Shown piece by piece: positions 1 through 64,000 of a stretch of 64,000 nucleotides of DNA (position 1 is the stretch's first letter; every line of letters starts with the position of its first letter). The notes beneath the pieces were generated by a model. It saw only the letters and a list, made by a program, of their open reading frames with translations. It was not told where the DNA came from and ran no database searches. Origin of the DNA: a plasmid; the sequence record NZ_CP022071.1, one strand, 5' to 3'. The position numbers and the translations under genes are program-made.

Positions 1-1046
1 GTGACATATTTATCGCGGTATGCCCAGCAGGCCTCCGTCAGGCTCCAGGGTTTTCCTTCCATCACCCCGGTTTTCGTACCACCTGGCTCTGAGCATTCTG
101 TGCCTTTCAGCACGCCATCCGCTTTATTAAACGGGCAGCTTTCCACCCACTCCACCCGGGGTATCCACTCCCGGTCCTTTACCTGCATCACCAGTGTCAG
201 CGTGAACGTCGTTCTCCCGCTGGTCAGTTCGTTAAAAATGCGGTCATCCAGCGTCCCGGTACAGCTACCGTTCCCGCTGCAGCTTGTCCCGCTCAGAATC
301 TGGCCCTTACTCAGCATCATTCCCGTCGCGCCACCCAGTGTAATGGTACTGCCCCACGTCATGTTGAAGATGGTATTCATAAAGCCGGCACGGGAATTCC
401 ACAGATAATTCTGTGTGATCACATTCAGGCTGGCGCTGCTTATCGTACCCGCTTCCGGCACGGTTACGCTGAAAACGATCTGCTTACCGGAACGGCTGAA
501 ACTAAAGGCGGTGAGGGTGTAGGTTCTGACCTCTGTTGTCTCTCTCCAGTCGCCGGTGATGGTGGCCGTCCGGGTACAGTATTCCTCCACAGTGGTGTCG
601 CGTTCACAGGTATAATTCGTGAATTCGCTGCGGTTAATCTCCTGCGCGCTGCACTGCTGCCCGGTATTTCCCACAATACTGTCGGCACGGTTCACCACAT
701 CCCTTCCTTTTTCAATAAACGGCGCATCCGGTGACAGAATATCTTTGGGCTTGTTCATGAACGATTCTGTAATGGTTTTACCGGTTTCGCCTGTGGCCCA
801 CTGCGTCGTGCCGTCATTCTTCAGCCCACTGTCACCACCGGCGGTCACGCCACCGTAATATTTCGTTTCATCCGGATTCGCGTTATAGCCGGGTATACTC
901 TCCTGCGGATTAAAATTCCGGATACTGCCGGTGCCCTGGCCTTTGATCTGATGGGCAAAATCTGAACCCGCACGATAATCACTGTTACTGTCAGCCTGTG
1001 CCTGGCCGGCTGCCAGAAGCAGAAACAGAGGTAACATACGTTTCAT
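1..1046 (-). CDS. traN: TraN mating-pair stabilisation protein, N-terminal ~348 aa; the 3' end runs off the window start
   Basis: Minus-strand translation from the ATG at 1046 gives MKRMLPLFLLLAAGQAQADSNSDYRAGSDFAHQIKGQG..., near-identical to the F TraN N-terminus including the signal peptide. It sits in the conserved position downstream of trbC. Confidence 0.9.
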   Translation of the reverse strand, partial: MKRMLPLFLLLAAGQAQADSNSDYRAGSDFAHQIKGQGTGSIRNFNPQESIPGYNANPDETKYYGGVTAGGDSGLKNDGTTQWATGETGKTITESFMNKPKDILSPDAPFIEKGRDVVNRADSIVGNTGQQCSAQEINRSEFTNYTCERDTTVEEYCTRTATITGDWRETTEVRTYTLTAFSFSRSGKQIVFSVTVPEAGTISSASLNVITQNYLWNSRAGFMNTIFNMTWGSTITLGGATGMMLSKGQILSGTSCSGNGSCTGTLDDRIFNELTSGRTTFTLTLVMQVKDREWIPRVEWVESCPFNKADGVLKGTECSEPGGTKTGVMEGKPWSLTEACWAYRDKYV

Positions 1047-1462
1047 TTATTCTCCCCCTCGTATTGCTCAAACCAGAAAACAACCGGTTTATTCACCACA
1101 CTAATCAGCCCAAAACGCTCTGCTGTCCGGAAGTTAACGCTGCTCCGGCGCCCCCGCTCAACCTGCAGGGAGACCTGTTTTCTGAACATCTCCAGCGAAT
1201 ATGTCGTTTTCAGCAAATTGCACGGCGCACAGGACGGGAAGATGTTTTCCGGACAGTCGGCCTCCGGCCTGAAAACGTCACCGGTGGATTTCAGTCTGAA
1301 AATGCCTTTCTCTGCCGCCTTCATGCACCGCTCTGATTTGCGGAGCACTGCCTGAACGTGGTCGGCATGCCATCCTTTCTCCGGCAGTTCACAGCCGCAG
1401 TAAGCACAGCGGCCGCCGAATTTCATACGCAGTCTTTCCCGCTGTTTTCTGGTCAGCGCCAT
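1043..1462 (-). CDS. HNH endonuclease-like protein inserted between trbC and traN
   Basis: 139-aa ORF with Cys/His-rich motifs (CAYCGC...HADH...CAPCN) typical of HNH nucleases. It overlaps the traN start by 4 nt. F has no gene at this position. Confidence 0.6.
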   Translation of the reverse strand: MALTRKQRERLRMKFGGRCAYCGCELPEKGWHADHVQAVLRKSERCMKAAEKGIFRLKSTGDVFRPEADCPENIFPSCAPCNLLKTTYSLEMFRKQVSLQVERGRRSSVNFRTAERFGLISVVNKPVVFWFEQYEGENK

Positions 1463-1498
1463 AACATCTCCTTCCTGCTGTTTATTCCGCAGGGAATG

Positions 1499-2137
1499 TC
1501 ATTGCGGTTTATCTCCGGCACCATCAAGTAATCCGGCAGCCACCTGCCTGCAGTCCCCGGCGGTGACCACTTTCTCCAGCGCCTGCTTCACCCGCAGATT
1601 GCCCCGGATAACGTCATATCCCTGTCGGCAGTACACCACCAGAGTCGGTACGCTGCGGATGTCATATTTCGTGAACAGCGTCGGGTCAATCTGCACACCA
1701 TCTGTTGCCCCATCCTTTACCAGGGACAGAACGGCATCTGCCGTGGCTTTCAGGTCGTTATCCCGCATTCCCCGCAGCGTGGCCGGAATACCGTAGCGAC
1801 GGGTTTCGCCCAGCATGCGCTTCAGCCCCTCTTCCGGAATGGAAAACGAGATAAAGTACACCGCGCCCTGCTCCGGTTTATCCGCCTGAGAAGTCTGCTG
1901 CTTTCGGGCAAGGTCATCCAGGAAATGCCGGTCTGACTGCACCAGGGGATTCGCTTGAATCTGCCGGTCTGCCCACGCTTTCAGTTCAGCATCAGGCCGG
2001 TCGCGCAACTGCCGGCTCAGTTCCTCCTGCTGCTTCAGGAACTGGCGGTTTTCAGGGGTATTAGCGACTCCGCCGGCTGATACCGTCCCGCTTATGACCA
2101 TAATCAGTCCGGCCAGGTATTTTATTTTCCTGTGCAT
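1499..2137 (-). CDS. trbC: TrbC pilus assembly protein
   Basis: Internal start MHRKIKYLAGLIMVISG (signal peptide), then NTPENRQFLKQQEELSRQLR...GDCRQVA, colinear with F TrbC (212 aa). Confidence 0.85.
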   Translation of the reverse strand: MHRKIKYLAGLIMVISGTVSAGGVANTPENRQFLKQQEELSRQLRDRPDAELKAWADRQIQANPLVQSDRHFLDDLARKQQTSQADKPEQGAVYFISFSIPEEGLKRMLGETRRYGIPATLRGMRDNDLKATADAVLSLVKDGATDGVQIDPTLFTKYDIRSVPTLVVYCRQGYDVIRGNLRVKQALEKVVTAGDCRQVAAGLLDGAGDKPQ

Positions 2138-2430
2138 CGCTTTCCCCGGTACATAAATAAAAGAGAAGAAGACTCGAGGGACAGCATAAATGTCACTTCC
2201 AGGTAAAGTCTGATGAGCGATATTTTTCCGGTCGTGTCTGTTTCCATCCACGAATTAACAACATCAGAGATGATGCGTTCCGGAAGAAAATAAAAAGCCA
2301 TCAGCGCAAACATCACCAGCGCAAACGGAAACAGTTTTACACTCTCATTCAGGACCTGCACGACAGCAACCGCCCCCCACCTGATAACGGACAGATAATG
2401 CTGTCTCTTATAAATAATTCGCATAAACAC
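2122..2430 (-). CDS. Hypothetical small membrane protein between traU and trbC
   Basis: 102-aa ORF with hydrophobic segments that fills the traU-trbC gap. It has no F counterpart, so this is a weak call. Confidence 0.3.
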   Translation of the reverse strand: MFMRIIYKRQHYLSVIRWGAVAVVQVLNESVKLFPFALVMFALMAFYFLPERIISDVVNSWMETDTTGKISLIRLYLEVTFMLSLESSSLLFMYRGKRCTGK

Positions 2431-2448
2431 CCTCTCTTCGGTATCGGT

Positions 2449-3441
2449 TTACAGAAATACACAGTTGCGCTTACGCCACATCAGATAGCCAAAGTTCTTC
2501 TTCGTGTTGGGTGGATTTTTCCCGGTTTCCCAGCGCATCACACTGCGCCCGAACGGGTGGCACTGCCCGCTGTCCGGATACATGTTCACCATCTGATAAC
2601 GCCAGCGCTCTTTAGGGAGAATGGGCGACGGATATTCAAAGCAGACGGCGGTATTCTGCCCGATGGTCTCCATAATTTGCCCCTGCCGGTGCAGTTTGAA
2701 GGCCATCCGCTCACTGACCAGCAGGGAGGACTGCAGCGGACTGGATTCGTTACTCACCCAGCCGTTAAACGGATACATGGAGCCCTGAGAGCCTGCACAC
2801 CAGAACAGGACATCCAGCGGTTTATTGAAGGTGCTGGCAATGGCATCTGCCGCGCAGGCCCCCTGGGCTATGGGATTGGCAAAAATTACCGCTTCCGGAT
2901 TGAGAATGCTGGTCAGGCTGCTGTCCGTCCACGTGGGGTCGATTTCGGAGAGGTACGCAATGTCCAGGTCACCGCCCTCCAGACACCCCATCGACGTGAT
3001 GATATTCAGCCAGTACGTGAGCGGGTATTTGTACCAGTGAACGTGGTAGAACGCCCCGTTCACCTGTTTATCCTCCTTCTTCGCCGTACCCTGTGCCGTT
3101 TTCCCGAAGGCCGGCAGGCTGAACCCCAGATTCACCATGCAGCCCGGAGAGCGGGTGACGTCCGTCAGCGCCATTGGCTCCCAGTAGCCAATCGCCAGTC
3201 CGGGACGCTTAAAAATGGGCGGCGGCGCCGGACAGAACTGGAGCGGCATTGAGGGATTGGCCGTATCCGGCAGCTTTCCCTGACTCACTTTTGTACTGCC
3301 CAGCGACAGCGGAAAGATGCAGCTCCAGCAGATATCCGTGATCGGGTTTACAAAACGACTTTCACAGGCCGCATCAGCCGATACCGTGGGGACATGACCG
3401 GCCAGCAGAATCAGTACACACAGCCACAGATACCGTTTCAT
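2449..3441 (-). CDS. traU: TraU pilus assembly / DNA transfer protein
   Basis: Start at MKRYLWLCVLILLAGHV (signal peptide). 330 aa, colinear with F TraU. The ORF-track ORF is N-terminally over-extended. Confidence 0.9.
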   Translation of the reverse strand: MKRYLWLCVLILLAGHVPTVSADAACESRFVNPITDICWSCIFPLSLGSTKVSQGKLPDTANPSMPLQFCPAPPPIFKRPGLAIGYWEPMALTDVTRSPGCMVNLGFSLPAFGKTAQGTAKKEDKQVNGAFYHVHWYKYPLTYWLNIITSMGCLEGGDLDIAYLSEIDPTWTDSSLTSILNPEAVIFANPIAQGACAADAIASTFNKPLDVLFWCAGSQGSMYPFNGWVSNESSPLQSSLLVSERMAFKLHRQGQIMETIGQNTAVCFEYPSPILPKERWRYQMVNMYPDSGQCHPFGRSVMRWETGKNPPNTKKNFGYLMWRKRNCVFL

Positions 3442-4070
3442 TTTCTGCCGTCCTCCGCCGGAATAAATTCCACTTTCAGGAAACGCCCGTCTTTTGCGGC
3501 CGTCACCCTGGCCGGCACCTGGTCGATCCCGAGGCGCTGACACAGCACCCCGTTCTGGTCAAAGTAAATCCGGCTGTCCAGCGCCTTCTCCATCTCAGGG
3601 ATACTGCCCTGCACCAGAATAATTTTGCTCTCCAGCGTCGGCGGCGTCTGGCGTTTCATCCACGACACCTGTTCCGGATCATCGCCGTTAATGAAATACA
3701 GCGTCTGGTTAAAGGGCACATACTGCAGCGGATTCATCACCTCCCCCTGACGGGCAAACACCCGTCCTTCGTTATCCCGGATATCGGCCGCCAGTCTGAC
3801 CGACGGATCAAACAGCCGGCTGCGGTATTTCTCCGCGCGCCCGATACCCGGCACCGCAGGCGGTCGCAGGCTGTTGTGGATCACCCGCTCCTTAAAGGCC
3901 TCCATCCGGCGGCCCATCTCACCGGACTGCTGCAGGGCTTCCAGCCGGTGCATAATCACCGCCAGCATGTCCGGCTCCTGCACCGGCCACAGATCGCCCC
4001 AGGTGCCCAGGTCTGCGGCCGCCACGCTCTGCCCCCATATCAGCAGGGCTGTCAGCCCCCGCCATTTCAC
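3438..4070 (-). CDS. traW: TraW pilus assembly protein (GTG start)
   Basis: VKWRGLTALLIWGQSVAAADLGTWGDLWPVQEPDM... is near-identical to F TraW (210 aa). The stop overlaps the traU start. Confidence 0.85.
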   Translation of the reverse strand: MKWRGLTALLIWGQSVAAADLGTWGDLWPVQEPDMLAVIMHRLEALQQSGEMGRRMEAFKERVIHNSLRPPAVPGIGRAEKYRSRLFDPSVRLAADIRDNEGRVFARQGEVMNPLQYVPFNQTLYFINGDDPEQVSWMKRQTPPTLESKIILVQGSIPEMEKALDSRIYFDQNGVLCQRLGIDQVPARVTAAKDGRFLKVEFIPAEDGRK

Positions 4071-4453
4071 GGCTCTGCCCTCATACGCCGGGCAATATCC
4101 TGCTGGATCTCCCGGGTGATATCCGGCGCGCCCTGTACCACCGCCGGTGAAACCAGAATGACGGCATGGTGCTCCCGCTGCCACGCCTGCAGGCTGGCCT
4201 CCAGGGCCGCATTAAAGCGCCCGGACAACGCTTTCGACTGCGCTTCCGTCAGTTTTTTCTGGCCGGCGCTGTCAAAAAACGCATCCACGGTCTGTTTCAT
4301 GTTGAATGCCACCGTCACCGGCGTGTTCAGCCGGACTATCCCGTAACTGATGGCGGCGTTAAGTACCACCATCCCCAGGCATCCCGGTATCATCCACAGC
4401 CCGTCACGCTTACGCGCTCCCGTGCCGTCAGTCTGTTTCTGCTTTGTACTCAT
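4067..4453 (-). CDS. trbI: TrbI
   Basis: Small membrane protein between traC and traW at the F TrbI position. Likely start is MSTKQKQ. Confidence 0.7.
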   Translation of the reverse strand: MSTKQKQTDGTGARKRDGLWMIPGCLGMVVLNAAISYGIVRLNTPVTVAFNMKQTVDAFFDSAGQKKLTEAQSKALSGRFNAALEASLQAWQREHHAVILVSPAVVQGAPDITREIQQDIARRMRAEP

Positions 4454-7076
4454 AAGTTCCCCTGAATGTCTCATGCTCCTGCAGCCAGGCCTCCAGCGAG
4501 GCCATCTCCGGTCCTGACTTTTTCCACGCCAGCTGCCAGACCGCCTCGTGAATACTCAGCCCCTCTTTCCGCTTCTGCTGTACAAACTCAAAATCAGGAC
4601 CGTCCGAGCTGTACATGGCGCGGCTGAGCGGGTCGACAAACAGACGGTGCCAGGAGGAATGGTTTTCCACCTGCAGCAGGAACGAGCTGAACCACTGGTC
4701 TTTCGCGGCGCCAAATTTCTCAATCATCTCCCGGTGTAGCTGCGGGAACTGATCCGGATACAGCTGGTTGTATTTCGCGAATTCTTTGGCGCTCTGTTTG
4801 AGGATAATTTTGTAGGAAGAGTTACCCCATGCCGCGCGGGCGGCGCTGGACGCCTTGTCGGAGTCAAAGTCGACGATATTCTGCGTGATGGTGATATACG
4901 CGCCGGTGTGACGGCGGGCAGTACGGTAGCCTTTTTCGATGAAGTCCCCGACCTTGCGGTTTTTGAAGTCCAGCAGACGCCAGCCTTCGTCGATCACGTT
5001 CAGCTTTTTGAGGTTACGCGGCGTGCGGTACATCCGGTTTTCGATGTAGATAATCAGGGAAAACATCACCGCAACCAGCAGGGACGGGCGGTCTTCCAGG
5101 CCACCCAGCTCCAGCACCACCATCCTGGCATCATCGCGCAGGGAGGGTTCATCGGAGTTGAAGTATCTGCCGTAAGTGCCTGCTGCCGTGTACTGGTTCA
5201 GCAGGACAATCATTTCATCCAGGCGGCTGCGGATACCGGGTGACTCCGCATACTGTTCGCTCGTGCGGGCGTTTTCCAGAAAATCCACCACGTCATCAAT
5301 ACGCGCCCGGTTCTTTTTTGTCAGCCAGGCTGCCCTGACCGCCTGCAGCAACAGGCCCTCATGGACTTCGTCAAGGTTGCCGTTGGGGCTGGCCATCACC
5401 GACAACTGGTCGCGGATACGTTCGGCCGACTGGTCAATATTGGTGATATTGGCGAAGGGGTTAAAACGCAGGGTCTCCCCGTCCAGGTACACCCCGCCCA
5501 TATTTTCGCACAGGGACTTGTACCCGTCCCCCATGTCAAACACCACTGCAAAGCCGCCGGAATCCAGCACGCTGCGGATAAGCGGCTGTATCAGCCCGGT
5601 CTTGCCCGCCCCGGAAGTTCCGCAGACCGCCATGTTGTAGTTGGTGTTGTTCATTCCCCGGAAGAAAATATCAATAAAGGCCAGCTGGTTACGGTAGGTC
5701 GGAGCCAGCAGCCCGGCGGGCGTCAGCGGGTTATCCGCCACCAGGGGCATCAGGTTGGTCACATTGAAGCTCTCCGCCCGCTGCACCACACCGGCTTCCT
5801 TCAGCTGCTTAAACAGTCCCTTCCCGGCCATAAAGGGCAGGCAGGCCAGGAAATTACGCATGTGGTTAAAGCGCGGCGAAATCAGCTCAAAACCGTTTTT
5901 ACGGAAACTGTTCAGGATATCCTGCTCCGTTTCCAGCGCCGTTTCCTTGTTGTCGCGGCAGAACGCCGTGATATTGAAAAAGTAGGACACCACCGAGGAC
6001 TGGTTCGACGCCAGGCGCTGGCGCAGGTCTCCCCACTCCTTCGCTTCCTTCTCCACGGACGGGAACCATTTGGCGTAGGAGGTCTTCGACTTCTTCTCCA
6101 GATCCATGTACTTCAGGTTCGCTTCGCTGTGGGTCTTCACCTGGTCTTCCACCACCAGGGTCAGCGTCAGAATGAACGGACAGGAGATGGACAGCTCCGG
6201 GTTCAGCAGATTGCTGTAATTATCCGCCGAGTTCCACAGGAAGGCGATTTCCGGGTTACGGGCCAGATGAAAACTCATGATGCGCGCGGTGCTGTTTTTC
6301 CCGTTATCGCGCAGTCCCAGCGTCAGGTAATCCTGCCTGACCTTCAGGTCAAAGGAGTCGTCCACGCACTGGTAATTCAGGTCGGAATACGGGTCCAGCC
6401 GGCGCCGGGTCGGATGGATGGATTCCGGATTGTGATTAATCATCTCCCCGACAATATTAATAAATGCCTTCGCATCAACGGTCTGTGTGCTGATGTATGC
6501 CCCCTGCAGGGAAGCCCGGATAATCTTCACCAGGTTTTCCATCTCCAGGATATCGGCCCGGCTTTTTTTTCTGGAGGGCGCGCAGTATGAGATGAACACC
6601 CGGTAATGGCGCAGGGTCAGGGGCAGGTTCATTCCTTCCGGTAACGGAAAGTGAGTCTCTGCGGCTTTCATGTAGTAGGCGCGGGTGATGGCGTTGAACC
6701 GCTCCGCCTGCTCACCGGACCAGGAGAACTTCCGCAGCCCGTACTCAATACGCTCCCCGACCAGCTGGCTGGACATCAGGTGGACACACAGGGGTATCCC
6801 GCGCGGCAGTTTGGTACGCAGCAGATGGTCAAGGGAGAGCGCAATGGTCTCGTTAGCGCCGTTGACAGGCGTGGCTTCCAGCATAAAGCCCATCGTGGCG
6901 TCATTCATGAACAGGCCGGACTCCTGGTTATAGTCCCGGTACGGCAGCAGACGGCTGAACTGCGGGAAGCTCATCTCGCCGAGGATCTGATTGGCCTGTG
7001 CCGATTCATCCGGCAGCTTCAGCGCGGTCAGCAGCGAGTTGGCCGCCTGAGTGACAGTATCAAGCAGGTTCTTCAC
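4428..7076 (-). CDS. traC: TraC type IV secretion ATPase (VirB4 family)
   Basis: 882 aa, colinear with F TraC (MKNLLDTVTQAANSLLTALKLPDESAQAN...). Walker A motif GTSGAGKTG. Confidence 0.95.
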   Translation of the reverse strand: MKNLLDTVTQAANSLLTALKLPDESAQANQILGEMSFPQFSRLLPYRDYNQESGLFMNDATMGFMLEATPVNGANETIALSLDHLLRTKLPRGIPLCVHLMSSQLVGERIEYGLRKFSWSGEQAERFNAITRAYYMKAAETHFPLPEGMNLPLTLRHYRVFISYCAPSRKKSRADILEMENLVKIIRASLQGAYISTQTVDAKAFINIVGEMINHNPESIHPTRRRLDPYSDLNYQCVDDSFDLKVRQDYLTLGLRDNGKNSTARIMSFHLARNPEIAFLWNSADNYSNLLNPELSISCPFILTLTLVVEDQVKTHSEANLKYMDLEKKSKTSYAKWFPSVEKEAKEWGDLRQRLASNQSSVVSYFFNITAFCRDNKETALETEQDILNSFRKNGFELISPRFNHMRNFLACLPFMAGKGLFKQLKEAGVVQRAESFNVTNLMPLVADNPLTPAGLLAPTYRNQLAFIDIFFRGMNNTNYNMAVCGTSGAGKTGLIQPLIRSVLDSGGFAVVFDMGDGYKSLCENMGGVYLDGETLRFNPFANITNIDQSAERIRDQLSVMASPNGNLDEVHEGLLLQAVRAAWLTKKNRARIDDVVDFLENARTSEQYAESPGIRSRLDEMIVLLNQYTAAGTYGRYFNSDEPSLRDDARMVVLELGGLEDRPSLLVAVMFSLIIYIENRMYRTPRNLKKLNVIDEGWRLLDFKNRKVGDFIEKGYRTARRHTGAYITITQNIVDFDSDKASSAARAAWGNSSYKIILKQSAKEFAKYNQLYPDQFPQLHREMIEKFGAAKDQWFSSFLLQVENHSSWHRLFVDPLSRAMYSSDGPDFEFVQQKRKEGLSIHEAVWQLAWKKSGPEMASLEAWLQEHETFRGTYEYKAETD

Positions 7077-7091
7077 ACGAACACCTTAACC

Positions 7092-7355
7092 TTAAGAAAA
7101 ACAGAATGTTGAAACGGGAAGCGCGAACAGACAGAACAGGAAGACTGCTCCCTGCCACTGCAGAAGAAACAGTCCATTCCACTGCCACTGATAAAACAAC
7201 CAGACGGAAGGAGCCAGCAGAGCAAAAACATGAAGACCTGCAGCGACCCCGGTCATGATGGCCGTTGCCTCCCGGCGCACCACGGAGTTCAGGAGAAAAA
7301 GCCGCAGCACGGTCACCACAATAGAGCCTGTTACCAGCAGCGCCTGTAATCTCAT
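7092..7355 (-). CDS. Hypothetical hydrophobic protein (extra ORF between traR and traC)
   Basis: 87-aa ORF that is almost entirely hydrophobic. Not present in F. Confidence 0.35.
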   Translation of the reverse strand: MRLQALLVTGSIVVTVLRLFLLNSVVRREATAIMTGVAAGLHVFALLAPSVWLFYQWQWNGLFLLQWQGAVFLFCLFALPVSTFCFS

Positions 7356-7471
7356 TCACTTCCAGGATTCAGCAGAAAGCGGATGCTTATGCAGGAAATA
7401 TTCATTCACAAAGGAAAGACTCCAGTACACCAGGAGAAAACCGGCCACGCCGTAACGCTGCAGATAAACCT

Positions 7472-7915
7472 TCATTCTGATTTATCCCCGCCGACAAACT
7501 TCCGGATGGCATCCTGTTCACGCTGACGGGTTGCAAGCTCCTCCACTTCATTACTGCTCTCCCACCAGAGACGCAGGATGTCGTCTTCATCCCGTCCGGT
7601 CAGCGTTTTCCCGGACAGCAGGCGGCGGAGCAGCTCCCGGCGAACGTCTGCGGTATCTTCCACCCGGCGCAACAGCCACAGCAGTGTCTGACGACTGAGC
7701 GCGATATACCTGTCCAGGCAGAAGAACATAAAAACCAGATAAATCAGACAAACGCATATCACGACACACAGCGTGTATTTCAGGAGCAGGGAGGTACTGA
7801 ATAACGCAGTAATCACACTCAGTACGGCGGTAATTATTGAGAGGAAGCCCAGGTTTTTAAATACCCGCACCTGTCGTCGGTATATCCGGTCATGTTTATC
7901 AATAATGGATTCCAT
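7472..7915 (-). CDS. Hypothetical membrane protein (extra ORF between traR and traC)
   Basis: TM-rich ORF. I placed the start at MESIIDKHD so it begins after the traR stop. A 38-aa ORF (7361..7475) overlaps its stop by 4 nt. Confidence 0.4.
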   Translation of the reverse strand: MESIIDKHDRIYRRQVRVFKNLGFLSIITAVLSVITALFSTSLLLKYTLCVVICVCLIYLVFMFFCLDRYIALSRQTLLWLLRRVEDTADVRRELLRRLLSGKTLTGRDEDDILRLWWESSNEVEELATRQREQDAIRKFVGGDKSE

Positions 7916-7931
7916 TTTTTCAGCGTCTGAT

Positions 7932-8153
7932 TTATGCATAATGCCTGCCCTGTTTTTCCAGAAAAGACTGGCATTCGACACACAACGTCACGCCAGGAAA
8001 TATTTTTCGCCGCGCCTCCGGAATGGGATTACCGCATGCTTCACACCGGTAAACCGGAATACCTTTACGGTTTACTTTCTGCCGTATCCGGTTTATTCCC
8101 GTCACGGTCAGTTGTTCTGTCACTGAATATGCCTCATCGGCTTCATCGCTCAT
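7932..8153 (-). CDS. traR: TraR, DksA/TraR-family C4 zinc-finger protein
   Basis: 73 aa with CEACGNPIPEARRKIFPGVTLCVECQ, the C4 zinc finger of the TraR/DksA family. Confidence 0.85.
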   Translation of the reverse strand: MSDEADEAYSVTEQLTVTGINRIRQKVNRKGIPVYRCEACGNPIPEARRKIFPGVTLCVECQSFLEKQGRHYA

Positions 8154-8287
8154 GGAATATGTCTCCTGACACGTTCTGACACGCTACCGCCCGTCCCTTT
8201 TCACGCACAGGGCACTCGTTTTACAGGCAGGTTTTGAATACAGAAAGCCGGCCGGCATTGCCGGCTGATATCTGACTGACGCGTCAG

Positions 8288-8803
8288 TTAATTAATCCGT
8301 GGCTTTCCCCACACGGACGGTTTAATGACAAAAAATACGCCGGACGGCTGATGGTAAATATCCTGGCTGTCAATATAGGGCGCTATCCATAACGCCGCCG
8401 TCTGCTCCCTGGTTCTCAGTGGACGGGGCGGCACCACAGGAGAGACCGTACTGACAGCCGCCACCGGTTTCACCTCCCGGGCAGCCGTAAACAGCGGGTG
8501 TGGTGCCGGCGGTTTCTGCCCGGAACGCGGGGCGGCCACGGTCTTTGCGACGGGTAGAGTGACGGTACTGACTACCTGTACCGGCGTCGTGCGAAAGTTA
8601 CCCTCAGCCAGGCGCGGCAGTGATACCGCACCCGGCTTTACCGTCTCAGGTTGCTCCTGTCTTTTCGCTTTTTCATTGGCCTGCTCCATCGTCATACAGG
8701 TGTCTGACGTGGTGGCGGTACATTCAAAGTCGGAGTTCGTTCCGGCGCATCCGGACAGCAGAAGCGCGCCACAGAAAGGGATCAGGCATGAAATCCGGTT
8801 CAT
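8288..8803 (-). CDS. traV: TraV outer-membrane lipoprotein
   Basis: 171 aa with lipobox LLSGCAG and CTATTSDTCMTMEQANEKAK, as in F TraV. Confidence 0.9.
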   Translation of the reverse strand: MNRISCLIPFCGALLLSGCAGTNSDFECTATTSDTCMTMEQANEKAKRQEQPETVKPGAVSLPRLAEGNFRTTPVQVVSTVTLPVAKTVAAPRSGQKPPAPHPLFTAAREVKPVAAVSTVSPVVPPRPLRTREQTAALWIAPYIDSQDIYHQPSGVFFVIKPSVWGKPRIN

Positions 8804-9045
8804 GATTTCGCCCCTTTCTTATTCTCACGCAGCAGCTTTTTGATTAATTCAGACAGAACACATGTTTTCCCTGCGCCAGGCATTCCGGTAACTGAAAAAT
8901 TATATTCCTGTCGTGAGAAATTATATTCCCGGCGACCGGAGAGTATTATTTTTGTAGTGCAGTTACTGATAACATATTTCACAAAATCATCCTGCACGGA
9001 TTCATCAGGAACTGAAATAACATTACGTATGTTCATTTTTATCAC
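8800..9045 (-). CDS. Small protein at the trbD/trbG position
   Basis: 81 aa between traP and traV. It carries a P-loop-like GMPGAGKT motif. Confidence 0.5.
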   Translation of the reverse strand: MIKMNIRNVISVPDESVQDDFVKYVISNCTTKIILSGRREYNFSRQEYNFSVTGMPGAGKTCVLSELIKKLLRENKKGAKS

Positions 9046-9619
9046 CCTCTTTTTTAGCCTCTTTATTACCAGAATAAGAAACCTGCCCGTTTGTATTTAC
9101 TTTTAAAGTCCGGATTTCGTTTTCTTTATCAATATACTTCAGGTTGTTTGTCGCTGTGTCATACGCATATGTCAGTGGATTGTGACGGTACGGCCGGTCT
9201 CCGATCATTACTGCCACCGCGGTATACAACAGCGCCAGCATCCCCCATAACAGCCATCCCGTTTGCGACAGGGACTGGTCGATATCTGCCGCGTATTCTT
9301 CCGCGCCGGTTATTTTTAGCGGACAGTTTTCCGTCAGATTCAGCGGTACAGGTGACGACACCGTGAAAGCCGGGTCAGGGCAGTCCCGGACCGGAAACAT
9401 CCCGGACGGGGCCATTGCCCTCACCCGTCCGATTTCCTGCGCCATCTGTTGTCCCGGCGTGGTATCCCCCGTCCGGAAGAGCAGAATGACAACAATGGCT
9501 GTTGTGGCCAGCGGCCAGATAACGGCATATTTCACGCCCCATATCAGCCAGCGCAGAAGACCGGCAATACGATATAAAACGGCACGTCCCTTCAGGTTGT
9601 TCAGCCGGTTATTTCCCAT
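9023..9619 (-). CDS. traP: TraP
   Basis: 198-aa membrane protein immediately downstream of traB, matching F TraP in position and size. Confidence 0.7.
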   Translation of the reverse strand: MGNNRLNNLKGRAVLYRIAGLLRWLIWGVKYAVIWPLATTAIVVILLFRTGDTTPGQQMAQEIGRVRAMAPSGMFPVRDCPDPAFTVSSPVPLNLTENCPLKITGAEEYAADIDQSLSQTGWLLWGMLALLYTAVAVMIGDRPYRHNPLTYAYDTATNNLKYIDKENEIRTLKVNTNGQVSYSGNKEAKKEGDKNEHT

Positions 9620-11030
9620 TTACATGTCCTCCCTGGCTGCCGGACATAAACTGCTGTGGATTCAGGTCACCCAGCTGCTTCAGCATCTGGTCGGTGTTAA
9701 AGCCGTTCATATGGCTGTCGACTGACGGAGGTATAGGCACCGGGCTTTCCGCATTTTCATCCTCCTTCCGGTGACGGGCCTGCTCCTGTGCCATTTCTTC
9801 CACGGTTTTCAGCTGAAAACCGTCCTGAAACACCACGGTCACTTCATTACCGGCACCAATCGGGATCACCGGGTGATACTGCTCGGCACGTTTGATGTAA
9901 TAATCACTGAGTGTCTGTGCCGCTTTCGATGCACCACCACCAATCCCCATTCTGAACACATCGCCCGCGCCGTAAGTCGCAGTGGCCCCCAGCCCCACCG
10001 CCTGCTGGGATGCCCGCTCCATCCCCTGGCCGATACCGTCCACAAAACCGGCGCCCCACGCCCAGCCGAGGATTTTGCCATTACGCATCACCACTTCACC
10101 CTTGATGCCGTTCTTTCCACGGAAGCTGACATGTCCCTTAACCGACATGTCGATGGTTTTGCCGTCCTTCAGGCAGCTGATATTACGGGTACGTACTATC
10201 GCGCGTTCACTGGACACATCCCCCCAGGCTTCCAGACCCACAAAGCACCCTGTCAGGTCATATGTTTTACTGTTCGGCATCTCCACCGGGCCGGTAATGC
10301 GCAACTGCATAGGGACCGTCGATTCATTACCGGTGACGGAGGCATTGGCATCCGCTCCTTCGATCAGCATGGTTTTTGCAAAACTCCCGGACGGGATATA
10401 CGGCAGGGAGGGACCTTTCTTCGCGGCAGCGTCATAGCTGAACGTTTTACGCTGTATACGGTTCGGCACCGGCACGGACTGGTATGTCACCTGTGGCGGA
10501 GGCGTGACGCCATTCCCCGGATAAAAAGCGGTTGGCGGAGGAACGGCTCCCTGTGGCGGGAAGGTCATCGGCGTATTACCCGGCTGAGGTTCTCCTTCCG
10601 GACCGGGCGGTGAGACAGGTGTATGCGGCACGGGCTCTCCTGTGGTCGTCACCGGGTTCGCTCCCAGGGCCTTCACCTGTTCGGCCAGGGCGGCGTTGTC
10701 CTGCCCCAGCTTCTCAATACGACGCTGGTCGTCACCGCGCTGCTTATTCAGAACATCCAGCTCATGGCGGATTTCGTCGTACTGTTTCTGCATCTGCGCC
10801 GCCGTCACCTGCATTTCCGTGGTGGCATGCTGACGAACTTTGTCATCAAAGGTCGTGTCCACCACCCCGGTCATATCCGGTACCGGCTCCTGCTCTGCGG
10901 CCGTCCCGTTGCCACTCATGTCGACGTCAGACAGGTAAAGGCCTCCGCCAATGGCAGCGGCAGCCCCCACCGCAACAATCCCCAGCCAGATGTACTGTTT
11001 ACGCTTTACAACCGTATTGATGCTCGCCAT
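9609..11030 (-). CDS. traB: TraB (VirB10-like)
   Basis: 473 aa with an N-terminal TM segment, a coiled coil and a proline-rich linker, colinear with F TraB. Confidence 0.95.
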   Translation of the reverse strand: MASINTVVKRKQYIWLGIVAVGAAAAIGGGLYLSDVDMSGNGTAAEQEPVPDMTGVVDTTFDDKVRQHATTEMQVTAAQMQKQYDEIRHELDVLNKQRGDDQRRIEKLGQDNAALAEQVKALGANPVTTTGEPVPHTPVSPPGPEGEPQPGNTPMTFPPQGAVPPPTAFYPGNGVTPPPQVTYQSVPVPNRIQRKTFSYDAAAKKGPSLPYIPSGSFAKTMLIEGADANASVTGNESTVPMQLRITGPVEMPNSKTYDLTGCFVGLEAWGDVSSERAIVRTRNISCLKDGKTIDMSVKGHVSFRGKNGIKGEVVMRNGKILGWAWGAGFVDGIGQGMERASQQAVGLGATATYGAGDVFRMGIGGGASKAAQTLSDYYIKRAEQYHPVIPIGAGNEVTVVFQDGFQLKTVEEMAQEQARHRKEDENAESPVPIPPSVDSHMNGFNTDQMLKQLGDLNPQQFMSGSQGGHVNGK

Positions 11031-11770
11031 CAGTTGCCCTCCCCGTCACGGATGACGTACACGTCCATTCGTGCGCCGGCCAGTATCTGGCTGACGGGCT
11101 GGCTGAACATCACGGCGCGGGTTCCGGGCTGCCAGAAATCACTTTCCCTGATGTTCAGGGCTGACGGCATTTTATTTTCCACAGCAAACCGTACCAGTTT
11201 CAGGTGATTGCCGGTCCACACAGCGTCAGCCCGTGCAGACAGACCGGCCGGGGCCTGCAGCGCTTCTTTCGTGACGGGGATCTGATACCAGCCGGCAGGC
11301 AGCGTGCCTCCACGAACTGCCTGGCTGACGGCAACCAGCAGGGATTCATAAGGGGTGGCCGTTTCCCATGCGCCAGCCTCCTCCCCGGTTCCGCGCAGGT
11401 CGCTGACCAGTTGTACGGTGCGTCCGGCACCGGCCCGGGGGACGGCCCGGACGGAAAAGTTCAGCCCGCGCTCCGTCTCCAGAATGAAGGTGAACGGCTT
11501 TTTACTGACCGTGGCCACCACCACGCCGCCCGTGCCTGTCTGCTCACTGTTTGTCAGCATGCCGTCCAGACCGCTGACCGCAGTGATACGGTCACCCGGT
11601 ACCGTAAACAGGTTCGGGTCGGTGTTGCTGACAGCAATGTTCGCCTGACCGCCGTTAGCCAGGGACACCACCACCGGGGCCAGCGTACCGGAACCCGACG
11701 CCATCACCAGACCGGAAAATAACCATCCGGCCGCCAGTAAAAATGGCTTATACGGCTTATTTTTTCTCAT
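11030..11770 (-). CDS. traK: TraK (VirB9-like secretin-like)
   Basis: 246 aa, colinear with F TraK. Confidence 0.9.
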
Positions 11771-12323
11771 CGTCAGTTTCCCCGAAATTATCCAGCCAGG
11801 TCACGCCGTTTTCCCGTTTCAGAATAAGAATGTAATGTTTGATGTCGGTAAACGGTTTTGAATCTCCAATCCAGGTTTTCAGCACACCGCGAATTTCCAC
11901 GCGGCCATACTGTGGCCAGACCCTGACACTGGTCTGGAAAAAAGCGGAGTTAACGTTGTCGGCCTTAATTCGTCTCGCTTCTTCTGCCAGAATGACTTTC
12001 ATTTGGTTCTGTGCGCCCGGACGAATATATTGCAGAAGTGCCTGGTGTGACGCGTCGACGGTTTCTGACGACACATTCAGACGCAGGGCAATAAACGACA
12101 GCGCCATCTGCTGTAAATAAGAGGCATCGGCACTGTTCTGTGACACCGCAAAGGACGCGTTAAATCCCATAGGAGTGACCGCCGTGCGTTGCTCATTCTG
12201 CAGCCGGTAGTTATTAATACCCTGAATGACATTCACGGCCAGACTGAGCACAATCAGCAGGGCCATAAAAATAAAACTTATTGCCAGTACGCGGCTGGTA
12301 CTTAAACGGGCGCCGTGTTCCAT
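11757..12323 (-). CDS. traE: TraE
   Basis: 188 aa, the same length as F TraE, with an N-terminal TM segment. Confidence 0.9.
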
Positions 12324-12344
12324 ATACTCATCCCGGAATAATGA

Positions 12345-12656
12345 TTACTTAATCCACTGCCGGAAACACGAATCGGGAACGTTATGAAAAATACCGCGAA
12401 GCAGGGCTGTCGGCATATACCAGTAAATCAGGTCACGCAGCCAGGAGCTTCCCCGCCCTTTTTTCAGTTTTCTTATCCCGAAATAAACCAGAACCGCAGC
12501 GCTGATGCCGAAAAGTTGTTTTGATGTCATTAATCCCCAGCCAATACAGACAGCAGCAGGAATTAATTCATCCACCGGCAGGCCAAACCAGCGGCTCTGG
12601 TTGGTCAGTGTTTCCGGGAAACGATATTTCCTGAGTTTATTCTCGTCTCCCGACAT
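12345..12656 (-). CDS. traL: TraL
   Basis: Internal start [27 protein letters not shown]... equals F TraL. The ORF-track ORF is over-extended. Confidence 0.85.
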
Positions 12657-12670
12657 GGTCTTATTTCCTG

Positions 12671-13033
12671 TCAGAGGCCGACGACAGCCATACCAACGGC
12701 AATAAAGACCGAGATGATGGCAAAACCCGCCAGGAATTTGACGTTCTTGGTCATCATGTACATCACGGCACCGACCAGCACTTCCGCGAGAATAACCCAC
12801 TTGACGGCGCTGGAATCCTTACCAAATGTCGCCTTGACCGTACCGTTACCGCTGGCCATCAGGTCCTGCGAACCGCCGGCAGCCATTGCCAGTTGCGGGA
12901 AAAAGAATATCAGTACTGCCGCCGGGATCACTGCGCGGGCAAGTTTCAGCAGGTTCAGACGTGTGAACGTAGACAGAAACGATTTCTTTTTAACGGGCGC
13001 AGAAGCACCCTGAACACTTAAAATAGCGCTCAT
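12671..13033 (-). CDS. traA: TraA propilin (F-pilin)
   Basis: [20 protein letters not shown]...[24 protein letters not shown]...; 120 aa and F-pilin-like. Confidence 0.95.
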
Positions 13034-13074
13034 ATGGTTCCTCTTTTGAGTAATATCAACTATGAATATGAAAG

Positions 13075-13302
13075 TTAAATCTCTTTAAATGTGGACTCTG
13101 TTTCTTCAATTACCTCCCTGAAAATTTCTTCATTATAGAAATCCGGATATCGTTTCAGATGATCCCTCAGACGAATCTGAACTTCTATTGTTTTACTTCT
13201 TCCACTCCGATCTTTAGCCCTGATAAGACGGTTATTCGTATCTTCATCGAGATACACTGAGACAGTTCGACTTATCCCCTCTCTTGCGTTTCTCCTCCTC
13301 AC
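13075..13302 (-). CDS. traY: TraY relaxosome accessory protein (ribbon-helix-helix), GTG start
   Basis: The 75-aa version V/MRRRNAREGISRTVSVYLDEDTNNRLIRAKDRSGRSKTIEVQIRLRDHLKRYPDFYNEEIFREV matches R100-type TraY. Confidence 0.8.
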   Translation of the reverse strand: MRRRNAREGISRTVSVYLDEDTNNRLIRAKDRSGRSKTIEVQIRLRDHLKRYPDFYNEEIFREVIEETESTFKEI

Positions 13303-13395
13303 AAATTCACCTCTGCTTACACGACTAATAAACTTATGATTACACGGAAAACGGCAAAAAAAAACACGCCAAAAATGGCGCGCCTTAATTAACAT

Positions 13396-14082
13396 TCACT
13401 TAACACAATAAAATTCACGAATAATGTCTATCAATGATATTATTTTACCTTTAGAAATACATGATATTCTGAATGAATCGAAAGATTCATAATTCCTTTT
13501 AATTTTACGCTTAACAGGTTTGATTCTGTCTTCTGATGCTCTGATAGTAATACCTAATTCTTTAGCTATATTTGCGTGACTAACTCCTAATGTATAAAAA
13601 GAAAAAACAAGCAAAGTTCCGGGGGACAGTTCGTTCCAGAATGATTCAGTTCCTGAGAGAGACAAATTTTTAGTTTTTGTGTCAGGAGAAAAAAATGGAT
13701 GATCTGGAAATAAATTTATCTGCCACAACACAATTATCTCATTATTATCGAATGAAATATTCTCCATTCTTATCTGATAAATTTCCCCATGAAAATTAAA
13801 ACGCCGGCAAAAAGCAGCTCCATGTCCAAGCGACTGACATTCAAGTTCCAGGGATGACAGAAAAACTTCAACCCCATAACGATTATAACTATCTCCCGAA
13901 AGAGGCTGATCCTCTTTAGAGAAGAGTTCAATAAAGGCTCCATTTGCGTAAATGATTTTCCGACTTTGATTACGGACGCAAACAGGGACTGGTGAGTTTT
14001 TATAGATATCCTGAATACTCAGAATGTATTTATTTACAGATTGACTGGCGAGTGTTCTTTCTCTACGATCCGTCGGACACAT
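13396..14082 (-). CDS. traJ: TraJ transfer activator
   Basis: 228-aa ORF in low-GC sequence directly upstream of traY, at the canonical traJ position. Confidence 0.8.
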
Positions 14083-14170
14083 AGGAACCTCCTCAAAGGA
14101 TTCTATGGACAGTCGATGCAGGGAGTGACAGCTCCCTGTATCGGCGATTTAACTTGTTTTTTTAACGTAG
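14065..14170 (+). ncRNA. finP: FinP-like antisense RNA to the traJ leader
   Basis: Two stem-loops on the plus strand: SLI ~14081-14109, whose loop is complementary to the traJ RBS (cctcct), and SLII 14118-14146 (gatgcagggag...ctccctgtatc). A T-run follows at 14161-14170. Confidence 0.45.
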
Positions 14171-14274
14171 CGTTAACTACAAAGACACTATATTGTTTTC
14201 AGCCTTAATTTGTCACTATATTTTTATAGATCAACATACTTTTATTTAAACTAAATCAGGATTTAATCCCGCTA

Positions 14275-14655
14275 TTATTCTTCATTTTCATGGAAAAATC
14301 TTTCCATCTCTGAAGATACTTTTTCTTTGATATCTTCAACCATATTTGCATATTCAAATTTTGGATTTCCGGCGACATGAGGGCTGAGAGATCCTATACC
14401 TAAAATTTTGGCTACGGATGACTGTGTTTTAAGTACATTTTCAAGTAATACTTTATTGAATTCTGTCTGATTAAATGGCGACTCCTTACGCTCCATTTGT
14501 GCCTCATAGACACGAAGCCCTAATTCCAGCAACATCGAAGATGTACCAGAAAAACTGATATCTTTATCTCTCGCCCCTTCCTGGCGTCGTTTTTCCACAA
14601 TAGCAGTTATTTTATTGTGTACCTCATTACTTATATATACATTGACTTTAGCCAT
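14275..14655 (-). CDS. traM: TraM relaxosome protein
   Basis: MAKVNVYISNEVHNKITAIVEKRRQEGARDKDISFSGTSSMLLELGLRV..., near-identical to F TraM. Confidence 0.9.
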   Translation of the reverse strand: MAKVNVYISNEVHNKITAIVEKRRQEGARDKDISFSGTSSMLLELGLRVYEAQMERKESPFNQTEFNKVLLENVLKTQSSVAKILGIGSLSPHVAGNPKFEYANMVEDIKEKVSSEMERFFHENEE

Positions 14656-14699
14656 TCACTATCACCTTTTTTCCGCAACGAATAAGAACATTATAAACT

Positions 14700-14995
14700 C
14701 CGGATTCAGGAGCACTCTGTAAGGGGTAACACCCCTGGCAGCGCCCCCAGGGGTGTTACTTAAAAACAGGCACAGCGACGCTAGCAGCGCCCCTGATATA
14801 ATGCAATGTTTTTTATAAAAATAGTCAGTACTACCCCTGTATAGCGTCGTCATAGCGGTGCCGGCGACGTGCCTGCACCGCTATTTAATACATTAAAATA
14901 AATTAAATTACATTATTATGAACATAACTCACTGTTACTAAAAACAAATCAGAAAAATTTTAATTTTGCGTGGGGTGTGGTGCTTTTGGTGGTGA
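14700..14995. promoter_or_regulatory. oriT: oriT with the F-type nic site (gcgtggggtgt|ggtgcttt at 14968-14986) and upstream inverted repeats (14727-14759)
   Basis: Exact match to the canonical F nic motif TTTGCGTGGGGTGTGGTGCTTT. It lies between traM and gene X. There are 13-bp inverted repeats gtaacacccctgg/ccaggggtgttac. Confidence 0.8.
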
Positions 14996-15069
14996 GGACG
15001 GCAAATTTGTTGAGTATGGAGTTGGAGTGGGTTAAGTTATTACCGGATGACTACGCAAGAGGCAAATTA

Positions 15070-15540
15070 ATGTATAAATGGCTCCTGTCTGTCCTCCTGG
15101 TATTAATGAGCACGGTAGTCCATGCCGCTGACTGTTTTGATCTGGCCGGGAGAGACTATAAAATAGATCCGGATTTACTGCGGGCGATTTCATGGAAGGA
15201 ATCCCGTAACCGGGCTAATGCCGTCGGTATTAATCCGGTTACGGGATATGGCTCGGGGTTAATACAGGTTGACTCTCAGCACTTTAACGAACTGGCTCGT
15301 TATGGAATAAAACCGGAACAACTTGTCTCCGATCCCTGCCTGAATATTTACACCGGAGCTTATTATCTGGCAATCGCATTCAGAAAGTGGGGGGTATCCT
15401 GGACAGCAGTCGGAGCGTACAACGCCGGATTTAAAAAGACTCCCCTTCAGGATGCACGTCGTCTGGACTATGCGACTGATGTACACCGAATCTGGATCGC
15501 GATAAAACAAAGTAAAACCAGGCAGACTCCCGCCCGATGA
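15070..15540 (+). CDS. Gene X / orf169 lytic transglycosylase (SLT domain) with signal peptide
   Basis: [19 protein letters not shown]..., then the SLT motifs [16 protein letters not shown] and GLIQV. It occupies the first leading-region position after oriT. Confidence 0.85.
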
Positions 15541-15795
15541 TCCCCTTTTTGTATCCGGCAAGCAGAAGAAGGGATAATATTATCAACCGAAACCCATATA
15601 TTTTTTATGCCGCATAGCAGAATGGAATAAACACAGAAATGTAATACTGACTGCCCGGAATCCCGCGAAACGGGAACCCGTTATCATATCTTCTTCCACC
15701 CTGTCAGATCCGTTTTTATCGCTGGCACATAAATGACAGAAAACGATGAAGTCTGTTGATTAAAATGGGATGTTACAGACAATCTGACAATGTCC

Positions 15796-15850
15796 GGGAA
15801 GAATAACATAAGTAAAGCCCCGAAAAATTTTCGGGGCTTTACTTATGTTA
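15796..15850. repeat. Near-perfect ~52-bp palindrome (hairpin)
   Basis: aataacataagtaaagccccgaaaa|ttttcggggctttacttatgttatt. Confidence 0.6.
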
Positions 15851-16062
15851 TTATGACTTACATTCACGAAACTGTTCAGCAATCATCCACAGCGCCTTGT
15901 TTAACCGGATATCACCATTAATACCGGTAACTGCCCTGATCCGGGTGTTTTTTCCGGGGCATTCCTGCCGGGTAACCCACTCTTCATCATATTCTTCTGT
16001 ACACGCTGATATGTTGTCCACAGGTCATTTTGTTTATCTTCCCGACGACGTGGAGTAATTAT

Positions 16063-16407
16063 TTATTCAGGAGAAACAGGGATTTTATTTTCGTCCTCAT
16101 ATCTGACAGTCAGTGCCGCTTTACCAAACAGATATTGCTCATCCTGATTAAGTATCACTGACTTCATTGACTCCATATTTTCGGTGGCTTTATCGAAGAT
16201 CCCCATAACCTCATAATCCCCCTCAATCACCTGCCCAACAATATCTCCCTTGTGTGGCACACGTATTTCACCAAAATGATCCGCATACCAGTCCATTTGT
16301 ACAGATAAATCTGAACAGCCCGGGAACCATCTGATAACTTGACGAACCGTCATGAGAATTGAGCAAAATAATTTCCGGAACCTCTTTCCCATTAATCTGT
16401 CATTCAC
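16063..16407 (-). CDS. Leading-region hypothetical protein (downstream member of a coupled pair)
   Basis: 114-aa ORF whose start overlaps the stop of ORF 16400..16669 by 8 nt. Confidence 0.35.
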   Translation of the reverse strand: MNDRLMGKRFRKLFCSILMTVRQVIRWFPGCSDLSVQMDWYADHFGEIRVPHKGDIVGQVIEGDYEVMGIFDKATENMESMKSVILNQDEQYLFGKAALTVRYEDENKIPVSPE

Positions 16408-16669
16408 GACGAAAACGCAGCATATGTTTACTGTATTCCCGGCGACTTAAATCACGTACACGACTCTGGCAGGCAAAGAACGACTGAAAACCTTCCTCAC
16501 GTAACCTGTTGATGATATTAATGGTTGGAATATAAGTATAACGTTCGCTCCGGGATTCATGTTTGTCTCCGGAAAAAACTGAAGGCACAGTCTGCATTAA
16601 TTCAGCGTCAGCCAAAGGACTCTCACGACGAATGGAATTCTGTCTACCAAAACGGGAAGCGAGTCTCAT
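16400..16669 (-). CDS. Leading-region hypothetical protein (upstream member of a coupled pair)
   Basis: 89 aa, MRLASRFGRQNSIRRESPLADAELMQTVPSVF... Confidence 0.4.
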   Translation of the reverse strand: MRLASRFGRQNSIRRESPLADAELMQTVPSVFSGDKHESRSERYTYIPTINIINRLREEGFQSFFACQSRVRDLSRREYSKHMLRFRRE

Positions 16670-17178
16670 AACGTATTCCTTATATAATTAATGAAAAAAT
16701 TCTGAAGAAAAAGCAGTGACCGGAGACACCGCCATTTCCGTTAACACTCAAGTAACAAAAGCGGGTGTTATTCAACAACGCTCCCCTTTAATCCCCTCGG
16801 TGAAGCCGGTGATCCAGTCACGTACAGACCGGATAAAACCATACTGAATACCGTAATGATCTGCGGCTTCCTGACCATACGCGACACTCATGGCCGCACG
16901 ATCAGCAGCGGCTACCAGCTGGCTTTTCATTTTTTCCACCATCTTTCAGTAGATTCAAAGTTACGCATGATATCTCCTTTCGATAACGGGGCGGGGATAT
17001 TCCCCGCCATCCGGGTCACTTCCTGAGTTCAGTTCCGGCAAACTGCGCCATCAGGTGAAGCATATGTGCTATTTCATCCACTTTTTGCTGCAATGGCGGC
17101 GTTGCCACCGGGATGAGCCGGATTTGTACCTCCAGCTGATCCATCAGCCGGGCGGTCTGCGTTTCCAGACGGGCTTTA

Positions 17179-17916
17179 TCAGGGAAGTCGCCCGGGCCTC
17201 CGGTTCGTCAGCTTGTTGGGTACCTGCCAACGTTCGGCCTCGCGCACATATACCGGGTTTTCCCGGACGATGAACCAGATTTCATACATCACGTTGTACA
17301 GCGGCTCATCACTGTCGCGCAGCCAGTCCAGCGACGTCAGCGAGGTAAACCGCGTCCGCCACTGCCAGAACCCCTGCGCCAGCTCCCGCGCGTCAAACTC
17401 GTCAGCCCAGCGCGTATACCAGGCATTGACGGTTTCCGGCGACTGAAAGTTAAGCTCCGTCATGGCCTGCCCCAGCAGGTTCTGGCGCAGCAGCCAGGCA
17501 TGTTCCAGCGCTTTTTCCTCCCGGCGCATTTTGCGGTTAAAGGCGATTTTCTCACGCTGCATCCGGCGATCTGTGCGCGCGTGTATCACCTCCGGGAACA
17601 GTTCGGCCTGCACATCCACGGAGAGTGGTAGCGGGCAATACTCCCCGTGACTGGAGATGAGGCGATCCAGCGCCTCTTCCACCTGTTTCAGGCTGGTCAG
17701 CCGGTTCTTCGGCTCCCAGTTCAGACCGGGAATACGCTGTGCCACTGTCGTGTTAATCCGGCTGCTGCCGCTCAGCACGCGCAAAAAAGTACGCGCATGT
17801 GGCAGGGCGGGCAGACGTGCTCCACGGCGGCGGGATTCTTCCACCGTCAGAATGGCCTGTAATGCCGCCTGACGGGCTGGCTTCAGGGTAACCAGGGCGT
17901 GTGAAGAGTGGATCAT
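17179..17916 (-). CDS. psiA: PsiA (plasmid SOS inhibition protein A)
   Basis: 245 aa immediately downstream of psiB and overlapping its stop. Same size and position as F PsiA. Confidence 0.8.
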   Translation of the reverse strand: MIHSSHALVTLKPARQAALQAILTVEESRRRGARLPALPHARTFLRVLSGSSRINTTVAQRIPGLNWEPKNRLTSLKQVEEALDRLISSHGEYCPLPLSVDVQAELFPEVIHARTDRRMQREKIAFNRKMRREEKALEHAWLLRQNLLGQAMTELNFQSPETVNAWYTRWADEFDARELAQGFWQWRTRFTSLTSLDWLRDSDEPLYNVMYEIWFIVRENPVYVREAERWQVPNKLTNRRPGRLP

Positions 17917-18347
17917 GCTGCGCCCTCCATCGCCAGAACGCTGATGATGCTGGCCTGACTGTAACCATCGGCATCAAGGTGAGCCACCAGGCTGAGTGTA
18001 TGCGTGATAACCTCCGGCGACCAGGCTGGCAGCGTGCGGATAACAGAGAACGGGCGACCGCTGACCGGAATAAAGACCACCATCCAGGACGGGCTGATAT
18101 CCCCGGGACTGCATACCGCCAGGCTGAAATTGCCGCGGGATGGCGTGAAACGGATCTGCACCGGGAAAAAACCACCAAACTCACTGCGATATTCGCCGTT
18201 CATGTCCCAGCCTGCGGGACATGTCAGGTCACGCATCGCGGCGTGGGTCAGTTCACGGCGCAGGTCTTCGCCGCCGTCGCGCCAGTCTTCGAATTCCTGG
18301 GGGATCATTGTACTCAATACAGCGGGGGTAATAATGTTACGCATCAT
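17913..18347 (-). CDS. psiB: PsiB (plasmid SOS inhibition protein B)
   Basis: Contains the motifs RRELTHAAMRDL...NGEYRSEFGGFFPVQIRFTP...CSPGD, as in F PsiB. Confidence 0.9.
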   Translation of the reverse strand: MMRNIITPAVLSTMIPQEFEDWRDGGEDLRRELTHAAMRDLTCPAGWDMNGEYRSEFGGFFPVQIRFTPSRGNFSLAVCSPGDISPSWMVVFIPVSGRPFSVIRTLPAWSPEVITHTLSLVAHLDADGYSQASIISVLAMEGAA

Positions 18348-18386
18348 TTTCTCCTTGCTGCCGCCCCCGAAGGGCGGCCTCCGTTA

Positions 18387-20384
18387 TCAGGCTGCATCGG
18401 GCAGGGTGTGGTGGCTGTCTGCATCAGCACTGCCGTTTTCGGTATCAGATACGTCGTTTTCTGCATCAGGGGCGCGCATCCAGACAGGCACCCAACGGTT
18501 GTCACGCATTTTGTCCTCTGCCAGTTCAGCCGCATCACCCTTCTTCATCTTCTCCGCATCCCGCGCCGCGCCTGTCAGTCCGGCCTCATTCAGCGCGGCG
18601 ATGATTTGCGGTTTTTTAAGGCCAGTGAAGAAATCGGCCTTCGTCGGTTGCCACCAGTCGCGCAGATGGAAAGCGAGCGCGATTTCCAGCTTATCGAGCG
18701 GACTGCGGGTGGTGCCTCCGGCGCCGCGCATCTGCATACCGTCAAGACTGCATGCGGTGCAGAAACTGAGCAGGGCGGTAAGGTCTTTGGCGCTGAGGGT
18801 GAAAAAGGTGGTGAAGTCCTGTGTCCAGCCCTCCGGTAGCAACGTTTCAAGACGTTTTCCCTCCTGCGACAGCGTCACAAACGCAACACCGCTCTCGCCG
18901 GGCGGCGCATCCTTTGTCAGGGAGTAATGCTTACAGTTCAGGCTGATTTGAGCGGGTCGGTTATACGCGCCGCTGCTGAACACGTTCAGACACAGCGTCC
19001 ATGCCAGAAGCGCCAGGGATTTTTCCGGCTGCTGCATCAGTGCCGCCTGGACCGACAATGTCCGTTCTGCACACATTCTGGTCAGCAGGGGAACACTGAT
19101 TTCGTCCACAGGCTCCGGCTGGCGCTCATATACCGGAACCTGATCGGGTTCATCTTCCGTTTCAGACTGCTCACGCAGGCTCACCCCGCGCTGGACACAG
19201 ATTTCACCGTGACGCCATGACACCACCACGCCGGACTGTGCGCGCATTTCCAGCGTCCATGCCCGGAGTTGTGCCGCGCATTCGATGGCCTCTATCTCTG
19301 ACTCCATCGTGTCGGTTTCATCGCTGGCGGTCTGGTTTTCGTCGTACAGTTCCTGCAACTCGTCCAGGCGCTGCTGTTCCTGCTCCGTGTAAACCGCGTC
19401 AGGCTCATCCTGAATACGGTACACTTCGGTATCCTCACCATAGCGGCTGACAGGCTCCATCCGTCCCGCGCACCATGCCCAGCCCTCGGCCTCTTTCAGG
19501 CACTCCGCCACCCACTGAAGTTTTTCCAGCAGGGCCGTATCCAGCGCCAGTTTGTCCACAAAACCGCCCTGTTCGTCGCTGAACAGGTCTGCGCGGATTT
19601 CATCGCCGGAGAAAGCTTTTTCACCGACAAACGTATATTTGCTGTTGTTGAGGGTGGAAACCTGACTGTCGGTGATCAAATTACGGATCACGCGCACTTC
19701 CGGTTTATTGTTCCAGCCCTCTCGACACGCCGCCTCGTACACCTGCACCTGACGGTCGGGATTGTCCTCCAGCGCCAGCGCCTGACAGTGCTCCGTGGTG
19801 ATTTTGTCCGCAGCCAGCGCTTCCAGGATAACCGGAGCCAGCCCCGCGAGTTTCAGCATCCGCTGTACGTGACGGGGCGAATAGCCCAGCAGATCGCCAG
19901 TCTGTGCAGGAGTTTTGCCTTCCGCTGCCATCGCGCGGAATCCCGCAATTTGTTCGGCAGGGTGCATTTCCAGATGCTGCCCGTTCTCGGTCAGTGAAGC
20001 GGCGGTCGCCAGATTATCCGGCACAACCTTCACGCGGACAGGCCAGTCCGGGTGGATCGTGTTCTCAGTGGCCAACAGATTCATCGCCGCCAGACGGCGA
20101 CCGCCAGCGGCAACACCGTACAGGCCGTCAGGGAGGGCGTGAACAACCAGATTCTGGAGCAGTCCAATCCCTTTAATAGAGTCCGCCAGTTCGCGGACGC
20201 TCTCTGTGGAATACGGCACGATACGCACGTTCTGTGGGGATTTGACCAGTGCGGACAGCGGTACGTGTTGTTCTTCGGTCTGCGCCAGCACCGCCGACAA
20301 TACGGTGTTACTGGCACTGGCGGCGTTTTTCGCCTTACGGCTGGTTTTTACTGCGGATTTTGCATTAGAATTGGTAACTGACAT
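18387..20384 (-). CDS. Large ParB-like nuclease domain protein of leading regions (F YubM-like)
   Basis: 665 aa. The N-terminal ParB/Srx fold region (LQNLVVHALPDGLYGVAAGGRRL) is followed by a long acidic C-terminal region. Conserved position between ssb and psiB. Confidence 0.85.
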   Translation of the reverse strand: MSVTNSNAKSAVKTSRKAKNAASASNTVLSAVLAQTEEQHVPLSALVKSPQNVRIVPYSTESVRELADSIKGIGLLQNLVVHALPDGLYGVAAGGRRLAAMNLLATENTIHPDWPVRVKVVPDNLATAASLTENGQHLEMHPAEQIAGFRAMAAEGKTPAQTGDLLGYSPRHVQRMLKLAGLAPVILEALAADKITTEHCQALALEDNPDRQVQVYEAACREGWNNKPEVRVIRNLITDSQVSTLNNSKYTFVGEKAFSGDEIRADLFSDEQGGFVDKLALDTALLEKLQWVAECLKEAEGWAWCAGRMEPVSRYGEDTEVYRIQDEPDAVYTEQEQQRLDELQELYDENQTASDETDTMESEIEAIECAAQLRAWTLEMRAQSGVVVSWRHGEICVQRGVSLREQSETEDEPDQVPVYERQPEPVDEISVPLLTRMCAERTLSVQAALMQQPEKSLALLAWTLCLNVFSSGAYNRPAQISLNCKHYSLTKDAPPGESGVAFVTLSQEGKRLETLLPEGWTQDFTTFFTLSAKDLTALLSFCTACSLDGMQMRGAGGTTRSPLDKLEIALAFHLRDWWQPTKADFFTGLKKPQIIAALNEAGLTGAARDAEKMKKGDAAELAEDKMRDNRWVPVWMRAPDAENDVSDTENGSADADSHHTLPDAA

Positions 20385-20452
20385 TATTGATACTCCTTCA
20401 TGATATTAATAATTGTCTGCCGGACGTGTTCCCGTCCGGCACCTCTTACGGC

Positions 20453-20695
20453 TTACTGCGTTTTACGGATACCGTGGCTTTCGATACAGCGGTTGAGCCA
20501 GTACTCGCCGCCCGGTTCAAAATTCCAGCCCCGCCAGACCATTTCGCCGTCCTTACGCACAACCAAGCGAAGGTGCGTCCCCTGATCGTCTTCAATGGCG
20601 ACATTCTGATACTGTGCTGCCACCGCTTCGGCCTGTTCGTGGGTGAACGTGCCATCAGGCAGGGATTTCAGTGGGCTCATGATGTTGTCTGTCAT
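20453..20695 (-). CDS. Conserved small leading-region protein
   Basis: ~80-aa ORF between ssb and the ParB-like gene. Likely start is [12 protein letters not shown]. Confidence 0.5.
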
Positions 20696-20749
20696 CGTGT
20701 TCTCCTGGATAAGCCCCGTCAGACGGGGCATCAGTGAAAATTTACCGAG

Positions 20750-21268
20750 TCAAAAGGGAATATCATCGTCGAAGTCATACGCCGGATCGGGTTGCGCTGG
20801 CGGCTGCTGCGGTGCTGCTGCGTTTTTCCCTTTTGCTGCATTTCCCGCCCCTTTTACCGCTTTGCCTTCTCCCTTTGCCGCCGTAGGTGGGGTCTGAGGC
20901 TCCTGCTGTGGCTGGCTGTTGTGGCGACCGAGCATCTGCATGGTGCCGCCCACGTTAACGATCACTTCGGTGGTGTATTTGTCCTGACCGGACTGATCGG
21001 TCCATTTGCGGGTGCGTAACTGGCCCTCGATGTAGACCTGAGCACCTTTACGCAGATATTCACTGGCAATTTCAGCGAGCTTGCCAAACACGACAACACG
21101 GTGCCATTCGGTGTGTTCGCGCATCTCCCCGTCCTGCCTGACACGCCATGTTTCTGACGTGGCGAGGGTAAGATTTGCCACCGCGCCCCCGTTGGGCATG
21201 TAACGTACTTCCGGGTCCTGCCCGATATGACCGACCAGAATAACTTTGTTTACGCCACGTGCTGCCAT
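20750..21268 (-). CDS. ssb: Plasmid single-stranded DNA-binding protein
   Basis: OB-fold N-terminus [39 protein letters not shown]...W, with the acidic tail DFDDDIPF. Confidence 0.95.
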
Positions 21269-21897
21269 GATAAATCTCCTTAATGCGTTGTTTTGACTTT
21301 AAAAACCATCACCCGTTGAGTTTCGGGAGCCGCGGTTTTGACGTTTTGCGGGGACCTGCTGTTCTGTTCCCTCTGGTACTGCCATCACCCGTTTGAGAAC
21401 CTTCGCCGCAAGGGGCATCACTGCCACGGCCCGACGCACCTGTCCGGGGCAGAACGCAAAAGTTTTTGCCGGCCTTTTACGGCAAAAAGTTTTGTGGGTT
21501 GTTCATTTCACCTTGGACAGCCAGTGCGGCGGGTTGTGGCTGTATCAGCCCCCGGCGACAGGGACTTAAACGGGTAACGGCACCAGAAGCGGAGATGAGC
21601 AGGAACCCGCCGCAACGTCGGGACGCGGCACGCGAAACGGCGTTGCGCCTTACAGCCCGGCAGCCTTACCGCCGGGGTGCGAAAAGCGCAGGAAACGGCG
21701 CGCCAGGGGCGGCGTGACCGGAACGGTCGCAGCAAGCCTGCCGTTGACGTTGCGACAGTGGGATGGAAACCCGCTGCCCCGAAGGGGCCGGGCAGAGACA
21801 GCGCAGCTGGCTCGGTGCGCAGCATGACAGTCCCGGTTCCCGTCAGGGAAGTCGCCCGGCGTCAGCGAAATCTGTCAGGGAATATCAGCAGCAGAAT

Positions 21898-21969
21898 GAA
21901 CAGGAACAGGAACAGGAACAGGAACAGGAACAGGAACAGGAACAGGAACAGGAACAGGAACAGGAACAG
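21898..21969. repeat. Tandem hexanucleotide microsatellite (GAACAG)x12
   Basis: Twelve perfect head-to-tail units. The overlapping ORFs translate to (NR)n or (EQ)n, which I take as artefacts. Confidence 0.95.
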
Positions 21970-21998
21970 GCAGCGTATTATCACCGGCAGGAAGAAAA

Positions 21999-22367
21999 TC
22001 ACACACCCCGGCCAGAAAAAAACATCACCCGGCATGCGTAAAATCCGGCCAGCGACAGGCAGAATGCATCAGGAATGGCGCTATTTTTTAACCTCATCCT
22101 CTTTTCTGGCATATTCCGGGGCATTCTTGTCCGGGAGTTGCGCAAATACTCCAGCCGCGCCCGGAAATACTCTCTCAAATGCTCAGGCTGTTCTCTGACG
22201 ACAAGCTCAGCGACCACCGGCATCGCCAGCCTTTCTTTATAGACCACGCCTGAAGCAACCAGGTCAATGGCCACTTTATCCTGCTCTTCTTTAGTTGTTG
22301 CCGCCAGATTCAGTCCGGACATCACATCCTCCGACAGAAATGGAAACCGGCTGTAAGTGTACGCCAT
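21999..22367 (-). CDS. Hypothetical leading-region protein
   Basis: 122-aa ORF. The true start is probably internal ([17 protein letters not shown]). Confidence 0.3.
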
Positions 22368-22557
22368 CAGAGGCAGATGGGGAAAAGGGCAGGGAGCGGC
22401 GCGAAGCGCGGCCCCTGTCCTTCCCCCCGCAGGCGCCAGCCTGCAGGTTTTTTCGCGCGGGCTGACAGGCGCCCTCCCCGCCTGCCATCATGCCTGACTG
22501 CTTTTTCCGCCCTGTAAGAGGAAGTGACCACCGGTGTACACGGCGCACTAATATCTG

Positions 22558-22992
22558 TCAGTAGTTTCCTTCGGTCAGGTTATGCGCCGGGATATTTGTG
22601 GAAAGCAGGTATCGCAACGTATCCAGCGCGGTTTCTTCTTCAGCAGCCCTGTCCTGCGTCTGGTAACGAGGAAGGTTCATTCCGGCTTCCATCAGGGGTA
22701 AAAGCGTGCGCAGCACATCTTCAGGTACAGCAATCTGGCGCGGTGGGCGCAGTGCGACTAACTCGCGTAATACACCCTCAACAAAATTCTGGCCAATACC
22801 ATCACGCCAGAGCGCATCACTGTCCGACTCGCCAATGGCGCGCAGTACGGCCTGTATGTCATCAGCGGTCGGATTAAACTCCGCCCCCATTTCCCGCACA
22901 TCGCCTTCACACCAGATGATGACAGCGATTTTTTCGTGATTCTCATACACTTTCAGTAAGTCGCAGCAGATGGTGCTGACGGTTCCGTACAT
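22558..22992 (-). CDS. Conserved leading-region hypothetical protein, paralog A
   Basis: MYGTVSTICCDLLKVYENHEKIAVIIWCEGDV...; it is clearly a paralog of ORF 24825..25238. Confidence 0.6.
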   Translation of the reverse strand: MYGTVSTICCDLLKVYENHEKIAVIIWCEGDVREMGAEFNPTADDIQAVLRAIGESDSDALWRDGIGQNFVEGVLRELVALRPPRQIAVPEDVLRTLLPLMEAGMNLPRYQTQDRAAEEETALDTLRYLLSTNIPAHNLTEGNY

Positions 22993-23058
22993 AACAGACT
23001 CCTCTTAAATCAATGAATGACAGTTACAGCGGGGCGGCATCGCCGCCCCGTCGGTTAA

Positions 23059-23493
23059 TCAGTCGAGCGCGGCGTAAATAGCGTTGCATTCAGGGTGAAA
23101 CGTAATGTGATTCCAGAGCTGGGTATCACGCAGCATATACAGGCGAGTGAGCGCAGCGTTGCCGCAGTCGTGATGCGTCCAGCAACGGCGGTTAATGGCG
23201 AGCGAAGTCAGAATAATTCCGGCAGCGTCGGCGCTGACGGTACGATCAAACCAGTTTTCACCGTTGATCATGTGTACCCGATCGCAGTCGGGCATCATGT
23301 ATCCGCCGCCTTCCGGCAGACGGATAAAATGCCAGAAACCACCGTTGTATTCAGGCATCCATTTTTTCGCCAGGGCATATAACTGTAATTCAGCCAGCAT
23401 AAAATCGTTGCCGAACATGTACGGCAGGAAAGACAGGCGGTCGGATTCTTCAACGTTAATAACACGCGCACGTTGCTGATTTGAATACTGCAT
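23059..23493 (-). CDS. klcA: KlcA/ArdB-family antirestriction protein
   Basis: [56 protein letters not shown]...[10 protein letters not shown]...[12 protein letters not shown] aligns along its length with RK2 KlcA. Confidence 0.8.
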
Positions 23494-23911
23494 AAAACCT
23501 CCGTAATCACATATTCCGCGACACCGGGCGGTGCCGTGCATCCATACCAGTCGGGCGATCAATCGTGGATGCAAGGGCGCAAGGGAAGCCGCAGCCTGAC
23601 GCGCACGGAAGACGGGAGCTGAAGGGTGAGACCGTGAAACCTGAACGGTCGAACGACCGGAAGATCGCGGCTGACGTGAAGGAAGGACCGGGTGACCGCC
23701 GCGTGCACTTTACCCTTGTATCCACGACAGCCCGACTACGATGGATGCACGGCACAGCCCGCACACGACACAGGACTGTCAGAGTGGAAAACCACAAGGC
23801 GACGGCCGGCAGGCCTGAGCCGGGTGAATGCGGAGCCGAAAAGGCGACATCCTTTTGCCTGTTTTGCCTGTCGTCCCCGGCATCGTCGCAGTCGCCGGCT
23901 GAAAAACTGAA

Positions 23912-23941
23912 AAAAGAGAAGGAGACCTCCCCTTCTCTTTT
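23912..23941 (-). terminator. Rho-independent terminator downstream of ORF 23989..24900
   Basis: On the minus strand: aaaagagaagg-ggaggtct-ccttctcttttTT, an 11-bp stem followed by a T-run. Confidence 0.5.
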
Positions 23942-23988
23942 CTTTCTCGTTACCGTTTACAGCTTATCGTTCACCGCACACAGCTTAT

Positions 23989-24777
23989 TTAACGGATGTT
24001 GCCTGTGAAACTCCGGGCTTCGTTCACCACATCCCGGAGCACGCGGCGGTCAAGCCAGCGGCGGTTCGGTTCCCCCGGGAAGCGCAAACAGTCGGTTATC
24101 ACGCCGGCGGCTTCGATTTCTTCCTCCGGCTCATTAACCAGCGTCAGCAGCACCGGGCAGAAACGGGCGTTACGTACCAGTACCGCGTCCAGCACCTTAT
24201 CCAGTCCGTCCTCGTCCTCTTCGTCAAGCCAGTTATCATGGTCGTATTCATCGGCCAGTAACCGCCAGTTCCCGATGCGTTTTTCCATCAGGCGGGACTC
24301 GCCGGACGGTGCCAGCGCCGCCGCGATGCGCTTCGTATCCTGGCGGACAATTTCACATACCCGGTCAGCGGACGCTTTCAGGAACGCCAGCAGGTCGGCA
24401 TATTCGTCCGTGGTCAGCCACTCCTGAGCATACGGAAGGCGAATTTCAGTGCATTCGCGTACCGTGGCAGGGTGCGGATATGCCTGTACCGGGTACAGAT
24501 GTAACCGGACTGGCGTCCCCGCCAGCCGCTGCGCACTGGCCGTCAGCAGTTGCGCCCGTCCATAATTAAGGGGCTGACAAAGATGCGTCGTCAGTGCCAA
24601 GATTTCGGCAGCACTGAGCACACCGCAGACGGCCAGCCAGCCGGGCACCACACCGGGGGCCACCTGCGTCACGCCGACGGTTTCGGGCCAGCCGGACCGG
24701 CGTAACAGATTATCTCCGTGGCGCACTATCAGCGTACTGAGCGTGTTTCTCATTGTGTTGTTCCTCTTCGTGTTCAT
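23989..24777 (-). CDS. Conserved leading-region hypothetical protein with an acidic C-terminus
   Basis: Long ORF. The start is uncertain: MNTKRNNTMRNTL or further upstream, with the ORF-track maximum at 24900. Confidence 0.5.
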   Translation of the reverse strand: MNTKRNNTMRNTLSTLIVRHGDNLLRRSGWPETVGVTQVAPGVVPGWLAVCGVLSAAEILALTTHLCQPLNYGRAQLLTASAQRLAGTPVRLHLYPVQAYPHPATVRECTEIRLPYAQEWLTTDEYADLLAFLKASADRVCEIVRQDTKRIAAALAPSGESRLMEKRIGNWRLLADEYDHDNWLDEEDEDGLDKVLDAVLVRNARFCPVLLTLVNEPEEEIEAAGVITDCLRFPGEPNRRWLDRRVLRDVVNEARSFTGNIR

Positions 24778-24824
24778 ACAGTTGTGATTGATACCCCGCC
24801 CGTCACCCGGTACGGGGTGGTACG

Positions 24825-25238
24825 TTACGCCGCCAGCGCCAGTTGCCTGAGCCGCGCAATATCGACCTGAGCGTCGGCAACGCCGGGGTACTCCTGACAT
24901 ACAAGAGGCCAGGCCTGAGCGTCCTCCGTATCCAGCGCCCGCCCGGCGATATTCGTCACCCTTGCCAGCAGGTCGGCGGGAACACTGACGGTCGGGATTT
25001 CAGTCCGTAATCCGGCGTACAGCGCCTGTACCGTGCTGTCTGAAATACCGTCTCCGGTATGTTCGCCCATACCTTTTCGGCCAATCTCACGCAAAATCGC
25101 ATCGGCCTCCACTTCGGTCATCGCCTGAGTCAGTGACATAACGTCCTGCTTCGTCCAGATCAGCAGGGCAAAACGCTCGTCGTTGCCAAACATGCGTTTC
25201 AGCTTTGAGTTCAGTTCTTTACGTGTGCCATACATCAT
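24825..25238 (-). CDS. Conserved leading-region hypothetical protein, paralog B
   Basis: MMYGTRKELNSKLKRMFGNDERFALLIWTKQDVMSL...; homologous to ORF 22558..22992. Confidence 0.6.
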   Translation of the reverse strand: MMYGTRKELNSKLKRMFGNDERFALLIWTKQDVMSLTQAMTEVEADAILREIGRKGMGEHTGDGISDSTVQALYAGLRTEIPTVSVPADLLARVTNIAGRALDTEDAQAWPLVCQEYPGVADAQVDIARLRQLALAA

Positions 25239-25293
25239 GATTTTCTCCGTTGGTTCAGTGGGGCGGCACCGCCGCCCGTGGTCTCGTCATCTG

Positions 25294-25515
25294 TCAGTCT
25301 TTAAAACACTCATTGAGCATCAGGCTTTCGTTGTACGCTTCATCCAGCAGGGTGTTGATACGCCGCAGACTCTGCCCGGCCAGTCGTTCAGTAAGTCCGT
25401 GACGCTGCCAGTGATAACGCTCTTCCAGCACTTTCAGGGTGGCGCGCAGGTCGCACATGCTGTTGGCCAGCGCCGCCACTTCTGCGCGGAGTTTTTCGTG
25501 TCCGGAATAGTTCAT
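25294..25515 (-). CDS. Small protein translationally coupled to the methyltransferase
   Basis: 73 aa. Its ATG shares a base with the methyltransferase stop (TAATG on the minus strand). Confidence 0.5.
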   Translation of the reverse strand: MNYSGHEKLRAEVAALANSMCDLRATLKVLEERYHWQRHGLTERLAGQSLRRINTLLDEAYNESLMLNECFKD

Positions 25516-26195
25516 TACGCGGCCTCCGGATAAAAGACGTCGTTGGCGGCCGGGCGTTGCATGGCGCGCTGTACGGCTGTCAGGCGCTCAATCCCGGCTT
25601 TGTGGTACTGCTCCATCAGCTCGATACCGATATATCTGCGCCCCGCCTGTAACGCGGCAACGCAGGTGGAGGCGGAGCCGGCAAACGGGTCGAGAACAAT
25701 GGCGTTCGTGTGTGTGAAAGACTCAATCAGCGGTTGCAGGCTGGTAACGGGCTTTTCCGTCGGGTGGTGGCGATTGCCGGAATACTTCCAGCCGAGGACA
25801 TCCGGCAGCGGGTTCTGTGGCAGGGCCGGACGGCCTTTCGCCAGCACGTAAGCGCATTCATGGCGGTAGCCGACATACGCGGATTTTGACGAGTAGTTTT
25901 TGGTGAATACCAGGTGTCCGACCACGCTGAAACCGGCACTTTTCCAGGCCGCCATGAAACGGTCCACGCGGTTCCAGCCGTAGAAACTGACCAGCAGCGC
26001 ATCTTTTTTGAGTACGCGGTACATCTGGTTACAGGCGGGTTGCAGCCACTCGTCGGTTCTGTCACCGGCAATACTGCGGCCGGAACGGTCACGGAATCCG
26101 ACAAGGTAAGGCGGGTCGGTCAGAATGAAATCGACGGCGCGCTCCGGAAAGCCGGACATAATATCGACACAGTTCCCCAGGATTAAACGGGACAT
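25515..26195 (-). CDS. Orphan DNA methyltransferase (N6-adenine / N4-cytosine class, DPPY motif)
   Basis: Motifs FILTDPPYLVGF and DPFAGSASTCVAA. No cognate restriction endonuclease is adjacent. This is the typical leading-region anti-restriction methylase. Confidence 0.9.
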   Translation of the reverse strand: MSRLILGNCVDIMSGFPERAVDFILTDPPYLVGFRDRSGRSIAGDRTDEWLQPACNQMYRVLKKDALLVSFYGWNRVDRFMAAWKSAGFSVVGHLVFTKNYSSKSAYVGYRHECAYVLAKGRPALPQNPLPDVLGWKYSGNRHHPTEKPVTSLQPLIESFTHTNAIVLDPFAGSASTCVAALQAGRRYIGIELMEQYHKAGIERLTAVQRAMQRPAANDVFYPEAA

Positions 26196-26275
26196 AGAGA
26201 TTCCTCGCGGTTACAGGAGGCACCGGGAGGGCGTCCCTGTGACGCCCGTTCCCCGCTGCCTGTGGGCTGTTCACC

Positions 26276-26367
26276 GCGTCCGGTAACGGGTCAGGCCGAC
26301 CGTGGAATAACGAGCCGACAGTCCTCACCGTCGGTGAGTTTATGCCGCGAAAGCGGCTTGAAGGGCG
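26276..26367. repeat. Copy 1 of a ~92-bp direct repeat in a GC-rich structured island (Frpo-like candidate)
   Basis: gcgtccggtaacgggtca..gccgaccgtggaataacgagccgaca...ttatgccgcgaaagcggcttgaagggcg recurs at 27468-27560. It contains a GNRA-loop hairpin gccgc-gaaa-gcggc (26344-26357). Confidence 0.8.
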
Positions 26368-26576
26368 TTCATCAGAAGGCGAGTGCCGGGCGCATAATAG
26401 CGACAGCGCCCGGCAGGAGCAGAAAAATCGCCCGTCCCGTGCCCGGCCGGACGCGGGATACTGACCACAGGCAGCGTTGCTCCCGCGCCGCCGGCGCTGG
26501 CGCCGAAAAAAGAGGAGCTGCGCGACATCATTATTCATTCAGGAAGTACCAGGCAGACGTACTGCCCGGCAGATTA

Positions 26577-26933
26577 TCAGCGGGTGATATCCCGCCAGTC
26601 ATTCCCCCACTCATCGCGCAGTACCGGCGCATCCGTTGAGCCGGTCACTGTCCACGCATCGAGGAACTTCAGACCACGCAGGATACTGTTTTCCACGTCA
26701 TCGAGCAGAATGATGCTGTTAAACCAGACCACGCCTGTTTCATATTCCCACCGATGCCGGTCATCCTCGCGTTTCAACGATGGCCACCAGGTGCGCCCCA
26801 TTTGCAGAACACCCGCTTCGGCATGCTCCAGGTCAGTCGCGGAAACCAGGTAATGCACCATCATTTCAGTGCCATTGACGTCGACACTCAGGCCAACAAG
26901 CCAGGTATCATTAATGTTTGAATTATTATCCAC
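26577..26933 (-). CDS. Acidic Trp-rich hypothetical protein (downstream member of a coupled pair)
   Basis: 118 aa. It overlaps the upstream ORF by 8 nt. Confidence 0.5.
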   Translation of the reverse strand: MDNNSNINDTWLVGLSVDVNGTEMMVHYLVSATDLEHAEAGVLQMGRTWWPSLKREDDRHRWEYETGVVWFNSIILLDDVENSILRGLKFLDAWTVTGSTDAPVLRDEWGNDWRDITR

Positions 26934-27396
26934 CGCGCTTCACCTCATCGATTGCCCATTGCAGATGGCTCCAGTTGAACCCGTCATTCGCATCATGGCA
27001 GTGCTGTGCCAGCTCCATCGCCGCATCGATATCGTCTTCCGTGAGCGAACTGTCCAGCGCCAGAAAATCACTGGCCAGCCAGAACGTACCGCAGCACAGC
27101 GCATCATCAGGAAACCGGGAAAGACGCTGTTTAAACGCAGCGACTGTCATATTGCGGGACAGCGTGATACAGGCCGGAAAAACACTGTCTGCCACATCGT
27201 TCCAGCTCCACTCATCACTGTCTGGTACTGGTCGCTCCACGGTTTCCGTGGTCACACCAGGCAGACGGGATAAACGTTCCAGAATATCCCCCAGGTACAG
27301 CTTCTCGCCGCTGCCGTCTTCACTGGACAGATAATGTCCGTTGATATAAAGCGCAAACTCGCCATTTTCCAGGTCGATACAGGTCACTCTGAACAT
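26926..27396 (-). CDS. Acidic hypothetical protein (first gene after Frpo-like repeat copy 2)
   Basis: 156 aa, rich in D/E. It lies directly 3' of the repeated structured element on the minus strand. Confidence 0.55.
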   Translation of the reverse strand: MFRVTCIDLENGEFALYINGHYLSSEDGSGEKLYLGDILERLSRLPGVTTETVERPVPDSDEWSWNDVADSVFPACITLSRNMTVAAFKQRLSRFPDDALCCGTFWLASDFLALDSSLTEDDIDAAMELAQHCHDANDGFNWSHLQWAIDEVKRGG

Positions 27397-27467
27397 AAGA
27401 TTTTCCTCAACATCCGGCAGGAGGCATCACCGCGATACCGTTCCCTGCCGCACGCTGCCTGTTCGTC

Positions 27468-27560
27468 GCGTCCGGTAACGGGTCAACGCCGACCGTGGAA
27501 TAACGAGCCGACAATTCTCATCGTCGGCGAGCTTATGCCGCGAAAGCGGCTTGAAGGGCG
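27468..27560. repeat. Copy 2 of the ~92-bp direct repeat (Frpo-like candidate)
   Basis: ~90% identical to 26276-26367, in the same orientation, with the same GNRA hairpin. Confidence 0.8.
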
Positions 27561-27871
27561 CCCTTAAACTGGCGAGGGTATGGAGTACAATCACAACGAC
27601 GCCAGCGCCCGTCCCGTGACAGGCCGGACGCGGCACACTGGCAGCGGGTGGCAGTCAGCATCAGGTGTGCAGGAATGGCCGGGGTGACAACAGGAGCTGA
27701 AGGGAAACACCAGAGGAGGACAGATGACATACCAACAGTTCTGCGTTGCTCCTCCACAGGGTTATTAACTGATTCTGTGGATAACCTGACATCTGTTTTT
27801 CCAGGCAGAACAGTTATCTGAGGGGAAACAGTAAAATTTCACTTGCAGGACAGAAAATATCTTAAATAATG

Positions 27872-27887
27872 CTGTATATAAAAACAG
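27872..27887. promoter_or_regulatory. LexA box (SOS operator) for samAB
   Basis: CTGTATATAAAAACAG is a perfect CTGT-N8-ACAG, 20 bp upstream of the samA ATG. Confidence 0.85.
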
Positions 27888-27906
27888 GCATTTTAAGAGG
27901 TATGCC

Positions 27907-28329
27907 ATGTTACTGCTTGTAGCACCCGAACAGGAGCCGGTACAGTCCACTGCCCCGCTGTTCACCGAACGTTGCCCGGCGGGGTTTCCGTCGCCGGCCG
28001 CCGATTACACAGAGGAGGAACTGGATCTGAATGCCTACTGTATACGGCGTCCGGCTGCAACATTCTTCGTCAGGGCTATCGGGGATTCGATGAAAGAAAT
28101 GGGTCTGCATTCCGGCGATTTAATGGTTGTCGACAAAGCTGAGAAACCCATGCAGGGGGATATTGTCATCGCGGAAACAGATGGCGAGTTCACCGTTAAG
28201 CGCCTGCAGTTGAAGCCCCGTATCGCCCTGCTGCCGATTAATCCGGCCTACCCCACGCTTTATCCGGAAGAACTGCAGATTTTCGGGGTGGTGACGGCTT
28301 TTATACACAAAACCCGGAGCACAGACTGA
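27907..28329 (+). CDS. samA: UmuD/MucA homologue (S24 LexA-like peptidase)
   Basis: CPAGFPSPAADY...GDSM...GDLMVVDKA... matches UmuD. Confidence 0.9.
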   Translation: MLLLVAPEQEPVQSTAPLFTERCPAGFPSPAADYTEEELDLNAYCIRRPAATFFVRAIGDSMKEMGLHSGDLMVVDKAEKPMQGDIVIAETDGEFTVKRLQLKPRIALLPINPAYPTLYPEELQIFGVVTAFIHKTRSTD

Positions 28330-29603
28330 TGTTCGCTTTGGCTGACGTCAACTCGTTCTATGCCAGTTGCGAAAAGGTCTTTCGCCCCGATTTGCGTGAC
28401 AGGTCTGTGGTGGTCCTGAGTAACAACGATGGTTGTGTAATCGCGCGCAGCGCTGAAGCAAAAAAACTGGGCATAAAAATGGGGGTGCCGTGGTTTCAAC
28501 TGAGGTCGGCGAAATTTCCGGAGCCGGTTATCGCGTTCTCCAGTAATTACGCCCTCTACGCATCAATGTCGAACAGGGTCATGGTTCACCTGGAAGAGCT
28601 GGCGCCACGCGTTGAGCAGTACTCCATTGACGAGATGTTTCTGGATATTCGCGGTATAGACAGTTGCATCGATTTCGAGGATTTCGGCCGACAGCTGCGT
28701 GAGCACGTTCGTTCCGGCACAGGGCTGACCATCGGCGTCGGAATGGGACCGACCAAAACGCTGGCTAAAAGCGCGCAATGGGCATCGAAAGAATGGTCAC
28801 AGTTCGGAGGCGTGCTTGCCCTGACGTTACACAATCAGAAACGAACGGAGAAACTGCTGTCACTGCAACCGGTGGAGGAAATCTGGGGTGTGGGCCGCAG
28901 GATCTCAAAGAAGCTGAACACAATGGGGATCACCACAGCACTGCAGCTGGCCCGCGCGAATCCAACGTTCATCAGGAAAAACTTTAATGTGGTTCTGGAG
29001 AGAACGGTCCGGGAACTCAATGGAGAAAGCTGTATTTCCCTGGAGGAAGCACCGCCCCCCAAACAGCAGATAGTCTGCAGCAGAAGCTTTGGAGAACGAG
29101 TCACGACTTATGAAGCGATGCGGCAGGCAGTCTGTCAGCACGCTGAACGTGCCGCCGAAAAGCTGCGTGGGGAACGGCAGTTCTGCAGGCATATTGCCGT
29201 GTTTGTGAAAACATCGCCGTTCGCCGTAACTGAGCCCTACTACGGTAATCTGGCCAGTGAAAAACTGCTCATCCCCACGCAGGATACACGGGACATCATT
29301 GCCGCTGCCGTCAGAGCTCTGGACAGGATCTGGGTGGATGGTCACCGTTACGCAAAGGCAGGCTGTATGCTGAACGATTTCACGCCAACCGGGGTATCGC
29401 AGCTTAATTTGTTTGATGAAGTACAGCCGCGGGAACGGAGCGAGCAGCTGATGCAAGTCCTGGATGGGATTAACCATCCGGGCAAGGGGAAAATATGGTT
29501 CGCCGGTCGGGGGATTGCCCCCGAGTGGCAGATGAAAAGGGAACTACTTTCGCCAGCTTATACGACACGTTGGGCAGATATTCCTGCAGCGAAATTGACT
29601 TGA
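28329..29603 (+). CDS. samB: UmuC/MucB homologue, Y-family DNA polymerase V catalytic subunit
   Basis: MFALADVNSFYASCEKVFRPDLRDRSVVVLSNNDGCVIARS...; 424 aa. Its start overlaps the samA stop (ATGA). Confidence 0.95.
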   Translation: MFALADVNSFYASCEKVFRPDLRDRSVVVLSNNDGCVIARSAEAKKLGIKMGVPWFQLRSAKFPEPVIAFSSNYALYASMSNRVMVHLEELAPRVEQYSIDEMFLDIRGIDSCIDFEDFGRQLREHVRSGTGLTIGVGMGPTKTLAKSAQWASKEWSQFGGVLALTLHNQKRTEKLLSLQPVEEIWGVGRRISKKLNTMGITTALQLARANPTFIRKNFNVVLERTVRELNGESCISLEEAPPPKQQIVCSRSFGERVTTYEAMRQAVCQHAERAAEKLRGERQFCRHIAVFVKTSPFAVTEPYYGNLASEKLLIPTQDTRDIIAAAVRALDRIWVDGHRYAKAGCMLNDFTPTGVSQLNLFDEVQPRERSEQLMQVLDGINHPGKGKIWFAGRGIAPEWQMKRELLSPAYTTRWADIPAAKLT

Positions 29604-29604
29604 A

Positions 29605-29695
29605 ATTGTGGCGATTTCACCTTGAAATTCTCAATATAAATTACTTAATTACAATAAGTTAGATGTGAAATCGCCGTGGCGAAATTATTGACTCA
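29605..29695. promoter_or_regulatory. parS: P1/P7-type parS centromere downstream of parB
   Basis: Heptamer boxes ATTTCAC / GTGAAAT and TCGCCA / TGGCGA hexamers flank an AT-rich (IHF-like) core. Confidence 0.6.
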
Positions 29696-30662
29696 AATTT
29701 CTCTCAAGGACCTCGTTGATAGCTTTGTCCAGTTCATCCTGAACCACTTTTGACATACGACTAAACTCATAAGTTAGCGTACGCCCTTTCACACGCTTGC
29801 GCGCGAACTTGTCCTTTTCTTCAAAGGTCCAGAGTGCGGAAATTACTGACTTTTCCTTAGGAGGCGGAGCTATCAATGCCTGAGAGGCCTGAGAAATCAA
29901 TTTCAGTATACTGGATTTCTGTTCGTCGTCTGGTCGCTCGTAGTCACTCAAAATTGCATCATGCTGATCTGAGACAGACTGAATGAGCCCTTCAGACGTT
30001 AAACCCTTTTCACTGAGTTTTTCATTAACCTCTAACAGAATTTTATAGTCACTAAACGACAGCTCAGACTGAACCGGGAACAGAGAAATCAATTCTTGCG
30101 GTACTGCTGCCGCCTGCAGTGCCCTGGTGACCTTAGCCTGGGATAACCCCTCCAGTTCAGCAATTTCCTTTTGATTGAATCCAGACTCTTTCAGAGCCAT
30201 CAATCTTAAGCCGATCTCCCGAAGGTTATGCTCTTTAGCTGTCTGGATATCTTTAGCCAGATGGCGAGCTTCATCAGCTGATAAAAGTTCATTGGTAACC
30301 ATTACATCAAGGCCTGTACGGATATAAATCGCTGAGGCTCGCCGTCTTGAACCATCCAGTATCTCAATCCTTTCACCTTGCTGAATGCCAATACAGGGGA
30401 AGAACTGCTGAAACTTAATCGTCTGGATAATAGATTTCAGGGACTCCCTGGTCAGAGCAAGTTGATCTCTTCCGTTGGTTTCCTGGTTTACGAATGTCTT
30501 ACTTTCAACGTCCGATGCAGGTACCTGAACAAACCTGAACGTTATCTTCCTGCCGGTTTTTAGGGTAAATACCTGACTTCTTTGGGTGTCAGTCATCTCA
30601 ACCATTGACGCCTGGGTATTTAACTGTCTGCCAATAGTTTTTCTTCTCTCATTCGACATCAC
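29685..30662 (-). CDS. parB: ParB partition protein (type Ia, P1-like)
   Basis: 325 aa with a ParB/Spo0J fold, directly downstream of the P1-type ParA. Confidence 0.9.
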   Translation of the reverse strand: MMSNERRKTIGRQLNTQASMVEMTDTQRSQVFTLKTGRKITFRFVQVPASDVESKTFVNQETNGRDQLALTRESLKSIIQTIKFQQFFPCIGIQQGERIEILDGSRRRASAIYIRTGLDVMVTNELLSADEARHLAKDIQTAKEHNLREIGLRLMALKESGFNQKEIAELEGLSQAKVTRALQAAAVPQELISLFPVQSELSFSDYKILLEVNEKLSEKGLTSEGLIQSVSDQHDAILSDYERPDDEQKSSILKLISQASQALIAPPPKEKSVISALWTFEEKDKFARKRVKGRTLTYEFSRMSKVVQDELDKAINEVLERNLSQ

Positions 30663-31864
30663 ATACCTCCATTAGTACGAATGAACTCAATGCGATCAAA
30701 TACGGCCTTCGCAAAGTCTTCCGCTGCTGATTTTGCGCTTTTAAGCGCCTCGGTGCTTCCATCATAGGTTGCTGGATTTGCGGAAATAACTGTGTCAAAA
30801 GTCTCCCCGCATCGCTCGAAGCCATCCAGCCTCGGCAGAACCATGTCGAGCATATCGGCACCGAATACTTCTTTGGCCTGACTATGGCAAATTTTGTGAT
30901 CAGACTTGTTCAGGATTTTGGACATAAAACCTACATTCCCGATGAGATTGCAGGTGTGTCCATCCTGTTCGATCGAATCAATAAGCGCAGGAAGGCTGGC
31001 TACAAACTTCAGGGAAGAATGAAAATCAACCGTTGCCGGAGGAAGTGGAGTCAACATCAGGTCTGCCGCTCCGATGCAGTTTTTCAGGAACGCATCGAGG
31101 TGAGGACCACTATCAAGGAAGATAAAGTCGTAGTCATACCGGAGCTTGTCGATAATGTTCTCTTTAAGCACTGCATGAATATTTTGCCCTGGCAGATGTT
31201 CCTCACACAATCCCTTCCAGCCTTCAGCAAGGAATGCATCGTCAATGGAAGCGGGAATAACATCAACGCCCGGGATAATTGACGACACGATGAAATCGGA
31301 AAGTAATTCTTCACGAGACACGTTCTGGAGCATGGCCTGAGCAGCCGTATTTTCAACCAGGCCCACTGAATTCTCATGGCTCAGGAACATTGTCAGAGAT
31401 GCCTGCGGATCGAAATCGATGGCCAGGATACGCAGGTCTTCGAACAGAAGCTGAGGATGAGCCCGAAATGCATGGGATAATGAAGCGGTAGAAACTGTCT
31501 TGGAACCGCCACCTTTAAGGTTACATACAAATATAGTGAAAGCTTTATCGAAGCGATCTCTGTACTTGGGCACTTTACGATGGAAATACAGATCGATAAC
31601 GTTCTGAATCGTCATCGCGTACTTCATGGTATTGCCAGAAGGTTTCTTTTTAAAAATGTAGCCACTGGCTTCCATTTCGGCCACAGCATACTCAACACTC
31701 CCTTTGCTGAGCTTAGGCAGCTTATATAGGGCGGCTTTGCTGTATTCCTGATAGAACTCGGTAAGCTTCAATTCCTCTTTTTGCTGGCGGATACTTTCGC
31801 TCAAGGATGTCAGAAGTTTACCTGCACGTGTGGCGACTTTCCGTAACTGCTCAATATTTTCCAT
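30659..31864 (-). CDS. parA: ParA partition ATPase (type Ia, with an N-terminal DNA-binding extension)
   Basis: 401 aa with the deviant Walker A motif CNLKGGGSKT. Confidence 0.9.
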   Translation of the reverse strand: MENIEQLRKVATRAGKLLTSLSESIRQQKEELKLTEFYQEYSKAALYKLPKLSKGSVEYAVAEMEASGYIFKKKPSGNTMKYAMTIQNVIDLYFHRKVPKYRDRFDKAFTIFVCNLKGGGSKTVSTASLSHAFRAHPQLLFEDLRILAIDFDPQASLTMFLSHENSVGLVENTAAQAMLQNVSREELLSDFIVSSIIPGVDVIPASIDDAFLAEGWKGLCEEHLPGQNIHAVLKENIIDKLRYDYDFIFLDSGPHLDAFLKNCIGAADLMLTPLPPATVDFHSSLKFVASLPALIDSIEQDGHTCNLIGNVGFMSKILNKSDHKICHSQAKEVFGADMLDMVLPRLDGFERCGETFDTVISANPATYDGSTEALKSAKSAAEDFAKAVFDRIEFIRTNGGM

Positions 31865-32278
31865 TTATCACCTCATGATGTTTTTTGTCATTTTGAACAA
31901 AAAGAATCATGTTGCAAGAAATAAATCATAATATTTTGATTTTGCTCTCACAGGAGGCACCGAAGATTAAATGGAGAAGAGGGCACTACATCCACAATCA
32001 TTTTGTTAACCCACAGCGCAAACCGTGAGTCTGTTCAGAGCTTGCATCTGAGCAGGCGAAGGGTTGGACAAGCCCAAGGGGCGCGTCAGCCAGGCACATT
32101 AGGGTATAGTTCAGCAGTACCAGTTTCTGCCAGGACATGGATATCTCCGGGCAAGCAAGCTGATGATTAAAAAAGAAAGAGGGGACTGCCCCTGAAGGAA
32201 TTGCAATTCCGTTCCTCGCAATGTCAACATTTTTTGCCTGTGATACTATGACCGGGTCATTTTTCAGAGCATGGACTG

Positions 32279-33220
32279 ATGAAAAAGAAAAACACTACGC
32301 CGACTCCCCACGACGCGACATTCCGGCAGTTTCTGACACAACCTGACATTGCCCGGGATTTTATGGAGCTGCATCTGCCGGCAGAGCTGCGTGCCATCTG
32401 CGATCTCAGTACACTGAAACTGGAATCCGGCTCGTTTGTTGAGGATGATCTCCGCCAGTATTTCAGCGACGTCCTCTACAGCCTGAAAACCACAGCCGGC
32501 GACGGATATATTCATGTCCTGGTTGAACACCAGTCAACACCTGACAAACATATGGCTTTCCGCCTGATACGCTATGCGGTGGCCGCCATGCAGCGCCACC
32601 TGGAGGCAGGGCATAAAAAACTGCCACTGGTGATACCAGTGTTGTTCTATACGGGGAAACGCAGCCCGTATCCATACTCCACCCGCTGGCTGGACGAATT
32701 TGACGATACGGCTCTGGCAGACAAACTCTACAGCAGTGCTTTCCCGCTGGTAGACGTTACGGTCATTCCGGATGATGAAATCGCCGGCCACCGTAGCATG
32801 GCCGCCCTGACTTTATTGCAGAAACATATTCATCAGCGGGACCTGGCAGAATTGGTTGACCGGCTGGCGCCCATTTTGCTGGCCGGATATCTGTCTTCAT
32901 CGCAGGTAATATCGCTGGTACACTATATAGTGCAGGCAGGCGAAACATCGGACGCCGAAGCCTTTGTACGCGAACTGGCACAGCGTGTGCCGCAACACGG
33001 AGACGCACTTATGACCATCGCACAACAGCTCGAACAGAAGGGCATCGAGAAGGGGATTCAGCTCGGTGAACAACGTGGTATCGAAAAAGGCCGTTCAGAA
33101 GGGGAGCGCGAAGCGACTCTGAAAATAGCCCGTACCATGCTCCAGAACTGCATTGACCGCAATACCGTCATGAAAATGACCGGTCTGACTGAAGACGACC
33201 TAGCGCAGATCCGCCACTAA
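32279..33220 (+). CDS. Rpn-family recombination-promoting nuclease (PDDEXK, transposase_31 / YhgA-like)
   Basis: MKKKNTTPTPHDATFRQFLTQPDIARDFMELHLPAELRA...; the characteristic N-terminus and C-terminal repeats (IEKGIQLGEQRGIEKGRSEGE). Confidence 0.8.
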   Translation: MKKKNTTPTPHDATFRQFLTQPDIARDFMELHLPAELRAICDLSTLKLESGSFVEDDLRQYFSDVLYSLKTTAGDGYIHVLVEHQSTPDKHMAFRLIRYAVAAMQRHLEAGHKKLPLVIPVLFYTGKRSPYPYSTRWLDEFDDTALADKLYSSAFPLVDVTVIPDDEIAGHRSMAALTLLQKHIHQRDLAELVDRLAPILLAGYLSSSQVISLVHYIVQAGETSDAEAFVRELAQRVPQHGDALMTIAQQLEQKGIEKGIQLGEQRGIEKGRSEGEREATLKIARTMLQNCIDRNTVMKMTGLTEDDLAQIRH

Positions 33221-33251
33221 TCCCCCTTTTCTGGCACTCCCTGCCCGGCCA

Positions 33252-33818
33252 TCAGCGAATACTGGTGGGGCAGGGAGGCATCAGGCTCTGCCAGCCACAG
33301 CGATCAAACAGCTTCATTACCCCCGCTACGTTCCCTGTCAAACGTGCTGTCAGCGAATTTATCTGTCGGCCGCTGTCGTTAAAACCGACATCGAGTTTGG
33401 CCCGTGAGAGATAAATGCCGTTCACGCCTGCACTGAGCGCCACAGCATTCCGGCCGGACCATTCCCGATCGCTCAGCAGACGGTAGTTCCAGTGCATATC
33501 TTTCGCTGTTTCCAGAGCATACGTCAGCCGGAACAGGTCGTTCTGCTCGGACAACTCACCGGTGCATGAACGCCAGAGGTAATTCAGCTTGCTGGCCAGC
33601 TTGGCGCTGACGCCCATCTGACGTCCCTGTTTCAAAAGCCACTCGATATCGGGCGTCACATCACGAGAAAAACGCCGTTGCTTCAGCGCAGTCGCCAGCC
33701 AGCGGGTGAGAAAGAGGTTTTCCTGTGCCGGCGAGAGAACGCCACCATCCTGCCTGGCCAGCGCAAGCGCCACCAGGGCACACCACGCCAGATGACCTGA
33801 TTTTTCTGTCAATGTCAC
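33252..33818 (-). CDS. Hypothetical protein
   Basis: 188-aa ORF with no recognisable motif. Confidence 0.35.
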   Translation of the reverse strand: MTLTEKSGHLAWCALVALALARQDGGVLSPAQENLFLTRWLATALKQRRFSRDVTPDIEWLLKQGRQMGVSAKLASKLNYLWRSCTGELSEQNDLFRLTYALETAKDMHWNYRLLSDREWSGRNAVALSAGVNGIYLSRAKLDVGFNDSGRQINSLTARLTGNVAGVMKLFDRCGWQSLMPPCPTSIR

Positions 33819-33874
33819 GGCTTCTCCCGCAAGTCAGAAAAATGATGTAATTCATCAGGCATAATCAGCACACG

Positions 33875-34291
33875 TCAGCCCGTCTTACGGAGAAACATTC
33901 GCCGCATCTCACGCGTCAGCTGCTTCTTCTCCCATCCGTAAGGGAAAATAATGCTGTAGTCCCTCCTCTCAGGGAGGATATCAGGGCCCGCGACGATTCG
34001 CGCCACCTCCTTATTCAGGCGTTCTCCTCGCCAGCCATAAGCCGCCAGTCGCTTACGGATACGTGCAACGGGAAAACGTTTATCGGAGTGACGGGGGAAG
34101 AGTAACGTCCCGTCCTCATTTCGTTTGACACCAAACATATCCAGAGACTGTTCGATCACCACTGTTCGAACGGGGAAATGCTCACGCATAGTTTTCAACA
34201 TATTCTCCATTTCAGACTCCTGAATTAATCCCTGCAACTGTCTGACCAGCCAGAGAGCAGCGTTATGCTGGCTCACTCCCTGCGTCATCAT
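33875..34291 (-). CDS. Hypothetical protein, in frame with the upstream ORF 34394..34912
   Basis: Same reading frame as 34394..34912, separated by two TGA codons. Possibly the decayed distal part of one gene. Confidence 0.35.
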   Translation of the reverse strand: MMTQGVSQHNAALWLVRQLQGLIQESEMENMLKTMREHFPVRTVVIEQSLDMFGVKRNEDGTLLFPRHSDKRFPVARIRKRLAAYGWRGERLNKEVARIVAGPDILPERRDYSIIFPYGWEKKQLTREMRRMFLRKTG

Positions 34292-34393
34292 TCATTTCAC
34301 ACTGGAGTTCATGCCAGTATCCGGCAATATTGTTTACCACCTGTGCTGTCATAACGGCGTCAGTGACGGCGGAATGAGCCACCCCGATCCAGC

Positions 34394-34912
34394 TCAGGCC
34401 AGCCTGACTGACAGCACCGGAAAGCGATATGGTTCCGTAACGATTTGTACTGCAGCTGCTGCCGGATCGATGCCGACTGTGGGTTTCAGGCGGGTCTCAA
34501 ATATCCTCTCACCGCGGGCATTCACCAGACCGATTTCCAGCGCCTGCGCGCCGGCATCAAGTCCGGTCGTTTCGGTATCGAGGAAGACGGGGCCCAGTGC
34601 TAACCAGGTATGTGCCAGCATGGCGAACCTGCCACGCTCACTCTTCATCCGGGCCTGCAGGCCCAGACGTGTGCTGGCCAGCCGCTGTTTTTCTGTCTGA
34701 GGGCGTTTCGCCCGCATCGGGACGCAGTCAGCCAGCCGCCATACGCCGTATTTCCCGCCGTAAGGACTTTTGTACATTCTGACCGGTTCCGCACCAGGGG
34801 CTGGCTTCATCCTGAACTCATCCCGAAGCCGCCCTTTGGTGTAGCATTTATCCTCCGCCCGGGGCGCTTCATCACAGGCGTCTGAATTGTCATCATCACG
34901 CATTCTGGCCAC
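34394..34912 (-). CDS. Hypothetical protein with a DnaQ-like Exo I motif (possible decayed 3'-5' exonuclease)
   Basis: VFLDTETTGLD...EIG resembles the DEDD exonuclease motif I. The ORF terminates 60 aa later. Confidence 0.4.
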   Translation of the reverse strand: MARMRDDDNSDACDEAPRAEDKCYTKGRLRDEFRMKPAPGAEPVRMYKSPYGGKYGVWRLADCVPMRAKRPQTEKQRLASTRLGLQARMKSERGRFAMLAHTWLALGPVFLDTETTGLDAGAQALEIGLVNARGERIFETRLKPTVGIDPAAAAVQIVTEPYRFPVLSVRLA

Positions 34913-36011
34913 CGGTCTGTTTATTGCCTGAAAGCGCCGCCATCAGTGACTGGTTCTGACGCTTCAGGGCTTCAGCCTCACCACGCAGTGCCGCGACCGT
35001 TTCTTTCTCCCCCATCGTCTCCAGACGGGCATCATCACGCTGGTTTTCCAGCTGTGTGCAACGCTCTGTCAGACTGGCTATTTCACTGCCCATACGCACC
35101 AGTTGCTCCGAGGAGGCCTTTTCCTGCGATTCCAGCCTTGCGGTGAGGCTGCTGACTCTGTCACGTTCAAGTGCAATCTCACCGGCGCGCGCCTGCGTGT
35201 CAGCGATGGCCTGCTCGAGGCGTTGCTGCAGCGTTTCGCGGGTGGCCAGATGCTGCTGACGTTCTGAGGCCAGCGCATTTTCCTGCGATTCAAGGCGGGT
35301 AAGGAGAGTATTGACTTTATCGCGTTCAGACTTCAGTTCTTCTGTACGCGCATTAGCTTCGGCAGAAATTTGCTCCAGTCGTTTCTGCAGGTCTTCCCGC
35401 GTGTTTTTGTGCTGTGCCTGCTCCGCATTAAGCGCATCCTGCAGCACTGTCTTCTGCTCCTGATACCGTTCCTCTCGCTGACGGGTATTCTCTTCAGCGG
35501 CCGCAAGACGCTCTTTCAGCTGGGCCATCTCCACATCATGCTGCTGACGCAGTGAACGTTCTGACTCCAGCGCCAGCGTCAAACTGTCATATCTGTCCTG
35601 CAGTTCATCCAGTTTTTCTTCCAGGTCGTCGACTGTCTGCGCGGCGTCGGCCAGCTCCCGCTCTGCCTGTGCGGTCTGTTCACCGGCAGCACGCGTGACT
35701 TCCGCAACCCGGCGTTCTGCAGCCCGGACCGCCTTGTCATTCAGTTCTGTCGCCAGCTGGGTGATGCGTTCGGACAGCGCGGCGGAGACGGCCTTCACTT
35801 CTTCAGCCACTTCCACTGGCAGCTCGGCAACGGGTTCAGTGACGACCGTGCTCTGTGAAGCCTGGTATTCGTCCCATATCTGGCGGAGACGTGTCGGATT
35901 GCCGCCACCCACCTGGTTACGTAGTGCGAACCCGGTGATATTCCGTCCTTCAGCCTGCAGGGCCAGCCCTGCTTCAATAATCTGTTCTGGTTCGTATGTC
36001 GCCGGACGCAT
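34896..36011 (-). CDS. tlpA: KfrA-like alpha-helical coiled-coil DNA-binding protein (TlpA)
   Basis: 371 aa. N-terminal KfrA_N-like HTH (IIEAGLALQAEGRNITGFALRNQVGGGNPTRLRQIWDEY), then a ~300-aa heptad coiled coil. Size and features match Salmonella TlpA. Confidence 0.8.
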   Translation of the reverse strand: MRPATYEPEQIIEAGLALQAEGRNITGFALRNQVGGGNPTRLRQIWDEYQASQSTVVTEPVAELPVEVAEEVKAVSAALSERITQLATELNDKAVRAAERRVAEVTRAAGEQTAQAERELADAAQTVDDLEEKLDELQDRYDSLTLALESERSLRQQHDVEMAQLKERLAAAEENTRQREERYQEQKTVLQDALNAEQAQHKNTREDLQKRLEQISAEANARTEELKSERDKVNTLLTRLESQENALASERQQHLATRETLQQRLEQAIADTQARAGEIALERDRVSSLTARLESQEKASSEQLVRMGSEIASLTERCTQLENQRDDARLETMGEKETVAALRGEAEALKRQNQSLMAALSGNKQTGGQNA

Positions 36012-36218
36012 CTGTCAGTCTCCGCATAAAGGGGTATGCTTATATTATACACAAACAAACCAACAAATAAACTAACTAACAAACAAATTAAAGACGTGAC
36101 AGGGTAGCGAAAAAGGGCACCAGGACAGCGCACCGCCGGTCGAATTGCTGGCACAGCATGTCCGGAGCCCGGGCGGGATGCACCACAGGTACGATGCACG
36201 CCACTCTCCTTGCCAGGT

Positions 36219-36252
36219 ACTGGTGTTAATGCTAATGTACGCATACGTTAGC
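36219..36252. repeat. 34-bp palindromic element P1 (11-bp arms ttaatgctaat around an asymmetric centre)
   Basis: gTTAATGCTAAtgtacgcatacgTTAGCATTAAc, 18 bp upstream of ORF 36270. Confidence 0.8.
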
Positions 36253-36269
36253 ATTAACCAGAGACAGAC

Positions 36270-36758
36270 ATGCCGCAGGATGAATCAGTCGTCAAACGGG
36301 CCAGGGAATACTTTTTCCGCCACCACCGGTATACAGAGGAAGACCTGGAATCCGACTACCAGGCAGAACTGTGTAACTACAGGGATGACACCTGGGAAGC
36401 ACCACAACGGGCAGCCAGACTCAGTGCGGCCGTCAAGCGCTACAAAACGTATGAGATGCTGTACTTCTTCTTCCAGATCGCTGATGAGGCCGGGCTGGAC
36501 TATACTCCGCTGGTTGTAAAGCGCCTGTGCGCTCATCTTTTCGACAGGCAGGGCAGCCAGAATATTATTGTTGATATCTTTGGCCAGAAGGGACGCATGC
36601 ACCGCAGCCATGACAGTGATCCTGACATTATTGCTGCCGTTGCCGAACGCTACCGGCAGCAGGCAGAGGACCACTGGCAGACAGTTCTGAAGAATATCGG
36701 GAGAGTGAAGCAGGACTACCAGAAAAATCAGAACAGACAGAAAGGCGCAGGGGATTAA
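36270..36758 (+). CDS. Hypothetical 162-aa protein bracketed by palindromic elements P1 and P2
   Basis: Full-length ORF with an RBS and no recognisable domain. Confidence 0.5.
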   Translation: MPQDESVVKRAREYFFRHHRYTEEDLESDYQAELCNYRDDTWEAPQRAARLSAAVKRYKTYEMLYFFFQIADEAGLDYTPLVVKRLCAHLFDRQGSQNIIVDIFGQKGRMHRSHDSDPDIIAAVAERYRQQAEDHWQTVLKNIGRVKQDYQKNQNRQKGAGD

Positions 36759-36765
36759 ATGCATG

Positions 36766-36801
36766 ATTAATGCTAATGTATGCGTACATTAGCATTAATC
36801 A
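36766..36801. repeat. Palindromic element P2 (16-bp arms); an inverted copy of P1
   Basis: gaTTAATGCTAATGTAtgcgTACATTAGCATTAAtc. Its centre tgtatgcgtaca is the reverse complement of the P1 centre apart from one base. Confidence 0.8.
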
Positions 36802-37412
36802 CATAAGTCAGTGAAAATAAATCAGGCTTATTCAACGTTGCGAAGGTTCTTTGGCCAGTTGCTGGAGCTACTTCCCGAAATCAGGAAAGCCTGCGGCTGA
36901 AAGTACATCAGCAACAGCACTGGCTCTGGGATGGCCACGTTCAAGCCAGACCAGACTGAGAGCCACACCTGATTTCTCCGTATCATAACTGTGACGCGAC
37001 AACCGGAATTACCAAACGGACACTCAAAGAATGAGATGAACGCTCCAGACTTATGAAGTTCGGAACACACAGAGTTCCTAGTTGTAGCGGCTCGCAATCG
37101 AAATCCCCCCGACTCGCAATCAGCGCAAATTTCGGCTCACATTAACTGCAAATGAAAAATGCCACCGGCTCACATTAAGTGACAATGGGCTCGCATTTAT
37201 CCTGCCCGGCTCGCAATCCATTCCACCGGGCTCACAATAACTGCAAGTCAACTTCGTCATATCGGCAAACCGACTGCCAGCATTCTATTTTCCAGTTCGA
37301 CTGGTCTCAGATATTTATTCATACTGGTTAAAAATTGTCGTTTTGGTTTGATTAACGTTTACCTACGTATAATCGCAGCAATTGGAGTTAACTCAGTAAA
37401 TAGGAGCAAATA

Positions 37413-38153
37413 ATGGAACAAAACCAACCAGCACAACCTTCACGACGTGCAATACTGAAACAAACTCTTGCAGTATCTGCTTTGTCTGTCACCGGGCTGG
37501 CGGCCTTATCGGTACCAACTATCTCTTTCGCCGCATCACTGAGCAAAGAGGAACGTGACGGTATGACTCCAGATGCAGTCATTGAACATTTTAAACAGGG
37601 TAACCTGCGCTTCCGGGAAAATCGCCCGGCTAAACATGATTACCTGGCACAGAAGCGCAACAGTATTGCGGGTCAGTATCCTGCTGCGGTGATCCTTAGC
37701 TGCATTGACTCACGTGCGCCGGCGGAAATTGTGCTGGATGCGGGGATCGGTGAGACGTTTAATTCCCGCGTAGCGGGTAATATCAGTAATCGCGATATGC
37801 TGGGCAGCATGGAGTTTGCCTGTGCAGTTGCCGGCGCGAAAGTAGTGCTGGTTATAGGACACACCCGCTGTGGCGCAGTACGCTGTGCTATTGATAATGC
37901 TGAACTGGGTAACCTGACGGGGCTGCTGGATGAAATTAAACCCGCGATTGCAAAAACGGAGTATAGCGGTGAGCGTAAAGGTAGCAATTATGATTTTGTC
38001 GATGCGGTGGCACGAAAAAATGTCGAGCTGACTATCGAAAACATCCGCAAAAACAGCCCGGTGCTGAAACAACTGGAAGATGAGAAGAAAATTAAAATCG
38101 TTGGCAGTATGTATCACCTTACTGGCGGTAAGGTTGAGTTTTTCGAAGTATAA
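37413..38153 (+). CDS. mig-5: Beta-class carbonic anhydrase with a Tat signal peptide
   Basis: SRRAILKQTL twin-arginine motif and CIDSR...HTRCGAV zinc ligands. The symbol is given on the assumption that this is the pSLT carbonic anhydrase. Confidence 0.9.
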   Translation: MEQNQPAQPSRRAILKQTLAVSALSVTGLAALSVPTISFAASLSKEERDGMTPDAVIEHFKQGNLRFRENRPAKHDYLAQKRNSIAGQYPAAVILSCIDSRAPAEIVLDAGIGETFNSRVAGNISNRDMLGSMEFACAVAGAKVVLVIGHTRCGAVRCAIDNAELGNLTGLLDEIKPAIAKTEYSGERKGSNYDFVDAVARKNVELTIENIRKNSPVLKQLEDEKKIKIVGSMYHLTGGKVEFFEV

Positions 38154-38261
38154 CTGAAGCAGTCCGAGTCCGAATACAGTCAGCCTCGCATTACATTAAG
38201 AGCTCATTAAATTTTCTCTGGAATGAAAATGTATTTTTTGAGTACACCCAAAACGCACAGT

Positions 38262-38282
38262 CTGGTGAGACAGTTTTTCTGT
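38262..38282. promoter_or_regulatory. Putative res (crs) resolvase-binding subsite
   Basis: tgagacag-ttttt-ctgtctca is a perfect 8-bp inverted repeat ~80 bp upstream of the resolvase gene. A further cgagacag copy lies at 38341. Confidence 0.5.
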
Positions 38283-38359
38283 CTCATTTGGGTTGTTTTT
38301 ATCCCATTCCGGTGTTACGTTTTCATCATCTAGAGTTAAACGAGACAGTTTTCACCATT

Positions 38360-38920
38360 ATGGCACTTTACGGCTATGCCCGCGTTTCAACCAGCGATCA
38401 GGATCTTACTCTGCAGACACAAATTCTCCGCGCTGCTGGTTGTGAAATTATTCGTGCAGAAAAAGCCAGCGGAAGCGGCCGGACCGGAAGGAGCGAGTTG
38501 CAGCTGCTGCTGGAGTTCCTGCGCCCTGGTGATACGTTGATGGTGACACGCGTGGATCGCCTGGCCCGCAGCATTAAGGACCTGCAGGACATTGTGTATG
38601 CCCTGAATCAACAGGGCGTAACGCTCAGGGCAACAGAACAGCCAGTGGACACGCGTTCAGCTGCAGGCAAAGCCTTCCTCGATATGCTGGGTGTTTTCGC
38701 TGAGTTTGAAACCAATCTGAGACGTGAACGCCAGATGGAAGGCATTGCCGCGGCGAAAGCCAGGGGCGTATACCGGGGAAGGAAACCGTCCATAGATCCT
38801 GCTGTGGTATATCGTCTGTATACCATTGAGAAGATGGGAGCCACAGCCATCGCCCGCCAGCTCGGGATTGGGAGGGCGTCAGTCTACCGGGCGCTGGAAA
38901 ATTATGAGCAGCCGGCGTAG
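38360..38920 (+). CDS. rsdB: Serine recombinase (resolvase/invertase family)
   Basis: MALYGYARVSTSDQDLTLQ...RVDRLARS..., with a C-terminal HTH. The symbol assumes identity with the pSLT rsd resolvase. Confidence 0.9.
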   Translation: MALYGYARVSTSDQDLTLQTQILRAAGCEIIRAEKASGSGRTGRSELQLLLEFLRPGDTLMVTRVDRLARSIKDLQDIVYALNQQGVTLRATEQPVDTRSAAGKAFLDMLGVFAEFETNLRRERQMEGIAAAKARGVYRGRKPSIDPAVVYRLYTIEKMGATAIARQLGIGRASVYRALENYEQPA

Positions 38921-40568
38921 CGCGATTCCGTCTGACTCCCTGTTGCAACTACGGCAACGGCTCGATCGCCTGCCGCCAAAAAGCCCTGAACGTGCCAATC
39001 AGATTGCCGCTACCGCCCAGCTGTATGGTATTTCAGTCACGACGGTTTATCGCGCTCTTCACCTTGTTTTGAAACCGCGAACGGCCCACCGCAGTGATCA
39101 TGGTCAACCCCGGATACTGCCACCGTCCGAGCTGGAGCATTACTGCGAACTGATTGCTGCACTGAAATTACGAACCACAAATAAATCCGGCCGCCATCTG
39201 TCGACCGGACGGGCAATACAGCTGCTGGAAGAGCATGGCGTGGAGACGGTCCAGGGATTGATTAAAAGTCCCAAAGGCTTACTTCGTAAGCAGACCGTCA
39301 ATCGCTGGCTTTCCCGCTGGCGTCTCGACCAGCCCCGCCTGTTACGGGAGCCTCCGGCGGTAAGATTTCAGGCTGAAAACAGCAATGACTGTTGGCAGTT
39401 TGATATGTCGCCATCCGATCTCAAACATATTGAGCGGCCTGACTGGGTAGATCCTGCCCGGGGCGAACCCACGCTGATGCTGTTCAGCGTAGTGGATGAC
39501 CGGAGCGGTGTCGCATACCAGGAATACCGGTGTGTGTACGGTGAGGATGCGGAATCTGCGCTGCGTTTTCTCTTTAACGCCATGGCCCCAAAAACCAGGT
39601 CTGATTTTCCTTTTCAGGGCCGCCCGAAATTGCTGTACCTCGATAATGGACCGGTGGCCAAAAACCATGTATTCCAGAATGTGATGCAGTCCCTGAAGGT
39701 TGACTGGCTGACGCATACGCCGGCAGGCAAGGACGGCACCCGGACGACGGCACGGTCCAAAGGTAAAGTTGAACGTCCTTTCCGGACCGTCAAGGAGGCA
39801 CATGAAACTCTGTACCATTTCCATAAACCGGAAACGGAGCTGCAGGCCAACGAATGGCTCTGGAACTATCTGAGCCGTTATAACGCGCAGCGTCACCGCA
39901 GCGAGAAACACTCCCGACTGGAGGACTGGCTGGCAAATATCGGCCAGGAAGGTGTGAGGGATATGTGCAGCTGGGAACAATACTGTCGGTTCGCCCGGGA
40001 GCCGGAATCCCGCAAGGTGGGTGTTGATGCGCGGATAACGATAGACGGCACCGCATGGGAAGTTGAACCGGATATGGCGGGTGAAACCGTCATTCTGCTG
40101 TGGGGGCTGTTTGACGAAGAGATGTATGTGGAGTTTACCGGTGAAACATGGGGGCCTTATTATCCGGTGTCGGGGCCTGTGCCGCTGCACCGTTACCGGA
40201 CGTTCAGACGCGGTAAAGCGGCTGAACGGGCCGATCGTATCCATGCTCTGGCCAGGCAGCTGAACATCCCCATCAGCGCATTGTCCGGCAGCGATCTCCG
40301 CGTGGTCAGTGATGACACTCAGCAGCGCATTGATGCGTTGCCACATCAGCCCTTTGATACCCGAAAATTTGAATACCACTTTCCCACCGTTATTGCGGCA
40401 AAACTGGCAATTGCCGACGATCTGGCCATACCGCTGGCCAGAATGTCGGATGAAGACCGGGCGTTTATCGACAGTATTCTGACTGAGACGCTTAACCGTA
40501 GTGAAGTACTCGCCCGCATCAGAGACTATTTTCGTAGCAGACAATCAGGAGAGGACCATGCGGGTTGA
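38904..40568 (+). CDS. tniA: TniA-type DDE transposase (Mu / Tn7 TnsB / Tn552 p480 family)
   Basis: ~555 aa with an rve-like integrase core. I placed the start at MSSRRSAIP, overlapping the resolvase stop. Confidence 0.85.
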   Translation: MSSRRSAIPSDSLLQLRQRLDRLPPKSPERANQIAATAQLYGISVTTVYRALHLVLKPRTAHRSDHGQPRILPPSELEHYCELIAALKLRTTNKSGRHLSTGRAIQLLEEHGVETVQGLIKSPKGLLRKQTVNRWLSRWRLDQPRLLREPPAVRFQAENSNDCWQFDMSPSDLKHIERPDWVDPARGEPTLMLFSVVDDRSGVAYQEYRCVYGEDAESALRFLFNAMAPKTRSDFPFQGRPKLLYLDNGPVAKNHVFQNVMQSLKVDWLTHTPAGKDGTRTTARSKGKVERPFRTVKEAHETLYHFHKPETELQANEWLWNYLSRYNAQRHRSEKHSRLEDWLANIGQEGVRDMCSWEQYCRFAREPESRKVGVDARITIDGTAWEVEPDMAGETVILLWGLFDEEMYVEFTGETWGPYYPVSGPVPLHRYRTFRRGKAAERADRIHALARQLNIPISALSGSDLRVVSDDTQQRIDALPHQPFDTRKFEYHFPTVIAAKLAIADDLAIPLARMSDEDRAFIDSILTETLNRSEVLARIRDYFRSRQSGEDHAG

Positions 40569-41526
40569 AGTGATGGAGCATTATGGACTGACGCAGTCTA
40601 TTGAACAGGCCGGGTATTATGAAACTGCCCACCATAAGCAGCTGATGAAAGACATTAAGGGTGCGATACGCGAAGGACGACTGATAGCGGTCTGTGGCGT
40701 GGTGGGAAGCGGTAAAACCGTCACTCTGCGACGCCTGCAGCAGCAACTGCTGGATGAAAATAAAATCATTGTCGCCCGCTCCCTGTCGGTGGACAAACAG
40801 AGTGTCCGGCTCGCCACGCTGATTAATGCCCTGTTTTATGACCTGGCACAGGATAAACAGGTGCAGATCCACAAACAAGGTGAACGCCGCGAGCGTGAGC
40901 TGCAGGAACTGGTCAAAAAAGGCAAACGCCCGGTGGCGCTGTTTGTTGATGAAGCCCATGACCTGAACGGTAATACACTAACGGGGCTCAAACGGCTGAT
41001 GGAAGTGGTTGAAGACGGCGGTGGTAGGCTGTCCGTCGTTCTGGCCGGTCACCCAAAACTGCGTAATGACCTGCGTCGTCCGACGATGGAGGAAATTGGC
41101 TATCGTACCGATATTTTTACACTGGACGGGATCACCGGCAGTCAGCGTGAATATATCCAGTGGCTGCTGAAGACCAGCACCGGTAAGGGTAAGCCGGAAG
41201 ATATTCTAACGACCGAAGCCGTTGACCTGCTGGCGATGAAACTGCGAACACCGCTGCAGGTCCAGTTGCACCTGACGCTGGCGATGGAAGCAGGATACCA
41301 GACGGGCGAAAAACCGATTACTGCCACTCTGGTTGAATCCGTGCTGTCACGTCAGCTGGATGACCTGGAGCCGACGCTCACGCGACATGGTTACCGGCTG
41401 AAGGATATGGTGGAGCAGTTCGATGCAAAACCAGCTGAAATCAGGGCATTATTTAATAATCAGTTAGACCCTGCCCGCACGGCCGAACTACGCGACAGAA
41501 TGCTGGCGGTCGGTCTGCCAATATGA
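40558..41526 (+). CDS. tniB: TniB AAA+ transposition ATPase
   Basis: Walker A GVVGSGKT and Walker B LFVDEAH. The RBS aggag precedes the ATG at 40558. Confidence 0.85.
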   Translation: MRVEVMEHYGLTQSIEQAGYYETAHHKQLMKDIKGAIREGRLIAVCGVVGSGKTVTLRRLQQQLLDENKIIVARSLSVDKQSVRLATLINALFYDLAQDKQVQIHKQGERRERELQELVKKGKRPVALFVDEAHDLNGNTLTGLKRLMEVVEDGGGRLSVVLAGHPKLRNDLRRPTMEEIGYRTDIFTLDGITGSQREYIQWLLKTSTGKGKPEDILTTEAVDLLAMKLRTPLQVQLHLTLAMEAGYQTGEKPITATLVESVLSRQLDDLEPTLTRHGYRLKDMVEQFDAKPAEIRALFNNQLDPARTAELRDRMLAVGLPI

Positions 41527-41702
41527 CGATGTTGATTTGCAGTTATTGTGAGCCCGGTGGAATGGATTGCGAGCCGGGCAGGATAAATGCGAGCCCATTA
41601 TCACCTAATGTGAGCCGGTGGCGTTTTTCATTTGCAGTTAATGTGAGCCAAAATTGGCGCTGATTGCGAGTCGGGGGGATTTCGATTGCGAGCCGCTACA
41701 AA

Positions 41703-42863
41703 TAGCTTCGCATATTACCGCTCCACTTTAGCCAGACCCTGTTGATTGCCGGGAAACAGTGAAGCGGCATTCATAAATTGTGCTACCTGTTTCAGTAACT
41801 GCCACATGTACCGACACTGATGATTTCTCGTTATGGTTTCGTGTAACGACAACCACAGTCGCTCTATCGGATTCAGCCACGGCGAATACATCGGCAGGAA
41901 CAGCAACCGGAACTTCGGGTTTTCTTCCAGCCAGCGTTCCACTTTGCGGCTTTTATGGATGATGTAGTTATCCGCCACCAGTGTGATGGTTTTCGCCCGC
42001 CTGTATGTACGGCGTAACGTTTCTAACAGACTGATAAATAAATCAGAACTCTTGCTGCTGCCACTGACGTAGTGAACCCGTCCCGTACCTGAATGCAGTG
42101 CGCCTGCCAGATAATGCTTCTGGTTCTGTCCCGGCGTGGCGATGCGTTTCTGTTGCCCTTTGGGCATCCAGTCAGCGCCAATTTTTGGGTTCAGGTCGAT
42201 GTCGACTTCATCCTGATAAAACACAGGATGTGCAGTCTGCTCCTGAGCCAGCGCCTGATCAATGACAAGCCGTTTTTCTTCATAGTGCGGATCTTTGATT
42301 TTCAGCGTTGGCGCTGCCCTGCGCCAGACCATATCTGCCTGCCTCAGATATCGGTGCAGGGTGGAGCGGTGCAGCGTCACATCAAAAAGTCGGTTGATGA
42401 CGAGTGCCAGAAGCTCCGTGCTCCAGCGTGAGCGCAGCCAGCCAAAATCCTTCGGGGAACGCTGTACCAATAGTGGCAAGAGCTGAAGGATATCAGCGAC
42501 CGGCCAGCGTGGAGCACGTCCGGGTCTGAGGCTTTTTAGTCCTTCAACACCATGTAAAGTAAACCAGTTTATCCATCGACCAACGGATGAACGGGCGGCA
42601 CAGAGTAATCTGGCAACGTCAGTGACGGTCATTCCCTGATGCAGCATCAGCATGGCGATAAGCCGTCGCGCATGGTTTTTATCGTGGGTTTGTTGGGCCT
42701 CTTTGCGCATCAGTTGTCGTTCTTCATCAGGAATTGCTGCTATGATCGGCATCGCTCAGTCCGGTTGGTGATTTGTGATGTTTGGCGATTGATCAGATCG
42801 CACAATCCGGGCTGAGTTCCCTTTCAGTGATCTACTATTTTGCGAAGCTATTTAGTGCACACT
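41703..42863 (-). mobile_element. IS630-family insertion sequence abutting the transposon's right end
   Basis: Terminal inverted repeats aaatagcttcgca (41701-41713) and tgcgaagctattt (42851-42863) enclose one transposase gene. Confidence 0.75.
41715..42752 (-). CDS. IS630-family transposase
   Basis: 345 aa with an N-terminal HTH and a DDE domain. Confidence 0.9.
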   Translation of the reverse strand: MPIIAAIPDEERQLMRKEAQQTHDKNHARRLIAMLMLHQGMTVTDVARLLCAARSSVGRWINWFTLHGVEGLKSLRPGRAPRWPVADILQLLPLLVQRSPKDFGWLRSRWSTELLALVINRLFDVTLHRSTLHRYLRQADMVWRRAAPTLKIKDPHYEEKRLVIDQALAQEQTAHPVFYQDEVDIDLNPKIGADWMPKGQQKRIATPGQNQKHYLAGALHSGTGRVHYVSGSSKSSDLFISLLETLRRTYRRAKTITLVADNYIIHKSRKVERWLEENPKFRLLFLPMYSPWLNPIERLWLSLHETITRNHQCRYMWQLLKQVAQFMNAASLFPGNQQGLAKVER

Positions 42864-43361
42864 AATCGATTTTTCAGACAACCTTTCTCGCCTGGCGTGA
42901 GTTTTCGTTCGACTGAACCTATAAAAAGGCTCTGCATTCTGTCCTGTAGTGCGCCAGGCCTAATAACGCCTCCCGTTTAATTCCGGCCCGGTCGTACATC
43001 GGTTCTGTTCATTTATGGGATCGCGACTTTTTCGTTGTAATGCTTCAAGAGCGATTTTTTGTTCTGCGGTCAACTCAACATTCATAGCCATCAGCATGAT
43101 CCTGATTATTTTTGAAACCAAGCATCTTCATTGATCATGGGTATACATCGTTGTTATCCAGCTATACATCATAACAGGTCAATTAAATCCACTCAGAAAT
43201 AAAGTCAGGGTATGCATAAAATCTATCGCCCATAATCCTATCCAGTAACCCCATGATTAGTAAGAACTAATCAGTCTGTGCAAAAACAGGTCACCGCCAT
43301 CCTGTTTTTGCACATCAAAACATTTTTTTCAGGATTATTCTGAAAAAAAAAAGGAGATATT

Positions 43362-44255
43362 ATGGATTTCTTGATTAATAAAAAATTAAAAATTTTCATA
43401 ACACTGATGGAAACAGGTTCCTTCAGTATCGCAACATCAGTACTGTATATCACCCGAACCCCGCTGAGCAGGGTTATTTCAGACCTGGAAAGAGAGCTGA
43501 AACAAAGACTCTTTATACGGAAGAATGGCACTCTTATCCCAACCGAATTTGCACAAACTATTTATCGAAAAGTAAAATCCCATTATATTTTCTTACATGC
43601 ACTGGAGCAGGAAATCGGACCTACGGGTAAAACGAAACAACTAGAAATAATATTTGACGAAATTTATCCGGGAAGTTTAAAAAATCTGATCATTTCAGCA
43701 CTGACCATTTCCGGCCAAAAAACAAATATAATGGGGAGAGCCGTTAACAGCCAAATAATAGAAGAACTGTGTCAGACAAACAACTGCATTGTTATTTCTG
43801 CCAGAAATTATTTTCATCGGGAATCGCTTGTCTGCCGGACATCAGTGGAGGGTGGGGTCATGTTATTTATTCCTAAAAAATTCTTTCTCTGCGGCAAACC
43901 TGATATCAACAGGCTGGCCGGAACACCTGTACTTTTTCATGAGGGGGCTAAAAATTTTAATCTGGACACCATATACCATTTTTTTGAACAGACACTAGGT
44001 ATTACCAACCCTGCATTCAGTTTTGATAACGTCGATTTGTTCAGTTCACTGTACCGGTTACAACAAGGGCTGGCGATGTTACTCATCCCCGTCAGAGTCT
44101 GTCGGGCTCTGGGATTATCAACAGATCACGCACTGCACATCAAAGGCGTAGCGCTCTGTACCTCCTTGTATTACCCGACCAAGAAACGGGAGACACCAGA
44201 TTATCGTAAAGCTATAAAACTGATACAGCAGGAACTGAAACAGTCCACCTTCTGA
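43362..44255 (+). CDS. spvR: LysR-family regulator SpvR
   Basis: 297 aa. N-terminal HTH, low-GC gene, immediately upstream of spvABCD. Confidence 0.9.
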   Translation: MDFLINKKLKIFITLMETGSFSIATSVLYITRTPLSRVISDLERELKQRLFIRKNGTLIPTEFAQTIYRKVKSHYIFLHALEQEIGPTGKTKQLEIIFDEIYPGSLKNLIISALTISGQKTNIMGRAVNSQIIEELCQTNNCIVISARNYFHRESLVCRTSVEGGVMLFIPKKFFLCGKPDINRLAGTPVLFHEGAKNFNLDTIYHFFEQTLGITNPAFSFDNVDLFSSLYRLQQGLAMLLIPVRVCRALGLSTDHALHIKGVALCTSLYYPTKKRETPDYRKAIKLIQQELKQSTF

Positions 44256-44299
44256 CCTTATGCAGCGTAAGGGCCGCAACACCTGTATTCACGGCATTT

Positions 44300-44593
44300 G
44301 CCAGATTCAGATTGTCAGCAATCCCCATCCTCCATAGCGGTAGTTCACCGCGGAGCATGGAGTAAACCGGCTGGTCGCCGTCAATCTGACACAGAATCAG
44401 TTTGATGCTCTGGTGGATTACCTAAAACATGGGCATTAACGCGCTGGCTCACGCCACTTTACTGAAGAAACTGAATAACGGTGACTATGACGGCGCAGCG
44501 AATGAATTCCTGAAATGGGACCACGCCAGCGGTCAGGTTGTTCCCGGCCTGACCCGACGCCGGAGCGCTGAACGTTGTTTATTCCTGAGTTAA
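44300..44593 (+). pseudogene. Decayed phage (P22 gene 19 / T4-type) lysozyme remnant within the spvR-spvA intergenic region
   Basis: Frame 1 gives AEHGVNRLVAVNLTQNQFDALVDYLKHGH*; a shifted frame gives INALAHATLLKKLNNGDYDGAANEFLKWDHASGQVVPGLTRRRSAERCLFLS*. These match the lysozyme motifs PLNQNQYDAL and ...RRRRERALFLS. Confidence 0.5.
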
Positions 44594-44766
44594 TTTGTTG
44601 TGCCATCTTTGCACACCGGGAACCGCGATTCCGCACAGCAGAAAAATAGCACATAAATAAACTCAATATAAGCCACTCATTTTCTGGCAATACAAAATAA
44701 TTCCCCTGCAGACATTATCAGTCTTCAGGATTTCATTCTGTTTATTTTCAGGAGTCATCATTATTT

Positions 44767-45534
44767 ATGAATATGAATCAGACCACCAGTCCGGCACTTT
44801 CACAGGTCGAAACCGCCATCCGGGTCCCGGCAGGGAATTTTGCAAAATATAATTATTATTCCGTGTTTGATATTGTCCGTCAGACCCGTAAACAGTTTAT
44901 TAACGCCAATATGTCATGGCCGGGCTCCCGCGGAGGTAAAACCTGGGACCTGGCGATGGGCCAGGCGCAGTATATCCGCTGCATGTTCCGAGAAAATCAA
45001 TTGACCCGCAGAGTTCGGGGGACCTTGCAGCAGACACCGGACAATGGCACGAACCTGAGCAGTTCCGCTGTCGGCGGTATTCAGGGACAGGCAGAGCGTC
45101 GGCCGGACCTGGCCACCCTGATGGTGGTTAATGATGCCATTAACCAGCAAATACCGACCCTGCTGCCGTATCATTTTCCACACGACCAGGTGGAGTTATC
45201 TCTGCTGAATACCGATGTGTCGCTGGAAGATATTATCAGCGAGAGCAGCATTGACTGGCCGTGGTTCCTGAGCAACTCGCTGACCGGCGATAACAGTAAC
45301 TATGCCATGGAGCTCGCCAGCCGGCTGTCACCAGAGCAGCAGACACTGCCGACCGAGCCGGACAACAGTACCGCCACTGACCTGACCTCTTTTTACCAGA
45401 CCAATCTGGGGCTGAAAACCGCCGACTATACGCCATTTGAAGCACTGAATACCTTTGCCCGACAGTTAGCGATTACCGTTCCCCCAGGTGGAACAGTTGA
45501 TTGCGGGTACTCTGCGTGCCAGCCGGCAGTTTAG
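44767..45534 (+). CDS. spvA: SpvA
   Basis: 255 aa, the first gene after the long spvR-dependent promoter region. Confidence 0.85.
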   Translation: MNMNQTTSPALSQVETAIRVPAGNFAKYNYYSVFDIVRQTRKQFINANMSWPGSRGGKTWDLAMGQAQYIRCMFRENQLTRRVRGTLQQTPDNGTNLSSSAVGGIQGQAERRPDLATLMVVNDAINQQIPTLLPYHFPHDQVELSLLNTDVSLEDIISESSIDWPWFLSNSLTGDNSNYAMELASRLSPEQQTLPTEPDNSTATDLTSFYQTNLGLKTADYTPFEALNTFARQLAITVPPGGTVDCGYSACQPAV

Positions 45535-45715
45535 CTTCCCGCGCTACCAGAGTAGTGAGCAGCAGACCATTCTGCAGAATCTGAGCGACGTCATTGTTCA
45601 GGTGCATTCTACCGCGCTGTACGGCGGCAGCACTTTTGAACAGGCCGTAGAGCAGACGCTGTAAGCAGAAAATATACCTGGCCATCGTCAGACGGCCAGT
45701 TTCAGGAGATAGTGT

Positions 45716-47491
45716 ATGTTGATACTAAATGGTTTTTCATCTGCCACTTTAGCGCTGATCACTCCCCCTTTCCTGCCAAAAGGGGGCAAGGCGCTGAGTC
45801 AGTCAGGCCCTGACGGCCTAGCCAGTATAACGCTGCCTCTGCCCATCAGCGCCGAACGCGGCTTTGCGCCTGCGCTGGCGCTGCACTACAGCAGCGGTGG
45901 CGGCAATGGCCCCTTCGGCGTGGGCTGGTCCTGCGCGACAATGAGCATTGCCCGCCGCACCAGCCATGGCGTGCCGCAGTATAACGACAGCGATGAGTTT
46001 CTGGGGCCGGACGGAGAAGTGCTGGTTCAAACGCTCAGCACCGGTGATGCCCCCAATCCCGTCACCTGCTTCGCGTACGGTGACGTATCGTTCCCGCAAA
46101 GCTACACGGTGACCCGCTATCAGCCCCGCACGGAGAGCAGTTTTTATCGCCTAGAGTACTGGGTGGGCAACAGCAACGGCGATGATTTCTGGTTACTGCA
46201 TGACAGTAACGGCATCCTGCACCTGCTGGGGAAAACCGCCGCAGCACGCCTCAGCGATCCGCAGGCCGCCTCTCATACGGCGCAATGGCTGGTTGAGGAG
46301 TCGGTGACCCCTGCCGGCGAGCATATCTATTACTCCTACTTGGCGGAGAACGGTGACAATGTGGACCTCAATGGGAACGAGGCCGGACGCGATCGCAGCG
46401 CCATGCGCTATCTCAGCAAGGTACAGTATGGCAACGCGACCCCCGCCGCCGATCTGTACCTCTGGACTAGCGCCACACCCGCGGTACAGTGGCTGTTCAC
46501 CCTAGTGTTTGACTACGGCGAACGTGGTGTAGATCCACAGGTACCGCCTGCATTCACTGCTCAGAACAGCTGGCTCGCCCGCCAGGATCCCTTCTCCCTG
46601 TATAACTACGGCTTTGAGATCCGCCTCCATCGCCTGTGCCGCCAAGTCCTGATGTTCCACCACTTTCCTGATGAACTGGGTGAAGCCGATACGCTGGTTT
46701 CCCGTCTGCTGCTGGAGTATGACGAAAATCCGATACTGACACAGCTTTGCGCTGCTCGGACGCTGGCCTATGAAGGCGACGGTTATAGAAGAGCTCCTGT
46801 CAACAATATGATGCCACCGCCACCGCCTCCTCCGATGATGGGAGGTAATTCATCTCGACCAAAATCAAAATGGGCGATTGTAGAGGAATCAAAGCAGATT
46901 CAAGCTCTGAGGTACTATTCAGCTCAAGGGTACAGTGTGATTAATAAATATTTACGTGGGGATGATTATCCTGAAACACAGGCAAAAGAAACTCTGCTCT
47001 CCAGAGACTATCTTTCCACAAATGAACCCAGTGATGAGGAGTTTAAAAATGCCATGTCAGTTTATATAAATGATATTGCGGAGGGATTAAGTTCACTTCC
47101 CGAAACAGATCACAGAGTCGTATACCGGGGCCTGAAGCTTGATAAGCCCGCATTATCGGATGTGCTGAAGGAATACACTACTATAGGTAATATAATAATA
47201 GATAAAGCTTTTATGAGTACATCGCCAGATAAGGCATGGATAAATGACACTATTCTCAACATATACCTAGAAAAAGGACATAAAGGTAGAATACTCGGAG
47301 ATGTTGCACATTTTAAGGGAGAGGCAGAGATGCTTTTCCCTCCAAATACTAAACTCAAAATCGAAAGCATTGTAAATTGTGGATCCCAAGACTTTGCAAG
47401 CCAGCTTAGTAAGCTGAGATTAAGTGATGATGCAACTGCTGACACAAACAGGATAAAAAGAATAATAAACATGAGGGTACTCAACTCATAG
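45716..47491 (+). CDS. spvB: SpvB actin ADP-ribosyltransferase
   Basis: 591 aa. N-terminal TcaC-like domain, PPPPPPP linker at ~aa 367-373, and a C-terminal ART domain (...YRGLKLDKP...STS...EAEMLF). Confidence 0.95.
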   Translation: MLILNGFSSATLALITPPFLPKGGKALSQSGPDGLASITLPLPISAERGFAPALALHYSSGGGNGPFGVGWSCATMSIARRTSHGVPQYNDSDEFLGPDGEVLVQTLSTGDAPNPVTCFAYGDVSFPQSYTVTRYQPRTESSFYRLEYWVGNSNGDDFWLLHDSNGILHLLGKTAAARLSDPQAASHTAQWLVEESVTPAGEHIYYSYLAENGDNVDLNGNEAGRDRSAMRYLSKVQYGNATPAADLYLWTSATPAVQWLFTLVFDYGERGVDPQVPPAFTAQNSWLARQDPFSLYNYGFEIRLHRLCRQVLMFHHFPDELGEADTLVSRLLLEYDENPILTQLCAARTLAYEGDGYRRAPVNNMMPPPPPPPMMGGNSSRPKSKWAIVEESKQIQALRYYSAQGYSVINKYLRGDDYPETQAKETLLSRDYLSTNEPSDEEFKNAMSVYINDIAEGLSSLPETDHRVVYRGLKLDKPALSDVLKEYTTIGNIIIDKAFMSTSPDKAWINDTILNIYLEKGHKGRILGDVAHFKGEAEMLFPPNTKLKIESIVNCGSQDFASQLSKLRLSDDATADTNRIKRIINMRVLNS

Positions 47492-47771
47492 ATACTAAGA
47501 ATCTATTCCAGAAGTGGTATGAGCGGCCTAGCTCTATAAGGGGTTATACTCCGGAACCCCAGATTTTTCCGTCACCCTAGGCCCGCAAAGTAGTGCATCT
47601 AAACTTTTGCCATTACCCTTCTTTAACTTTCTGCTCGGAACGGACCGAAATATCATTTTTTCGCCTGATAAAAAATGAGGTTTTCTGGATAACTAATCGT
47701 TTTATTAAAAAAAACTGAGAATTTATATCTAATAATATGGCGATATATCCATATCGCAAAGGAGATTTCCC

Positions 47772-64000: not shown

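Follow-up and report, generated by a model that had tools for sequence, protein, structure and literature searches.

Two direct repeats in the leading region of a pSLT-type Salmonella plasmid as probable copies of the class 3 single-stranded DNA promoter

When a resistance or virulence plasmid arrives in a new cell, single-stranded DNA (ssDNA) promoters govern the first minutes of gene expression, and this early phase decides whether restriction and the SOS response are evaded. The 64,000-nt window analysed here (the whole stretch of DNA under study) is pSLT-type IncF (IncFII/FIB) Salmonella plasmid sequence, and its leading region contains two similar units, 26276–26367 and 27468–27560, each lying ahead of a different minus-strand operon. 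What are these repeats, and could they act as promoters while the incoming plasmid is still single-stranded, as an earlier note on this DNA had proposed?

The repeats and the transferred strand

Alignment of the 92- and 93-nt units gave 86/93 identical positions (92.5%) with one 1-nt indel, in keeping with the identity of ~90% and shared orientation that the note had reported. These units form the core of larger homologous elements (26239–26483 and 27432–27660, + strand), about 231–245 nt long for copy 1 and about 217–229 nt for copy 2, which are 79% identical over their full extent when gaps are excluded. In a repeat search, the direct-repeat families D3, D2 and D6 jointly span ~26246–26476 and ~27438–27654 at a start-to-start spacing of 1192–1193 positions, and each element is flanked by a 30–31-nt long-range inverted repeat, I2 (26254–83/26447–76) in copy 1 and I3 (27445–75/27624–54) in copy 2. 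The description of GC-rich, non-coding islands directly upstream of minus-strand operons was also accurate: GC content is 0.64 and 0.62 for copies 1 and 2, compared with 0.53 for the window, and the minus-strand start codons of the methylase and the first acidic ORF lie 59 and 49 nt away, respectively. The genes and the transfer origin used to orient the elements are as follows.

25515–26195, − strand: first operon gene behind copy 1, an N6_N4 DNA methylase and M.EcoGIX-family orthologue (Pfam PF01555, E = 1.5e-37)
26926–27396, − strand: orfA, first gene behind copy 2, an orphan acidic ORF of 156 aa, pI 4.3
26577–26933, − strand: orfB, second gene behind copy 2, an orphan acidic ORF of 118 aa, pI 4.4
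14970–14986, + strand: oriT nic-site sequence GTGGGGTGT/GGTGCTTT, exact match, with traM on one side and the SLT transglycosylase gene on the other

The letters at 14970–14986 are the F nic sequence, and because this exact match is on the + strand, the + strand is the transferred strand and the template of minus-strand genes. Every gene of the leading region is encoded on the minus strand and points at oriT. The + strand would enter the recipient 5′-first, starting at nic (about 14979), with copy 1 expected to arrive ~11.3 kb and copy 2 ~12.5 kb after nic.

Homology to known ssDNA promoters

Copy 1 is 83.0% (F) and 83.8% (pESBL) identical to the region directly upstream of the methylase gene, and copy 2 is 74–75% identical to the class-3 regions of the same two plasmids. 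According to Wen et al. (NAR 2025, PMC12672017), the class 3 ssDNA promoter (ssp3) is the promoter that drives M.EcoGIX in pESBL; it is induced early in conjugation as measured by RNA-seq, has a start site mapped by 5′ RACE, and is conserved in F. A 2026 preprint (10.64898/2026.01.09.698686) used the F copy of ssp3 as a portable ssDNA promoter, substituting it for ssp2 in F and describing it as equivalent in strength. A covariance model (R1) returned exactly two + strand matches in the window, at 286 bits for copy 1 and 218 bits for copy 2; on the reverse strand the scores were only 39 and 22 bits.

We consider it very probable that both repeats are copies of ssp3 that fold and are transcribed on entry. 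Within this analysis the basis for this assignment is homology, strand, position, a conserved and covarying fold, and selection on the transferred strand. Early induction, the 5′-RACE start and portability were established experimentally on orthologues of copy 1 in pESBL and F, and would extend to the present elements by analogy. Copy 1 is an orthologue of the published element, with the same position, strand and fold upstream of an orthologous methylase; copy 2 is a paralogue that has every core motif, and is a second predicted ssp3, ahead of two acidic orphan genes. What distinguishes this plasmid is that there are two copies, and that copy 2 is followed by orfA and orfB and no M.EcoGIX-family methylase, with P3, the branch hairpin of the fold described below, shortened by a 16-nt deletion. 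The proposal that each leading-region operon has its own folded ssDNA promoter on the transferred strand is supported by class-3 orthology, the covariance model, fold and position.

The motif gccgc-gaaa-gcggc is invariant in 28/28 enterobacterial copies, and the repeats are not a product of chance, since the element is found at 80–90% identity in at least 5000 plasmids. Methylase orthologues that are 85–100% identical are likewise found in at least 5000 plasmids, and at ~25 enterobacterial loci the element is on the non-coding strand 40–45 nt upstream of the methylase orthologue. The repeats are a real element of a kind already published, the class having been described in 2025, and our finding therefore confirms existing work and breaks no new ground; what the comparative data add is a covariation-supported model of a three-way junction, a test of selection on the transferred strand, and an extension to Betaproteobacteria.

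The suggestion that the repeats are related to Frpo did not hold up. By blastn against the window (word size 7, E ≤ 0.01), F ssiD/Frpo1-2 and ColIb-P9 ssi1-3 matched only 21306–21652, and Frpo′4 together with class-2 sequences matched only 23518–23854, in neither case a repeat. All Frpo, ssi, Frpo′ and Frpo* sequences of Samuel et al. (Supplementary Table 2) were unmatched in both repeats, and we rejected the reading of the repeats as Frpo homologues. An Rfam scan of 15–35 kb (E ≤ 1) gave no gathering-level match and returned sub-threshold noise; this noise includes a 21-bit “cow-rumen-1” match within copy 2. The two matched islands belong to other classes, and are listed here with the repeats.

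26239–26483, + strand: predicted ssp3 (class-3 ssDNA promoter), copy 1; covariance model 286 bits, identity to F and pESBL, fold z = −5.5, covariation
27432–27660, + strand: predicted ssp3 (class-3 ssDNA promoter), copy 2; covariance model 218 bits, 79% identity to copy 1, fold z = −4.4
21306–21652, + strand: Frpo2/ssp1b orthologue ahead of ssb, a class-1 ssDNA promoter; aligns with F ssiD across 357 nt at 80% identity (E = 3e-81)
23518–23854, + strand: class-2 ssDNA promoter (ssp2) upstream of klcA/ardB; 81% identity to Frpo′4 of Samuel et al.

Structured islands had also been noted upstream of ssb and klcA, and both are real: the ssb island folds as a single long hairpin (z = −9.4), and the klcA island (z = −6.8) aligns with the regions upstream of F yfgB, pESBL klcA and pESBL ardA. 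As the former is class 1 and the latter class 2, the idea of several modular ssDNA promoters is correct, and classes 1, 2 and 3 are all present in the window. Class 1 (ssp1a/b) comprises Frpo/ssiD and ColIb-P9 ssi1-3 (Masai and Arai 1997; Couturier et al. 2023, PMC9849209). Its members resemble the repeats in being GC-rich transferred-strand folds upstream of leading-region genes, and their ssDNA-only activity is what would be expected of the repeats too; Frpo, however, forms a single extended hairpin that is close to perfect and ends in an A/T-rich apex, whereas the repeats are predicted to fold as a three-way junction and have no detectable sequence homology to it. Class 2 (ssp2, at klcA/ardB and ardA; Frpo′4 of Samuel et al. 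2024) has the same genomic role and strand and is also found in the window, but is unrelated to the repeats in sequence.

A three-way junction and the strand under selection

We analysed the fold comparatively in 28 enterobacterial copies, with slid pairings and 500 shuffles as controls. The covariation supports a predicted three-way junction of helices P1, P2 and P3 rather than the single extended stem-loop that the earlier note had expected. In the proposed structure, a long stem, P1, encloses two hairpins: P2, with the invariant motifs, and P3, a branch of variable length.

26254–26283, + strand: copy 1 P1 5′ arm (inverted repeat I2); helices 1–3 covary; proposed template for initiation
26447–26476, + strand: copy 1 P1 3′ arm, with a −10-like GATACT (26457–26462) in a mismatched bubble
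26291–26361, + strand: copy 1 P2 hairpin, which holds two invariant motifs, CGTGGAATA and TATGCCGCGAAAGCGGCTTGA, and TTGA at 26358–26361
26363–26433, + strand: copy 1 P3 branch hairpin, variable in length, apical loop CATAAT (26393–26398)
26436–26437, + strand: copy 1 CC, proposed to supply the last two bases of a composite −35 under coaxial stacking of P1 and P2
27445–27475, + strand: copy 2 P1 5′ arm (inverted repeat I3)
27624–27654, + strand: copy 2 P1 3′ arm, with a −10-like CACACT (27634–27639)

Pairing was retained in 92% of pair cells, compared with 31–43% in the slid controls, and 17 pairs had double-sided changes, compared with 1–5 in the slid controls and 0/500 shuffles. Four compensatory pairs fall in the apical stem of P3, a branch whose length ranges from 42 to 80 nt across clades, and P1 of copy 2 has five compensatory changes relative to copy 1. 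This pattern bears on the reading of the element as a small-protein gene whose duplication produced the repeat. A “hypothetical protein” CDS is annotated in F (53784–54089) and pESBL (54394–54705), and many plasmid matches carry the same label; nevertheless, homologues differ within the element by indels of 1, 2, 3 and 16 nt, variation is concentrated at compensatory stem positions, and the best-conserved blocks are structural motifs and not a reading frame, such that we give a coding origin almost no credence.

The + strand is more stable than its complement in every flagged window, with DNA fold z-scores of −5.5 (copy 1) and −4.4 (copy 2), and pairings on the + strand include 110 G·T cells and 7 A·C cells; selection therefore acts on the transferred strand. 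One may postulate a scenario in which the structure instead acts in RNA, as a 5′ UTR, riboregulator or terminator/insulator transcribed from a conventional upstream promoter. The elements do lie between operons, and folding of the minus strand likewise surpasses that of shuffled sequences (z = −4.7). In an mRNA, however, the 110 G·T cells would become A·C mismatches, with only 7 in the reverse case, and the covariance model scores 286 bits on the + strand versus 39 on the other. The same 15–35 kb have no Rfam match at gathering level, and a linear scan of the islands gave no sigma-70 consensus above shuffle expectation and no intrinsic terminator beyond chance. This scenario was already disfavoured, and we regard it as very improbable.

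Of the hairpin gccgc-gaaa-gcggc that had been pointed out in each repeat, the motif is present and invariant, yet its extended form competes with a covarying pairing of P2. The 3′ half of the extended GCCGC-GAAA-GCGGC hairpin covaries instead with the 5′ base of P2; this base covaries between Enterobacterales and Burkholderiales, pairing as GCCG/CGGC in enterics and GGG/CCC in Burkholderiales. Because the competing pairing covaries between clades, the extended GNRA hairpin is probably not the functional fold, and we set it aside; the minimal GCGAAAGC is the only part of it able to form in all clades. That P2 is so deeply invariant at the nucleotide level points to recognition by some additional factor.

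A rival interpretation takes the elements to be first and foremost single-strand initiation (ssi) sites, at which RNA polymerase, primase or the PriA primosome would be recruited by the fold to prime complementary-strand synthesis, with gene expression secondary. The mini-hairpin d(GCGAAAGC) is unusually stable and is known from the origins of ssDNA phages, and the motif TTATGCCGCGAAAGCGGCTTGAAGG resembles the hairpin of F ssiE. Early conversion events in vivo begin at ssp1 promoters, and Frpo (class 1) has both roles, as relayed in summaries of Masai and Arai (1997). Priming, however, has been demonstrated for ssp1 only. The likeness to F ssiE (D90180) is confined to a hairpin motif of ~29 nt, TTATGCC(C)GC(A)AAAGCGGC(A)T(G)GAAGG, with no extended homology, on which account we rejected the repeats as ssiE homologues; ssiE is within the SLT transglycosylase coding sequence beside oriT and not upstream of an operon, and its BLAST match in the window (15643–15679) is away from the repeats. 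The strict placement 40–60 nt upstream of a start codon also fits a promoter better. A primary ssi role is therefore unlikely in our assessment, while by analogy with Frpo an ssi role and promoter function could exist side by side.

Per 300 nt, copy 1 folds at −91.1 kcal/mol and copy 2 at −75.0 kcal/mol; copy 2 is the weakest fold and is borderline to the threshold for ssDNA folds (below −75 kcal/mol) that Wen et al. used for mining. Folds of such stability raise the question of whether the elements, instead of being promoters, hold up synthesis of the complementary strand as structural roadblocks, as ssp2 in F is also a replication roadblock, resolved by UvrD. The 2026 preprint (10.64898/2026.01.09.698686), however, chose ssp3 for its “no roadblock activity”, and conversion intermediates without a stall at F ssp3 have already been reported; we thus consider this explanation very improbable.

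Proposed initiation and the genes served

Under the favoured interpretation of the repeats as ssp3, each ~230-nt element would fold on itself into the three-way junction before the complementary strand is synthesised, with the double-stranded parts of the fold imitating a sigma-70 promoter. Host RNA polymerase would start within the fold, use the P1 5′ arm as template and run to lower coordinates, into the methylase operon from copy 1 and into orfA–orfB from copy 2. Once the complementary strand is made, the fold would be lost and the promoter switched off, producing a brief burst of expression (“zygotic induction”).

The −35/−10 pair can be obtained only by assembly across the junction. As the 5′ strand passes between P1 and P2 without a linker, we infer that these helices stack coaxially; the TTGA that closes P2 and the CC that opens the P1 3′ arm would then form a composite −35 (TTGACC), and 17–19 nt further on a mismatched bubble would hold the −10-like hexamer GAnnnT. 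Such a geometry, a composite TTGA/CC across the junction with a mismatched GAnnnT −10, is our own modelling, and would place start sites on the minus strand near 26261 (copy 1) and 27453 (copy 2). The arrangement TTGA/CC with an 18–19-nt spacer and [G/C]A[C/T]ACT was present in 24/25 enterobacterial rows parsed from alignment A5, the exception being L014 (Edwardsiella), and independent MFE folds of Burkholderiales elements gave TTGA/CC, a 17-nt spacer and GAnnGT with the A unpaired in 7/8 cases. Positions A2, A4 and T6 of the copy 1 −10-like hexamer are invariant in 28 sequences.

This interpretation must be made cautiously. The proposed −10 hexamers share no more with the consensus than A2 and T6, give or take one further position, and sigma region 4 might be impeded by a branch located within the −35 hexamer. 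The enterobacterial junction register is ambiguous, as three CCCG repeats permit a spacer of 13 or 19 nt, and the small GNRA hairpin is preferred over the long P2 in several enterobacterial MFE folds. One may also consider that a conserved second −10-like hexamer in the P3 loop, TAnAnT, could be the real −10. Paired with a contiguous TTGAAG −35, it would have spacings of 13, 16 and 29–32 nt across clades, and we judged this arrangement less likely.

The junction-assembled −35 geometry proposed for class 3 has not been described for Frpo. The promoter-plus-methylase module spans Enterobacterales plasmids to elements of Achromobacter, Bordetella and Paraburkholderia, which is evidence that class 3 reaches Betaproteobacteria. 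Taken together, these observations may be read as a class-3 promoter with a junction-assembled −35, a dispensable P3 and a pre-melted GAnnnT −10, belonging to an ancient promoter–methylase module that became a portable cassette and was duplicated, capturing orfA and orfB; we advance this joint reading tentatively, and would sooner expect it to fail in some part than to hold as a whole.

An anti-defence role had been suggested for the acidic two-gene operon, and this we could not support. Searches of orfA and orfB against Pfam, NCBIfam, PHROGs, PADLOC, PDB sequences and homologues gave nothing significant, nor did a Foldseek search of the AlphaFold2 model (pLDDT 78) against PDB. With the two repeats assigned, the early-expression map of this Salmonella plasmid would be complete: ssp1 for ssb/psiB, ssp2 for klcA, ssp3 for the methylase, and a second, predicted ssp3 for the two acidic proteins. 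Copy 2 makes orfA and orfB candidates for a part in early establishment, and orfB is kept together with orfA in L005 and L051.

Class 3 promoter copies on the transferred strand

The two same-orientation repeats of ~90% identity that the earlier note had described at 26276–26367 and 27468–27560 align at 86 of 93 positions (92.5%) with one 1-nt indel, and the homologous element exceeds this unit, reaching ~231 nt in copy 1 and 217 nt in copy 2 at 79% identity excluding gaps. A repeat search recovered adjoining direct-repeat families D3, D2 and D6, spaced by 1192–1193 nt and covering ~26246–26476 and 27438–27654. The reported setting was also borne out: both copies lie in GC-rich intergenic islands (GC 0.64 and 0.62, respectively, vs 0.53 for the window) located 5′ of minus-strand genes, 59 nt (copy 1) and 49 nt (copy 2) from the start codon. 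Each copy is bracketed by a long-range inverted repeat:

26254–83 / 26447–76, inverted repeat of 30–31 nt around copy 1
27445–75 / 27624–54, inverted repeat of 30–31 nt around copy 2

Salmonella enterica plasmids of the pSLT-type IncFII/FIB group are nearly identical to the window. In one annotated plasmid of this type the tra operon is followed by traM, an SLT transglycosylase gene and the leading region, which contains psiA, psiB, a parB-like gene, ssb, a klcA-type antirestriction gene and the methylase gene and is flanked by umuDC-like samAB and parAB. An exact GTGGGGTGT|GGTGCTTT occurs on the + strand at 14970–14986; this is the sequence of the F nic region as carried by the strand that is transferred. 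The + strand is thus the one that enters the recipient, 5′-first and in the direction of increasing coordinates, and every minus-strand leading gene has it as template. Both repeats are on this strand. Just past copy 2, a consensus LexA box (CTGTATATAAAAACAG, 27872–27887) lies 20 nt upstream of a samA/umuD-like ORF (27907–28329, +) and marks the outer edge of the leading-region island, a position consistent with the oriT-to-umuDC island boundaries of Samuel et al. 2024.

Using RNA-seq of transconjugants after donor removal, Wen et al. (NAR 2025, PMC12672017) identified six early-induced pESBL operons, mapped their start sites by 5′ RACE, and distinguished three classes among the ssDNA folds upstream of them: class 1 (Frpo/ssi), class 2 (upstream of klcA and ardA) and class 3 (upstream of the methyltransferase M.EcoGIX), the latter two being conserved in F. 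The names ssp1a/b, ssp2 and ssp3 come from a 2026 preprint (10.64898/2026.01.09.698686), in which ssp3, an ssDNA promoter equal in strength to ssp2, substitutes for it; a replication roadblock, another role that might be considered for ssp3, is reported there to be absent. Over the core, copy 1 is 83.0% and 83.8% identical to the regions upstream of the methylase genes of F and pESBL, and copy 2 is 74–75% identical to both. On the basis of this homology the repeats are two copies of ssp3, and the reading of them as ssDNA promoters was essentially right, with corrections to class and fold. All three known ssDNA promoter classes are present in the window:

21306–21652, class 1 (Frpo2/ssp1b), upstream of ssb; 80% over 357 nt to F ssiD/Frpo (E = 3e-81), same orientation
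23518–23854, class 2 (ssp2), upstream of klcA; 81% to 'Frpo'4'
26239–26483 (+), class 3 (ssp3) copy 1, upstream of the methylase gene (25515–26195, −); class from F/pESBL homology
27432–27660 (+), class 3 (ssp3) copy 2, upstream of orfA–orfB (26926–27396 and 26577–26933, −); class from F/pESBL homology

These assignments agree by homology with the suggestion of several modular ssDNA promoters, including the ssb and klcA islands; the latter also aligns closely with regions upstream of F yfgB, pESBL klcA and pESBL ardA. Alignment to F Frpo/ssiD, as the earlier note had proposed, matched the ssb island and neither repeat, and none of the Frpo, ssi, Frpo' and Frpo* sequences that Samuel et al. 2024 list in their Supplementary Table 2 matched either copy. 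Neither a folding-energy scan nor BLAST revealed a Frpo1/ssp1a-like element in the stretch from oriT to psiA (15000–21000), whereas F carries one upstream of ygeA/ygeB; there appears to be only one class-1 promoter in this plasmid. A tandem (GGAACA)n array of ~17 units (21879–21982) lies just distal to it.

This kind of element is already published (December 2025), and copy 1 is therefore a new member and copy 2 a duplicated copy of a known kind. We consider modestly new the covariation-backed junction fold, the test of which strand is under selection, the hypothesis of a promoter that spans the junction, the finding that the class reaches into Burkholderiales, and the linkage of a second ssp3 with two orphan acidic genes.

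Covariation and the strand under selection

The + strand of copy 1 folds at −96.6 kcal/mol (z = −5.5 vs shuffled controls), and that of copy 2 has z = −4.4. When the folding scan was run with the cutoff of Wen et al. (−75 kcal/mol), it flagged both copies and the ssb island and nothing else, and the + strand was more stable than its complement in every flagged window. A covariance model built from both copies together with F and pESBL was searched against 55 methylase-orthologue loci; it matched the non-coding strand 40–45 nt upstream of the methylase gene in ~25 enterobacterial loci and found second upstream copies in five loci, with much lower scores on the reverse strand (e.g., 39 vs 286 bits).

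We then evaluated an explicit three-way junction, consisting of a long outer stem (P1), a hairpin with invariant motifs (P2) and a branch of variable length (P3), on an alignment of 28 sequences. Pair cells were paired in 92% of cases vs 31–43% with partners slid, and 17 pairs had double-sided changes vs 1–5 in slid controls, a number reached in 0 of 500 shuffles; covarying pairs were found in the outer P1 stem (7 of 12), the inner P1 stem (5 of 10) and the apical P3 stem (4 of 9). Wherever the + strand has a G·T pair, its complement and the mRNA would have an A·C mismatch. Across the structure we counted 110 G·T cells against 7 A·C cells, and selection therefore acts on the transferred DNA strand; this is the comparison of strands that the earlier note had called for. 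A structure acting at the RNA level is contradicted by this asymmetry and by the strand-specific model scores.

A further rival reading, that the region is protein-coding, comes from RefSeq, where the class-3 promoter is covered by a CDS labelled 'hypothetical protein' in both F (locus L002, 3785–4090; NC_002483 53784–54089) and pESBL (locus L004, 4395–4706). Among homologues, indels of 1, 2, 3 and 16 nt break the frame and stem changes are compensatory; both contradict this reading and suggest that the CDS is a mis-annotated non-coding structured element.

The GCCGC-GAAA-GCGGC sequence that had been singled out as a GNRA hairpin is present and invariant in Enterobacterales, but P2 covariation speaks against the extended hairpin as the fold. 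In Paraburkholderia, Achromobacter and Bordetella, the elements that precede methylase orthologues retain CGTGGAATA, TTATGCCGCGAAAGC and CTTGAA, while GCGGC is replaced by CCC, matched by GCCG to GGG at the 5′ base of P2; this covariation favors the long P2 pairing. Only a minimal GCGAAAGC hairpin could form in all clades. The Burkholderiales elements fold independently into the same three-way junction (z = −6.5 and −6.1). They lie directly upstream of the methylase orthologues on the minus strand (~1235–1471 in loci L037–L042 and L045–L048, from Achromobacter, Bordetella petrii and Paraburkholderia), and we found no mention of them in the ssDNA-promoter literature cited here. One of these loci (L038) also encodes another N6 methylase, a DUF6900 protein and a ClpX-type zinc-finger protein.

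A proposed promoter spanning the junction

How the orthologues work is established in outline, and by analogy the ssDNA fold here would mimic duplex promoter DNA, host RNA polymerase would initiate within it, and conversion of the strand to duplex would shut the promoter off. For the promoter elements we propose the following placement. P1 and P2 may stack coaxially because they share a continuous 5′ strand without a linker; the opposite strand of the stack would then read ...CTTGA|CCCGT..., providing TTGACC (a 5/6 match to consensus) as a composite −35, which the P3 branch would split at the A|C step of TTGA|CC. Downstream, a mismatched bubble in the P1 3′ arm contains the hexamer [G/C]A[C/T]ACT, in which A2, A4 and T6 are invariant. 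In 24 of 25 parsed enterobacterial rows the spacer is 18–19 nt on the hexamer strand and ~15 nt on the template, the sole exception being Edwardsiella (L014), and seven of eight unconstrained minimum free energy folds from Burkholderiales have precisely 17 nt of spacer between TTGA|CC and a GAnnGT whose A is unpaired. The template would lie on the P1 5′ arm, with minus-strand starts predicted near 26261 for copy 1 (66-nt leader) and near 27453 for copy 2 (57-nt leader). The predicted methylase leader would include a small conserved hairpin, GGGCGTC-CCTGT-GACGCCC (26225–26253), that separates the base of copy 1 from the Shine-Dalgarno sequence and is shared with F and pESBL, and not kept in copy 2.

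This geometry should be interpreted cautiously: the match of the proposed hexamer to a −10 is weak, a branch within the −35 might impede sigma region 4, and the junction register is ambiguous in enteric sequences. A second conserved hexamer, TAnAnT, occurs in the P3 loop at 13–32 nt from TTGAAG. According to a 2026 NAR paper, a hairpin-based search ahead of this F gene cluster failed to find a probable promoter, in agreement with a fold more complex than one hairpin. The elements may also have a priming (ssi) role alongside promoter function, by analogy with Frpo, which combines the two, although among ssDNA promoters priming has been demonstrated for ssp1 only.

The second copy and its acidic genes

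The genes behind copy 2 encode small acidic proteins (orfA, 156 aa, pI 4.3; orfB, 118 aa, pI 4.4) with no match in Pfam, NCBIfam, PADLOC or PDB sequences. The orfA family is an orphan of ~56 clusters, all annotated 'hypothetical' and restricted to enterobacterial plasmids, and a Foldseek search of PDB with an AlphaFold2 model of orfA (pLDDT 78) gave nothing significant. The designation of the two genes as an anti-defence operon, a reasonable guess from context, is not supported by evidence; we consider both genes candidate early-establishment factors because they are positioned behind an ssDNA promoter. The order ssp3–orfA–orfB–ssp3–methylase is also seen in a Citrobacter locus and, in part, in Apirhabdus. 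Among the matches listed, ~15% of plasmid records have more than one place with the element, and ~214 plasmids have a variant that shares 95% identity or more with copy 2.
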